From Candidatus Omnitrophota bacterium (GTDB lineage Bacteria > Omnitrophota > Omnitrophia > Omnitrophales > Aquincolibacteriaceae), in contig JAZDJU010000037.1 of assembly GCA_043803685.1 (NCBI GenBank), positions 32,001 through 96,000 of the forward strand: a stretch of 64,000 bases of DNA, in the 5' to 3' direction. Made by a program: the position numbers and the translations under genes. Under the pieces are notes generated by a model that saw nothing but the letters and a program-made list of their open reading frames with translations, ran no database searches and was not told the DNA's origin. Shown piece after piece: positions 1 to 64,000 of the stretch. Numbering within the stretch: position 1 is the first letter of the stretch; each line of letters begins with the position of its first letter.

Positions 1-56
1 AGACTACAGACAAAAAGCTTTTGCTTCGGTCTCTAGTCTCTTGTCTGTCGTCTGTT
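1..56. repeat. heptamer tandem-repeat dyad (AGACTAC-type / GTCTSTN x4), left arm cut by window edge
   Basis: AGACTAC AGAC, spacer containing AAAAGCTTTTG, then GTCTCTA GTCTCTT GTCTGTC GTCTGTT; abuts the rubrerythrin stop codon. Confidence 0.75.
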
Positions 57-59
57 ATG

Positions 60-647
60 TTAATAATTTTCGATCCAGATCTCAAAGTTCCCCTGCGGAT
101 GATCGCAAACGGGGCAACGCTCCGGGGCCTTGGAAGCCTCGACGATATAACCGCATTCAAGGCACTTCCAATAAACCTTGCCGTCCTTGACAAAAAGCTT
201 GTGGTGCTCCAACGCGTTATAAAGTTTGTTGTAGCGCTCCTCGTGACGTTTCTCGACCATCGCCACATGCTTAAAGGTGCGTGCCACATCCGCGAACCCT
301 TCCTGTTCGGCGATCGCTGAAAAAGCCGGATAAAGGTCGGACCATTCCTCTTTTTCACCCATCGCGGCAGACTTGAGATTTTGAAGAGTGTCCGCGAATG
401 CTACGGGATAACTCGCGTGGATCTCCACGGAGTTGCCGTTGAGGCCATGTTTGATCAGTTGCCCATAAAAAAGCTTGGCGTGTTCCTTTTCATTATCCGC
501 CGTTTCCTGGAAGATGTTCGAGATCTGACGATACCCTTCCTTCAAAGCCGTCTTGGCATAATAGGTATAACGCATCCTTGCCTGGGATTCACCGGCAAAC
601 GATTTCATGAGATTTTCAGCTGTTTTACTTCCTTTGAACTCCGCCAT
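60..647 (-). CDS. rbr: rubrerythrin
   Basis: N-terminal AFAGESQA-like motif (SFAGESQARMRY), diiron E/ExxH ligands, C-terminal rubredoxin CxxC...CxxC (CLECG, CPVC). Confidence 0.95.
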   Translation of the reverse strand: MAEFKGSKTAENLMKSFAGESQARMRYTYYAKTALKEGYRQISNIFQETADNEKEHAKLFYGQLIKHGLNGNSVEIHASYPVAFADTLQNLKSAAMGEKEEWSDLYPAFSAIAEQEGFADVARTFKHVAMVEKRHEERYNKLYNALEHHKLFVKDGKVYWKCLECGYIVEASKAPERCPVCDHPQGNFEIWIENY

Positions 648-777
648 AAACGTCTCCTTTATTTGAAAAACACATGCCCAGAATGGGTCTTGGGGGGATG
701 ACTGCTCTCGAAACAGGTCGGTATTATACCATCGAGCGCAGGGCGGTAAAGAAAAAGCTAAGGAGATGAGGCGGGGC

Positions 778-2202
778 TCAGTCGTTGCCGGCGGAGAAGG
801 TCAGGATATCCCGAAGGGATTTTTTGTGGCGGCGAAAAAGCTCCAGATCCTCCTTGGTGGCGACCCAGGTCAACGTTTTCTCCCCTTGGGACCACTGGAA
901 CCTCAACGACTGATAATCCTGAAAGCTATAACTCCGCAACACCTCCACAAATTCCCGGGCCACGCGCTCCCAAAAATAGAGAATGTCTTCGTGAAGCCCC
1001 TGCTCTGGAGTATAGGCGATCGCTTTCGGATCTTTTAAAGAAGCCACTTGATTGAACAGAAAATCCGGCTGAGGCCTGGTTTCGAAACGAACCACGAGCT
1101 TGACGCTTGTGAACGTGTTGGAGATCCGTTCATCTTCAGTCGCAAGTATCTGGAGCCGCCGCGTCAGCTGGCGAGAGAGAAAATCCCCCATGGAGATATC
1201 CGGAGTTTTGAATTCCGTTTCCCAATTCGGAAGGCTTTTGGTGACCATGGCGCGCGTAAAGGTGAAGTCCGGAGCGGCACTCTTGTCATCCAGGTAAACC
1301 ATCGGAATGATCCGGCGAATTTTTTCCGTATCGTCCGTGGTCGATACCTGGAACAAATATTCCATCACGCGGGGTTTGAAGCCGGTATCTTGGGGGTCCT
1401 TAGGAACGGCCTCGGCCTTGGCATAGACCACGATATCATTATCCTGGATGGGAATGCTTTTCAAGTCCAGGACGACCCACTGGGCGCGACTCCGCGGCAA
1501 GTCATGCCCTCCGGCATCCTTATAAAAGAACTCTTCCATCCATTTGGCAGAAGCGGTATTTTGGAAATAGCGGTCCCGGACATCGTTCGCTGTGGCCTCA
1601 TTCAGATCCTTGAAGAAATGCCGCACGGACCGGTGCCAGAGCGCGGCGCGGTTCATGTGGAGATCGTGAACAATGCGCTTGCGATATTCACTGCGCGGGA
1701 TGTCCCAAAACCGGACCCTCTTGAGATCATCGATCTGTCCGATAAAAGTCAGGTCCATGCCGCTTTTTTCGACATCGGTGGCCTGGAGATAGTAAAAATC
1801 GATCTTTTTATCCGTGCTGAGCATGATCCGGGACATGGAAAAAAGAATGTCTTCCACTTTATCGATCGCCTCTTCCGTCGGCTGAAAAAGACTTTCCATG
1901 TCCGTCACTTTACCGCTCATCAGCGCTTCTTTAAGGTCTGTCGTGAAAAGCTTATCGAGAGGCAGGAATACCCCGAGGGTCGTCCCGACGAACTCCACTT
2001 CAATGTGAGGGATCTTGTATTCCTTAAGAGCGATCGCCTGGAGGGCTTCCTTGCAGCGAGCTTCCGGATAGGTCACAGGGCCGCAACCTGAAAAAGCAGC
2101 GGAACATAGAACGAGGCCCGAGATCACAAAAAAACGGGACAGTCCCCCAGAAAACCCGGAGAAACTGTCCCGTTGATTCGAAAGAAACTCTTTTAGATCC
2201 AA
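778..2202 (-). CDS. hypothetical lipoprotein (start uncertain)
   Basis: 474-aa ORF directly downstream of the FtsH-like gene; hydrophobic stretch ending in lipobox-like AFSGC. Confidence 0.75.
   Translation of the reverse strand: MDLKEFLSNQRDSFSGFSGGLSRFFVISGLVLCSAAFSGCGPVTYPEARCKEALQAIALKEYKIPHIEVEFVGTTLGVFLPLDKLFTTDLKEALMSGKVTDMESLFQPTEEAIDKVEDILFSMSRIMLSTDKKIDFYYLQATDVEKSGMDLTFIGQIDDLKRVRFWDIPRSEYRKRIVHDLHMNRAALWHRSVRHFFKDLNEATANDVRDRYFQNTASAKWMEEFFYKDAGGHDLPRSRAQWVVLDLKSIPIQDNDIVVYAKAEAVPKDPQDTGFKPRVMEYLFQVSTTDDTEKIRRIIPMVYLDDKSAAPDFTFTRAMVTKSLPNWETEFKTPDISMGDFLSRQLTRRLQILATEDERISNTFTSVKLVVRFETRPQPDFLFNQVASLKDPKAIAYTPEQGLHEDILYFWERVAREFVEVLRSYSFQDYQSLRFQWSQGEKTLTWVATKEDLELFRRHKKSLRDILTFSAGND
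2133..2174. repeat. GGGACAG/CTGTCCC inverted repeat (REP-like)
   Basis: AACGGGACAGT ... ACTGTCCCGTT; related dyads at 20648 and 63865. Confidence 0.65.
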
Positions 2203-2206
2203 AGCC

Positions 2207-3862
2207 TTATACCTTCGGCGGTTCCGTGCCCTGAGTCAAAAAAGACCTCCGAGGATTGACCTTGCCGAATTCCTCAAAAATAGCCTCGATCTCGTCGTAA
2301 TCAAGTTCCTGTTTGGTCAAAAGCTCGTGCGAGAAACGTTCAAAAAGATCCTTTTCCTTCCGGAGCAGGGCATCCACTTCGGTCATGGCTTCCTTGAGGA
2401 GCTTGTCCACATCCTGATTGAGACGCATCTTGACGTCTTCGGAAAGGAGAAGCGCGTTGCTATCCTTGTAGATCGTATAATCCCCGATCATTCCGGAAGC
2501 TCCCATGCCGAGCACCCACACCATGAAATGAGCAAGGTTCATCGCCTGTTTGAAATCCGAAGTCACTCCGGTCGTGCTGGTGTTGAACTTGATCTTCTCG
2601 GCCACGTAACCCGCCAGGCAGATCTTGATATCCGCAAACAGGGTTTCGCGATCCCGACCATGCCATTCCTCGATCGAGGTAGGATGCACGACGCCGAGCG
2701 ATGATTTTCTCGGAATGATGGAAGCCTTGAACACATCATCGCGAGGATGCGACAGATAGGTCACGATCAAATGACCCGACTCGTGATAAGCGGTCATCTC
2801 CCGCTCCCGCGCATTCACTGTAAGCTTTTGTTTCATCCCGAGCTCGATCCTCTCGATCGCTTCGGAAATATCGCGCAGACCCACAACATCCTTTTTATTG
2901 CGCGTGGCGATCAGAGCCGATTCCTTCACAATGTTCTCGATATCCGCGGGCGACTTATCGACCGCTTTTCGCGCCAGGCGCTTGCAATCGATCCCCGCCT
3001 CGTATTTGATCTTGCTCAGATAGAAGCGAAAAAGGGATTCGCGTCCCTCAAGATTCGGCTTTTTGATATACACCTTACGATCAAAGCGACCCGGACGGAG
3101 AAGCGCCGGGTCCAGGATATCTTCCGAAGCGTTCGTCGCTCCGATCACAATGATGTTCTCCGACCTGTCCCCCAAACCGTCCATGGCGACCAGGAGCTGG
3201 TTCTGCGTGGTGTTACCCTCACCGCTTCCGAACTGATTGAAGGTACGGCGCTGGCCCATCGCGTCCAACTCATCGATAAAAACGATGCAGCCTCCGAACC
3301 CATAGGCCAGACGCTGCGCTTTCTTGAAAAGCTGCCGCACGCGACTCGCGCCGACACCGACGAAGACCTCGTGGAATTCACTCGCGGCCATGGACAAGAA
3401 TGGAAGCCCGGCTTCCGTCGCGATAGCCTTGGCAAGATACGTCTTCCCGCATCCCGGAGGCCCCATCATGAGAATACCGCGCAAGATCCTCCCGCCGATC
3501 TTTTTCAAGCGCGCGTGATCCTTAATGAGCTGCACGACTTCCCAACATTCGTCTTTGGCTTCATCGATCCCGATCACGTCCGAGAACTTGATCTGGACCT
3601 CTTTGGTCTTGATGCTTTTTTTATCAAGCTTCGAGAACCCGCTCCGGAAGACCATCATGTACATGTAGACGAAGATCACGGAGTTGATAATGACCATGAG
3701 GATCTGGAGCGGCAGCTGCGCCAGGGTGATATTCCGGTAATAGCTTTCGAGAGACGCCATGCCCCAGATCGACAGGACCACAAGGAGTACGGCAGCGAAA
3801 ATAATGGCCGCCTTCACCCAGTGGTCCATGAGAAATAATTTCCAACGACGCCATTTATTCAT
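2207..3862 (-). CDS. ftsH: FtsH-like ATP-dependent zinc metalloprotease
   Basis: two N-terminal TM helices, Walker A GPPGCGKT, pore loop FVGVG, Walker B VFIDE, SRH ALLRPGRFDR, HESGH zinc motif. Confidence 0.92.
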   Translation of the reverse strand: MNKWRRWKLFLMDHWVKAAIIFAAVLLVVLSIWGMASLESYYRNITLAQLPLQILMVIINSVIFVYMYMMVFRSGFSKLDKKSIKTKEVQIKFSDVIGIDEAKDECWEVVQLIKDHARLKKIGGRILRGILMMGPPGCGKTYLAKAIATEAGLPFLSMAASEFHEVFVGVGASRVRQLFKKAQRLAYGFGGCIVFIDELDAMGQRRTFNQFGSGEGNTTQNQLLVAMDGLGDRSENIIVIGATNASEDILDPALLRPGRFDRKVYIKKPNLEGRESLFRFYLSKIKYEAGIDCKRLARKAVDKSPADIENIVKESALIATRNKKDVVGLRDISEAIERIELGMKQKLTVNAREREMTAYHESGHLIVTYLSHPRDDVFKASIIPRKSSLGVVHPTSIEEWHGRDRETLFADIKICLAGYVAEKIKFNTSTTGVTSDFKQAMNLAHFMVWVLGMGASGMIGDYTIYKDSNALLLSEDVKMRLNQDVDKLLKEAMTEVDALLRKEKDLFERFSHELLTKQELDYDEIEAIFEEFGKVNPRRSFLTQGTEPPKV

Positions 3863-4082
3863 AAAAACCGCCTTTTCTGAAGAAAAGTTAAGTGGGAGTG
3901 ATCCCGAAAAACAGCGTGGATTATACCTGTTTTAAGGTCAAAACACACGCCTTAGTGCTGATTCCCCATAACCTTTTAATCATACCAGCACAATACCGTT
4001 AACCCTCCAAATTAAGGGAGAACGGTATAGAATTTCGGCAGAAATGTCATTCCCTTGAGAAGTGAACGCGCAACGCTGAGTT

Positions 4083-4156
4083 TCCCCCTCTTTGAAAAAG
4101 AGGGGCCAGGGGAGATTTCAAATCCCCCTCAAGTCCCCCTTTGCAAAAGGGGGAGA
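4083..4156. repeat. pair of inverted REP-like palindromes
   Basis: TCCCCCTCTTTGAAAAAGAGGGG..GGGGAGATTT followed by an inverted copy AAATCCCCC..TCCCCCTTTGCAAAAGGGGGAG. Confidence 0.7.
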
Positions 4157-4308
4157 ATTGGTTGGACAACTACGGCATGAAATAGAACACACACCCTTAC
4201 GTCAAGGCGTTGAAAGGAAACGCGAATGGCTCAAGAGAAAGGGTTTCGCCGCGGACTTTGAGAGAGAGCCCGTAATCTCCACAAATGCGTTCGAAAGCTT
4301 TCCGACGT

Positions 4309-4807
4309 TTACCAGTTGGGCTTACACCCTTGGGCGGAAAAACCAGCTACGCCACCGTCGGCAGTCACATAACCTGCCGAGCATTCCCATTTATCAGCAT
4401 TAACGCCCGTATGAAAACGGGCTATGGTGGGAACACCTGAAATCGGAGTACGAGCTGCTGCGCAATAGTACTCTCCTGCGGATGTGCTACACGTGTACCG
4501 AAAATCCTTTTGTATAATATTCCCCATGCCAAGAGAGCTAGGGGGAGTGCAAGTACTTGGAGGCGCAGCACAAATGAATGCCTCAGGCGTTGTCGACCCC
4601 TTGAGATCCATGTTTGCTTGTTGGGCGCGAATCAGAGCGCCAACCATTTGATAGGCTTCAGCCATTTTTGCTTTTTCAGGTGAGCCCAACATTCGAGGGA
4701 TGACCAAAGCCGCAAGAACACCGATGATCACCACGACGATCAAAACCTCAATCAGCGTGAATCCCTGCTTGCTTGCTTGCTTGCTTGCTTGCTTTAGATC
4801 GTCTCAT
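4309..4807 (-). CDS. type IV pilin / prepilin-type protein, out of frame at an (AAGC)7 tract as assembled
   Basis: G|FTLIEVLIVVVIIGVLAALVIP motif from 4764; SD AGGAG and ATG at 4807 in a different frame; the pilin frame has TGA at 4806-4804; six Cys in the C-terminal domain. Confidence 0.9.
4767..4794 (-). repeat. tetranucleotide simple sequence repeat (AAGC)7
   Basis: seven perfect GCTT units on the plus strand. Confidence 0.97.
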
Positions 4808-4902
4808 GCCTTCTCCTGCTGATCCGGCCATTTTTTCGGCGTCAAAACATCCGACCCTCTGGGGCTCTACAGTAAAACGACTTCACGAGGGGAAATCTTA
4901 AA

Positions 4903-5376
4903 TCACCACCAGGTGTCTTCCTCTTTTTTCGTCGATGCGGCATCCTCGGTCTTTGACTCCGCCGCGGGCTCTTCCACGACTTCTTCGTTCAGGACCTTCT
5001 CGGTTTCTGGAGGAATTTCCGGAAGAGGTTCCGAAACCGCTTCGGCATGGGAATCCGTTTGAGGGTCCTTGGGTTCTTCCTCCCACCAGCTTGAGGTTCC
5101 CGCCGGCGAAGCGGCCTCCACGGCAACGGTCTTGGCGGAAGAATCTGTTTTTTCTTTTTCAATGGGAGGATCGATCAAGAAACCTTCCCGGGGAACATTC
5201 TTAACGTGATACATCAACGGCCCCTTTTTGCCATCCTTCTCCTCTTCCTTTTTCTGTTCATAAAGAATGGGATTGGTCTGCGTATCCCGGACAGGATCCT
5301 CCGACCTCCGGATCGACCCTACGTTCAGGCCCGCGAGAACACTTACAAAGATGAGGAACAAAATCTTTTTGTTCAT
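4903..5376 (-). CDS. hypothetical exported/membrane-anchored protein with acidic low-complexity tail
   Basis: start re-assigned to MNKKILFLIFVSVLAG (signal-like); E/P/A/K-rich C-terminal half ending EEDTWW. Confidence 0.7.
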   Translation of the reverse strand: MNKKILFLIFVSVLAGLNVGSIRRSEDPVRDTQTNPILYEQKKEEEKDGKKGPLMYHVKNVPREGFLIDPPIEKEKTDSSAKTVAVEAASPAGTSSWWEEEPKDPQTDSHAEAVSEPLPEIPPETEKVLNEEVVEEPAAESKTEDAASTKKEEDTWW

Positions 5377-5432
5377 AGGTAAAGGGTACCCTATGCAGAC
5401 GCAAAGCGCAAATGTGCGCTTTGTGTGCGTCT

Positions 5433-5489
5433 CGGGAAACGGGGAACGTCGGACGCTTGCGTCACCCGTTCCACGTTCACCGTTCCCCG
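5433..5489. repeat. heptamer tandem-repeat dyad (CGGGAAA-type)
   Basis: CGGGAAA CGGGGAA CGTCGGA / CGTCACC CGTTCCA CGTTCAC CGTTCCC; overlaps the uvrA stop codon. Confidence 0.75.
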
Positions 5490-8248
5490 ACATATTTTTT
5501 TAAATACCGCCCTGTATAGGAACGCTCGCACGCCATAAGTCCTTCCACCGTGCCCTGATAGACCACTTCCCCGCCTTTGCTGCCCCCTTCGGGCCCGAGA
5601 TCGATCACGTGGTCCGCGAGACGGATCACCCCCAGATGGTGTTCGATCACAAGAAGCGAATGTCCCCGGTCCATCAATTCCTCAAAAGCCCGGATAAGAT
5701 GCCGCACATCATCTTCGTGAAGCCCTGTGGTCGGTTCATCCAGAAGATAAAGGAGCGATCCGGAACTTTTGCAGGAAAGTTCAAATGCGAGTTTGAGCCG
5801 CTGAGCCTCCCCACCCGACAGGGTCAGCGTCGACTGCCCGAGCTTGAGATATCCGAGACCGATCTTCTTTAAAGTGGATAGCTTCTCCGTAAGCCCCTTG
5901 CTGGCCGTCAAAAAATCCGCGGCCTCCTCGACGGTCATCTGGAGCACCTCGTCGATGTTCTTGCCCTGATACCGGATCTCGAGCACCTCGGGCTTGAAAC
6001 GCTTCCCGTGGCATTCCTCGCACGGCACAAAGATGTCCGCGAGAAAATGCATCTCGACTTTCACCGCGCCGTCGCCCTCGCAGACCGGACAACGCCCCTT
6101 CTCGACATTGAAGGAAAAATACCCCGCGTCGAATCCTTCGCGGCGAGCTTCAGAGGTCGCGGCGAAGAGCTTCCGGATCTCCTCGAACGCCTTCATATAA
6201 GTCGCCGGATTGGAGCGCGGCGAACGGCCCAGAGGCGATTGATCGATCATGGCAATGTCCTCCAAAGGCTCGAACCCGCGGATTTTCTTCACGCTCCCGA
6301 GCTCCTCCTGGGACACGGGCCGACCTTTCGCCTTGAGAAAGTGATTGTAGAGGATCTCATAAAGGAGTGTGCTTTTCCCGGAACCCGAGACGCCCGTCAA
6401 GACCGTGAATTTCCCAAGCGGCACCTCGACATCGATCTCTTTTAAATTATGCGCCTTAGCGCCGTGGATCACGATCCGGTGTTTCGCCGGCGTTGCCGCG
6501 CGAGCCCTTCTTTCGATCCCGCGTTTTCCGGTCAGATATTCCCCCGTCACCGAACCCGGACATCGCTTGAGTTCTTCGACACTTCCCTGAAAGATCAGTT
6601 CGCCGCCCTTCGCGCCTCCCGAAGGCCCGAGATCGATCACCTGGTCCGCGGCGCCGATCATGGTCCGGTCATGCTCCACGACCACTACCGTATTCCCAAG
6701 GTCCCGGAGCTTGCGAAGAAGCGTGATCAGCATCTCGTTGTCACGCTCATGGAGCCCGATACTCGGTTCATCCAGCACGTACAGGGTGTCTACTAGGGCC
6801 GAACCCAAGGAACTGGCCAGATGGATGCGCTCCACCTCCCCGCCCGAAAGCGTTCGCGACATGCGGTCCAGTGTCAGATAACCGAGCCCGACATCCTTCA
6901 GGAACCGGACACGGTTGAGGAGCTCTTCCTGCACCGGCCCTACTTTTTCCTTTTCCCCCGGAGTCAGCTCCAACGTTTCAAGGAACGGAAGGAGCGCTTC
7001 AACACTCAGGGCCTGGACTTCCGCGATGTTTTTTCCTGAAACAAGAAAGTCCAGCGCCTCGGTTTTAAGACGCGTCGTGTGACAAGTTCCGCAGGGCGCG
7101 TAGCCGCGAAAACGGTTGAGAAAGATCCTCACATGCACCTTGTAGGTCTGCTTGTTCATATATTCAAAGAAGCCACGGACGCTCACAAAGTCGTCGCCGG
7201 GATAGCCCTCGAGGATCCATTTCCGGTGCTGGGCCTTGAGCTCCTTCCAGGGCACGCGGATCGGAATGCGCTTGCGCTGGCAGAAGTCGAGAAATTGTCC
7301 CTGTTCCCAGCGGGTACTGGGCGTGGTCCAGGGTTCGATGACCCCGTCACGGATCGACCGATTGCCGTCCGGAACAACGAGATCCCAATCGATCGTAATG
7401 ACACGGCCGAATCCCTGGCAGGACGGACACGCGCCGAGAGGGCTATTAAAAGAAAAAAGGTTCGGCGACGGTTCCGGAAAGGAACGGTTGCAGGAAGAAC
7501 AACGTAGCTTTTCTGAAAACCTCAGGACTTTCCCGGCGACCCACGCCTGGGCATCGCCGCGTCCCAGACGAAAGGCTTGCTCGAGTGAATCGGTAAGTCT
7601 TTCCTTGCGCGAGCCTTCGATCTTCAAAAGGTCCACGCTTACTAAAAGATCCCCTGGGACGGTTTTGGTTCCGAGAAAGGCCGCCGCGTCGAGCCACTTG
7701 CCGGAATGAAAGAAACTGCTGAACCCTTGTCGTTCCAGTTCTGCCAGGTTCTCCCGGAGATATTTCGGGGCCTTTTTCCCAAGCGCCATTTGAAAAACAA
7801 TGCGCGCTTCCTGTCCCCCGAACTCCGCAACCAGGTGCGCCGCCGCTTTGTTGGGATCATACTTTTCGACGGGGACCTGGCACCCGGGGCACAACAAACG
7901 TCCCGCGCGCGCGAACAGGACCCGCAAGTGATCGTTGATCTCGGTCTGAGTCCCGACCGTGGAACGGGCGTTGGTGATCGAATTCTTCGCCTGGATGGCC
8001 AAGGCCGGAGGAATCCCCGATGCGGACTCGAGGTCGGGCTTCGGCATTCGCTCGAGGAACTGACGCGCGTAAGCGGAAACGGATTCGATGTAGCGGCGCT
8101 GACCTTCGGCGTAGAGCGTGTCAAAAGCCAGGGAGGATTTCCCGGAGCCGGAGACACCGGTAATGACGTAGAGTTTCCGGTGCGGAAGTTCGAGATCGAG
8201 ATTCTTTAGATTGTGGGTCTTAACCCCACGGAGCCGGATCGCATCCAA
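5477..8248 (-). CDS. uvrA: excinuclease ABC subunit A
   Basis: two ABC ATPase modules (GVSGSGKSS, LSGGE, GVSGSGKST), zinc fingers, FSFNSP motif; TTG start at 8248 chosen to avoid overlap with the upstream gene. Confidence 0.93.
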   Translation of the reverse strand: MDAIRLRGVKTHNLKNLDLELPHRKLYVITGVSGSGKSSLAFDTLYAEGQRRYIESVSAYARQFLERMPKPDLESASGIPPALAIQAKNSITNARSTVGTQTEINDHLRVLFARAGRLLCPGCQVPVEKYDPNKAAAHLVAEFGGQEARIVFQMALGKKAPKYLRENLAELERQGFSSFFHSGKWLDAAAFLGTKTVPGDLLVSVDLLKIEGSRKERLTDSLEQAFRLGRGDAQAWVAGKVLRFSEKLRCSSCNRSFPEPSPNLFSFNSPLGACPSCQGFGRVITIDWDLVVPDGNRSIRDGVIEPWTTPSTRWEQGQFLDFCQRKRIPIRVPWKELKAQHRKWILEGYPGDDFVSVRGFFEYMNKQTYKVHVRIFLNRFRGYAPCGTCHTTRLKTEALDFLVSGKNIAEVQALSVEALLPFLETLELTPGEKEKVGPVQEELLNRVRFLKDVGLGYLTLDRMSRTLSGGEVERIHLASSLGSALVDTLYVLDEPSIGLHERDNEMLITLLRKLRDLGNTVVVVEHDRTMIGAADQVIDLGPSGGAKGGELIFQGSVEELKRCPGSVTGEYLTGKRGIERRARAATPAKHRIVIHGAKAHNLKEIDVEVPLGKFTVLTGVSGSGKSTLLYEILYNHFLKAKGRPVSQEELGSVKKIRGFEPLEDIAMIDQSPLGRSPRSNPATYMKAFEEIRKLFAATSEARREGFDAGYFSFNVEKGRCPVCEGDGAVKVEMHFLADIFVPCEECHGKRFKPEVLEIRYQGKNIDEVLQMTVEEAADFLTASKGLTEKLSTLKKIGLGYLKLGQSTLTLSGGEAQRLKLAFELSCKSSGSLLYLLDEPTTGLHEDDVRHLIRAFEELMDRGHSLLVIEHHLGVIRLADHVIDLGPEGGSKGGEVVYQGTVEGLMACERSYTGRYLKKYVGER

Positions 8249-8255
8249 GGGCGGA

Positions 8256-8654
8256 TCAGGATCGGATCTCGCGGCCCAAAGTCTCGCCGATAAGCTCGAG
8301 AAGCTTCTTGCCGCCAAAGACCTTTTGACTCTGGGGATCGATGGAAACGGACGACGTTTGTTGATCCACGCGTTTGATCACAAAGGTGATCACTCTCAGG
8401 TCCGAGTCGTCCAAACGGCTGTAATTCGTGTCCCGGACGCTGATAAAGCCACGCTCTTTGTCGGTCTCCTCGAGCTGCCAATGCTGCGCGTCATTCAAGG
8501 CTTCCAGAGTCCTGAGATAGGTCAGGTCATACGGCAGTTTGTAAACGAGCACCGCATCATTGGGAGGAAGGACTTCCCCCACGGAGTTGCATCCGGCAAG
8601 ACTCAAACCGAGAATCAGAACAACCAACAATTTCGAAAAAAACTTCATGGACAT
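8256..8654 (-). CDS. hypothetical lipoprotein
   Basis: signal peptide with LAGC lipobox, SD AGGAG, 132 aa. Confidence 0.8.
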   Translation of the reverse strand: MSMKFFSKLLVVLILGLSLAGCNSVGEVLPPNDAVLVYKLPYDLTYLRTLEALNDAQHWQLEETDKERGFISVRDTNYSRLDDSDLRVITFVIKRVDQQTSSVSIDPQSQKVFGGKKLLELIGETLGREIRS

Positions 8655-8660
8655 TTCTCC

Positions 8661-8765
8661 TTACCCCGTTAGAGATTTCAACTCACTCTTGGGATCACTT
8701 TGAACAGTTATCTCGGCCACTCACAATATTTGCCCGTCTTAAGAAATGCAAGATCTCTAACGGCG
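8661..8765. mobile_element. MITE-like ~100 bp element with CCCCGTTAGAG terminal inverted repeats
   Basis: TTACCCCGTTAGAGAT ... ATCTCTAACGG; second copy at 24588-24688. Confidence 0.55.
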
Positions 8766-8766
8766 C

Positions 8767-11700
8767 TTAGAATTTCCCGGTCATGCGCACGAACGGCCCG
8801 TGACTCTTGAAGCTGTTGGTGTCGCGAAGATCATCGCTGAAATCGGTGAAATTATATCCCACCCCGAGGCGAACGTATTCATAAAATTCACGGTCGATCT
8901 CGACCAGAGCGCCCTGCTTCAAGGTATCAAGGGCGTAGGTCTGCGCCAGAATCCGGTATTCGAGAGCCAGGTCCCATTTACGCGTCACGTGGAAGTTGAT
9001 CCTGTTCGCGGAAAGGAACGCATTCACATTGACCGTGTCACCCGTAGAACTGTGTGTCCACGAGTGCTTAAAGGCCAGTTTCTCCACAAGGCTAAAATAG
9101 CGGTTCACGTCATAAGCCACGTCCGTCGCGAGGATATGGGCCGACTGGTCGAATTGATACCCGCCGTACTGGTTGTCATTGTACTGCGCATCAGAACCAA
9201 GGTCGCGAAGATAAGTGTAACGCGCGAGAAGGTTCAACTTGTCCAGTTTGATGGGACGGTAGGCAAACCCCGTGCTGCATTCCATGAAATTCGCCGGAGT
9301 GTTATTGGGATCCGTCTGACGGGTATCCCCGTAATTCATGTAGGAAAGGAAGCCCAGGTCTTCGTTGATCTGATAGCTGAAGGAATTACGCGTGACGATC
9401 TGTCCGATGTTGGGAGAATCCTGATCGTGACGCAATTCCCAGTAGGTCCGCGCCCGAAGCTTCTTGCCGTTCGCGTAGGCCAAGTTGGCGCCCGCGGTGT
9501 TATAATCGTTGGCGCGAATAAGCGAATTCTGCGCCGACTGATCGAGCAACCGGGTGCTGGAACCCTGCAGGTGGCGACGTTCATACTTCGCGCCGTAATC
9601 CCAATGGTCCCCCGCCTTTCCTTCGTAACCCAGAATGTCCGCGGCGCTGTCACTTCCATGATAGGAAGAATATTCGCGCTCCGAATAGACGCGCGACTTT
9701 TCCGTGAGCGCGAACGAATTCCCGATCGCGGTCGCGAGCGTCTTATCTCCGATCCCGCGATCCATGGAACGGATATTCGCGTAGCTGCGCGCGCCGTTGG
9801 GGTGCTGGCGCTCGAACCCGAAATAGGTCGAATCTCCGAGAGGCCCGATCATTTCTTCCAGGTAGGCAAAGAGATTGTTCACGATCTGATAACGCACACC
9901 ACCGCCGAACTGATTGTCATGCCATCCCCCGATCGCGGTCTGGACCTTTACGTAAGGCAGGAGCCGGTCATTAACGTGATAGCCCAATTTTCCCGTAACC
10001 CCGTTCCTAAAAGGGATCTGGTTCGTGAGATCCGGCAACAGATTGCCGACATCCTGAACCTGATCCAGATTGCGCCGCTGATATTCCAGTTCCGCGAGAT
10101 ATTTGCCGTCGTCATATGCAAGCTGGGCGGTCTGAACCTCAAGGGTCTGGTAAGGCGCGAGGGTATTCGTAACATTCAGAGGCATCAGTTCACTCAGAAC
10201 AGAGGAACGGTCATAACGATACCGGGCAGACAAACTATCCGTGAACTTGTACCGCGTGGATAGTCCGTACTTTTGTAAGCCTTCCTGGTCGCGCATATAA
10301 CCGTTCGAAAAACCCGGATCCACGCCCTGAACATAACCGCTTGTCTCAAGACGCTTGACGGGTTCGGAAGAAGCGCGGATCAGGTACGCGCCCTCCTGCT
10401 CCTTTTGATGCCTCCCACTCAGGGAACTCAGATCCGCGTAGCTAATACCGCCATCATAGGAAACCGAGGTCCCCGTTTGAGGGTTGATCGTCCGCGCGTA
10501 TTCCGCCGTCAACTTCGTATTGCGCCCAAACTTCATCATGGCGTCCACGCCGACCATGTCATAATCCTTGCCGGGCCGGTGTTCCGTAACCCCGGTCGCG
10601 CCGAGCCTCACGTGATCGCCCATCCAGGTGTATCCTCGAATACCTTGGTTCGTGACCGAAGGATTGACCGAGGTGGGATCGTATTCATAATCCACGATCA
10701 GGTAGACCGGACTTCCGTCCAGAATATCGACGGACGTCATGGTATCGGCCGCGGCCATAGAAGAAAGAGGCCGGGAAAGAAGGATGCGGCCTTCTCCATA
10801 AATGATCTCGTAATCGACGCCTTCCTGAAGATCGTAGCTTGCGACCGTCATGTTCTGGATCTTGTCACGGATCTCGACGCGGATCTTCTCGCTGCCCTCC
10901 ACGATATTCCGGTTACGCGTGTAGAAGAGAGAACCCCCGGTGGCGTAAAGTTCGTTATGGTCCGCCTGGTGTTTAGAATCCGCGCTAAAAACTTTGAATC
11001 CCCGCTTCGGATCGCCGTAGGCCGTACTCGAGACCGTGTCGAAGTTGACCTTCAACCCGGAAAGCGTGCGATTATAGGTAGCAAGCTCGGTGTCCGTGAA
11101 CGCGGTCTTGAAGCTCCCCCACTGCGCGTAAGAGCGGTCCATTTCAACCAACACGAAAAGTTTCTGGGCCGTGTCCTTCGCCTGGTAATCGCGCGTCGAA
11201 TTGTCCCCGTAGATCGGATAGTAGTCGTTCGGATTGAGGTTCGTGAAAAGCGCGGTCCCTTCGGCCGCGGTGTCGTACTTCGCCTTCACAAGGAACTTGC
11301 CCTTGAGCTTCCCCTTCAAAAAGAGAGACATGCGGCCCTGCTCGCGGAACCCGTCGCGATAGACGTCGGACTCCGCGGCCTCCATCGCGCCCGTCGCTTC
11401 GTTCAAACCGAGCTGTTCTTCACCCAAAGCCACCATGAAGAACATGCTGTCCTTCACCTTAACCTTCTTATGGAAGCTCGTGATCTCTCCCTCCGGCGTC
11501 GTGGCCGACACGGTCATGTCATATTCGCCAGGCTCCACGATGAATTCCTTGTGGAACATACCGCTCTCCGAATCGACCGTCACGGGAGTCTCGTTGATCA
11601 TGATCTTGTTCTTGGGCAAAGTCTTTCCCTGCACGCGAACGACCGGTTTCGCCACAAGAGGAATGCTTCGTTTGCCGTCCTTAAAGAGATTGAAATCACC

Positions 11701-13431
11701 CACGGGAGGGATCTCGGGATGATAGTTCGCCTTACCCTTAGGATCCATCTTGGTCATGACTTCGAAAAATTTCAGCGGGGTCCAGTCCTCGCGGTTCTTG
11801 GCATCACGAACCTTGAATTGATAGGAGTAGATCCCGGGCTTGACCAAAAGCCCTTGATTGGTGATCCCGGACCATGTCACTTCCGGCGGCGGCTGCCCGA
11901 CCCCGTAACCGGTCCAAACAGGCTGTCCCATTTCGTCACGAACCTCAACCGTCCACTTCCTGATGAATTTCCCGTAATTGTTGTCGAACGTGAAGCTGGG
12001 TTCTTTCTCAAGAACGCCCACTCCAAGTTTCAGGACGTCAGGAGACACCTGCACGTCCAGGGTCGATTCCGCTACATCCACGCCCTGCGTGACCATCACG
12101 CTCAGATCTTTCTGAAAAGCCTCGGGGATCTCTGAGGGCGGCAACAGCACCGCAAAGTTCGCCTTGTTCATGATGCCCGGCGTGGTCTTCACAAGATACG
12201 CTTCTTCCGTAATGAACTTCGTCCCTTCGGGCAGGCTATGACCGTCGATCTTCACCACGTGCCGGCCGGGGCTCACTCCAGGAATATGATAGAGACCATT
12301 CTCATCGGTGACGATCGCGATTCCTTCCTCCGTATAAAGATGGGCCCAAGGAACTCCGACCTCACCACAATCCTGGACGCCGTTCTGGTTAAGGTCGTTA
12401 AAAACCTTTCCGATGATCGTTCCCTGTTCAAAGACCGGATCGCCCTGGACCATGAACTTCAAGGTCGCTGTTTCCGAAAGCGTGCCAGCCCCCACCAAGG
12501 TAAACTCCATCGAATACTCTTTCCCGATCTGGACACCGCTTGTCACGAGCAATGAAAAGCTCGTGGTATACACCTCGCCGGCTCCGATCGCCCCCACAGG
12601 GATGATCAAAGATCCTTCCCGGTAGCTGGCCTGCTGACCGTTCACGCGGATCGATTTCGCGGCGTAGTCGAAACCGTGAGGCAGGGTCGCCCTGAGCTCC
12701 ACGCCGGTTAACGTATTTCCGGAAGCGTTGTTATAGCGGGCATTGATCCCTACGGCATCCCCCGGCGCGACATTCCGTTTCGAAGCGGACACGCTCAATT
12801 TTTCGGGATTCACTTCGCCGTTGGCTTTATCAAAACAGACGATCCCCGCAGCGCCCCCGAAAGTCCTGAGAGTGAAAACAACGCGCTGGGTTCCCGCAGG
12901 AGCAGTCCCTGCCGCCGTGAATGTTTGAAATCCTGCGCCGGCGTTGGCGTTGGCGGTCGTGATATAGACGGAAGGTGCGGTTGAAATAAGCGTGTCCGAA
13001 CCGTCGGGATTGATCTTCTTGAACTCAATGACAAGCTGACCGCCCTGGTTCCCGGCGCCTATCAAGATGGTGGACTCTGCCAAAGCGCTGAACGTAACGT
13101 ATTGCCCGGGTTTTACATTGTTCGCGACCTGGAAAGTGAAGTTCCCCGCGAGGCTGTTCTGACTGATCGCAAAGAGTCCATCGGGAACATTGGAAAACCC
13201 TCCCACAGGCTTAGTCGTGTTGGTGAAACGGGTGGTGCCGTTCGTGCTGTCCCAGTTTCCGTTGGAACCGCTCCCGATATCACTCTCGAAACTATAGTTT
13301 CCGAGCAGGTTCGCAAAGGCGAGCGGCACGCCAAAGGCCACAAAGCAGACCAGAAAACAAGCGAGCGGGAAGAAGTTCTTCATCTTCTTTTTTCCATCGC
13401 TTTTCCGTTCTGTCGTGACTTGGAGGCTCAT
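8767..13431 (-). CDS. large probable outer-membrane protein (DUF11-like and SdrD-B-like Ig domains, C-terminal beta-strand-rich region)
   Basis: signal peptide near 13383 (MKNFFPLACF...AFA); GKVFNDLNQNGVQD..E.GV motif; alternating aromatic beta-strands; terminal Phe (RMTGKF); start 13431 or 13383. Confidence 0.8.
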   Translation of the reverse strand: MSLQVTTERKSDGKKKMKNFFPLACFLVCFVAFGVPLAFANLLGNYSFESDIGSGSNGNWDSTNGTTRFTNTTKPVGGFSNVPDGLFAISQNSLAGNFTFQVANNVKPGQYVTFSALAESTILIGAGNQGGQLVIEFKKINPDGSDTLISTAPSVYITTANANAGAGFQTFTAAGTAPAGTQRVVFTLRTFGGAAGIVCFDKANGEVNPEKLSVSASKRNVAPGDAVGINARYNNASGNTLTGVELRATLPHGFDYAAKSIRVNGQQASYREGSLIIPVGAIGAGEVYTTSFSLLVTSGVQIGKEYSMEFTLVGAGTLSETATLKFMVQGDPVFEQGTIIGKVFNDLNQNGVQDCGEVGVPWAHLYTEEGIAIVTDENGLYHIPGVSPGRHVVKIDGHSLPEGTKFITEEAYLVKTTPGIMNKANFAVLLPPSEIPEAFQKDLSVMVTQGVDVAESTLDVQVSPDVLKLGVGVLEKEPSFTFDNNYGKFIRKWTVEVRDEMGQPVWTGYGVGQPPPEVTWSGITNQGLLVKPGIYSYQFKVRDAKNREDWTPLKFFEVMTKMDPKGKANYHPEIPPVGDFNLFKDGKRSIPLVAKPVVRVQGKTLPKNKIMINETPVTVDSESGMFHKEFIVEPGEYDMTVSATTPEGEITSFHKKVKVKDSMFFMVALGEEQLGLNEATGAMEAAESDVYRDGFREQGRMSLFLKGKLKGKFLVKAKYDTAAEGTALFTNLNPNDYYPIYGDNSTRDYQAKDTAQKLFVLVEMDRSYAQWGSFKTAFTDTELATYNRTLSGLKVNFDTVSSTAYGDPKRGFKVFSADSKHQADHNELYATGGSLFYTRNRNIVEGSEKIRVEIRDKIQNMTVASYDLQEGVDYEIIYGEGRILLSRPLSSMAAADTMTSVDILDGSPVYLIVDYEYDPTSVNPSVTNQGIRGYTWMGDHVRLGATGVTEHRPGKDYDMVGVDAMMKFGRNTKLTAEYARTINPQTGTSVSYDGGISYADLSSLSGRHQKEQEGAYLIRASSEPVKRLETSGYVQGVDPGFSNGYMRDQEGLQKYGLSTRYKFTDSLSARYRYDRSSVLSELMPLNVTNTLAPYQTLEVQTAQLAYDDGKYLAELEYQRRNLDQVQDVGNLLPDLTNQIPFRNGVTGKLGYHVNDRLLPYVKVQTAIGGWHDNQFGGGVRYQIVNNLFAYLEEMIGPLGDSTYFGFERQHPNGARSYANIRSMDRGIGDKTLATAIGNSFALTEKSRVYSEREYSSYHGSDSAADILGYEGKAGDHWDYGAKYERRHLQGSSTRLLDQSAQNSLIRANDYNTAGANLAYANGKKLRARTYWELRHDQDSPNIGQIVTRNSFSYQINEDLGFLSYMNYGDTRQTDPNNTPANFMECSTGFAYRPIKLDKLNLLARYTYLRDLGSDAQYNDNQYGGYQFDQSAHILATDVAYDVNRYFSLVEKLAFKHSWTHSSTGDTVNVNAFLSANRINFHVTRKWDLALEYRILAQTYALDTLKQGALVEIDREFYEYVRLGVGYNFTDFSDDLRDTNSFKSHGPFVRMTGKF

Positions 13432-13450
13432 AAAGTTCTTATCGTCAGAG

Positions 13451-15094
13451 TTAGAAACGCCGGCTCGAAAACTTGAAACCGAAACGAAGATCGTAATTGG
13501 GGATGAGCGGCGCCTCCCCTTCCTGCTTGACGCGCTGGGCTCCGCCGATACCGCACCACTCGCCGAAGATCGCCATCTTGGAAAGCCACTCGTTCTCTTT
13601 CCACCGGTAATTCCTGAACGGCATGATCCGCATCCCCGCCGCCACAAAAAACTGGTTCTGATACCAGAATGAGAACTCCGCGTTGTTCACGTGCTCGAAG
13701 CGCATGTACGGCATCAACACCAGTTCGTCATTGATGTAATTGTGAGGGAGAGGGATCCCGGGAAGTTTGACGCCCAAAATGACCGAAGAGTTGGCGATAA
13801 GCGCGTTGAAACTTTTTTCGGAACTGAACCCCGTTTTGGAGACATAGTAATTTCCGAAATACTCGCCCCAAACATACTGGCGGATATAATCCGAAAAAAC
13901 TTCGGGCTTCGCCTCGTCGAGCGGCGGAAGTTCCGTGCCCCATTCGTAGTAGCACTGAACACCCCAGATAAGCTCATTGTCCCGGCTGCCCGTAATATCC
14001 CCTTTGAGATTGTAAAGATTGCCGTACTTGATATAGAAGCGGTAATTGCGCATCCATTCGAGGATCGGAATGCCGCCGAAGGGCTGGAAATTGAGAAGCC
14101 AGGGATTACGCGCGAGAGGTCGCCATTCCAACCCCGCGAACACCTGGAGATTGCTGGCATAATCCGCGGAATCGGACTGCAAGCTGACCGTCTCTTCGAT
14201 GAAAGGGTCGATATTGTGCAGGGGGAAACGGATCCCGCTAAAAACCAAACGATTGGTCCAGTAGCCGACCTGGGTGTCGAAATGATTGGAAGCGAGGTTT
14301 GTGAGACGCCAGCTACTCTCGCCGAAAGACTGCCAAGTGATCGACGTGCCGCACGGAGGTCCCTGAAGGACTCCGTACATCTTTTCCCCGATGCCCAGCT
14401 GGTCCGTGAACTTAAGAATGAGTTCTTCTTCCTTCTGGAATTGCGCGGGCGTCTTGATCTCGATCGGTTTCTCAACCTCGGGTACGTAGAACGGCGTGGA
14501 GCGCACGGCCTCTGAAAAATTCCCACCCTGGAGCTCAACGTTCGTCTTGCTCGCAATGATCGCCGTCATGGCTTCTTCCGATGACGCAAACGCCCGGTCC
14601 CCGACCCAGAAAAGGTTCGCGACGCCGCCCTTCGCATTGGGAATGGAAAGCTGACGTATCTCGACGCCCTGGAAATTGGCGGTCTTGACATTCTTCTTCA
14701 CATAATCATCGAAGGCCTTCATATCTTTAAAGCCGGAGAGAGGCCGGGACTTCACAGCGCCGCCGCCGAAATCTGTGATCACGGAGAATTCGGAATCATG
14801 CTCACGAGAGTGGCTCTTCAAGACCGGGAACCCACGGACCTGGGTCACCTTATGATCAAGCTTCTGTGAACCGGAGGCAAAAAAACGTTCTGCAAAAGGA
14901 TTGGAAGCGGGTTTGACCGGAACCGAAGACTTGGGGCTTTTCTTCGCCGCCTCCAAAACAGAAACAGCTTCTTTCTTTACGGGCGCAACGACAGGCTTGA
15001 TCTCAATGACGGGAGTTGTTTCTTGAGCGAAGGAGGAAAAGGCTGTAGACAGGAAAATAGCGATGAGGACTATTAAAAAGTTTTTAACTCTCAT
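13451..15094 (-). CDS. hypothetical exported protein, probable C-terminal beta-barrel
   Basis: signal peptide (SFA|Q), aromatic-rich amphipathic strands, C-terminus YDLRFGFKFSSRRF. Confidence 0.7.
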   Translation of the reverse strand: MRVKNFLIVLIAIFLSTAFSSFAQETTPVIEIKPVVAPVKKEAVSVLEAAKKSPKSSVPVKPASNPFAERFFASGSQKLDHKVTQVRGFPVLKSHSREHDSEFSVITDFGGGAVKSRPLSGFKDMKAFDDYVKKNVKTANFQGVEIRQLSIPNAKGGVANLFWVGDRAFASSEEAMTAIIASKTNVELQGGNFSEAVRSTPFYVPEVEKPIEIKTPAQFQKEEELILKFTDQLGIGEKMYGVLQGPPCGTSITWQSFGESSWRLTNLASNHFDTQVGYWTNRLVFSGIRFPLHNIDPFIEETVSLQSDSADYASNLQVFAGLEWRPLARNPWLLNFQPFGGIPILEWMRNYRFYIKYGNLYNLKGDITGSRDNELIWGVQCYYEWGTELPPLDEAKPEVFSDYIRQYVWGEYFGNYYVSKTGFSSEKSFNALIANSSVILGVKLPGIPLPHNYINDELVLMPYMRFEHVNNAEFSFWYQNQFFVAAGMRIMPFRNYRWKENEWLSKMAIFGEWCGIGGAQRVKQEGEAPLIPNYDLRFGFKFSSRRF

Positions 15095-15156
15095 CGCCGA
15101 TAAGTTTTTTCTTTTGTTGTAACGCTTTGAAAAACTTCGGGAAAGGATCCGCTGGG

Positions 15157-15957
15157 CTATATTCCCAACACTTGGTGCATATGATAAAGACCTTGCCGCT
15201 TTTTCGCAAGGAATTTTGCCGCTAAAATAGCCCCCCGGCCAAAGGCCTCTCGGGACGAGGCCTTGTGGACTAGTTCCACCCGCTCGCCGTCCCCGAAGAA
15301 AGACACCGTGTGGTCTCCGATAACGTCCCCGCCCCGGAGCGCAAAGACCCCGATCTTGCCCTTCTCCCGGGTGCCGGTCTCGCCTTCACGCCCGTAGATC
15401 ACGTCTTTTTTGAGGTTCCGTCCGCGCACCGCGAGCAGGATCTCCAGAAGCTTCATGGCCGTGCCGCTCGGCGCGTCCTTCTTCATCCGGTGATGGACTT
15501 CCGCGATCTCAAGATCATAGCTCTCATCCAGCACCTTGCCGGCAATGGCCGCCAGTTTGAAAAGCAGGTTCACGCCCACGCTCATATTGGGAGACTGAAT
15601 GACCGGGATCTTGCGAGAAGCCGCCTGGATCTGCCGGAGCGTCGCTTCCGGGATCCCCGTGGCCCCGAACACACAAGCCGTGCGCGTTTTGACGGCGGCC
15701 TTGAGGTTTTCCGGGAGCGCCGAGAAATGGCTGAAATCGATCAGAACGTCCGCCTGCTTCATCGCGGCCGTTGCGTCCTGCGTCACTTTCACCCCCATCA
15801 GGTCCCGGCCAAGGATCGGCCCGAGGTCCTGACCTAACGCGGCGTGTCCACGCTGTTCGAGCGCGCCCACGATCTTGAAAGCCTTGTCCTGCATCGCCAG
15901 TTGAAGAATGATCTTCCCCATCCGCCCCGCGGCGCCGGCCATCACGAGCTTGATCAT
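15157..15957 (-). CDS. dapB: 4-hydroxy-tetrahydrodipicolinate reductase
   Basis: GAAGRMG nucleotide-binding motif, EVHHRMKKDAPSGTA. Confidence 0.97.
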   Translation of the reverse strand: MIKLVMAGAAGRMGKIILQLAMQDKAFKIVGALEQRGHAALGQDLGPILGRDLMGVKVTQDATAAMKQADVLIDFSHFSALPENLKAAVKTRTACVFGATGIPEATLRQIQAASRKIPVIQSPNMSVGVNLLFKLAAIAGKVLDESYDLEIAEVHHRMKKDAPSGTAMKLLEILLAVRGRNLKKDVIYGREGETGTREKGKIGVFALRGGDVIGDHTVSFFGDGERVELVHKASSREAFGRGAILAAKFLAKKRQGLYHMHQVLGI

Positions 15958-16841
15958 TTCACGACCCCCAGTTTCTTGAGAACTTCCGCGAGTTTCTTTT
16001 CGTTCTCCGACCGCATTTCACAAAGCGGCATACGGAACTCCGGCTTGAGCTTCCCCATCATCCCGAGCGCGGTCTTCACCGGGATCGGGTTCGTTTCGAT
16101 AAAGAGGGCCTTCGAGATCGGATAAAGTGTCTTGTGGATCGAACGGGCCTCTTCCATATTTCCGTTCAGGGCCGCCGCCACCATGTTCTTCATAAGTCGC
16201 GGCACCACGTTCGCGACAACGGAGATAATGCCGCGCGCGCCGATCGAGATCAGCGGAAAATTCAGCGAGTCTTCGCCCGAAAGCACCGGAAGATCGCAAA
16301 GCTGCATGATCTGCTCAGCCTGGTCCATACTGCCGCTCGCTTCCTTGATGGCGACGATCGTATCGATCTTGGAAAGACGCGCAACGGTCTCCGGAGCCAT
16401 GGAGACCCCTGTGCGACCCGGCACGTTGTAAAGCACCACCGGAATGTCCACCCGGCTCGTCAGATACTGATAGTGGCGGAAAAGACCTTCCTGTGTCGGC
16501 TTATTATAGTAGGGCGTCACAACCAACACGCCGTCCGCCTTGATCTTCTTGGCATGCTGAACGAGGCCGAGAGCTTCGGTCGTGTTGTTCGACCCGCAAC
16601 CGCAAATCACCGGAATGCGGTGATGGACGTAATCCACCACAAAGGACATGGTGGCGCGGTGTTCATCATGCGACATCGTGGCGGATTCTCCGGTCGTGCC
16701 GCAAGGAACGATCACATCGGTCCCTTCCTTCAAATGAAAATCGATCAGTCCTTTGAGCGCCTTCTCGTCCACCTTCCCGTTACGGAACGGCGTGACCAGC
16801 GCGACCATCGAACCTTCAAAAATAGACTTTTTCTTTTTCAT
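15954..16841 (-). CDS. dapA: 4-hydroxy-tetrahydrodipicolinate synthase
   Basis: GTTGES, PYYNKP, YNVPGRTG, IKEASG, ETNPIPVK. Confidence 0.97.
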   Translation of the reverse strand: MKKKKSIFEGSMVALVTPFRNGKVDEKALKGLIDFHLKEGTDVIVPCGTTGESATMSHDEHRATMSFVVDYVHHRIPVICGCGSNNTTEALGLVQHAKKIKADGVLVVTPYYNKPTQEGLFRHYQYLTSRVDIPVVLYNVPGRTGVSMAPETVARLSKIDTIVAIKEASGSMDQAEQIMQLCDLPVLSGEDSLNFPLISIGARGIISVVANVVPRLMKNMVAAALNGNMEEARSIHKTLYPISKALFIETNPIPVKTALGMMGKLKPEFRMPLCEMRSENEKKLAEVLKKLGVVK

Positions 16842-17650
16842 AAAAAATATTCCCCTTTGTAAACGAATTGGACTTTGCCTTCCAAAAAGACCTTCGCAAC
16901 TTCATCCCCTTTTTTCTGGATATCGATCCGGAGCTTTTCACCGCCCCGCGTCAGAACGCTCACCGGGGAATGGACATGTCCCTTGAGAACGCTTATGACC
17001 GCCGACGCCGTGGACCCGGTTCCACACGCGAGCGTTTCATTCTCCACGCCGCGCTCGTAGGTCCGGACCGCGATCTCTTTCTTGCTCCTCACTTCCACAA
17101 AATTCACGTTCGTTCCGAACGGCTGAAAACGCGCATGGCCTCTGACAGCTTTGCCGATCTCGAACACATCGACCTTCTCCAGATCCTCCGAAAAGATCAC
17201 GACATGCGGAACGCCGGTATCGAGAAAAGCATAAGATAGACGACGCTTGTCCGCCTCCAGAATCCCTTCCATTTCAAAAATACGCGGCTGGACGAGCTGG
17301 ACCCTGACACTGTCCTTGGACCCCACCTCTGCCTCGATCGGCCCGGATCCAGACTCAAAATGCATGCGTGAAGAATATTTCAAAACATCGTGGGCGTAGC
17401 GCGCGATGCAACGGAACCCGTTCCCGCACGCCGAGGCCTCGGAACCGTCAGGATTCAGGATCCGCATCTTGAAATTCGTCTTCTTGGAATTCTCGAAAAG
17501 CAGGAGTCCGTCCGCGCCAACGCCCTGATGCAAGCGACAGATCCTCCTCGCGAACGCGACAGGGTCCTTTACTGCCTTGCGGCGGTTGTCCACCACCACA
17601 AAGTCGTTCCCTGAAGCAACCATCTTATAGAAAGGAATAGAGTTTCTCAT
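16838..17650 (-). CDS. dapF: diaminopimelate epimerase
   Basis: GNDF, NPDGSEASACGNG, ERGVENETLACGTG; start re-assigned to ATG 17650. Confidence 0.95.
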   Translation of the reverse strand: MRNSIPFYKMVASGNDFVVVDNRRKAVKDPVAFARRICRLHQGVGADGLLLFENSKKTNFKMRILNPDGSEASACGNGFRCIARYAHDVLKYSSRMHFESGSGPIEAEVGSKDSVRVQLVQPRIFEMEGILEADKRRLSYAFLDTGVPHVVIFSEDLEKVDVFEIGKAVRGHARFQPFGTNVNFVEVRSKKEIAVRTYERGVENETLACGTGSTASAVISVLKGHVHSPVSVLTRGGEKLRIDIQKKGDEVAKVFLEGKVQFVYKGEYFL

Positions 17651-17651
17651 A

Positions 17652-17818
17652 GTCCCAATACATTTCAATTTCCGCAAAGCGGTCCCAATACCTATCAATC
17701 ACAGCCAAGCTGTGATTGGGGCCGTCCTGACTACCCTATATCAAAAGAAAACAAAAGTCAGGACGGAAATTGGGGCAATCCCAACTACCCTTTATGAAAA
17801 AATAAAAAGTTGGGATGG
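17652..17818. repeat. structured repeat cluster upstream of dapF
   Basis: two GTCCCAATAC copies 30 nt apart, a short hairpin, then two ~51-nt direct-repeat units each forming an 11-bp stem. Confidence 0.7.
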
Positions 17819-17878
17819 GTAAATGCATACCAAGCTTTCAGTTGCAAGCGAATGCATTGTATCAAAAAATCACCCTAG

Positions 17879-17922
17879 GGGGAACGGGAAACGGGGCACG
17901 CCCAACGGATCGTTCTCCGTTA
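17879..17922. repeat. heptamer tandem-repeat array (GGGRAAC-type) with short inverted arm
   Basis: GGGGAAC GGGAAAC GGGGCAC GCCCAAC ... CGTTCTC CGTTA; abuts the decarboxylase stop codon. Confidence 0.6.
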
Positions 17923-19101
17923 TACGAGTATTATTTTAGCCGGTTCAAAGCCGTTGAAATTGGGGACGGCGCTGGCCGAGGAATAGGCTCCAATGCTCTT
18001 GGCGTACACCACGTCACCGGCGTAGAGCTCCGGAAGTTCTTCGTTATTGGAAAGAATATCAAAGGAATCGCAGGTCGGACCGGCAAGCGTACTCTTGTAC
18101 TTAGCTCCGCGACGCAGGGTCTTGAACTCGTACTTGCAGTGGTCAAAGACCATCCCCGAGAAATCCTGGTAGACGCCGTCGTTCAGATAATAAAAGTTCT
18201 GGTTGTCCCGGAACGCGCGACCGATCACCTGAGTCACAAGGATCCCCGCGGGTCCCGCGAAAAAGCGCCCCGGCTCGGCGATGAATTCTGTCTGCTTGGA
18301 AAAGAGTGCCTTCATTTGCTTCCGGATCTCAGCGGCCATACGCTCGAAGTTGATGCCGATCTCGTTCTCAAAATGCTGGATCGGGAATCCGCCACCGATA
18401 TCGACGGTCTTAAGCGGCATGTCGTTCTCTTTCGCTTCGCGGAAAATGTTCGCCGTAAGCTCGAGCGCCTGCAGATAATTCTCAACGTTCGTGGATTGCG
18501 ACCCAACATGGAAGCTCACGCCCCGAGGCACGAGTCCGAGGGTCTTGGCTTTCCGCAAAAGATAGAACGCCTGGTCCGGCTCCGCGCCGAATTTAAGCGA
18601 CAACTGCACCACGCTCCCCCGATTCGCGACCTTGATCCGGACGATCACGTGTGCCTTCGGGAAATTCTCCGCGATCTTGTAAAGCTCAGCCTCGTTGTCG
18701 AAGGTCATAAGCTTGACCCCGCGGCGACGGGCGGTGATGAGATCTTCCTTGGATTTGATGGTGTTTGCAAAAATAATGCGGCCCGGAGCAACGTCGTGCT
18801 TCAGGACGGATTTCATTTCCGCGGCGCTGGCCACGTCGAAATTCGCGCCAAGCTCCGCGAAGGTCTTCACGATCTTCGGGTGAGGGTTGGCCTTGATCGC
18901 GTAATAAGGCGTGACCTCGGGGAACGCTTTTGTGAAACGGGCAAATTGCTTTTCCAGCACGCTCTTGCGGATCAGCATAAAGGGTGTCTTATGCTTTTTG
19001 AGCATCGTGCGAATGAGATTCTCGACTCCCGAACCCTCGACGGGTTTTGCGGGCTTGAGAGTGACGGGCGAATTTCCGTTCAATAACGGAAGTTGTGTCA
19101 T
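17920..19101 (-). CDS. fold-type III PLP-dependent ornithine/lysine decarboxylase
   Basis: YAIKAN PLP lysine, HVGSQ, DIGGGF, EPGR, GPTCDS (CD as in ODC/LDC, not CE as in LysA). Confidence 0.88.
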   Translation of the reverse strand: MTQLPLLNGNSPVTLKPAKPVEGSGVENLIRTMLKKHKTPFMLIRKSVLEKQFARFTKAFPEVTPYYAIKANPHPKIVKTFAELGANFDVASAAEMKSVLKHDVAPGRIIFANTIKSKEDLITARRRGVKLMTFDNEAELYKIAENFPKAHVIVRIKVANRGSVVQLSLKFGAEPDQAFYLLRKAKTLGLVPRGVSFHVGSQSTNVENYLQALELTANIFREAKENDMPLKTVDIGGGFPIQHFENEIGINFERMAAEIRKQMKALFSKQTEFIAEPGRFFAGPAGILVTQVIGRAFRDNQNFYYLNDGVYQDFSGMVFDHCKYEFKTLRRGAKYKSTLAGPTCDSFDILSNNEELPELYAGDVVYAKSIGAYSSASAVPNFNGFEPAKIILV

Positions 19102-19107
19102 CAGGCG

Positions 19108-20616
19108 TTACACCCTTTCGTTCACAAGGAACGAGTTGAACTGCCAAAGCTCCTCTTGGCCTGGAGCCTTGGCGCCAAATTTCAAGTACTTCGTATTGAG
19201 ATTCTGAAGCGGCGTCCAGTCCGACGGAATGGAAACAAAAGGAACAAGGTACGGGACCGCGAATTTCAGGATGAATTCGTGATCGATGTCGTCGGGGAGC
19301 AGGAACCCTTCCTTGGGATTCTGGATCATCCAGAGCGCCGCGGCGACGACAGAGACAGCGACCTGAAGCGTGGTGGCCTGCTGATGCGCCACAAGCTTCC
19401 GCGTCGTGTGGATATCAAGGAGCGACCCGCACCACCAGGACTTGAAATCATGCCCCATGAGAAGCACTCCAAGCTCGTCACGGCCGTCTGTGATGTCATC
19501 GGAAAGAATGCGCTGATTTTCCTGCATCTTGTACTGCCGCATCCGGAGCTCGTGAAGCGAATTGATCGCGGAGTCCGAAGGACAATACGCGTAATGAACG
19601 GTCGGACGATAAACAGCCTCCCCATTCTTCCAGACCGTCAACCGGTCGGAAAGACTGTACGCCTCACCATGGCGAATCACCATGCCATTGATCTCGCCGC
19701 ACGGTACCCAGGACCGGACGAGCGTGTTCATGCCGAGCGTTCCAAGACAGATCTGGTTCTTCGGACCTTCCTTATGTTCGTAACCGTCCTTGGGCAACTT
19801 CTTCTCGTGCGTCCCCCAGCCAAGCTCCGCTGGCGCCACGCCTTCTTCATAGAAACCTTCGATCGACCACGTGTTCACGAATTCGTTAACCTGCTTGGGA
19901 ACGTCCGTGACCTGCGTGTCACGCTCGCTGATATGGATCACCTTGACGCCGGTGAGCTGCGCAAGCTTCGGAAAATCCCGTGAAAGAAGAGCCGCCTCAA
20001 GCGACTTGCGGCGCGGGTCCCGGGATTTTTCCTTAAGGATCTTTTTCGTAATATCGATCAGGGCCTTTTTCGTAAAATGCGACACAAGCCCGGGATTCGC
20101 ACCATGGTCCACGATCGCGGTGGCCCCTTTGACGCCCTTCCAGTGTTTTGCCATCTTCTTGCGAAGCATCATGTGACGGGCGTAAAGCGTGTACTTCGTC
20201 GGATCCGTGCGTTTCTCGTCCCCGTAAGGGTCCCATTCCTCGATCGAGGTGTTCACATAAAGCACCTCGTTCGTACGGCACCAGTCGAGCATCTCCCAAC
20301 AATGAATGTTCCAGGCAAGATCGATGATCATGTCCCCCGGACCGACGTACTTGGCGAGAAGTTTTTTATAATTGTCCTGAGTCACTTTGTCAAAAACATA
20401 CTTCACGCCGCGCTTCAGGGCGTCCTGTACCCGGGGACGGTTGTCCACAAAATCCATGATCGTGATCTTCGAAGCTGGCATATCGAAGTGTCGCAGGACG
20501 AGCGGGACCGTACACTGCGCGACACCGCCGCAGCCGATCATGAGGAGCCTGCCGCCAAACTTCACTTTCGTTTTCGGAATGACCGCCTTGACCTTCGGGT
20601 ATTTAAATCCGCTCAT
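19108..20616 (-). CDS. hss: homospermidine synthase
   Basis: GCGGV Rossmann motif, HGANPGLVSHF, HISERDTQ, NTWSIEGF, PAELGWGTHE, YRPTVHYAY. Confidence 0.93.
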   Translation of the reverse strand: MSGFKYPKVKAVIPKTKVKFGGRLLMIGCGGVAQCTVPLVLRHFDMPASKITIMDFVDNRPRVQDALKRGVKYVFDKVTQDNYKKLLAKYVGPGDMIIDLAWNIHCWEMLDWCRTNEVLYVNTSIEEWDPYGDEKRTDPTKYTLYARHMMLRKKMAKHWKGVKGATAIVDHGANPGLVSHFTKKALIDITKKILKEKSRDPRRKSLEAALLSRDFPKLAQLTGVKVIHISERDTQVTDVPKQVNEFVNTWSIEGFYEEGVAPAELGWGTHEKKLPKDGYEHKEGPKNQICLGTLGMNTLVRSWVPCGEINGMVIRHGEAYSLSDRLTVWKNGEAVYRPTVHYAYCPSDSAINSLHELRMRQYKMQENQRILSDDITDGRDELGVLLMGHDFKSWWCGSLLDIHTTRKLVAHQQATTLQVAVSVVAAALWMIQNPKEGFLLPDDIDHEFILKFAVPYLVPFVSIPSDWTPLQNLNTKYLKFGAKAPGQEELWQFNSFLVNERV

Positions 20617-20647
20617 GTTCTTCTTTTTCTCCGACTCTAAGTTAAGA

Positions 20648-20680
20648 GGGACAGGCTGCTTTTAAAAAGCTACCTGTCCC
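20648..20680. repeat. GGGACAG/CTGTCCC inverted repeat (REP-like)
   Basis: GGGACAGG-CTGCTTTTAAAAAGCTA-CCTGTCCC upstream of hss. Confidence 0.65.
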
Positions 20681-20791
20681 TTGGAACGCTTTGAAATAAG
20701 ACAGCAGGGCACGAATACTACATCAAAACATTTTCCCCATCAAGAAATACCCTGAGCGAACAGGGAAGTCTAAACCTGGAACCCCCTAAGA

Positions 20792-22387
20792 TTACGACAC
20801 CACCTTGATCGTCCGGATCTCATTCGTGTAACCGTCGGAAGCCAGCCCGTATTCCACCTCGATCGTATCGCCTTGGATCCAGCTCAAATTCGTAGAGCTT
20901 CCGTCCTTATCCCTGATCATAGCGTCAGGCGCGACCCAAAAGAAAAACTGCCTTCCCACCCGGTCCCGGAGCGTCAACTTCTGGACCTTTTTCCCCGCGT
21001 TATCTCCCGTTATCACCGAATCGACTTTGCCCACAAGGACCTCGAGTTTTCCCGCAGGGCCGGTTCCCTTGTGATATTGCTCACTCATCATTTTTCCTGA
21101 TTCGGAAAACTCCCGGGAGAACCCCCGCAGCTGCCCTTGATCGTAATTCTTAAAACCTTTGAGTGGCCCTGACTCATAATAGAACTTGACCGTACCGTTA
21201 AGCTTTCCTTTTTCATAGTACTCCTCTTGCTTGATCGTTCCGCTTGGATAATATCTCTTCAGCTTTCCCGAGAGATCCCCATTAAAGTAATCCGCTTCGG
21301 TCTCCGGCGTCCCTGTCTCATAACAATCCTTAGACACGCCGCTAAGCAATCCGCTCTTATAAGGCTTCTCGCTCTTTAATTTTCCCGTCTCGTAATATTC
21401 CTTGGCAGTACCCTCGAGCGTTCCTTCTTTATAAATCGCTTCGCTTAACAAGGTTCCCTTTTCGGAATATTTCTTAAGCGATCCCTGGAGCTCTCCGTTC
21501 AGGTAATAAGCCTCGGTCTTCAAGACCCCTGACTCATGATATTCCTTCAAGAGACCCTGAAGCTTTCCGCCCCAGTAAACCTTCTCGCACTTAAATTTTC
21601 CCGTCTCATAATATTCTTTGACCGGTCCCTCTAGCACCCCGGCCTTGTAAGTCGCCTCGCTTTGCAATTTTCTTTTTTCATAATATCTCTTAAACGTGCC
21701 CGAGAGCTGATCGTTGGCGTAGGTAGCCTCGATCGCCACTTGTCCCGATTCATTATATTCCCTGGCGGAACCCGAGAGTTTTCCACCTCTGTAAATTTTC
21801 TCGCTCTTTAATTTCCCCGTCTCGTAATATTCCTTGGCCGTACCCTCCCGTTTTCCGTCCCTGTAAACCTCTTCCGACTTCAACCGCCCATTTTCGTGAT
21901 ACCCCTTCACCACCCCATCGAGCTCCCCGTTCTTGTGGAACTTCTCGCACATCAGATTCCCGGACATGTAATATTCCTTCGCGGGGCCGTGAAACTTCCG
22001 GCCCTGATAAGCGACCTCGCTTTTCATTTTTTTATTCACGTAATATTCTTTAAGTAACGCCATACGTTCCAACTCGAAAATGGCCTCGCTCTTGATAAAC
22101 CCGTTCTCGTAATACAGCTTCTTCTTCACAAGCTTGCCGTCGCTATAGAATTCCTCTTTTTTTATTTTGGCAGGGCCCACCTCGGGCTTGGGGAAATACT
22201 CCTCGGTCCTTTCAAGGTAAACATCAACGAAATATTTGACCAACCGCTTCTCCCCATTAGGGAAATATTCCACTTCCATACTCCGGTCTTCCTTCACCGC
22301 CCCGTAGACGAGAGCGCTTAAAGCCCCTGTCGAAACGAGAAGCGCCGCCAGTAAGCCGCTTATCCAAATTCTTTTTTTAACGATCAT
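20792..22387 (-). CDS. MORN-variant repeat protein (YwqK-like) with N-terminal signal/anchor
   Basis: many ~24-aa repeats of G.L.G..KEYYE.GKLKSE..Y; separate small C-terminal beta domain. Confidence 0.85.
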   Translation of the reverse strand: MIVKKRIWISGLLAALLVSTGALSALVYGAVKEDRSMEVEYFPNGEKRLVKYFVDVYLERTEEYFPKPEVGPAKIKKEEFYSDGKLVKKKLYYENGFIKSEAIFELERMALLKEYYVNKKMKSEVAYQGRKFHGPAKEYYMSGNLMCEKFHKNGELDGVVKGYHENGRLKSEEVYRDGKREGTAKEYYETGKLKSEKIYRGGKLSGSAREYNESGQVAIEATYANDQLSGTFKRYYEKRKLQSEATYKAGVLEGPVKEYYETGKFKCEKVYWGGKLQGLLKEYHESGVLKTEAYYLNGELQGSLKKYSEKGTLLSEAIYKEGTLEGTAKEYYETGKLKSEKPYKSGLLSGVSKDCYETGTPETEADYFNGDLSGKLKRYYPSGTIKQEEYYEKGKLNGTVKFYYESGPLKGFKNYDQGQLRGFSREFSESGKMMSEQYHKGTGPAGKLEVLVGKVDSVITGDNAGKKVQKLTLRDRVGRQFFFWVAPDAMIRDKDGSSTNLSWIQGDTIEVEYGLASDGYTNEIRTIKVVS

Positions 22388-22425
22388 AAAAACCTCCTCT
22401 TTTCATCGTAGGCTGTAGCCATCGT

Positions 22426-22448
22426 CGTGGCCCGTGGCACGCGGCTCA
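22426..22448. repeat. heptamer tandem array (CGTGGCN x3), single arm
   Basis: CGTGGCC CGTGGCA CGCGGCT overlapping the carbonic anhydrase stop codon. Confidence 0.5.
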
Positions 22449-23147
22449 CTTTTCTTCTAACCACTCCACCTTGCCGGTCTTAATATCGTAGAGTGCGGGA
22501 ACGATCTTGAGCGCGCCTTGATCGGCTAAGTCCTTGATCACGGGGCTCCCAGACCGGAGGTCCCTTTCCACCTGGAACGCGTTCCGCTTCGCGACCTCGT
22601 CCGTCAGTGCAGCATCCTTCAGGTCCGGAAATTCCAGCATCACTTGCTTCACGACCGATTTGAACTGTTCCTGGATATCGGCGAGACTTCCCTCAAGTTT
22701 CTCCCCCGAGACGGCGGCCCCGGCCACGCCGCATTGCGTGTGACTCAGGATCACCAGAAGCGGCACGTGCAAATGCCCCGCCGCGTACTCCAGAGAACCG
22801 ATCACGCTGCTATCCACGGCAATGTTCCCCGCGACCCGCACCGTAAAAATATCCCCGATCCCCCGGTCAAAGATCATTTCCACCGGCACCCTCGAATCCG
22901 AGCACCCGATCACGACCGCGAACGGCTTCTGCCCGTAGAAGGCAGTCTCTTCCCGCCTCGCGCTATTCTCGTCAGGATGCTCCATCTTCATATCCACGAA
23001 GCGGGCGTTGCCTTCCTTGAGAAGTGCAAGAACATCGTCCGCCGTCCGTTCTCCCCCCTCCTCAGCCGCGAACCCTGGCCCGATGCTTGCAACCCAACCT
23101 GTCATCAACGCGATAAAAAAAAGTGTTTTGATTTTTTTCATCTTCAT
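22446..23147 (-). CDS. beta-class carbonic anhydrase, probably exported
   Basis: LKEGNARF, GCSDSRVP, RVAGN, HTQCG zinc ligands; signal peptide from MKMKKIK (start re-assigned). Confidence 0.92.
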   Translation of the reverse strand: MKMKKIKTLFFIALMTGWVASIGPGFAAEEGGERTADDVLALLKEGNARFVDMKMEHPDENSARREETAFYGQKPFAVVIGCSDSRVPVEMIFDRGIGDIFTVRVAGNIAVDSSVIGSLEYAAGHLHVPLLVILSHTQCGVAGAAVSGEKLEGSLADIQEQFKSVVKQVMLEFPDLKDAALTDEVAKRNAFQVERDLRSGSPVIKDLADQGALKIVPALYDIKTGKVEWLEEK

Positions 23148-23421
23148 AAGTTTTTCATACCCGTAAAAATCTGAAGGATACCGTTCAGCGTTTCTCTCCT
23201 TGAGCTGACCGATCCCGATCTTCACGTCAATTTTGAAGCGTCTGATCTCCATAGTCAAGCCCGACGGACGACGATAAACTCTTGCGGGGGTCTTCACTCG
23301 TGGTCCATGGATCGTAGAACGGGAAGGGCGACACACGAAAGACGGCCGTAAACCCCACCCACCTAGATCTCAGATTAAGACTAGGGTCTATCGGCTGCTT
23401 ATTATTTTTACTTCGGAGAAA

Positions 23422-24585
23422 CTACTTAAAAATCGAAGCAATCCGTTGGACGGCGGTTTCGATGTCTTTTTCGGAGGTGGCGTAGCTCATGCGGATATGC
23501 TGGGCGCTGCCGAAAGGCTCACAGGGGATGACGGCTACGTGGACTTCGTCGAGAAGTTTCTTTGCGACCTCAAGGCCGCTTAAGCCCGTCGCGCGGATAT
23601 CCACAAAAAGATAGAAAGCTCCGTTCGGTTTGAACGGCTTGAAGGACTTCACGACTTTCAGTTTCTCGATAAAAAGGTCACGGCGCTTCTGGAACACGGC
23701 GCACATCTTCTGGGCTTCCGCATCCCCCTGGTCCAGGGCGACCACGCCGCCGGGCTGCGTGAAAGAGACCGGGTTCGACGTCGAATGACTCTGGATGCTC
23801 TCGACAGCCTTGGCGAGGGCCTTTTCCGGGATCGCGGCATAGCCCAAACGCCAGCCGGTCATCGCATAGGCCTTGCTGTGTCCGTTCACGATCACGGTGC
23901 GCTTGGCGATCTCGGGATCCACCGACGCGATCGAAGCGTGCTTCCGGCCGTCAAAAACAAGTTTCTCGTAGATCTCATCACTTAAGACGGTCACGTTCGG
24001 GAATTTTTTGAGCACCACACAAAGCGCCGCGAGCTCCTCCGCGGAATAGATCGCCCCAGTGGGATTCGACGGCGAGTTCAGGATCAGGACCTTGGACTTC
24101 GGCGTAAGCGCCTTCGCGAGCACGTCGGGGGTGATCTTGAAATCCGTTTTTTCCGTCGCAGGAAGAAAAACATTCGTGCCGCCGAGCACGGTCACCATTT
24201 CGGGATAGCTCAACCAGTAAGGCACAGGGATGAGGACTTCATCGCCGGGATTCAGGAGCGCGAAAAGTACATTGAAGATCACGTGCTTGGCGCCGCAGCC
24301 GACCACAATCTGGTCAGGGGAAAAATCAAGCCCCTGGTCGCGTTTTAGTTTGCGGCAGATGGCCTGTCGAAGTTCGAGGATCCCAGAAACGGGCGTGTAT
24401 TTGGTATTGCCCTTCTTCAGGGACTCGATACAGGCGTCTTTGATAAAGGAAGGAGTGTCAAAGTCCGGCTCGCCGGCGGAAAGGGAGATTACGTCGATCC
24501 CCTGCGCCTTCATGGCTTTCGCCTTAGCCGCGATCTCGAGCGTGACCGATGGTTTTACCGCTTGGACTTTGCTAGAGAGTTCCAT
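23422..24585 (-). CDS. class I/II PLP aminotransferase (aspartate aminotransferase family)
   Basis: GEPDF, NSPSNPTG, SDEIYE, SKAYAMTGWRLGY. Confidence 0.92.
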   Translation of the reverse strand: MELSSKVQAVKPSVTLEIAAKAKAMKAQGIDVISLSAGEPDFDTPSFIKDACIESLKKGNTKYTPVSGILELRQAICRKLKRDQGLDFSPDQIVVGCGAKHVIFNVLFALLNPGDEVLIPVPYWLSYPEMVTVLGGTNVFLPATEKTDFKITPDVLAKALTPKSKVLILNSPSNPTGAIYSAEELAALCVVLKKFPNVTVLSDEIYEKLVFDGRKHASIASVDPEIAKRTVIVNGHSKAYAMTGWRLGYAAIPEKALAKAVESIQSHSTSNPVSFTQPGGVVALDQGDAEAQKMCAVFQKRRDLFIEKLKVVKSFKPFKPNGAFYLFVDIRATGLSGLEVAKKLLDEVHVAVIPCEPFGSAQHIRMSYATSEKDIETAVQRIASIFK

Positions 24586-24587
24586 AT

Positions 24588-24688
24588 TTACCCCGTTAGA
24601 GATAAGGAGCGCTTTTTCAAGCGCTCCTGTGAAACATTTTCAATATAATCAAAACTAGAGGCTTTAGCCCTGAGCTCTAACGGGGCAA
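24588..24688. mobile_element. MITE-like ~100 bp element with CCCCGTTAGAG terminal inverted repeats
   Basis: TTACCCCGTTAGAG ... CTCTAACGGGGCAA, internal hairpin AGGAGCGCTT/AAGCGCTCCT. Confidence 0.6.
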
Positions 24689-24691
24689 GTT

Positions 24692-25267
24692 CTAGTTCTC
24701 GTCGCCCTTGAGAAATTTCCGGAGCTTCCCGAGGAATCCGCCTTTTTTCTCGGCGTCTTTCTTTTCTTCGACCTTCAGCGTCTCGGCTTCTTTCTCTTTT
24801 TTCAAGTCCGAAGCCTTGGCTTTGGGTGATTCTTTTTCCGGGGCTTTTTCAGCTGATTTTTCCGCGGGCTTTGCGGCTTTTTTCTTCTTCGTTTTTTTGG
24901 CGGGCGCCTCGAATACAGCGGTCCATTCCAAAAGAGCCATCTGCGCGCCGTCCCCGGCACGATAGCCTAAGCGAAGGACGCGGGTGTAGCCGCCTTCGCG
25001 TCCCTTGAAAAGCGGAGCGATCTTCGTGATCAGAATGTTCGCGATCTCCGGGTCCCGGACCTTGGTGATCAAAAGACGGCGGGCATGAATTCCGTCCCGC
25101 TTTGCGATCGTGATCATCTTGTCCGCGAACGCGCTGGTCTCTTTGGCCTTGGCATGCGTCGTCTCGATGCGTTTCTTTAAAACGAGCGCGCGCACAAGAT
25201 TCCTGAGCTTCGCGGTGCGATGAGCGGTCACTACTCCTAATGTTCTTCTGCGGCGTTGATGGCGCAT
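24692..25267 (-). CDS. rplQ: 50S ribosomal protein L17 with long C-terminal extension
   Basis: MRH start, IETT..KAK, GGYTRV, R.GDGA.MA; position after rpoA. Confidence 0.97.
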   Translation of the reverse strand: MRHQRRRRTLGVVTAHRTAKLRNLVRALVLKKRIETTHAKAKETSAFADKMITIAKRDGIHARRLLITKVRDPEIANILITKIAPLFKGREGGYTRVLRLGYRAGDGAQMALLEWTAVFEAPAKKTKKKKAAKPAEKSAEKAPEKESPKAKASDLKKEKEAETLKVEEKKDAEKKGGFLGKLRKFLKGDEN

Positions 25268-25279
25268 GTTAGATCCTTA

Positions 25280-26284
25280 TCATTCTGTCGGGGCCGCGTT
25301 GGAAGCGGCCTTGTTCGAAGAAGCATCCTCAACGTTCATTCCGAGACGCAGGTTCATCGCGACCAGGATCGCGTTGATCTCGTTCAAGGATTTCTTCCCG
25401 AAGTTTTTGTATTTGAGCATTTGCGCTTCCGTCTTCTGGATCAGCTCGCCGATGGTCTTGATATTGGCCGCCTCGAGACAGTTGGCGCTACGGACGGAAA
25501 GTTCCAATTCGCTGATCGGCTTGTGGACCATATCCAGAAATTCCTTGTCCTCAACCTCTTCTTCTTCCTCTTCCTCCGGCAACTCACCGTAGTTGACGAA
25601 AACATCGAGATGCCGCTGGAGAATGTTCGACGCGTAAAGAAGCGCCTCTTCAGGCCCCATGGCGCCGTTCGTCCAAACCTCGAGGACCAAACGGTCATAA
25701 TCCGTCACCTGGCCGACGCGAGTGTCTTCCACGTAGAAATTCACCTTGTTCACGGGCGAAAAACAAGAATCGACAGTGACCACCCCGATCGAAGCGTCTT
25801 CCTGCTTGTTCTTTTCAGCAGGAACATAACCGCGACCGCGACCCACTTCCATCTCCATCTTGAAGCTATGGGACTTGCTCAGAGTGCAGATCACCAGATC
25901 CGGATTGACGATCTCGACCGTCTCATCCGCCTGGATATCGCCTGCCGTGACCGGGCCTTGTTTTTTGACGTCGATATAGATCTTTTTCGGCCCCTTGCCC
26001 TGATAGCGAAGTACGATCTTTTTTACGTTCATCACGATCTGGGCTCCGTCTTCCACCACGCCCTCGACCGCGGAGAATTCATGCAACATTCCGTCGATCT
26101 TGATGTTGGTCACCGCAGCGCCATCAATTGAAGAGATCAACACGCGGCGAAGCGCGTTCCCGACCGTCGTTCCGTAGCCCCGTTCGAACGGCTCGGCGAT
26201 AAACTTACCGTAATTGGGCGTCAGCGACCCCTGTTCCACTTCAAGGCGCTTCGGCATTTCAAACGTTTTCCAACGAATACCCAT
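25280..26284 (-). CDS. rpoA: RNA polymerase alpha subunit
   Basis: EPFERGYGTTVGNALRRVL, LELSVRSANCL. Confidence 0.98.
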   Translation of the reverse strand: MGIRWKTFEMPKRLEVEQGSLTPNYGKFIAEPFERGYGTTVGNALRRVLISSIDGAAVTNIKIDGMLHEFSAVEGVVEDGAQIVMNVKKIVLRYQGKGPKKIYIDVKKQGPVTAGDIQADETVEIVNPDLVICTLSKSHSFKMEMEVGRGRGYVPAEKNKQEDASIGVVTVDSCFSPVNKVNFYVEDTRVGQVTDYDRLVLEVWTNGAMGPEEALLYASNILQRHLDVFVNYGELPEEEEEEEVEDKEFLDMVHKPISELELSVRSANCLEAANIKTIGELIQKTEAQMLKYKNFGKKSLNEINAILVAMNLRLGMNVEDASSNKAASNAAPTE

Positions 26285-26340
26285 GATAGTTCCTCCTTAT
26301 GCGATCCGAGATAAAAAATACTGTGAGAAATAGCCCTGTC

Positions 26341-26964
26341 TTACTTCGAGAACAACTCCACGATAAGCGCTTCTTCGACAGGGAGACCTGCGTCAGCCTT
26401 GGTGGGGAGCCTTGTAAGCTCTCCGACCAGTTTCACGCGATCCAGCGCGAGCCATTCCGGAGCATTCAGATCCTTCCACTTCTCCATCATCGCTTGCACT
26501 CTTTTGATCGGCGCTTCTTTTTGCTTCACGCTGATCTTGTCCCCGAGCTTGCAAATGAAGGACGCGATATCGACCTTCTTGCCATTCACGGTAATATGCC
26601 CGTGTCCAACCATTTGACGCGCTTCCCGGCGGGAACCCGAAAAAAGAAGCCGGAACACCACATTGTCCAGGCGCCGCTCGTGAAGCTGGATCAACATCTC
26701 GCCCGTCACGCCCTTCATCTGGACCGCACGCGCGAAGAACACGCGAAACTGGCGCTCGGTGACGCCGTAGATCCTCTTCATCTTCTGCTTCTCGCGCAAC
26801 TGCACGCCGTAGTCAGAGATCTTCTGCCTCGAGAGGCCGTGCTGGCCGGGCGGCTTCGACAAACGTTTGTCATGCTTTTCATCGGTCGTACGACGCCCCT
26901 TGAGGCCGAGGTTGATCCCCTCGCGACGATGCAATCGGATGACCGGACCGCGATATCTTCCCAT
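26341..26964 (-). CDS. rpsD: 30S ribosomal protein S4
   Basis: PPGQHG, QLREKQK, ERRLDNVVFR. Confidence 0.98.
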   Translation of the reverse strand: MGRYRGPVIRLHRREGINLGLKGRRTTDEKHDKRLSKPPGQHGLSRQKISDYGVQLREKQKMKRIYGVTERQFRVFFARAVQMKGVTGEMLIQLHERRLDNVVFRLLFSGSRREARQMVGHGHITVNGKKVDIASFICKLGDKISVKQKEAPIKRVQAMMEKWKDLNAPEWLALDRVKLVGELTRLPTKADAGLPVEEALIVELFSK

Positions 26965-26967
26965 AAA

Positions 26968-27339
<372 letters not shown>

Positions 27340-27369
27340 AGAATTCCTCTTGTCTCCAGTCAGCTCAGA

Positions 27370-27756
27370 TTATTTAGGCGCGGGCGCTCCCTTAGCGAGC
27401 CCCCCCACGGTTTTGCGTTTGCCCTTTCGGGTACGCGCGTTCGTATGCGTCCTCTGTCCGCGACAGGGCAGACCTTTCAAATGTCTCGACCCCCGGTAGC
27501 AACGGATATCCATCAGACGTTTGATGTTCATCTGGATCTCACGACGAAGATCCCCTTCCACTTTCGTGGTCTTCTGGATGATCCCTGTGAGAGAAGAAAC
27601 CTCCCCCTCTGTCAGGTCCTTGGCGCGTTTCGCCGGATCGACCTTCGCTTCCGCCAAAATCTGCTTCGAAAGCGTCTTCCCGATCCCGTACAAATAGGTC
27701 AACGCCACATCCACTCTTTTTTCTCTCGGGATATCCACCCCAATGATACGCGGCAT
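27370..27756 (-). CDS. rpsM: 30S ribosomal protein S13
   Basis: [23 protein letters not shown]. Confidence 0.98.
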
Positions 27757-27783
27757 ACTCTGGGTCCTTTCTTAAAAATTCAA

Positions 27784-27897
27784 TTAACCTTGTCGCTGCT
27801 TGTGTTTTGGATTACTGCAGATCACATACACGTAGCCCTTGCGACGCACGATCTTGCAATTCTCACAAATCCTACGAACCGAACTTCGAACTTTCAT
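27784..27897 (-). CDS. rpmJ: 50S ribosomal protein L36
   Basis: hand translation [37 protein letters not shown]; below the ORF-track cutoff. Confidence 0.97.
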
Positions 27898-27914
27898 TTT
27901 TCACCTCAGATAAT

Positions 27915-28133
27915 TCATTTAACTCGAAAAGTGATCCTTCCCCGCGTCAGATCATACGGAGAAAGTTCCATCTTTACTTTGTCCCCGGGAAGGATGCGGA
28001 TATAGTGCATCCTCATTTTCCCCGAGATGTGCGCCAACACCTTATGTCCGTTCTCAAGCTCCACGCGAAACATCGCATTCGGCAAAGGCTCGATCACAGT
28101 TCCTTCTACTTCAATTGCATCTTCTTTCGGCAT
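27915..28133 (-). CDS. infA: translation initiation factor IF-1
   Basis: [23 protein letters not shown]. Confidence 0.98.
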
Positions 28134-28208
28134 CGCCTAGTCCCACTCCTTATCAATTTCAGAGAATCTGAAATTGGGCCAACCCTTGTCGACCATCCAA
28201 AAAAAGAA

Positions 28209-28976
28209 TCATATACAAGGGTCGAAAGCCTGACTGCCCGTTAAATTTATAAATCCATTTTCCGTAAAAGCGATCGTATCTTCATAGTGGCTGGCGTTTT
28301 TTCGATCTTTCGTGACCACCGTCCATCCATCCGCGAGCGTTTCCACCGCATAGTTCCCTGCGGTCACCATCGGCTCCACAGCGATCACTAACCCCGGCTC
28401 GATCTTCGCTCCACGTCCGCCCTTCCCATAATTCGGGACCTGCGGATCTTCGTGAAGCTGTCGTCCGATCCCATGGCCTGCGTAATCCCGAACCAACTGG
28501 AATCCCCGCCCCTCCACATGCTGTTGGATCATTTGAGAAATGTCACCGATCCGCCAACCAGGCTGATAAGCCGCAAGCATTGCGTCTAGCGAGTCCTTCG
28601 CAGTGCTGATCAGGGCTTTTTTTTCCGGCCCCACCTCGCCCACCGGCCAAGTCCTCGCCGCATCCGCGTAAAAACCGTTCAATTTCACTCCGACATCCAC
28701 GCTAACGATATCGCCATGCTTCAATCGACGTGCGTCCGGAATTCCGTGGACCACGGCTTCGTTAACGGAGATGCAGGCCGTGCTTGGAAACCCCCGATAC
28801 CCCTTGAACGCCGGCTGGCCGCCGTTCTCAAGTATCACTTTCTCCGCCACGCGATCCAGCGCTTCCGTCGTGACACCTTCGACGACTAAAGGCTTCACGG
28901 ACTCGAAAACTTTTCTTAAGATCTTTCCGGCCTCCGCGATCAGCTGAATTTCGCGCTTCGATTTCAGCTCGATCAT
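28209..28976 (-). CDS. map: type I methionine aminopeptidase
   Basis: CISVNEAVVHGIP, GHGIG..LHEDP, EPM. Confidence 0.97.
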   Translation of the reverse strand: MIELKSKREIQLIAEAGKILRKVFESVKPLVVEGVTTEALDRVAEKVILENGGQPAFKGYRGFPSTACISVNEAVVHGIPDARRLKHGDIVSVDVGVKLNGFYADAARTWPVGEVGPEKKALISTAKDSLDAMLAAYQPGWRIGDISQMIQQHVEGRGFQLVRDYAGHGIGRQLHEDPQVPNYGKGGRGAKIEPGLVIAVEPMVTAGNYAVETLADGWTVVTKDRKNASHYEDTIAFTENGFINLTGSQAFDPCI

Positions 28977-28982
28977 GCGGGC

Positions 28983-29633
28983 CTAACGGATCTTTTCAAA
29001 GAGCGATTCTAGGACTTTCTGGACCGAGGGAGCATCGCCTCCCGCCGGAACATCGTGCAACAGTCCTTTGTTGCGATAAAAATCAACGAGCGGCTTTGTC
29101 GATTCCTGATAGACCTTGAGCCGATTCAGAATCGTTGCAGGTTCATCATCCTTGCGGGTCGTCAACTTCTCCCCGTCCACATCGCAAATCCCGTCCTTCT
29201 TCGGCGGCATATTACGAACGTGATAAATCTTCCCGCACTTGGGACAACCCCGACGACCCGAAAGGCGGTCGACAAGCACGTCATCCGACGTTACAAAATT
29301 GATCACGGCCGTTAATGCGATCTTTTCCGTGGAACAGAACTTTTCCAGCGCCTCGGCTTGCACGATCGTTCGAGGATAACCATCGAGAATAAAACCCTTG
29401 GAACTCTTTAAGGCGCCGACCTCATCGAACATCATGTTGTTCACAAGTTCGTCGGAAACAAGTTCGCCGCGTTCCATCACGGCCTTCGCCTTCAACCCAA
29501 GCGACGTACCTTCCTTGACATTTTTTCTTAAGATATCGCCCGCAGCCATCTGCAGCACGCCATACTTTTCGCAGACAACCTTGGCGTGGGTGCCTTTTCC
29601 GGCTCCCGGAGGGCCCAAGAAGATTAGATTCAT
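28983..29633 (-). CDS. adk: adenylate kinase
   Basis: GPPGAGKGT, LDGYPR, zinc lid CPKC..CDVD. Confidence 0.97.
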   Translation of the reverse strand: MNLIFLGPPGAGKGTHAKVVCEKYGVLQMAAGDILRKNVKEGTSLGLKAKAVMERGELVSDELVNNMMFDEVGALKSSKGFILDGYPRTIVQAEALEKFCSTEKIALTAVINFVTSDDVLVDRLSGRRGCPKCGKIYHVRNMPPKKDGICDVDGEKLTTRKDDEPATILNRLKVYQESTKPLVDFYRNKGLLHDVPAGGDAPSVQKVLESLFEKIR

Positions 29634-30985
29634 CAACGACGCCCCTTCAAACGGCCTCGTTTGATAAAGCCATCGTAGTGCCGCATGACGAGCTGGGATT
29701 CGACGGATTTCATCACGTCCAGAACGACGCCAACAATAATAAGCAGCCCGGTCCCACCGAAAAAACTCGCGATGAGGAACGGTATGTTCAGCACGTGCGT
29801 TGACGACACGATCTTCGGAAAAAGGGCTATCAACGCCAGGATCACGGCACCCGCGGTTGCGATCCTCGTCATTAAATAATCTAAATATTCAGCCGTGTTT
29901 TTTCCAGGACGGATCCCCGGTATAAAACCACCATATTTTTGAAGGTTATCACTCACTTCGATCGGATTGAACGTGATCGCCGTGTAAAAGAATGTGAAGA
30001 ATACGATCAGAATTGCGTCCAACGCCATATAACCTCCACTGCCGTAACTGATCGCTTGAGCGATCCTCGTGAAAGCCCCGGCGTTCGGAAAGAAACCCGC
30101 GATCGTCGCCGGGAACAAGATCACCGACTGAGCAAAAATGATGGGAATAACGCCTGCCTGGTTCACCTTGAGCGGCAGATACGTGCTTTGTCCCCCATAG
30201 GTCCTGTGTCCCCGGATCTGTTTTGCGTATTGGACCGGGATTTTTCGCTGTCCCTGGATAATGAGGATCAGAAAGATCACCGCCCCGACGAAAAGACCAC
30301 ACATGATCACGAACTTCCACCACGCAAGCTGCTGACGGGACGGATCGAGCGGCGAAAGAAGAACCCAGGTTTGCCGCAACGCTTCCGGAAGAGAATCAAT
30401 AATCCCCGCTGTGATAATGATCGACATCCCGTTCCCAATGCCGAAATTGTCGATCTGTTCACCTAGCCACATAATGAACGCCGTTCCCGTGGTCATGGTG
30501 AGCATACACATCAAACGAAAACCCCAACCCGGATCCGGCACAATGACCGATCCCCCGAACGCTGCAGGGTTTTCAAGCCAAAGGGCGATAAAGAACGTCT
30601 GCAAAATACTCAGAACGATCGTCCCGTAACGTGTGTACTGAATGATCTTCTTGCGACCCTCTTCACCTTCCTTGGCAAGTTTTTCCAAGGCGGGGATCAC
30701 GACCGTCAAAAGCTGAAGAATAATGGAAGCCGAGATATACGGCATGATCCCGAGCGCGAAGATCGTTGCTTTTTGAAGCGCGCCGCCGGTGAACATCCCC
30801 ATGAAACCCAAGAGGGAGCCGCCTGACATGTGCTGCTGGAAAAAACGCGCAAGCGCCACCCCATCGATACCCGGGGTCGGCAAATAAGTCCCCATGCGGT
30901 ACACGGCGATAATGCCGAGCGTGAAGAGGATCTTTTTACGTAGATCCGGGACTTTAAGAATATTTCCGAACGCGTGTAGCACCAA
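29633..30985 (-). CDS. secY: preprotein translocase SecY
   Basis: FALGIMPYISASII, GIGNG.S, IPGIRPG. Confidence 0.98.
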   Translation of the reverse strand: MVLHAFGNILKVPDLRKKILFTLGIIAVYRMGTYLPTPGIDGVALARFFQQHMSGGSLLGFMGMFTGGALQKATIFALGIMPYISASIILQLLTVVIPALEKLAKEGEEGRKKIIQYTRYGTIVLSILQTFFIALWLENPAAFGGSVIVPDPGWGFRLMCMLTMTTGTAFIMWLGEQIDNFGIGNGMSIIITAGIIDSLPEALRQTWVLLSPLDPSRQQLAWWKFVIMCGLFVGAVIFLILIIQGQRKIPVQYAKQIRGHRTYGGQSTYLPLKVNQAGVIPIIFAQSVILFPATIAGFFPNAGAFTRIAQAISYGSGGYMALDAILIVFFTFFYTAITFNPIEVSDNLQKYGGFIPGIRPGKNTAEYLDYLMTRIATAGAVILALIALFPKIVSSTHVLNIPFLIASFFGGTGLLIIVGVVLDVMKSVESQLVMRHYDGFIKRGRLKGRR

Positions 30986-31003
30986 AACTCCGTTCTATAT
31001 TGT

Positions 31004-31435
31004 TTACTTACCGATCAGGACGGCTTGACCGCCCTTGGCTTCGATCTTTGTTTTTGCGGAACCGCTGAAAAGATGGGCCTTCACCGTGACAGCTTTTTTG
31101 AGCTCCCCGGAGCCGAGGACCTTCAAGCCATCATGCAATTCTTTAATAACGTTCTTGGCGAGCAAGAGTTCCGGAGTGATCTCCTTGTCCTCAAGTTTTG
31201 CCAACGTCTGAAGATTGACAATCGCGTAGACTTTTTTGAACGCAGCGCGGTTAAAACCCCGCTTCGGAAGGCGACGGTAAAGAGGATTTTGTCCGCCCTC
31301 AAAGCCCGGGTTGAGCGCAAAGCCTGCACGGGCCCGCTGGCCCTTGTGCCCCTTAGTCGATGTTTTCCCGTGCCCGGAACCAATCCCGCATCCCAAGCGC
31401 TTTTTTCTTTTTTTGTAAGGAGTCTTGTGCCTCAT
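31004..31435 (-). CDS. rplO: 50S ribosomal protein L15
   Basis: [24 protein letters not shown]. Confidence 0.97.
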
Positions 31436-32001
31436 GACGCTTTTTCGCTTTCTGTATCGTAACGCACTTTGCGGTCGACGAGAGCGGTCAACCCATTGAT
31501 CGTCGCCTTAAGAACATTAATGGAATTATCACTGCCAAGGCTCTTCGTTAAAATATCCTTGATCCCGCAAGCTTCACACGCCGCGCGCACCGACCCACCC
31601 GCGATGATCCCTGTACCGGGAGAAGCTGGTTTCAAAAGTACTTTCGCCGCGCCGTAGCGTCCGATCACCTCGTGTGGGATCGTGGTTCCCTTCAGAGTGA
31701 CCTTAATAATATTCTTACGAGCCGCGACAAGCGCCTTACGGATCGCATCCGCGACCTCGTTGGCCTTGCCTTGCGAATAGCCCAGTTGAGCGGCTCCGCC
31801 ACCCACCACCACCAACGCGCTGAATGAAAAACGTTTTCCGCCTTTAACAACCTTAGCGCAGCGGTTGACCTGAATGACCTTTTCATAGGTCGTCGAACCA
31901 TCCGCCGACATGGAGGGAGTTCGGGAAGATCTCGAGGGAGCCTGAGGAGCCCTCCCGCCTGTTCTTTGCTGTGTCTTCGGCGCTGCAGCTGTCTTTTCCA
32001 T
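31432..32001 (-). CDS. rpsE: 30S ribosomal protein S5
   Basis: [27 protein letters not shown]. Confidence 0.97.
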
Positions 32002-32030
32002 GCTTCGTGTATTTCCTTTCGGTAACTACT

Positions 32031-32393
32031 TTAGAATTGAATGCCGCCCTTACGGATGGCTTCAGCGACGGCCTTCACACGGCCATGGTAAAGATATCCG
32101 CCGCGATCAAACGAAATTTTTTGAACGCCTTTTTTCTTAAGCTGTTCAGCAAAAAGCTGCCCCAGCTGCTCGGACACGTGGATCTTTCCTTTTTTCGTGG
32201 CGGCTTTCGCAACCGTTTCATCCAAAGAAGACAACGAAGCGATGGTCTTCTGAGAAACATCATCGATCGCTTGCACGAAAATATTTTTCAGGGAACGGTG
32301 CACGACCACCCGAGGCCTCTCGGACGACCCCGTGATCTTCACTCGGACCCGACGATGCCTTTGGATCCTTCCCCACTCTTTATCTTGCGACAT
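32031..32393 (-). CDS. rplR: 50S ribosomal protein L18
   Basis: FDRGGYLYHGRVKA. Confidence 0.97.
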   Translation of the reverse strand: MSQDKEWGRIQRHRRVRVKITGSSERPRVVVHRSLKNIFVQAIDDVSQKTIASLSSLDETVAKAATKKGKIHVSEQLGQLFAEQLKKKGVQKISFDRGGYLYHGRVKAVAEAIRKGGIQF

Positions 32394-32493
32394 AAGCTCT
32401 TAACTCCTCTGCACTGCGTTACTATTGGGTCTATAGATTCGTGGTACAGCACCGCGATCTATAAAAATTTAACTATGACGGAACTCGCCTGGA

Positions 32494-33030
32494 TTAACTG
32501 ACTGTTTTACCCTGTTTGCGACGCACATGCTCGCCCAGGTAGCGAATTCCCTTGCCTTTGTAAGGCTCGGGTTTCATAAAGCTTCGGATCTCCGCCGCTG
32601 TCTGCCCCACGCGCTGTTTGTCAGCTCCGGTAATAACGATCGAAGTCGGCTTCGGACATTTGATCTCCACGTCTTTGCCGAACGCATAATCGATAGGATG
32701 GGTAAATCCGAGCAAGAGTGTCAACATGGTATCTTTCACGGAAGCTTTCATGCCGACGCCGACGATCTCGAGTTCCTTGGAATAACCCTGCGTCACTCCA
32801 ATGACCATATTCTGGATCAAACTGCGCGTCAGACCATGAAGCGCACGATCGGTGCGGATATCCGTGGGACGAGTGACCGTAACTTCCGTGCCATCGACCT
32901 TGACCGTTATGCGCGGATGTACGTTCATGGCGAGTTCACCCTTCGGGCCTTGGACCTTGAGGGTTGTTCCTTGAACAGCCACTTTAACTTTTTCGGGGAT
33001 CGTTACTGGTTTTCTTCCGATGCGTGACAT
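32494..33030 (-). CDS. rplF: 50S ribosomal protein L6
   Basis: MSRIG, PEPYKGKGIRY. Confidence 0.98.
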   Translation of the reverse strand: MSRIGRKPVTIPEKVKVAVQGTTLKVQGPKGELAMNVHPRITVKVDGTEVTVTRPTDIRTDRALHGLTRSLIQNMVIGVTQGYSKELEIVGVGMKASVKDTMLTLLLGFTHPIDYAFGKDVEIKCPKPTSIVITGADKQRVGQTAAEIRSFMKPEPYKGKGIRYLGEHVRRKQGKTVS

Positions 33031-33061
33031 AATTCCCTTTTGCTATCCGCTTAATGGATCT

Positions 33062-33463
33062 TTACCAAACTGTGCAAAGAATTTCACCGCCGGCCTTGGC
33101 TTCACGAGCCTGCCGTCCGGTTAAAACGCCCTTAGGCGTTGAAAGGATCGCCACCCCGAATCCTCCGAGAACTTTCGGAATCTCCTGATATCCGACATAA
33201 CGGCGCAACCCCGGCGTCGAGATGCGCTTCAGCCCCTGGATCGCTGCCTTTTTACCCCCAGGAAGATACTTCAGATGGATGCGCACAAAATTCTTATTCC
33301 CATCGTTGAACGGCTTCACGTTCTCGATGAAACCCTCTTTCTTCAAAAGCTCCGCGATCCGTACCGTGATCACCGAAGCCGGAGCGGTCAACTTCTCTTT
33401 ATGCGCCTTCGAGGCGTTGCGGATCGATGTTAAAAAATCTCCGATAAAATCATAGCGCGACAT
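33062..33463 (-). CDS. rpsH: 30S ribosomal protein S8
   Basis: ISTPGLRRY, STPKGV. Confidence 0.97.
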   Translation of the reverse strand: MSRYDFIGDFLTSIRNASKAHKEKLTAPASVITVRIAELLKKEGFIENVKPFNDGNKNFVRIHLKYLPGGKKAAIQGLKRISTPGLRRYVGYQEIPKVLGGFGVAILSTPKGVLTGRQAREAKAGGEILCTVW

Positions 33464-33481
33464 GAAAACCTTTCCTCCTGA

Positions 33482-33667
33482 TTACCAGCTGGATTTGACC
33501 ACGCCCGGCAGCATGCCCGTGTTAGCTAATTCCCGGAAACAGATACGGCAGATTGAAAATTTCCGGATATAGCCGCGCGGACGTCCACACCTCTGGCAGC
33601 GGTTGTACTTTCTGACCTTGAACTTCGGTTCGAGCCTCTGTTTGACGACCAAACAAGTCTTTGCCAT
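33482..33667 (-). CDS. rpsN: 30S ribosomal protein S14 (zinc-binding type)
   Basis: RCQRCGR..CRICFRE, GVVKSSW. Confidence 0.97.
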
Positions 33668-33677
33668 TTGAAATCCC

Positions 33678-34238
33678 TTATTTCCTGAAAGGAAAGCCCA
33701 TCAACTCAAGGAGCCGCTTTCCTTCTTTGCTGTTCTTGGCCGTGGTCACAAACGTGATGTCCATGCCCTGGGTCTTCTTCATCTTATCAAATTCAACTTC
33801 CGCGAAGATCGTCTGTTCAGTGAGACCGATCGTGAAATTCCCGCGTTGGTCAAAACTCTTATCCAGAAATCCTCGAAAGTCACGAATACGCGGCATGGCA
33901 AAGTTAAAAAGGCGGTCCATGAACTCGTACATACGGCTTCTCCGGAGCGTGACCTTCAGTCCGATCGGAGAACCTTCGCGAAGCTTGAACGCAGAAATCG
34001 ATTTTTTCGCGCGAGTCACCACCGGCTTTTGTCCGACGATACGCGAGAGCTCGATCGCAAGCTGATCCAGGATCTTGATATCCTCCTGACCTTCTTTCAC
34101 CCCCATATTGACAACGATCTTCACCATCTGAGGCGCTTGCATGTAATTCTCATAGCCGAACTCTTTAAGGAGAACAGGAGCTACGTCCGTGCGGTATTTC
34201 TCGAGCAATCTTGGGAGTACGGTCACTTTTTGATTCAT
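33678..34238 (-). CDS. rplE: 50S ribosomal protein L5
   Basis: [16 protein letters not shown]. Confidence 0.98.
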
Positions 34239-34243
34239 GTTGT

Positions 34244-34552
34244 TTATAAAACCTCACCTGACGCTTTAATAATACGGTGCTTGGTCCCGTCCGCAAGAAT
34301 GGAATACCCGACGCGGGACGGCTTCCCACTGCGCGGGCAAATGAGCTTCACGTTCGAAATATGGAGCTTCCCTTCCATCTTGGTAATCCCGCCCTTCGGA
34401 TTTTCCTGACTCTTACGCAGAAAACACGTCCGGTAATTGATCTTCTCGATCAAAAGCCTGCCCTCTTTCGGGAACGTGCGCATCACGCGGCCTTTTTTCC
34501 CGGCATCCTTCCCCTTGGTCACCATCACTTCATCACCTTTACGAATCTTCAT
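34244..34552 (-). CDS. rplX: 50S ribosomal protein L24
   Basis: KOW motif IRKGDEV.V..GKD.GK.G. Confidence 0.96.
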   Translation of the reverse strand: MKIRKGDEVMVTKGKDAGKKGRVMRTFPKEGRLLIEKINYRTCFLRKSQENPKGGITKMEGKLHISNVKLICPRSGKPSRVGYSILADGTKHRIIKASGEVL

Positions 34553-34555
34553 AAC

Positions 34556-34924
34556 TTAAACGACCTCCGGCGCGAGTGAGATGATCTTGGAAAAATCGCA
34601 GTCGCGAAGCTCACGTGCCACGGGGCCAAAAATACGTGTGCCGCGCGGGTTCTTCTGGTTATCGATCAATACAATCGCGTTCGAAGAAAATTTCACGGAA
34701 GAGCCGTCCTTGCGACGGACCGGGGACTTCGTCCTCACGACCACCGCCCTCACAACCTCTCCTTTTTTGACCGCTCCGCTCGGAAGTGCTTCCTTGACCG
34801 ACGCGGTGATAATGTCTCCCACTTCGGCGGAACGCTTACTGTGACGTCCGATCACGCCGATCATTGCTGCTTTTTTCGCGCCGCTGTTATCGGCGATCTC
34901 AAGAACGCTTCGCATCTGGATCAT
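34556..34924 (-). CDS. rplN: 50S ribosomal protein L14
   Basis: [19 protein letters not shown]; start at MIQ 34924. Confidence 0.98.
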
Positions 34925-35184
34925 GACGGCAGCACCTTTACGAGACGCCAACGCTTGGTTTTGGAAAGCGGCCGGGTCTCAACGATCTGGACGCGATCCC
35001 CTTCCTTCACCTCGTTCTTTTCATCATGCGCAAAATACTTCACGTGGCGTTTGATGATCTTTTTGAATTTGGAATGCGTCAACAGACGCGTCACAAGTAC
35101 CGAGATGGTCTTGTTCATCTTGGCGCTGACGACCACACCCTCGCGAATTCGCTTTCCTTGAGCATCCGTCTTGGTCTCGGTCAT
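34921..35184 (-). CDS. rpsQ: 30S ribosomal protein S17
   Basis: [20 protein letters not shown]. Confidence 0.97.
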
Positions 35185-35387
35185 GACTTTTTCTCGCCTT
35201 TCATCTTTTCAGTGATCACGGTCTTGACACGCGCGATATCGCGCTTAGCTTCCTTGAGAGTGGAATGGCGTTCGAGCTTGCCGGTCTTATGTTGGAACCG
35301 GAGCTGCATCAAACCTTTCTTGAGGCCATTGACCTTCTCATTCAATTCCGTAACGCTTAGCTCTTTTAACTCCGCAACTTTTAACAT
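35181..35387 (-). CDS. rpmC: 50S ribosomal protein L29
   Basis: [16 protein letters not shown]. Confidence 0.95.
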
Positions 35388-35388
35388 A

Positions 35389-35808
35389 TTAAACCGCTAC
35401 CTCACGTTTCACGAATTTTGTACGGAACGGGATCTTATGAGCGCAAAGCCTCATGGCGGAACGCGCCATCTCTTCAGGAACGCCCCCCATCTCAAAAAGG
35501 ATCTTGCCGGGCTTAACGACTGCGACGTAATGCGACGGAGCCGCTTTTCCTTTACCCATGCGCGTCTCAGCCGGTTTTTTTGAAACCGATTTATCCGGGA
35601 ACACACGCAGCCAGATCTTGCCGCCGCGTTTGACGTGACGCGTCAAAGCCACACGAGCCGCCTCGATCTGAACTCCCGTTAACCAATGACAGGAAAGCGC
35701 TTTTAGACCGAAATCCCCAAAAGACAGCTCACTCCCACGCGTGGCAACCCCGCGCATCCACCCGCGCTGCTGCTTTCGGAATTTAACCCTTTTAGGCTGT
35801 AGGGGCAT
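35389..35808 (-). CDS. rplP: 50S ribosomal protein L16
   Basis: [20 protein letters not shown]; start re-assigned to MPLQPK. Confidence 0.97.
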
Positions 35809-36556
35809 CGCTCTTATTCTCCTGCGTCCCGCTATGAGGGGTCGCTTCCGTAGTTTCCGTTTTCTGGATCTCTTCTTCCACGACTTTAAATTTTTTCTCA
35901 AGCTCGAGCTTTTGAGCTTCCTGTTCTTTCTTCACAAGCACATCTCCCTTATAGATCCAGGTCTTGCAACCAATGGTCCCATAGGTCGTGAAGGCTTCGG
36001 CAAAACCGTAATCAATGTCTGCGCGGAAAGTGCTGAGCGGAACTTTTCCCTCATGATATTTCTCCTCGCGGGCGATCTCCGCTCCTCCGAGACGTCCCTT
36101 GCACTGAACTTTGATACCTAGGGCACCCTTCTGCATCGCGAGCTGAATGGATTTTTTCATCGCGCGACGGAAACCGATACGTTTTTCAAGCTGCAGGACG
36201 ATATTTTCGGCCACGAGCTGCGCATCGATCTGCGGCATCTTCACTTCCTTGATGTCTAGAAACACTTCATTCTTCGTCAAAGCCGCGAGATCTTCTTTGA
36301 TCTTATCGATCTCTTGCCCGCGGCGGCCAATGATCACACCGGGCTTGGCCGCAAAAATACGGATGCGAATACGGTTCGACGCACGGTCGATCTCGATCGA
36401 GGAGATGCCGGCAATAGCCAACTTCTTCTTCAAATAAGCTCGGATCTTAAGATCTTCCATGAGAATCGTCCCGGCATCACGCTTGGCGAACCAACGCGCT
36501 TTCCAGGGCTTGATATACCCAAGCCGTAAACCGTAAGGATGCACTTTCTGACCCAA
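35792..36556 (-). CDS. rpsC: 30S ribosomal protein S3
   Basis: [21 protein letters not shown]. Confidence 0.98.
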
Positions 36557-36583
36557 AATAACCTCCCTTAGACTTCGTTCTTT

Positions 36584-37043
36584 TTAAGCCGCAGTAGCGG
36601 TTTTTTTCTTACTTGTCGTTTTCGCGTCTTCCGGCGTTCTTCCGCACCAGATGTGTTCCCCTTCACGAACTTCCACCGTCAAGTGGGTAGTCCGTTTCAG
36701 GATCTTATCCGCACGCCCCATCGAACGGGTGAGGAACCGCTTGAACACTGGCCCACCGTCAGCGCGAACATTCGAAACATAAAGACGATTTTCATTCAGT
36801 CCCAGGTTCTTAGCATTCGCGATAGCGCTTTTCAGCGTCTTGACCGCAAGTTTCGCACCCTTTTTTTTTAAGAAGCATCAGGATCCCGACCGCTTCCAGA
36901 GCCGGCTGCCGGCGGATCGTATCGATCACAAGACGCATCTTTCGCGGGGCGATCCTAATATGCTTCGTGAGCGACCGGACCACGCGCGGCGACGGCGCGA
37001 CCATTTGTTTCACTTCTTTGATTTCTTTTTTTTCTTTAGCCAT
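36584..37043 (-). CDS. rplV: 50S ribosomal protein L22, split by one extra base in an A9 run
   Basis: N-half IRIAPRKMRLV; removing one A at 36861-36869 gives KSAIANA...GRADKILKRTTHLTV and a 152-aa protein. Confidence 0.93.
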
Positions 37044-37057
37044 GATGTTCTTTCAGA

Positions 37058-37357
37058 TCAAGTCGTTGAGCCGGAGGCAAGGGCTTTCGCCTTATCGCCC
37101 GAAGCACTATGCTTTCTGAACGTTCGCGTCGGAGAGAATTCCCCGACCTTGTGTCCGACCATATTCTCAGTCACGAACACATTGATAAAAGTTTTTCCGT
37201 TATGGACCGACAGCGTCACGCCGATGAACTCCGGTGTGATCGTAGAACGCCGCGACCATGTTTTGATGGGGCGACGATCCTTCTTTTGATTTGCGGTCTG
37301 GACCTTGCCTAAAAGTCTGTCGTCAACGTAGACGCCTTTTTTTGCTGAACGGCTCAT
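37058..37357 (-). CDS. rpsS: 30S ribosomal protein S19
   Basis: [20 protein letters not shown]. Confidence 0.98.
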
Positions 37358-38181
37358 TTTCTGCGATCCTTCACGATGTATTTGTTCGATGCCTTATAGC
37401 GCTTGCGCGTCTTGAGACCCTTCGACTTCTGCCCTGTCGGACTCTGGGGATGATTCCCGCCCTTTGACTTACCCTCACCGCCACCCAACGGATGGTCGAC
37501 TGGGTTACGCGCCACACCACGTGAAACAGGACGACGTCCCAACCACCGTGCACGTCCAGCTTTCCCAAGAACAATATTCTCATGGTCGATATTGGAGCAC
37601 TGCCCGATCGTCGCGTACGACTTTGCCGGGACAAGCCTCACTTCTCCCGAGGGAAGTTTAATATGCGCCATATTATTCTCCTTCGCAAGGATCTGTGCCA
37701 CGACACCCCCGGCACGCGCCAACTTACCTCCCAGTCCAGGACGAAGCTCGATATTGTGGATCATGGATCCTTCAGGGATCTTCTCAAGCGGCAAATGATT
37801 CCCAACCTTTACATCCACATCCGGCCCGCTCACAACTTTCTCGCCGACTTTGAGACCGTCCGGACAAAGAATATAGCTCTTGAGCCCGTCCGTATACTGG
37901 ACAAGCGCGATGCGTGCGCTTCGGTTAGGATCATATTCCACGGTCAAAACCGTGGCTTCCATACCGATACGATTCCGCCTGAAATCGATCAAACGAATAC
38001 GCCGCTTATGCCCGCCCCCAATGCGACGCGAAGTGATATGACCATGGTTGTTACGTCCGCCCGAGCCTTTTTTAATATAGGTCAAAGGTTTATAAGGACG
38101 ATCCGTGGTAATCTCCACAAAATCAGAAACGTTTCCGTATCGCCGCGTCGGTGTTGTTGGTTTAAATTTAATGAGTCCCAT
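37354..38181 (-). CDS. rplB: 50S ribosomal protein L2
   Basis: [24 protein letters not shown]. Confidence 0.98.
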
Positions 38182-38197
38182 AAATCCTTTTCTCTTT

Positions 38198-38485
38198 TTA
38201 CTTCGTCAGATCGATCTTTTCGCCCTTTTTCAGGGTCACGATCGCCTTTTTCCAGGCCGCCGTCTGTCCGGGCACGTGACGCACGCGACGCCATTTCCCA
38301 GAAACATTCATCGTGTTCACACTTTCCACGTGGACCTCGAAGATCTTCTCGATGGCCGCTTTCACTTCTTTTTTATTCGCTTGCGGATGCACACGGAACC
38401 CATACTGGCTCGCAACCTCGGCAGCCTTGGACAGCTTCTCAGTGATCCAAGGCTCGATCACAACATCGTAAAGATTAAGCTTCAT
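38198..38485 (-). CDS. rplW: 50S ribosomal protein L23
   Basis: P.ITEK, WKKAIVTL. Confidence 0.96.
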   Translation of the reverse strand: MKLNLYDVVIEPWITEKLSKAAEVASQYGFRVHPQANKKEVKAAIEKIFEVHVESVNTMNVSGKWRRVRHVPGQTAAWKKAIVTLKKGEKIDLTK

Positions 38486-39131
38486 TCGACTTCTCCTTCA
38501 CCGTTACCGCTAACCGCTTTTCAATCAATTCGATCGCGGCCTCATCGATCACAAGTTTTCCGCGCTGCATCACATCATACGCCGTGAAATCCGAAGCCTC
38601 TTTCACAGCGATCTTCTCGCGAAAATTGCGAGTCGCTCGTTTAAAAATCGGGGTCGCTTCCTTGACAATATAAAGAGCCCGCTTCTTCGAGATCGGCAAC
38701 GCTTTCACGATCGCTGCGAATTCCTTGGTTTTTGAAGTCTCGAGCTTCACCGCCTCAAGCAGGATCAGATTCTTTTCCTCAGCTCGCTTGCTCAGCATCA
38801 CCCTCAAAGCCAGGTTCCGGATCGTTTTGGATAAGTTAACGGTGTAATCCCTCTGATGAGGACCAAACACCGTACCTCCACCCACCCAGATCGGAGAACG
38901 GCTCGAACCAGCGCGCGCCCGTCCAGTCCCTTTTTGCTTCCAAGGCTTTTTTCCGCCACCACGCACCTCACCGCGTGTTTTGGTGTCGACAGTCCCCTTA
39001 CGGAGATTGCCCGAGTAAGCATTTCTCACAAGCTCCAAAAGGCGGTCGTTAGCCCGAACCCCGAAGATTTCGGGATTCAAAACCACCTCTTGTTTCTTCT
39101 TACCCTCTTTTGAGTAAAGAAGCACTTTCAT
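38475..39131 (-). CDS. rplD: 50S ribosomal protein L4
   Basis: [15 protein letters not shown]. Confidence 0.97.
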
Positions 39132-39214
39132 CTCTTATGCCTTTCTTTCGATCCTTAGATCGTTCAACCTGAGCTTAACTACTAGGAGCGTGCTTTCGTT
39201 CCGTCTTGAGGTTT

Positions 39215-39934
39215 TTAAGCTTTGGAAGTTTCCGAGGAAGTTTCCTTCGGGGACTCCTGCTTACCACTTCTCACTTTCCAGGAACTTTTCCTGCCGCGCT
39301 TAAGCGCGCTACGAATGATCAAATACCCACCTTCGGCGCCCGGGACACTACCGCTAAGCGCAAGCAAATGATTCTCCGCATCCACTTTCATAACCTTAAG
39401 ATTATGTATACAGATATTTTCGTCGCCCATATGACCGGGAAGCCCTTTGCCCTTACGGACTTTTTTACGGCAACCCACGCCGCCGGCTTTTGATCCGATA
39501 GAGCCCGGTACGCGACCAAACATGGAACCATGACTCGAACTCGCGCCGCCTTTATAATTGAGACGCTTTACGACACCCTGGAATCCTTTTCCGATGGAGA
39601 CGCCTTCAATGTCCACATATTCCCCGATCTCAAAGTTCTCTGCGCGGAGCTCGCTGCCGACACTTAAATTCGCAATGTCTTCCGTTCTGATCTCACGAAT
39701 AAATCTTACCGGCGGAACATTCGCCTTACGAAGCGCACCCAACTTGGGCTTGTTCAGGGTCTTCTCCCTGACAACATCAAATCCAAGCTGAACGCCAAGA
39801 TACCCATTCTTCTCCTTGGTGCGAAGCGCCGTCACAAAACACGGCCCCACCTCCACCACTGTCACCGGAATCTGCTGACCTTCGCCGTCGAAGATTTGGG
39901 ACATTCCGACTTTCTTACCTAGTAGACCGATCAT
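39215..39934 (-). CDS. rplC: 50S ribosomal protein L3
   Basis: [27 protein letters not shown]. Confidence 0.97.
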
Positions 39935-39945
39935 AATTTTCTCTT

Positions 39946-40260
39946 TTACAGTTTAATTTCAACATCCACGCCTGCCGGGAGGTCGAGTTTCATCAACGCG
40001 TCCACGGTTCGGGAAGTCGGTTCTTCGAGTTCAATAAGACGCTTATGCGTCCGGATCTCAAATTGATCGCGAGCTTTTTTATCGATATGCGGCCCACGGA
40101 GCACCGTCGTTTTCCAAACATGCGTCGGAAGAGGGATCGGACCGATCACCTTCGCGCCGGTCTTCTTCGCAGTTCCCACGATCTCCTGGACCGACTGATC
40201 CAACACGCGGTGGTCATACGCTTTTAATTTGATACGGATCTTTTCTTTAGTTTGCGCCAT
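39946..40260 (-). CDS. rpsJ: 30S ribosomal protein S10
   Basis: [26 protein letters not shown]. Confidence 0.98.
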
Positions 40261-40265
40261 TTTTT

Positions 40266-42347
<2,082 letters not shown>

Positions 42348-42356
42348 TTTAAATAC

Positions 42357-42439
42357 CGTATTTTGTAAGTCGTATATTGTATGTCGTTAAATGCTCTTTG
42401 ACCTTTTCACCGTATTTCGATATACGACATACGATTTAC
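42357..42439. repeat. heptamer tandem-repeat dyad (YGTAWRT-type)
   Basis: CGTATTT TGTAAGT CGTATAT TGTATGT ... ATATACG ACATACG ATTTAC between rpsG and fusA. Confidence 0.75.
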
Positions 42440-42445
42440 TTCCTT

Positions 42446-42913
42446 CTACCACCGATAATGCGCGAAAGCCCTATTCGCTTCCGCCATCTTGTGCATATCT
42501 TCCCGCTTCTTGATCGAAGGGCCCGTCTTATTAAAACCGTCGATGATCTCCTGCGCCAACTTTTCGTGCATAGGCTTTCCCTTGCGGTCACGGGAATAGC
42601 TGCGGATCCAACGAAGAGCTAGGGAGTAACCTCGATCTTCAGAAACGCTGACCGGCACCTGATACGTCGCCCCACCTACGCGCCGGGACTTTGTCTCCAG
42701 GAGAGGGCGCACATTATCTAACGCCGCGCGGAAAACTTCAAGAGGTTCTTTTGATGTTTTTTCTTTGACGATATCGAGGGCATCATACACGATTCTCTCG
42801 GCGGTGGACTTCTTGCCGCATTCCATCACGATGTTGATGAACTTAGCGATCAAGAGATCCCCGTAGCGCGGGTCCGGATCGATCAATCTTTTTTGAGCGC
42901 GTCTTCTTCTCAT
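42446..42913 (-). CDS. rpsG: 30S ribosomal protein S7
   Basis: [25 protein letters not shown]. Confidence 0.98.
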
Positions 42914-43302
42914 GTTTTCTTAGCATCCTTTTTCGGGGTTTTCGCGCCGTACTTCGAACGCGATTTTTTGCGGTCCGCAACGCCGGAGGCATCCAGTTTC
43001 CCGCGAACAATATGATAACGAACGCCCGGAAGGTCCTTGACGCGACCGCCGCGCACGAGCACGATCGAGTGCTCCTGGAGGTTATGACCCACGCCCGGAA
43101 TGTATGCCGTCACTTCCTGCCCATTCGTCAGACGCACACGGGCGATCTTTCGGAGAGCCGAGTTCGGTTTTTTCGGAGTTTGGGTTCTGACGATCAAGCA
43201 CACGCCTTTGCGGAACGGAGAATTTTGCAATGCGGGTGACTTAGATTTTCCTTTAAACTTATTCCTTCCAAAACGGATCAACTGGTTGATGGTCGGCGCC
43301 AT
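42910..43302 (-). CDS. rpsL: 30S ribosomal protein S12
   Basis: [23 protein letters not shown]. Confidence 0.99.
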
Positions 43303-46300
43303 TATGAAATCTCCTTGGATGCGCTGGCTTCTTCGGCAGCTTTTTCTTTCTTCCCGGCGTCAGGGTCCGGCAAAACATCAGAAAGATCTTTGATGAGGTC
43401 AATATTATGGTGGATCTTGAAACCCGTTCCCGCGGGGATCAAATGCCCCATAATGACATTCTCTTTGAGCCCTTGCAAAAAGTCCCGCTTGCCGGCAGAA
43501 GCCGCTTCCGTGAGCACGCGCGTGGTTTCCTGAAAACTCGCGGCCGAAATAAAACTGTCTGTCGTAAGCGACGCCTTGGTGATCCCCAGAAGGATCGAGG
43601 TGCCTTTGGCGGGCTCCTTACCTTTCTTGATCATCTTGGCATTCTCTTCCGCAAACTTAAGTTTCTCGACATGCGAACCGACGAGGAATTCCGTATCTCC
43701 TGAATCCTCAATGCGAACCTTGCGGAGCATCTGGCGGACGATCGCCTCCACGTGCTTGTCGTTCAGTTTGACCCCTTGCAAACGATAGACTTCCTGAACT
43801 TCGTCCACGAGATACTGCTGCAGATTTCTTTCCCCCGAAACACGGAGGATATCCTGCAACACGACAGGACCGTCCACGAGTTGCTGGCCGGCGAGGACCC
43901 TGTCCCCCTTGTACACGTTCAAGTGCTTACCGTGAGGAATCAAATATTCCTTAGCCATACCGGTCGAGCTCTTCACGATGATCTTGCGTTGCCCCTTCAC
44001 GATCTCACCGATTTCCACCACACCATCGATCTCGGAAATAACGGCCGGATTCTTTGGCTTGCGGGCTTCAAAAAGTTCCGCAACACGTGGAAGACCGCCT
44101 GTGATATCGCGGGTCTTGGCGATCTTGCGCGGCGTTTTCGCGAGAAGCGTTCCGCCCGTGATCGCTTGTCCATCCTTCACCACAATGTGCGCCCCTGTCG
44201 GGATCGGATAGAACGCGATAATCTCGTCCTTATCCCCAACCAAAAGCAATTGCGGATGCATGTCTTCTTTGTGCTCGATGATCACGCGCTCGGTCAAACC
44301 GGTGGTCGCGTCGAGCTCTTCATTCATCGTAACGCCAGCTTTAATGTCCTCGAAACGAACCTTTCCGGAAACCTCGGTCAAAATCGGAACTGTATACGGG
44401 TCCCACTTCACAAAGATCTCACCCTTCTTGACCTTTTCCCCGTCTTTAAAATGGATAAACGCCCCGGTCGGGATCGTGTATCGTTCGAGCTCGCGACCCG
44501 TTGCGTCGTGAAGCGACAGTTGGCCGTTACGATTAAGCACGACAGTTTCGTTCGTTTTCGTGACGACCGTTTTCAAATTGTGGGACTGTAAAAAGCCTTC
44601 ATTGCGTGCGCGGTAATAGGACTGCTCGACCACACGTGACGCCGTTCCACCGATATGGAACGTACGCATGGTCAACTGAGTCCCGGGTTCGCCGATGGAC
44701 TGTGCGGCAATAATACCGACCGCGGTCCCATGCTCCACAAGACGGCGCGTCGCAAGATCCCGTCCGTAACATCTCGCGCAAATACCTTTTTGAGATTCAC
44801 AGCAAAGCACCGAGCGAACGCGGATCTTCTCGATCCCCGCGCCTTCGATCTTCTTGACAATGTTTTCATCAATGAGATCGCCAGACTTAACGATTACCTG
44901 GTCAGTGATAACGTCCACAACGTTGTCCAAAGCCACGCGCCCGAGGATCCGGTCGTACAGGGACACGATCACTTCTTCACCCTCGTACACAGGTTCCATC
45001 ACGATCCCGTTCAAGGTGCCGCAATCGTCCAAGCTAATAATCACATCTTGCGCCACATCCACCAAACGACGGGTCAAATACCCAGAGTCTGCCGTCTTAA
45101 GCGCGGTATCAGCCAAACCTTTACGCGCACCGTGAGTGGAGATGAAATACTCAAGCACAGTCAAACCTTCGCGGAAATTGGCAGTGATCGGGCTTTCGAT
45201 GATCTCACCGGAAGGCTTCGCCACCAGTCCGCGCATACCGGCCAACTGGCGAATCTGCTGTTTCGAGCCACGGGCACCAGAGTCGGCCATCATAAAAATT
45301 GGATTGAAAGCATCAAGCGCTTCAAACATCACGTCCGAAACGCGGTCGGTGGTATGCGTCCAGACGTCGATGACTTTGTTGTAACGTTCACCGTCGGTAA
45401 TGACGCCCTGCTTATACTGACTCTCAATGGCTTTCACTTCTTTGCGGGCTTCATTTAAAATGCCCTCTTTAGCATCAGGGATCTGAATATCATCGATCCC
45501 GATGGAAAGACCGGCCTTAGTCGCTTCCGCAAAACCGAGCGCTTTCAATCTATCGAGAAGCATCACAACAGCTTCATGTCCGAACGTGTTGTAACATTCC
45601 GCAATAATCTTGGAAAGCTTGCCCTTATTCACAATGTCGTTTACGTGACGGAACCCCTCGGGAAGCTCTTCGTTAAAAATAATGCGCCCCATGGTCGTTT
45701 CCACGATCTCGCCGGTCTCCAAGCGAAGTTTGCACTTCGCGTGTTTATGGATCTGCCCGTCCTGATAAGCGAGCATCGCCTCTTCCGCGTCGCTGAACGC
45801 CAGACCTTCTCCGAGAACCTTATCGCGAACTTTGGTCAAATAATAGATCCCGAGGACGATGTCCTGCGTCGGCGTCATGATCGGCTGTCCGCTCGCGGGC
45901 GAAAAAATATTATTGGCAGAGAGCATCAGAATTCGCGCTTCCATCACAGCCTCCATGGAAAGCGGCACGTGAACGGCCATCTGGTCACCGTCAAAGTCGG
46001 CGTTGAAGGCCGTACAAACGAGTGGATGAATGCGGATAGCGTTGCCTTCAATCAGCATGGGCTCGAAAGCCTGAATGCCCAAGCGATGGAGCGTCGGCGC
46101 GCGGTTCAGCATTACCGGATGTTCTTTAATCACTTCTTCCAAAATATCCCATACTTCGGGCTTCACGCGCTCAACCATTTTTTTCGCAGAGCGAATGGTA
46201 TGCACATGCCCGCGTTCCTTGAGCTTGCGGATAATGAACGGTTCGAAAAGTTCGAGCGCCATTTTCTTAGGCAACCCGCACTGGTGGAGCTTGAGCTCGG

Positions 46301-47351
46301 GACCGATCACGATGACGGAACGGCCGGAATAGTCCACGCGTTTTCCAAGAAGATTCTGACGGAAACGTCCCTGCTTTCCTTTGAGCATATCGCTCAAGGA
46401 CTTAAGCGGACGATTCCCTGCGCCAAGCACCGGCCGACCGTGACGACCATTATCAAAAAGGGCGTCCACAGCTTCCTGAAGCATGCGCTTTTCGTTGCGA
46501 ATGATGACATCCGGCGCCTTGAGCTCGAGAAGCTTACGCAGACGGTTATTCCGATTGATCACGCGGCGATAAAGATCGTTCAAATCGCTCGTCGCGAAAC
46601 GACCGCCATCCAGGGCCACCAACGGACGAAGATCGGGCGGAATCACAGGAATCACTCGCATGATCATCCATTCCGGATGATTGCCAGATTTATAAAAAGC
46701 TTCGACGATCTTGAGAATCTTGACGGCGCGAGCGCGGGACTGCTTGGACTTGGCGGCTTTGAGCTGACGATGATATTTCGCCGTCAGTTTATCCAACTCC
46801 AACTCCGACAAAAGCGTCTGGACGGCTTCGGCGCCCATTTGTGCCACAAAATTTTCTGGCCCATACTGCTCCTGCGCCTTCAAATATTCATCTTCCGTCA
46901 AAAGCTGCCGCGGCTTAAGCGGAGTCTGCTTCGGATCGAGCACGATATATTCTTCATAATAGAGAACTTTCTCAAGAGCACGCACGCTCAGATCGAGCAA
47001 GTTCCCAATACGCGACGGCATGGTCTTAAAGAACCAGATGTGAGAGACCGGCGTCACAAGATCGATATGGCCCATTCGCTCGCGACGAACCCGAGCTTGG
47101 GTAACTTCCACGCCGCAACGGTCGCAAACGATCCCCTTGTGCTTGATGCGCTTATACTTGCCGCAGGCACATTCATAATCTTTCGTGGGGCCAAAAATTC
47201 GCTCGCAAAAAAGACCGTCTTTTTCCGGCTTAAGCGTACGATAGTTGATCGTTTCAGGCTTCTTAACCTCGCCCCGGGACCATTTACGGATCGATTCGGG
47301 CGACGCTATGCGGATTGAAACAGAATCAAAAGTATTCACGTTGTAGTTCAT
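43302..47351 (-). CDS. rpoC: RNA polymerase beta-prime subunit
   Basis: [12 protein letters not shown] catalytic motif. Confidence 0.99.
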
Positions 47352-50300
47352 ACTTTCAGTTTCTCCCTGGCTTCTTCCTGTTTATCTTCCGCGGATTTTT
47401 CTTTAGATTCATCGCTCAACAATTTTCCTCCCGCATTGCGCTCGGGATCAATATCCAGACCGAGAGCCTGAAGCTCTTTCACGAGAACGTTGAACGACTC
47501 CGGCGTCCCGGCATGTAGCGCGGGTTCACCCTTCACGATTGCTTCATAGACTCGCGTTCTGCCGACCACGTCATCGCTTTTCACAGTCAGCAGTTCCTGC
47601 AAAGTGAAAGCTGCGCCATAAGCTTCGAGCGCCCACACTTCCATTTCTCCGAAACGCTGTCCGCCGAATTGCGCCTTACCACCGAGGGGCTGCTGCGTCA
47701 CGAGCGAATAAGGCCCGATCGAGCGAGCGTGGATCTTGTCATCCGCGAGATGCGCGAGCTTTAACATATAGATGTAACCCACCGTGATCTTTTCATCGAG
47801 CTTGTCGCCGGTGCGTCCATCGCAAAGCGTCGTCTTCCCATCGCCTGGGATCATGGCATCTTTCATGACCTGACGGATCTCTTCTTCGGTAGCGCCACTA
47901 AAAACTGGCGTTTCAACGTGAAATCCGAGGATCTTGGCCGCCCACCCCAAATGGGTCTCAAGGATCTGTCCGACGTTCATACGAGAAGGAACACCAAGCG
48001 GATTCAAAATGATTTCCACCGGCGTCCCGTCCTCAAGGAACGGCATATCTTCTTCTGGAAGCACTTTCGCGATCACACCCTTGTTCCCGTGACGACCCGC
48101 CATCTTATCGCCGACGGATATCTTGCGTTTCGAGCAGACATACACCACCACTTTTTTGATGACCCCTGGAGGCAATTCATCGCCTTTCCTCACGCGGTCA
48201 ATCTCGCGAGTCCGTTCGGCCACGAGCTCATCAATCTCATCTCCCCAAACCCGAGCAATCTTCTTAATGCTTTCTTCAAGGTCCGGATCCTCGTCGATGC
48301 GAAGGGAATCCCAGTCGCAACCGTCCAATTTCTTAAGATCCGCCTTGGAGATCACGTGTCCACTCTTGATAAGCACTTCGCCCAAAATATCGTCGAGCAG
48401 GTCTTCAGAAAGCCTTCTTCCGACCACCATGTCCGCGACTTTGTTCAGGCGTTCGCGCTTCAGAAGATCAATGCGTTCGTTATAACGCTCCTTGATCTCA
48501 TTGATGTCTTTATTTTCCTGACGCCGCTCTTCTTTGGTCTTAGCGGCCGATTCCTTGCGAGCAAACACCTTCACGTCCACCACGACACCTTCAACACCCG
48601 GCGGCACGGAAAGGGACGCATCACGCACATCGCCGGCTTTTTCGCCAAAGATCGCACGGAGAAGTTTTTCCTCGGGAGAAAGTTCGATCTCGGATTTCGG
48701 CGTGATCTTACCGACAAGAATATCGCCGGGCTTCACTTCCGCACCAATGCGAATCACACCTTCTTCATCAAGATCCTTAAGAGCCTCTTCGCTCACGTTG
48801 GGGATATCACGAGTGATCTCCTCATTCCCAAGTTTCGTGTCACGCGCTTCGATATCGAACTCTTCAATGTGAAGGGAAGTATAAACGTCTTCCTTGCAGA
48901 ACTTTTCGCTCACGATGATGGCGTCTTCAAAGTTATACCCGCGCCACGGCATGAACGCTACAAGCACGTTACGCCCGAGGGCGAGCTCGCCGCCCTGGGT
49001 CGCTGCACCGTCCGCGAGAATGTCCCCACGCTTGACCTTATCACCAATCTCAACCAAAGGACGTTGATTGATGCAAGTGCCCGCATTGGAACGCTTGAAT
49101 TTGCGAAGTTTGTACACGAAATCGTCTACGACAATCTCTTCGGAAGTAACTGATTTCACAGTCCCCCGGGACTTGGCCTGAACCACAGCTCCGGAATCCA
49201 TCGCGACATGACGCTCCATCCCGGTCCCCACATAAGGAGCCTGGGGAATGAGAAGCGGCACGGCCTGGCGCTGCATGTTCGAACCCATCAACGCGCGGTT
49301 CGCGTCGTCGTGCTCCAGGAACGGTATCAGGGCGGCAGCCACGCTCACGAGCTGGCGCGGCGACACGTCCATGTAATCGATCTCTTCGGGCTTCTTTTTC
49401 GGAAAATCTCCACGGGAACGGCACGACACCGCATCCTGCGTAAAATTCCCTTTGCTATCGAGCGTCGCGTTGGCCTGGGCGATCACATACTTGTCTTCAA
49501 CGTCCGCCGTAAGAAAATCGATCTGTTCCGTCACACGGCCCTTTACGACCTTGCGATAAGGACTCTCGAGGAATCCGATATCATTGACACGCGCGAAGGT
49601 GCTCAAGGACGAGATCAAACCAATGTTCGGACCTTCCGGCGTTTCGATTGGACAAACACGTCCGTAGTGCGAAGGATGTACGTCGCGGACTTCAAATCCC
49701 GCACGTTCGCGCGAAAGACCCCCGGGCCCGAGCGCGGAGAGACGCCGTTTGTGCGTCAGCTCTGCCAGAGGATTCGTTTGGTCCATAAACTGGGACAGCT
49801 GACTGCGACCGAAGAAATCCTTGATGGCCGCGGAGATAAGCTTCGGATTGATCAGATTGTGCGGCATCGCAGCTTCCAGGTCATAGATCGACATACGTTC
49901 CACGCAAGAACGCTTCATACGCGCAAGCCCTACGCGGAACTGGTTCTGCAAAAGCTCGCCCACAGAACGCACGCGGCGATTGCCCAAATGGTCAATATCA
50001 TCGATGCCCACTTCCCCAGAACGGAGCTTGAGAAGTTTGCCGATCACCTTCATGACGTCATCGGGTCGAAGCGTTGTGTTTTTCGTCTCCGCAGCGCTAG
50101 TGCCGAGGCCCAGCTTCTTATTGAGCATGAAGCGGCCGACATGACCGAGATCATAACGCTGGGGATCAAAGAAAAGCTTCTGGATCAAGTCCTTGGCGCT
50201 AGCCTCGGTCGGAGGATCGCCCGGACGAACGCGGCGGTAGATCGCAAGCTGCGCATCCTGGGAGTTACGGTAAGGATCCCGCTCAAGCGTGTTAACCAGA

Positions 50301-51142
50301 GAACGGTCTTCCTTGGGAAGCTTGACGATCGAAAAAGTCGTCACATCATTGGAGAGAAAAGTCGCAAGCACTTCTTTGGTCAGCTTGCTCGCAGCAGCCG
50401 CGATCAGTTCCTTGCTGGCCGGATGAAAAATATCTTCCGCAAGAATTTCGTCTTCGCAATCTTTCATCTTGGAACGGTCAAACCCGCGAATCTTTTCGAC
50501 AGGATAAAGCTCTTTGCAAATATCATAGGTCGAAGAATAACCCAACGCTCGCAGGAGCGCCGTCGCCAGGATCTTCCGGCGGCGATCGATATAAGCGTAC
50601 AGCACATCGTTCGCGTCAGACTCAAACTCGAGCCATGCGCCGCGATACGGAATGATGCGAACGCTAAACATCTTCTTGCCGCTGGGATGGAGACTTTCCT
50701 CAAGCGACATGCCCGGAGAACGGTGCAACTGACTGACAATAACACGCTCAGCCCCGTTGATAATGAACGTCCCGGTTTCGGTCATAAGCGGCAACTCGCC
50801 GATGTAAACTTCCTGCTCCTTCGCTATTCCCTTACGAACGAGCCGGAGCTTTACCTTGAGCGGCGCCGCATAAGTCATGCTTCGCTTCTGACACTCCGGA
50901 ATGGAATACTTCGGCTTTCCGAGAGAATACCCCTGATACTCGAGCCTGCACGTCCCGTCAAAACTTTCGATGGGAAAACAGTCCGCAAACGCCGCTTCGA
51001 GCCCCTGGCTCTTGCGACGACGGTTGGAACGGCCGCTTTGCAAGAATTCCTCATACGACTTGATCTGGATCTCGACCAAATTCGGAAGGTCCATGGTATC
51101 CTGGATCTTCGTGAAGCTTCTTCTCTTGATCAAAGGCAGCAT
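47348..51142 (-). CDS. rpoB: RNA polymerase beta subunit
   Basis: [34 protein letters not shown]. Confidence 0.99.
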
Positions 51143-51198
51143 TATTTTTCGTCCTCCTTAAGGACAGCGTTCCTGATTCACCCGTTAATTGCGGGGTC

Positions 51199-51612
51199 TT
51201 ACTTGATCTCGACTTTTGCTCCCTGAGCTTCCAAAACCTTCTTGATCTTCTCGGCTTCTTCTTTGGTCACATCTTCCTTGACCGTCTTTGGAGCGCCTTC
51301 CACGAGATCCTTGGCTTCCTTCAGCCCGAGGCTCGTGACCGTGCGGATCTCCTTGATCACGTTGATCTTCTTGTCGCCGGCGCTGGCAAGAATGACCGTG
51401 AAGCTGGTCTTCTCTTCCGCCGCTGCCGCGCCGCCTGCCGCTGCTGCACCGCCGCCCGCGATGGCCATAGGGGCCGCAGCTGCCGCGCTCACGCCGAACT
51501 TCACTTCAAGCGCTTTGACAAGCTCTGCGAGCTCCAACACCGTTAACGTTTCGATCGAGGTGAGAATACTCTGTAATTTGTCGGAAAGTTTTACTTCGGT
51601 TGCTTCTGTCAT
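51199..51612 (-). CDS. rplL: 50S ribosomal protein L7/L12
   Basis: Ala-rich hinge, [11 protein letters not shown]. Confidence 0.98.
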
Positions 51613-51671
51613 GGCTGATGCCTCCTTGATTGAATTTCCTTTATCAGGACATTCGTTGTGTTCTGGCGTTC

Positions 51672-52205
51672 TTAGGACGCAGCGCCAGCGGCTGCTTTTT
51701 TCTTACGGACCTCTTCCAAAGCAACCACGAGATTGCGCGTGAGAGCTCCGAGGACGTTCGCGAAACCCTGGATCGGCGAGTTCATGCGCAGAACCAACTG
51801 CGTCAGGAGCTCTTTACGCGACGGGAGCTTCGCAAGCTGCTTGACGAAATCCTCGCCGTAGACCTGTCCTTCAAAGATCACCCCGGCGGGTTTCCACTTC
51901 TCATTCGTTTTGGAGAAATCAACGAGCCTCTTCGAAATCTCTTGCGGATCCTTGTCCCCGAAAGTGATGACGACGGAGCCATTGAGATATTTGTCGGCAC
52001 CCGCCACGTTGAACTGCGCAAAGATCTTGCGAGCCATCGCGTGCTTGACCATCAGCGAACGCCCGGAAACCTTTTCAAGACTTCTCCGCGCTTCCGAAGT
52101 GCTAAGGACTGAGATCCCGTTCAAATTGGAAATAAACGCATAAGGGCTCTTTTCGAACTCCTTAACGATCTCCTGGAACATCATTTTCTTTTCAAGTGAA
52201 GGCAT
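51672..52205 (-). CDS. rplJ: 50S ribosomal protein L10
   Basis: [11 protein letters not shown]; position between rplA and rplL. Confidence 0.93.
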
Positions 52206-52208
52206 GAC

Positions 52209-52895
52209 TTAGAGCGCTCCCGTATTCAGTTTAAGACCCGGACCGTGGGTCGTCGCGATATGAATGGCCCGGAGATATTCCCCTTTGCTCGTCGCGGGCT
52301 TGGAATCCTTTACGGCCTTGATCACCGTCCGCGCATTCTCCAAAAGAGCTTCTTCCGTGAAAGACAACTTGCCGCACACCGCGTGCAACCCCGCGGTTTT
52401 GTCGCTTTTAAATTCAATGCGGCCACCCTTGACTTCCTTGACCGCTTTCCCAACCTGCGGCGTTACGGTGCCGGTCTTCGGCGTCGGCATAAGACCCTTA
52501 GGCCCCAACACGCGTCCGAGTTTACTGACCTCACGCATCATATCCGGGTGCGCGACAACCACGTCAAAATCAAGAAATCCATTTTTCACTTTTTCAACGA
52601 GCTCTTCAGCGCCAACAAAATCCGCCCCGGCCGTCTCAGCGTCCCGTGCGCTTTCGCCCTTCGCAAAGCAAAGCACACGCAAGGAGCGTCCGCTTCCGTG
52701 AGGAAGACTCACCGTGCCGCGAACGTTTTCATCACCCTGCTCCGCGCGAACACCCAACTGAAAATTCAGCGAAATCGTCTCGTCCGCCTTGCTTTTTTCA
52801 ACTTTTTTCAGGATCTTCACGGCGTCCGGCAAAGAATAGATCTTGCCTTCCTCTACCAGCGTTGCTCTTTTCTGATACCGTTTGCTACTTTTCAT
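52209..52895 (-). CDS. rplA: 50S ribosomal protein L1
   Basis: VRGTVSLPHG, LGPKGLMP.PK.GTV. Confidence 0.98.
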   Translation of the reverse strand: MKSSKRYQKRATLVEEGKIYSLPDAVKILKKVEKSKADETISLNFQLGVRAEQGDENVRGTVSLPHGSGRSLRVLCFAKGESARDAETAGADFVGAEELVEKVKNGFLDFDVVVAHPDMMREVSKLGRVLGPKGLMPTPKTGTVTPQVGKAVKEVKGGRIEFKSDKTAGLHAVCGKLSFTEEALLENARTVIKAVKDSKPATSKGEYLRAIHIATTHGPGLKLNTGAL

Positions 52896-52909
52896 CTTTT
52901 ATCCCGTTC

Positions 52910-53341
52910 TTACTTTGATTTCACGACTTCGATGCCCATGCTGCGAGCCGCACCTTCGACGATGCGGGCCGCGCTTTCGATCTTGGTCGTATTGAGATCC
53001 ACCATTTTTTTGCGTGCGATTTCGAGAACCTGTTCGCGAGTGATCTTGCCGATGATCACACGTCCGGGCTCCGATGAAGCCTTCGCGAGTCCCACAGCCT
53101 TCTTGATCTCCGCCGCGACCGGCGGGGATTTCAGAATGAACGTAAAAGACTTGTCCTTGTAAACAGTGAGCACCGCCGGAAGGATCGTGCCCGGACGGTC
53201 TTTAGTACGCTCATTGAATTGCTTGCAGAACTCCATAATGTTAACGCCATGCTGGCCAAGCGCGGGGCCGATCGGCGGCGCGGGATTTGCTTGCCCGCCC
53301 GGAATTTGCAATTTGATTTTTGTTTTGATTTCTTTTGCCAT
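52910..53341 (-). CDS. rplK: 50S ribosomal protein L11
   Basis: [23 protein letters not shown]. Confidence 0.98.
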
Positions 53342-53342
53342 T

Positions 53343-53876
53343 TTAGATTTTTTCCACTTGCCAGTATTCCAGCTCTACGGGTGTCGACCGACCGAAGATC
53401 GTTACCATCACGCGCATCTTGCCGCGGTCCGGATTGATCTGCTCGATCGTGCCGTTAAAATTAGCGAAAGAGCCCTCTTTCACACGAACGCTTTCGCCCT
53501 CTTCAAATTCAACTTTTGGCTTCGGCTTTGTTTGCTTCTCTTCCTGTTCACGGATGATCGCGCCGACCTCTTTTTCCGTGAGCGGGATCGGATTTTTTCC
53601 CGACCCGATAAACCCCGAGATCCCAGGAGTATTCCGGACCAGATACCAACTCTCGTCGGTCAACTCCATCTTGACCAGGATATAACCCGGAAAAAACTTC
53701 CGCTCCGTGATCCTTTTCTTTCCGCCCTTGACCTCGCTGATCTTCTCCAGAGGAATCAACACCTCATGGACCAAGTGCGACAGCCCTGCGGTCTCCGCAT
53801 GACTGATCAAACTCGCGCGTGCCTTTGTTTCCACGCCCGTCTGCGTATGAACCACATACCACTTTGCGTCGGCCAT
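53343..53876 (-). CDS. nusG: transcription termination/antitermination factor NusG
   Basis: [18 protein letters not shown]. Confidence 0.98.
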
Positions 53877-53880
53877 AAAA

Positions 53881-54063
53881 TTAGCTGATCACTATCCGGA
53901 GAATATTCGAGATGCAAAAATCTACAAACGCGATAAATGCCGCCGTAAAGAATGTCACAACGATAACAACGACCGCCGCTTGCCACAACTCATTCCAGGT
54001 CGGCCAAGTGACCTTTTTGAGTTCCTGCTGCGTCTCTTTTAAAAAATTCGTCGCCTTCTCCAT
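53881..54063 (-). CDS. secE: preprotein translocase SecE
   Basis: ELKKVTWP plus one TM helix; start likely MEKAT. Confidence 0.95.
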   Translation of the reverse strand: MEKATNFLKETQQELKKVTWPTWNELWQAAVVVIVVTFFTAAFIAFVDFCISNILRIVIS

Positions 54064-54115
54064 ACCGAACATCCCTTTGTTATTTCGAGTTTCCGTCACC
54101 CCGCCCGCATCAAAA

Positions 54116-54189
54116 CAGGCCTGGCAGGACTCGAACCTGCAACATGCGGTTTTGGAGACCGCCGCTCTACCAATTGGAGCTACAGGCCT
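54116..54189 (-). tRNA. tRNA-Trp (CCA)
   Basis: AGGCCTG acceptor stem, anticodon arm GCGGT-CTCCAAA-ACCGC, GTTCGAG T-loop; 3' CCA not encoded. Confidence 0.96.
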
Positions 54190-54211
54190 CTATCCCGAGT
54201 GCTCCGAAAAA

Positions 54212-54361
54212 TTATTTTTTCTCCCGAAAAAGAACGCGCTTCCGACAACTCGGACAATATTTCTTCCGCTCGATCTTGTCCGGATTCTGCTTCTTGTTCT
54301 TCCGCGTCCAGTAAGTCGACTTATGCTCACAAGACGACACGAGGGAAATGATCTCTTGCAT
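54212..54361 (-). CDS. rpmG: 50S ribosomal protein L33
   Basis: hand translation MQEIISLVSSCEHKSTYWTRKNKKQNPDKIERKKYCPSCRKRVLFREKK; canonical position between tuf and tRNA-Trp. Confidence 0.93.
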   Translation of the reverse strand: MQEIISLVSSCEHKSTYWTRKNKKQNPDKIERKKYCPSCRKRVLFREKK

Positions 54362-54516
54362 CGGGATAAAACCTTTTCCTTTGTCTTAAAAAAACCGCGC
54401 CAAAGACACGGCTTTCGATATTTTATTTCGGCTTGCAAGGCTTCTTACGGCGAAAATAAACGCCTTACAGCCAGCAGGGCTTCGCCAAAAATGCTAGACT
54501 TGGGCCAACCGAGATG

Positions 54517-55715
54517 TTACGCGATGATCTCGCTGACAACGCCGGCACCGACCGTTTTTCCACCCTCACGGATGGCGAATCGGAGCTCTTTTTCCATTGC
54601 GACCGGCATGATCAGTTCCGCTTCGATTGCAACGTTATCGCCCGGCATGACCATCTCAACGCCGGCCGGCAAAGTCACGATCCCCGTAACATCGGTAGTG
54701 CGGAAATAAAACTGAGGCCGATACCCTTTGAAGAACGGCGTATGACGGCCGCCCTCCTCCTTGCTTAACACATAGATCTGCGCTTTGAACTTTTTGTGAG
54801 GGGTCACGGAGCCAGGCTTCGCGATAACCATCCCTCTTTCGATCTGATCCTTTTCAACGCCGCGCAAGAGAAGACCGACGTTATCGCCGGCACGCGCATC
54901 ATCAAGCAGCTTGCGGAACATTTCAACGCCCGTCACCGTGGTCTTCATCGCACCTTCTCGAAAACCGATGATCTCGGCATCATCTCCAACCTTGACCACG
55001 CCGCGCTCAATACGACCGGTGGCAACCGTTCCACGACCGGAGATGGAAAACACGTCTTCCACCGGCATCAAAAACGGCTTTTCAATATCACGCTTCGGCT
55101 CGGGATGGCTTCATCCAACGCCTTAACGAGATCCATAATGCACTTGTTGGCTTTTTCATCCGTAGGATTCTGGACCGCGGGAAGGCTGGAACCGCGAACG
55201 ATGGGAATCGTGTCACCCGGAAAATCGTATTTCTTAAGAAGATCCCGGACTTCCATCTCGACGAGGTCGAGAAGTTCGGTGTCTTCGACAAGGTCACATT
55301 TATTGAGGAACACCACAACCGCAGGCACACCGACCTGGCGGGCGAGCAGAATGTGCTCACGAGTCTGGGGCATCGGTCCATCCACGGCAGAAACGACCAG
55401 GACCGCACCGTCCATCTGCGCAGCGCCCGTGATCATGTTCTTGATGTAGTCTGCGTGTCCCGGGCAGTCGACGTGGGCATAATGGCGTTTTTCCGATTCA
55501 TACTCCACATGGGAGACCGCGATCGTTACGATCTTGGAATCGTCACGAACCGTTCCACCCTTGGCGATATCCGCATATTCACGAACCGTCGCCATCCCCT
55601 TCGCCGACAACACCTTCGTCAAAGCGCAGGTCAAAGTTGTTTTTCCGTGGTCCACGTGTCCGATCGTTCCGACGTTCACGTGAGGCTTGGTACGTTTAAA
55701 TTGCTCTTTTGCCAT
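54517..55715 (-). CDS. tuf: elongation factor Tu, split by a one-base deletion near 55102
   Basis: [21 protein letters not shown] in the first ORF; domains II/III in the second; one added base restores [15 protein letters not shown]. Confidence 0.96.
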
Positions 55716-55755
55716 AGGAGTTCTCCCTTATTGAAGTTTTGTTTTTCACATCCTA

Positions 55756-55828
55756 AGCTGGAGATGGGAATTGAACCCATGACCTCATCCTTACCAAGGA
55801 TGTGCTCTACCAACTGAGCTACTCCAGC
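55756..55828 (-). tRNA. tRNA-Thr (GGT)
   Basis: GCTGGAG acceptor stem, anticodon arm with GGT, GTTCAAT T-loop; 3' CCA not encoded. Confidence 0.96.
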
Positions 55829-55970
55829 GCTTGACTCTGCTCAGCGCTTTCGATCGCTCGCCACAACATGCTAACCACAGCAAAAAAATAAAACCTTAAA
55901 AGAAATCGCCTCACATGAAGACAAAAATCACCTTACGCGGAGACAGCTCTTCTCTGAGGAAAGAGTGGAC

Positions 55971-55998
55971 ATTCTATTGAAAACGAAAATCGTGTCAA
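55971..55998 (-). promoter_or_regulatory. sigma70-type promoter for the tRNA-Thr-tuf cluster
   Basis: TTGACA-16 nt-TAGAAT on the minus strand with an A/T-rich upstream tract. Confidence 0.7.
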
Positions 55999-56050
55999 GC
56001 TTTTTTAAAACTATTTTTCACACTCACATAAGGCGCTGCGGCAATCAAAC

Positions 56051-56800
56051 CTATTCCCCCCTGAGGGTCGCCATAACCTTACTGAAAAGACCGGACTTTT
56101 TTGCGGCGGTTGGAATGGAACGGCTCTGAAATTTCTCAAATTGCGTTTCAAGATATCCCATCCCCATCTTTTTCAAAACTTCCTGGACCACGATCGCGAC
56201 CACGTCCTGAATCCCGCGGATATCGTAATAAGTGGCGCCGCGGATCCCAGCCTGGTAACTATTTCTTCTAAGGGCCGGACCGCTCGTATCCAAATAACTG
56301 ATCTCCCCGACCGAGAGAATCAGTTCATCAATGATAAGTTCGGGCGCGCGCTTTCGGATCTGAGCCATGACAGCTTTCTCAGAGGAAGACTTCTGTTCCT
56401 CAGCGCTTTTCTGTAAGGGCTTCAACGCTAGGATATTCAGCCCTTTCCGCGAAGCGTTGATGACCTGCATCTCCCGGAGATCGATTCCTAGCGCTTTGAG
56501 ACGGAAAACCCCTTTTGGGATACTGGGAAGATCCACTGAAACGATCAGCAGCGGAATGCGCGCGAGCGTCCCTTTCGGAAAATCGTAAGGGTTCCCGATC
56601 TCAAGACCCTGGATCTCAAAGCCCGAATTCTTCCAGTCCATTTTTACGCTTTGCACGGAAACATCCGCGCCAAGTTGATACCCGAGAGATAAAATAACGG
56701 CTTGTTTGATCACCCATCCGTGAAAGATGACAAGAAGGAGCAAAAGAAATATCGCGAGACGCAGCAACCCAAAAATGAATTTAAACATTCCTTTGATCAT
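56051..56800 (-). CDS. hypothetical membrane-anchored protein, AsmA-like N-terminal region
   Basis: N-terminal TM helix, then IQGLEIGNP..F pattern typical of AsmA-family starts; family call is from memory. Confidence 0.65.
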   Translation of the reverse strand: MIKGMFKFIFGLLRLAIFLLLLLVIFHGWVIKQAVILSLGYQLGADVSVQSVKMDWKNSGFEIQGLEIGNPYDFPKGTLARIPLLIVSVDLPSIPKGVFRLKALGIDLREMQVINASRKGLNILALKPLQKSAEEQKSSSEKAVMAQIRKRAPELIIDELILSVGEISYLDTSGPALRRNSYQAGIRGATYYDIRGIQDVVAIVVQEVLKKMGMGYLETQFEKFQSRSIPTAAKKSGLFSKVMATLRGE

Positions 56801-56875
56801 GACACTCCTCTCCCGTTTTCGGGACCTTCACTTTATCGGCACGCAGTCGGAAAATCCAGAATAAAATATTAAAAT

Positions 56876-56951
56876 CGGGAAACGTGGAACGGGCAACGAA
56901 AATGAGAAATCTTTTTCCGTTCAACATTCGCCGCTAGCCGTTTTCCCGTTT
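56876..56951. repeat. heptamer tandem-repeat dyad (CGGGAAA-type), degenerate right arm
   Basis: CGGGAAA CGTGGAA CGGGCAA CG ... CGTTCAA CATTCGC CGCTAGC CGTTTTCCCG. Confidence 0.6.
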
Positions 56952-56964
56952 TCTGCATCTTGCC

Positions 56965-56994
56965 TTGACAAAGAAAGAGGCTTTGAAAGATAAT
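56965..56994 (+). promoter_or_regulatory. candidate sigma70 promoter of the atp operon
   Basis: TTGACA-18 nt-GATAAT; would imply the first gene starts downstream of 56993, e.g. TTG 57059. Confidence 0.45.
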
Positions 56995-57304
56995 GTCGCC
57001 CGTCAAGTTCCATGCTCGGAAACAGCATGACAAGCAGGGTAAATTCCCCCCGGACCCCTTGGATACCATCAAGAAAGATCTTCAGAAGCTCTTTTGGATG
57101 CTCGGACTGGCGCTGACCCTGCCCACGGTTCTTTTGAGCGGCCCCTTCGCAGGTTATCTGATCAGCCGTTGGTTGATCGTGAAATGGGGTTGGGCCCCCG
57201 GCACCACACTGGTACTTGTCCTGTTGGGGCTTGTCGGTTCGGCCGTCCAGACGGTACGGGTTTTGAGGCTTCTATATAAAGGTAGCGAAAAGAAGGATCT
57301 ATGA
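56993..57304 (+). CDS. AtpZ/AtpI-family small membrane protein (start uncertain)
   Basis: two TM helices, first gene of the atp operon, overlaps the atpB start. Confidence 0.75.
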   Translation: MSPVKFHARKQHDKQGKFPPDPLDTIKKDLQKLFWMLGLALTLPTVLLSGPFAGYLISRWLIVKWGWAPGTTLVLVLLGLVGSAVQTVRVLRLLYKGSEKKDL

Positions 57305-58164
57305 GCGTCATAAACGAACAGCACGTTACAGCCGCCGTACAAGCCGTCGCACAGGCCCACGAACAGACCGCTGAGGAGCTCCCAAACTTCATTTCGTTGC
57401 TCGAACATTTTTTCCCGAAGTCCCCTCTGGTCCATTTCCTGTTCAGCTGGGAAAATCTCATTTTTTCATTTCTGGTCCTGGGCTTTATCGCGATCCGGTC
57501 AATCCAGGCCGCTCGCAAAAACGAATTCCTTCCCGGTGGTCTCCAGAACCGGTGGGAACTTGTTTTTGAAGGCCTCTCCGAATTCGTCACTAGCATCCTT
57601 GGACCTCGCGGGATGAAACATGTTCCCTTCCTCGGCACGATGTTCCTTTATATTCTTCTTCAGAACTGGCTCGGGCTGCTTCCACTGATGAAATCGCCAA
57701 CTAGCGCGTGGAGCACCACGATCGCCCTGGCGCTCATCACCACGGTTTATATTCAATGGATCGGTATCAAAGAGCACGGCTTTGCCGGCTACGCAAAACA
57801 TCTCGCGGGAAATCCCACCGGCATCCTGGGGATCGTCCTCGTCCCCCTGATGCTTGTCATCAACCTGAGCATCGAGTTCTTCGCCGTGCCCCTGAGCCTC
57901 TCGCTTCGTCTTTTCGCCAACGTCTCGAGCGAAGACAAGCTTCTGTACAAGTTCGCGGAGCTCAACGCGATGTATCATTGGCTCCCCTTCTTTTTCCAGC
58001 TCTTCGCTAATGTTCTTGTCATTCTCTTTAGCTTCATCCAGGCTTTTGTTTTTCTTTTACTCTCGACCGTGTATATTTCACTGATCCTGCCGCACGAACA
58101 CGACGAGGAACACAACGCGGCATCCGAAACATCATCCGATTCTGTTCATTCACACTCAACGTAA
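57301..58164 (+). CDS. atpB: ATP synthase Fo subunit a
   Basis: PLSLSLRLFAN essential Arg, IQAFVF.LLS.VY. Confidence 0.96.
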   Translation: MSVINEQHVTAAVQAVAQAHEQTAEELPNFISLLEHFFPKSPLVHFLFSWENLIFSFLVLGFIAIRSIQAARKNEFLPGGLQNRWELVFEGLSEFVTSILGPRGMKHVPFLGTMFLYILLQNWLGLLPLMKSPTSAWSTTIALALITTVYIQWIGIKEHGFAGYAKHLAGNPTGILGIVLVPLMLVINLSIEFFAVPLSLSLRLFANVSSEDKLLYKFAELNAMYHWLPFFFQLFANVLVILFSFIQAFVFLLLSTVYISLILPHEHDEEHNAASETSSDSVHSHST

Positions 58165-58175
58165 GGAGAATTAAC

Positions 58176-58406
58176 ATGGATTCACACGTCGCATTAGGTT
58201 TCGCACTTCCGATCGGTCTTGCCATCACAGCATTCGGCTCTGCGCTCGGTCTCGGTAAAGCCGTCGCCTCCGCGATGGACGCCACAGGCCGCCAGCCCGA
58301 AGCTTCCCAGAAGATCCTGGTCAACATGATGGCCGGTTGCGCGCTGATCGAAGCGCTCACGCTTTATGTGCTGATCTTCGGTTTCGTATTAATGGGCAAG
58401 ATCTAG
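58176..58406 (+). CDS. atpE: ATP synthase Fo subunit c
   Basis: RQPE loop, carrier Glu in ALIEAL. Confidence 0.97.
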   Translation: MDSHVALGFALPIGLAITAFGSALGLGKAVASAMDATGRQPEASQKILVNMMAGCALIEALTLYVLIFGFVLMGKI

Positions 58407-58419
58407 ACCCCGAGCGTTT

Positions 58420-58920
58420 ATGGAATTCTTTCAAGAGAACATCCACCTCACCGAGGTCCTGGTCCAGCTCGTCGCCTTTCTGATCGTGTTCTTCACGCTC
58501 AAGAAGTTCGCCTGGAAACCGCTTCTCGCCATTATCCGGACACGGCGTGAAAAGTTCGAAAGCGAATGGAGCGGGATCGAGAAGACCAAACAGGAGGTCG
58601 CCCTCCTGCAAAAGGATTACCTCACGCACCTTCAGAAGATCGAAGAAGAAGCGCGCGCAAAGATGCAGGAAGCGATCCAGGAAGGACGCCGCCTCGCCCG
58701 GGAGATCCAGGAGAAAGCGCGCCTGGAATCCCAGACCTCATTCGAGAAGGCGAAAGCCAACATCGAACTCGAGGTCCAGAAGGCGCGGCTCACGCTCCGT
58801 CAAGACGTCGCCGATCTTTCGATCCGCGTCGCCGAAAAGATCCTGGCGGAAAAAATGGACGCCTCCCAACAGGAGAAAAAAGCGCTCGAGATCCTCGGGG
58901 AGCTTGAGAAAAAACTATGA
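58420..58920 (+). CDS. atpF: ATP synthase Fo subunit b
   Basis: N-terminal TM, KFAWKP, coiled coil. Confidence 0.95.
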   Translation: MEFFQENIHLTEVLVQLVAFLIVFFTLKKFAWKPLLAIIRTRREKFESEWSGIEKTKQEVALLQKDYLTHLQKIEEEARAKMQEAIQEGRRLAREIQEKARLESQTSFEKAKANIELEVQKARLTLRQDVADLSIRVAEKILAEKMDASQQEKKALEILGELEKKL

Positions 58921-59474
58921 AGAGTGACATTGCCGCGGGCCGCTACACCCGCGCCTTATTCCAGCTCGCGGAGAAGGAAAAACATCTCGCCGAGATCGAT
59001 TCCGGACTCGACGCGCTCGTCAAGGTCCTCGCGACCCAGCCGAAGATCCTGCGTTTGATGGAGAATCCCGTACTCACGAACGCGGAGAAGTACTGCCTGG
59101 CGCTGGCGGCCCTTGCCGGAGACAAGACAGGACTTTTCGCAAGATTTCTCCGCCTCCTGATCGAGAAAAAACGTTTTGCCCTTCTGCCCGAGATCCAGAA
59201 GGATTTTCACGAACGCTTTGAGAAGAAACAGGGCATCCAGGAAGTGGAGATGCTCTCGGCCGTGCCGTTCTCCACCAAGGCGCTCGAAAAATTCAAGGCG
59301 ACGCTTACAAAAAAACTCAACTCCAAGATCCGTTTGATCCCCAGGACCGACCGCGGGCTCCTGGGAGGATTCGTTCTGCGTTTCGCCGGCAAAGAGATCG
59401 ATTGCAGTTTCAAGAACCGTCTTCATGAGATCCGTCAAAAACTTTTCAGCTCCGCCGAAGAAGGGGTCATTTAA
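58917..59474 (+). CDS. atpH: ATP synthase F1 delta subunit
   Basis: A.RY.RALF, LLGGF....D.S. Confidence 0.95.
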   Translation: MKSDIAAGRYTRALFQLAEKEKHLAEIDSGLDALVKVLATQPKILRLMENPVLTNAEKYCLALAALAGDKTGLFARFLRLLIEKKRFALLPEIQKDFHERFEKKQGIQEVEMLSAVPFSTKALEKFKATLTKKLNSKIRLIPRTDRGLLGGFVLRFAGKEIDCSFKNRLHEIRQKLFSSAEEGVI

Positions 59475-60977
59475 ATGCTCAAACCTGAGGAAGTCACGCA
59501 AGTCATCCAAAAAGAGATACAGAAATACGAGACCAAGCTCGAAATGCAGTCGGTCGGTTACGTGCTGCAGGTCGGCGACGGCATCGCCCGCGTTTATGGC
59601 CTCGACGAGGTCATGGCCGGCGAACTGGTCACGTTCCACGAGGGAACGACGGGCCTCGTGCTGAACCTCGAGCCGCACCACGTCGGCGTGGTCATTCTGG
59701 GCGAAGACAGCAACATCAAGGAAGGCGACCAGGTCAAGCGCACGGGCAAGATCGCGCAGGTCCCTGTCGGCGAGGCCCTGAAGGGTCGCGTCATTAATCC
59801 GCTCGGAGTACCGCTCGACGGCAAAGGGCCGATCGTCTCGCAAAAGACGCGCCCGATCGAATCCCTGCCTCCCTCAGTCGTCCAGCGTCAACCCGTCAAG
59901 GAACCTTTGCAGACCGGCATCAAGTCGATCGACGCGATGATCCCCATCGGTCGCGGCCAGCGCGAGCTCATCATCGGCGACCGCCAGACCGGGAAGACCG
60001 CCATCCTGATCGATACGATCTTGAACCAGAAGACGACCGGCGTGCATTGCATTTATGTCGAGATCGGACAGAAATTGTCGAGTGTCGTGGCGCTTGCGGA
60101 TACGCTCGAAAAACAAGGCGCGATGGAATACACCACGATCGTGTCCGCCTCTTCCGACGATCCCGCTCCACTTCAATACCTCGCGCCTTATGCCGGCGCC
60201 GCGATCGGCGAGGAATCCCTTTTTAATGGAAAGCATGCCCTGGTGGTCTACGACGACCTTTCGAAACACGCCGTCGCTTATCGTCAGCTGTCGCTCCTCC
60301 TTCAAAGACCTCCGGGACGCGAAGCCTATCCGGGCGACGTTTTTTATCTTCATTCACGCCTGCTCGAGCGCGCGGCCAAACTGCGCGAAGACCTGGGCGG
60401 CGGCTCGCTCACCGCGCTTCCCGTGATCGAAACACAACTCGGCGATATCTCGGCTTATATTCCGACGAATGTCATTTCCATCACCGACGGACAGATCTAT
60501 CTGGAAAGCGATCTTTTTTACGCGGGCGTGCGGCCGGCCATTAACGTCGGTCTTTCGGTTTCGCGCGTCGGCGGAAATGCCCAGACCAAAGCCATGAAAC
60601 AGGTCGCTGGCATGTTGCGCCTTTCACTCGCGCAGTACCGGGAACTCCAGGCGTTCGCCCAACTCGCGACCGACCTCGACAAAGCCACCAAAGATCAGCT
60701 CACCCGTGGCGAGCGCATGGTCGAGATCCTGAAACAGACCGACCTTCATCCGCTCCCCCTTGAAAAACAGGTCGTGAGCATTTTCGCCGGGAACGAAGGC
60801 TTTCTGGATGATGTTCCCGTCACCAAGGTGCGGGACTTCGAGACGAAGCTCTTGGACTTCATCGACAAGAACTATCATGAGGTCCTGCTCGAGATCGCGG
60901 AGAAAAAGGTCCTTTCGGACGCGCTGAAAGAAACCATGAAGCAAGCGGTCGTTAAATTTAAACAAACCTTTAAATGA
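59475..60977 (+). CDS. atpA: ATP synthase F1 alpha subunit
   Basis: [29 protein letters not shown]. Confidence 0.99.
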
Positions 60978-61051
60978 CGGATAACGGATGGAGGATGGAG
61001 GATGACGACAGGCAAGGTTTTTCGCCTTCCGCCATCCGCCTTCCGCCATCC
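60978..61051. repeat. heptamer tandem-repeat dyad (MGGATGG-type)
   Basis: CGGATAA CGGATGG AGGATGG AGGATGA ... CGCCTTC CGCCATC CGCCTTC CGCCATC directly after the atpA stop. Confidence 0.85.
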
Positions 61052-61062
61052 ATAGCGAAGCT

Positions 61063-61929
61063 ATGAGTGGACAGCTGAGAGCTTTAAAAAACAGGATCCG
61101 CGGCGTCGAGAGCACGAAGAAGATCACCAAAGCCATGGAAATGGTGGCCGCGGCGAAGCTCAAGCGCTTTCAAAGATTGCGGGAGCAGTCGACCCCCTAC
61201 GTCCTGGCCGTGGAAGGGGTCCTGGACCGGCTTCTCGCGACCGATGTTCCGCTCGAGCATCCTTTGCTCGAGATCCGTGAAGAGAAAAACGCCGCGCTTC
61301 TCGTGGTCACTTCCGACACGGGGCTCTGCGGGTCCTTTAACCAACTCCTCATCGAGGAAGCCAGGAAATTTCTCCGGAATAGTTCCAAGGCGCCCCTTTT
61401 GATCGGCGTCGGCAAGCAGGGCGTAAACGCCCTTTCGCGCGCGGGTCACACGTGGCACCAGACTTTCACGGACACCAAGACCTCGCAGGTCGAGTCGGTT
61501 ATTTCGCAAGCGAGCGCCCTGATCGAAACGCTTTTCACGGAAAAAAAGGTCGATGCCGTTTACGCGGTCTATACTCATTTCATGGGAAAATCCATCTACC
61601 GCGTCACGACCGAAAAACTTCTTCCGTTCACCCTAGCCTCTTCTCAAAAAGAAGAGGATGCGGGGGACGACACCCATTACATCCTGGAACCCAGCCGCGA
61701 AGCGCTTTTTACAAGGCTCATTCCGCTCGTTTTTGCGGCCAAGGCACGCATGATGTTCATGGAATCCTTGATCTCGGAGCAAATGGCGCGAATGAACGCC
61801 ATGTACCAGGCCACCGAGAACGCGAAAGAACTGATCGACACGCTGGTCCTTTTACGGAACAAGGTCCGGCAGGCCGCCATTACCAAAGAACTTATTGAGA
61901 TCGTTTCGGGCTCGAAGGCTTTAAAACAA

Positions 61930-61932
<3 letters not shown>
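61063..61932 (+). CDS. atpG: ATP synthase F1 gamma subunit
   Basis: KITKAMEMVAAAK, SD.GLCG.FN, RQAAITKELIEI. Confidence 0.98.
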
Positions 61933-63426
<1,494 letters not shown>

Positions 63427-63431
63427 ACACA

Positions 63432-63503
63432 ACGAGCCACGTTCCACGAGCCACGAGCCACGGATTTTAGAGTCCGTGGTCCTTGGCCCGTGGCCCCTGG
63501 CAC
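63432..63503. repeat. heptamer tandem-repeat dyad (ACGAGCC-type)
   Basis: ACGAGCC ACGTTCC ACGAGCC ACGAGCC ACGG ... CCGTGGT CCTTGGC CCGTGGC CCCTGGC between atpD and atpC. Confidence 0.88.
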
Positions 63504-63510
63504 AGGTTTA

Positions 63511-63786
63511 ATGATGGCCGCGACTTACTCTCTGAAGATCATCACACCGCAAGGGATCGCCTACGAAGGAACCGTGTTCCATACGTTCCTTCCCACGGAG
63601 AACGGCTTTGTCGGCGTGCTCGCGCATCACGCGCCGTATCTGGTGTCGTCTAAAGGCGGGAAAATCACGGCCAAGGAAAGCATCGGCCTTGAAAAAACCT
63701 TTCAGGTCGGCCCGGGCTTCTTCGAGGTCCACCACGACCAGGCCGTGTTCCTCACCACAACATTCCAAGAAGAAGGACTATCATAA
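63511..63786 (+). CDS. atpC: ATP synthase F1 epsilon subunit, short form
   Basis: LKIITP, G.VGVL..HAP, GFFEV; no C-terminal helical hairpin. Confidence 0.9.
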   Translation: MMAATYSLKIITPQGIAYEGTVFHTFLPTENGFVGVLAHHAPYLVSSKGGKITAKESIGLEKTFQVGPGFFEVHHDQAVFLTTTFQEEGLS

Positions 63787-63788
63787 AA

Positions 63789-63844
63789 GTTGTGGTTGTC
63801 CTGATTTCTTTTGATAAGAAATAAAAAGATCAGGGCACCACGAC
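63789..63844. repeat. inverted repeat with A/T-rich loop
   Basis: GTTGTGGTTGTCCTGAT ... ATCAGGGCACCACGAC. Confidence 0.55.
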
Positions 63845-63864
63845 CTTCTCCGAACAAAGCTAAA

Positions 63865-63910
63865 AGGGACAGTCCCCCTAAAATTTAAGGGGACTGTCCC
63901 TCTTTTTTTT
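63865..63910. terminator. GGGACAGTCCCC hairpin, probable intrinsic terminator of the atp operon
   Basis: AGGGACAGTCCCC ... GGGGACTGTCCCT followed by a T-run, between convergent genes. Confidence 0.75.
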
Positions 63911-63919
63911 CGCGAATCT

Positions 63920-64000
63920 TTAAAAGAAGATCCCCATCACGAGGAGCGCCACGCCCACAGACGCGGAACTGAGCGCCACCACACGAAGCGCGAGCGGCTC
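63920..64000 (-). CDS. 3' end of a probable membrane protein (partial)
   Basis: hand translation EPLALRVVALSSASVGVALLVMGIFF* running off the window. Confidence 0.5.
   Translation of the reverse strand, partial: EPLALRVVALSSASVGVALLVMGIFF

Follow-up and report, generated by a model that had tools for sequence, protein, structure and literature searches.

The window, by which we mean the whole stretch of 64,000 nucleotides that was analysed, contains on its minus strand a type IV pilin gene with a tetranucleotide repeat tract in its leader region (4309-4817). The features of the locus, listed in the direction of transcription, are:

4813..4817, minus strand, Shine-Dalgarno-like sequence AGGAG, 5 nt before the ATG, read off the sequence
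4805..4807, minus strand, leader start codon ATG, overlapping the upstream stop of the pilin frame (TGA, 4806-4804)
4767..4794, minus strand, perfect (AAGC)7 tract, translated as cyclic K-Q-A-S in each of the three frames, free of stops on this strand
4748..4807, minus strand, open reading frame from the ATG as assembled (the OFF product), 19 aa followed by TGA 4750-4748
4747..4764, minus strand, prepilin motif G|FTLIE (Gly-1, Phe+1, Glu+5), located in frame +1 with respect to the ATG
4741..4743, minus strand, TTG (Leu+8 of the motif), the first start-type codon in the pilin frame, 4 nt past the stop of the OFF frame
4312..4761, minus strand, mature pilin from Phe+1 to Trp, 150 aa with six cysteines, from translation, homologs and structure model
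4309..4311, minus strand, stop codon TAA of the pilin frame, read off the sequence
4191..4210, minus strand, weak terminator-like hairpin about 100 nt past the pilin stop, not significant (one found, 2.4 expected from shuffles)

Counted from the ATG, the Gly codon begins after 43 nt. The tract starts 13 nt from the first base of the ATG and ends 2 nt from the Gly codon (GGA, 4764-4762). The codons of the motif are GGA TTC ACG CTG ATT GAG, and the protein reads G|FTLIEVLIVVVIIG. In the pilin frame the TGA at 4806-4804 is followed by 13 codons, the Gly codon and a frame that stays open to the TAA, giving 151 residues counted from Gly and 150 counted from Phe. Neither ATG, GTG or TTG nor a near-cognate start is found among the 13 codons between this TGA and the Gly codon. 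Since 13 of the 42 conserved genes of the window end with TGA, the codon serves as a stop in this genome, and reading TGA 4806-4804 as a sense codon could be ruled out. The list of open reading frames contains 4309..4743, a product of 144 aa starting at the TTG and comprising neither leader nor motif. Initiation at this TTG is hypothetical.

The number of units was varied alone with a script (n up to 15). A full-length open reading frame starting at the ATG was obtained at n = 0, 3, 6, 9, 12, and 15 (164 aa at n = 6 and 168 aa at n = 9), and every other n gave a peptide of 11-27 aa, with 19 aa both at n = 7 and at n = 8. As assembled, with n = 7, the window gene is OFF. At this length it lacks a short basic leader that starts in frame; it would have one at n = 3, 6, 9, or 12. 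At n = 3, 6, or 9 the leader before Gly-1 comprises 9, 13, or 17 residues, respectively, which lies within the range found in 133 homologs (4-38 residues, median 10). The whole tract precedes the Gly-1 cleavage site, and each in-frame n would therefore result in one and the same mature pilin. The repeats are read AAG-CAA-GCA-AGC, i.e., KQAS in three frames with no stop, so that the encoded peptide is basic and compatible with a leader at any length.

In these points the initial annotation was right throughout. It had described the AGGAG, the ATG at 4807, the seven units at 4794-4767 and the prepilin motif, the 43 nt between ATG and Gly and the 19-aa product, and a pilin frame stopped at 4806 and startless before the motif. 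It had also stated that six or nine units restore the frame and that every in-frame repeat number yields an identical mature pilin of 150 aa.

The tract was recovered by Tandem Repeats Finder (TRF) at 4766-4794 with a period of 4, 7.2 copies and 100% matches. Our script found no second tetranucleotide repeat of at least three units in the 64 kb of the window, in which long dinucleotide or pentanucleotide tracts are also missing; the multi-locus character of a phasome is thus not seen within these 64 kb. When the 28-mer was searched with up to three mismatches allowed, a single site was found in the window, with 0.00 sites expected from 100 shuffles.

Downstream of the tract the gene codes for a type IV pilin of Candidatus Omnitrophota that is intact and conserved, as judged from sequence profiles, homologs, invariant cysteines and the fold model. 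The typical N-terminus of type IV pilins (G|F-x-x-x-E followed by a hydrophobic helix) is present. The protein matches the N_methyl profile PF07963 (E = 5.6e-5, 23.0 bits, cut-off 21.2) and TIGR02532 (26.0 bits, cut-off 16.3). When 5.8 billion proteins were searched with a word index, 202 matches were obtained, and all ten legible organism names among the matches with E <= 1e-9 are Candidatus Omnitrophota. The lineage was assigned from this one gene. An exhaustive HMMER search of 1.84 billion representatives returned 4711 matches at E <= 0.001 but only two at E <= 1e-30, namely P0001 (66-70% identity) and P0002 (53-57% identity). The pilin therefore belongs to a rare subtype of a large pilin family. 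Six cysteines are invariant in an alignment of the four sequences of the window protein, P0001, P0002, and P0004. In the AlphaFold2 model, computed from 65 sequences (pLDDT 87.6, pTM 0.77), a helix from residue 4 to 55 is followed by a beta-sheet, i.e., the predicted structure has the pilin fold with a long N-terminal helix on an antiparallel beta-sheet. The top matches of this model in a Foldseek search against the PDB were the Neisseria gonorrhoeae pilus (5vxx_A, probability 0.96, TM 0.48) and the PAK pilin (1oqw_A, probability 0.94, TM 0.54); all of the best eight are pilins or pseudopilins, with weak E-values of 0.09-0.9. Type-4a pilus genes are reported from most Omnitrophota genomes, and a role in attachment to host cells has been proposed for them (PMC10066038).

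The pilin gene is an orphan located between a gene for an FtsH-like protease and uvrA. On the same strand lie a rubrerythrin gene, an unknown open reading frame of 474 aa, the FtsH-like AAA protease gene, an unknown open reading frame of 196 aa, uvrA, and an open reading frame of 1626 aa. No pilus machinery (prepilin peptidase, assembly ATPase, platform protein or secretin) was found among the scanned genes of the 64 kb window, and no promoter-like site in a scan of 3900-5600. A search of the whole window with Rfam yielded two tRNAs only and no element near the pilin gene. The 1626-aa open reading frame (8767-13647, minus strand), 4 kb upstream of the pilin gene, has SdrD_B, DUF11, and FlgD_ig-like domains and probably codes for a surface adhesin. 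It is preceded by an unknown open reading frame of 547 aa (13451-15094). A frameshift joining these two reading frames, which would be a third assembly error, could be ruled out: they are two genes, as an in-frame ATG (13431) follows the upstream stop. In the FtsH-like AAA/M41 protease (2207-3862, minus strand, 551 aa) the match to the FtsH profile does not begin until position 112, and the protein seems, from its sequence, to lack the usual N-terminal membrane and periplasmic part. Inside this reading frame ARAGORN reports a 96-nt tRNA-Lys (3221-3316, minus strand), which is probably a false positive because it has no match in Rfam.

Among the homologs, the closest ortholog is P0001 (NCBI locus tag V1882_08570), which stems from a Candidatus Omnitrophota MAG. 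Its annotated start, 'MEVLIVVVIIG', lies inside the motif, so the annotated protein has neither leader nor Gly-1 nor Phe+1; the mature part, however, is full length and 70% identical to the pilin of the window. Leader and motif are present in 134 of the 135 homologs that were fetched (133 by pattern, plus P0089 with FTLAE), the sole exception being P0001. In the 150 best representatives of the 4711 matches the N-terminus is missing in three, P0001, P0214, and P0261. A truncated annotation is hence an event of 1-2% among the homologs, and one such event falls on the nearest ortholog. In P0214 and P0261, both homologs of the Omnitrophota type, the annotated start 'MVIIG...' is situated inside the N-terminal helix and leader and motif are lacking; contig-edge calls, errors or other disrupted leaders are possible reasons. 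The leaderless annotation of P0001 is what an out-of-frame leader tract shared with the window gene would produce.

Leaders with an ASKQ repeat, which the initial annotation had proposed as a sign of related loci, did not turn up in the in-frame homologs (0 of 134 leaders). The closer members of the subfamily, P0002, P0004, and P0193-P0195, have no KQAS-repeat leader. We also ran protein searches limited to the leader and helix, both for the window gene and for a Phycisphaerae gene having 13 units (see below). They brought up no further KQAS-repeat leader: in a set of 55 proteins only P0136, the protein of locus L007, has one, and P0137 contains a single unit. In the lineage of the window the tract looks recent and rare.

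At the DNA level, 185,579 species genomes were scanned for (AAGC)3+ followed after 0-30 nt by G-F-[T/S]-L-x-E. The scan returned 15 loci. One of these, L009, was rejected as a chance match to the pattern. Ten loci (L001, L003, L004, L005, L006, L008, L010, L011, L012, and L013) code for ordinary prepilins; they come from several phyla, and each has exactly three units and an in-frame start. Their leaders hold SKQA, ASKQ or the shorter ASK, and such three-unit leaders could be the seeds of longer tracts. None of the Omnitrophota species genomes (GTDB) among the 185,579 has the pattern. When the C-terminal 124 aa of the pilin were used as query against the contigs of the species genomes, 187 pattern matches were obtained, none of which encodes a relative. 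The remaining four loci come from one Phycisphaerae MAG (WRDM01000056, 27, 35, 31):

L002, tract at 520-535, n = 4, in frame only with a GTG
L007, tract at 1-22, n at least 5, located at the contig end
L014, tract at 5035-5054, n = 5, ON, its ATG in frame and preceded by AAAGGA
L015, tract at 4961-5012, n = 13, OFF, no in-frame start

The homologous ATG of L015 is out of frame and 14 or 11 units would be needed; the mechanical call of its reading frame starts after the motif, comparable to the truncated annotation of P0001. All four tracts are read as KQAS in the leaders of prepilin-type genes coding for about 300 aa. The N_methyl profile is matched by all four proteins and DUF1559 by two of them. 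The mature parts are 25-50% identical and the tracts are perfect. Judged from their sequences, the four genes appear to make up a phase-variable multigene family of a planctomycete. They share with the window gene the AAGC tract in a leader upstream of G|FTLIE and the KQAS reading. Unlike the 150-aa pilin of the window, they are of the DUF1559 type with about 300 aa, their tracts end 17-30 nt from the Gly codon instead of 2 nt, and several copies are present in one genome. As the four loci differ in n and include one ON and one OFF copy, the design of an AAGC tract in a prepilin leader recurs independently, at several tract lengths and in both states. The initial annotation had suggested a search of related genomes for prepilin genes preceded by (AAGC)n; longer tracts of this kind were found in the one Phycisphaerae MAG, and no Omnitrophota species genome matched.

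We considered several reasons why the pilin frame could be without a start. The first is an error of the assembly. A surplus base could have been called in the GGG at 4765-4763 or in the AAA at 4795-4793, the OFF state would then not be biological, and the gene would always be in frame at n = 7. The indels in tuf and rplV that the initial annotation had mentioned were both found, each of the two genes being split in this assembly. The tuf gene (54517-55715, minus strand) is the sole copy in the window and is situated between tRNA-Thr and tRNA-Trp-secE-nusG. It is divided into two open reading frames of 215 and 184 aa, which match positions 1-205 and 214-395 of the EF-Tu profile, the frame being broken by the lack of one base in ...ATCCC|GAG... 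near 55095. This break is most likely an assembly indel. The rplV gene (36587-37052, minus strand) is split at an A9 run (36861-36869), with matches to positions 3-42 and 35-103 of the L22 profile. A8 or A11 would restore its frame; the split could be a homopolymer miscall or, less likely, a real tract rescued by transcriptional slippage. Moreover, leaders ending with ...SKQAG| are known in the unrelated prepilins L001, L008, and L013, and a repaired reading at n = 7 would therefore have a normal leader.

Nevertheless, an assembly error is an unlikely explanation for the pilin gene. Apart from tuf and rplV, the conserved genes checked in the 64 kb (about 42 in all) are whole as defined by full profile coverage or expected length, and from these counts we estimate a chance of about 0.1-0.3% for an error in this very stretch of 43 nt. 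At the pilin gene an inserted base would be needed, whereas the error in tuf is a deletion. Furthermore, the nearest ortholog P0001, which comes from an independent MAG, is also without a leader, and the 13-unit copy of the Phycisphaerae MAG is likewise out of frame. Even if a base had been miscalled, only the statement that the gene is currently OFF would fall; the tract would stay and could still be mutable.

The second alternative is that the gene is a decaying or silent pilin paralog in which the frameshift has become fixed, the tract being the leftover of a repetitive leader with no role in switching. The orphan position between the FtsH-like protease gene and uvrA, with no pilus machinery in the window, would fit such a gene, as would the many pilin paralogs in Omnitrophota genomes, several of which can occur on one contig, and the missing leader of P0001. 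The state of the gene itself argues against decay. The frame of 151 codons is intact, the motif and all six cysteines are conserved in comparison with relatives of 51-70% identity, and P0001 has kept a full-length mature part. The lack of any mismatch in the 28 nucleotides of the tract points to slippage or homogenization that is still going on, not to decay. We therefore regard a fixed, nonfunctional gene as improbable.

Recoding at n = 7 has little to recommend it: a +1 slip of tRNA-Lys at TCT-AAA-G, where AAA-G permits re-pairing on AAG, or termination and reinitiation at TTG 4743, which is only 4 nt apart from the OFF stop, would be conceivable from the sequence, but neither a stimulatory element (a rare or stop codon after the AAA, a correctly spaced internal Shine-Dalgarno sequence) nor an Rfam element is found in the region, and the leaderless 144-aa product beginning at Leu+8 would lack Gly-1, Phe+1, and Glu+5 and could be neither processed nor assembled as a pilin, so that this alternative is very improbable.

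Switches of the kind considered here are known from other bacteria. In autA/autB of Neisseria meningitidis and Haemophilus an AAGC tract is located just after the start codon within the region coding for the signal sequence, and its role as a phase switch has experimental support (PMC5118866). The numbers of units given there are 3-19 for autB of Neisseria, 17-30 for Haemophilus and 6-40 for autA, and in the strain surveys it reports repeat numbers are variable and the states mostly OFF (PMC5118866). The window gene shares with autA/autB the repeat unit and its position, as well as the logic by which just some of the repeat numbers keep the frame and the mature protein remains unchanged. The proteins are different, however. 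AutA and AutB are autotransporters with a Sec signal peptide and the window protein is a pilin, so the likeness is one of mechanism only. In addition, autA/autB belong to host-adapted pathogens of another phylum for which variation between strains has been demonstrated, whereas the window locus is known from one sequence.

In the opa genes of pathogenic Neisseria, CTCTT repeats lie in the region of the leader peptide (PMC3960869). The opa system resembles the window gene in that a coding repeat in the leader switches the frame, and as a multigene family with a separate switch for each copy it resembles the four Phycisphaerae genes. Its repeat is a pentamer, though, and codes for the hydrophobic stretch of a Sec signal peptide, and its products are outer-membrane adhesins, not pilins. 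In analyses with PhasomeIt at least five tetranucleotide units are taken as indicative of phase variability (PMC5953494); the seven perfect units of the window tract exceed this threshold. The tract is also placed such that gain or loss of a unit switches the frame, with the ON state only at n = 0 mod 3. For type IV pili themselves, other routes to stochastic presence, absence or change are known. The pili of Neisseria phase-vary by frameshift in pilC, an assembly/adhesin gene rather than the pilin gene, and Moraxella bovis switches pilin genes by site-specific inversion. With respect to fast switching, seven units are at the short end, and classic phase-variable organisms carry many such tracts.

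In our view the best reading of the locus is a slipped-strand contingency locus, in which changes of the repeat length would toggle the pilin in nature; judging from the sequence, we give this reading a probability of about 0.65. It is favored because the tract is real, perfect and unique in 64 kb and the frame logic is exact; because the downstream gene is not decayed, having 151 open codons, six invariant cysteines and a confident model with pilin fold; and because, as indirect evidence, the nearest ortholog is annotated without a leader and the design recurs in a Phycisphaerae MAG, with autA/autB as a precedent. It is weakened by the two indels in about 42 genes, the single tract in 64 kb, the lack of KQAS-repeat leaders in 134 homologs and the lack of a pattern match in Omnitrophota.

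The contingency locus could work as follows. Slipped-strand mispairing during replication would add or remove units of 4 nt and shift the frame. The ATG is joined to the frame of G|FTLIE only when n is divisible by 3, and two of three lengths give reading frames that end after a short peptide. At n = 7 or 8 the reading frame closes after 19 residues and presumably no prepilin would be made. The tract always codes for the basic, leader-compatible KQAS peptide and is stop-free in three frames. In the ON state prepilin peptidase would cut at Gly-1, as is typical of the family, and all ON lengths would lead to the same pilin of 150 aa. The benefit may consist in the stochastic display or loss of one type of pilus subunit, with consequences for host attachment or exposure to phages.

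The initial annotation had interpreted the locus in the same way. The anatomy that it gave is right and the contingency locus is the best-supported reading, but it overstated the design as undescribed, since the AAGC tracts in autA/autB and the CTCTT repeats in opa precede it; the prepilin leader as target and the lineage appear to be new. Full-text searches brought up no paper on a tract of this kind in the leader of a type IV prepilin, nor one on any contingency locus in Omnitrophota, and the word 'repeat' is absent from PMC10066038. An SSR switch in a cleaved N-terminal signal is thus an established principle, of which the prepilin leader and the lineage are the new parts.

A wider interpretation can be offered more tentatively, at somewhat less than even odds. 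AAGC repeats encode KQAS in all frames and never a stop, and they are therefore able to expand inside any basic N-terminal leader. AAGC tracts might be a convergent, frame-neutral switch cassette that was recruited independently into the Sec signal peptides of autA/autB, into the prepilin leader of an Omnitrophota bacterium and into a prepilin-like multigene family of a Phycisphaerae bacterium, with three-unit SKQA leaders as seeds; the switch in Omnitrophota would then toggle a pilin serving in host attachment or as a phage receptor.

Genes gated by such repeats are systematically mis-annotated as leaderless 'hypothetical proteins', as exemplified by P0001 and by the 13-unit copy of Phycisphaerae. 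To our knowledge, nearly all cases of phase variation driven by repeats come from pathogens and commensals adapted to a host. If our reading is true, the locus would mark the first proposal of a contingency locus in the uncultured, host-dependent Omnitrophota. If the switch works, the repeat number per read would be a simple marker in metagenomes, and its presence would suggest a part of bet-hedging on attachment organelles or phage receptors in shaping ultra-small, probably host-dependent environmental lineages as well.
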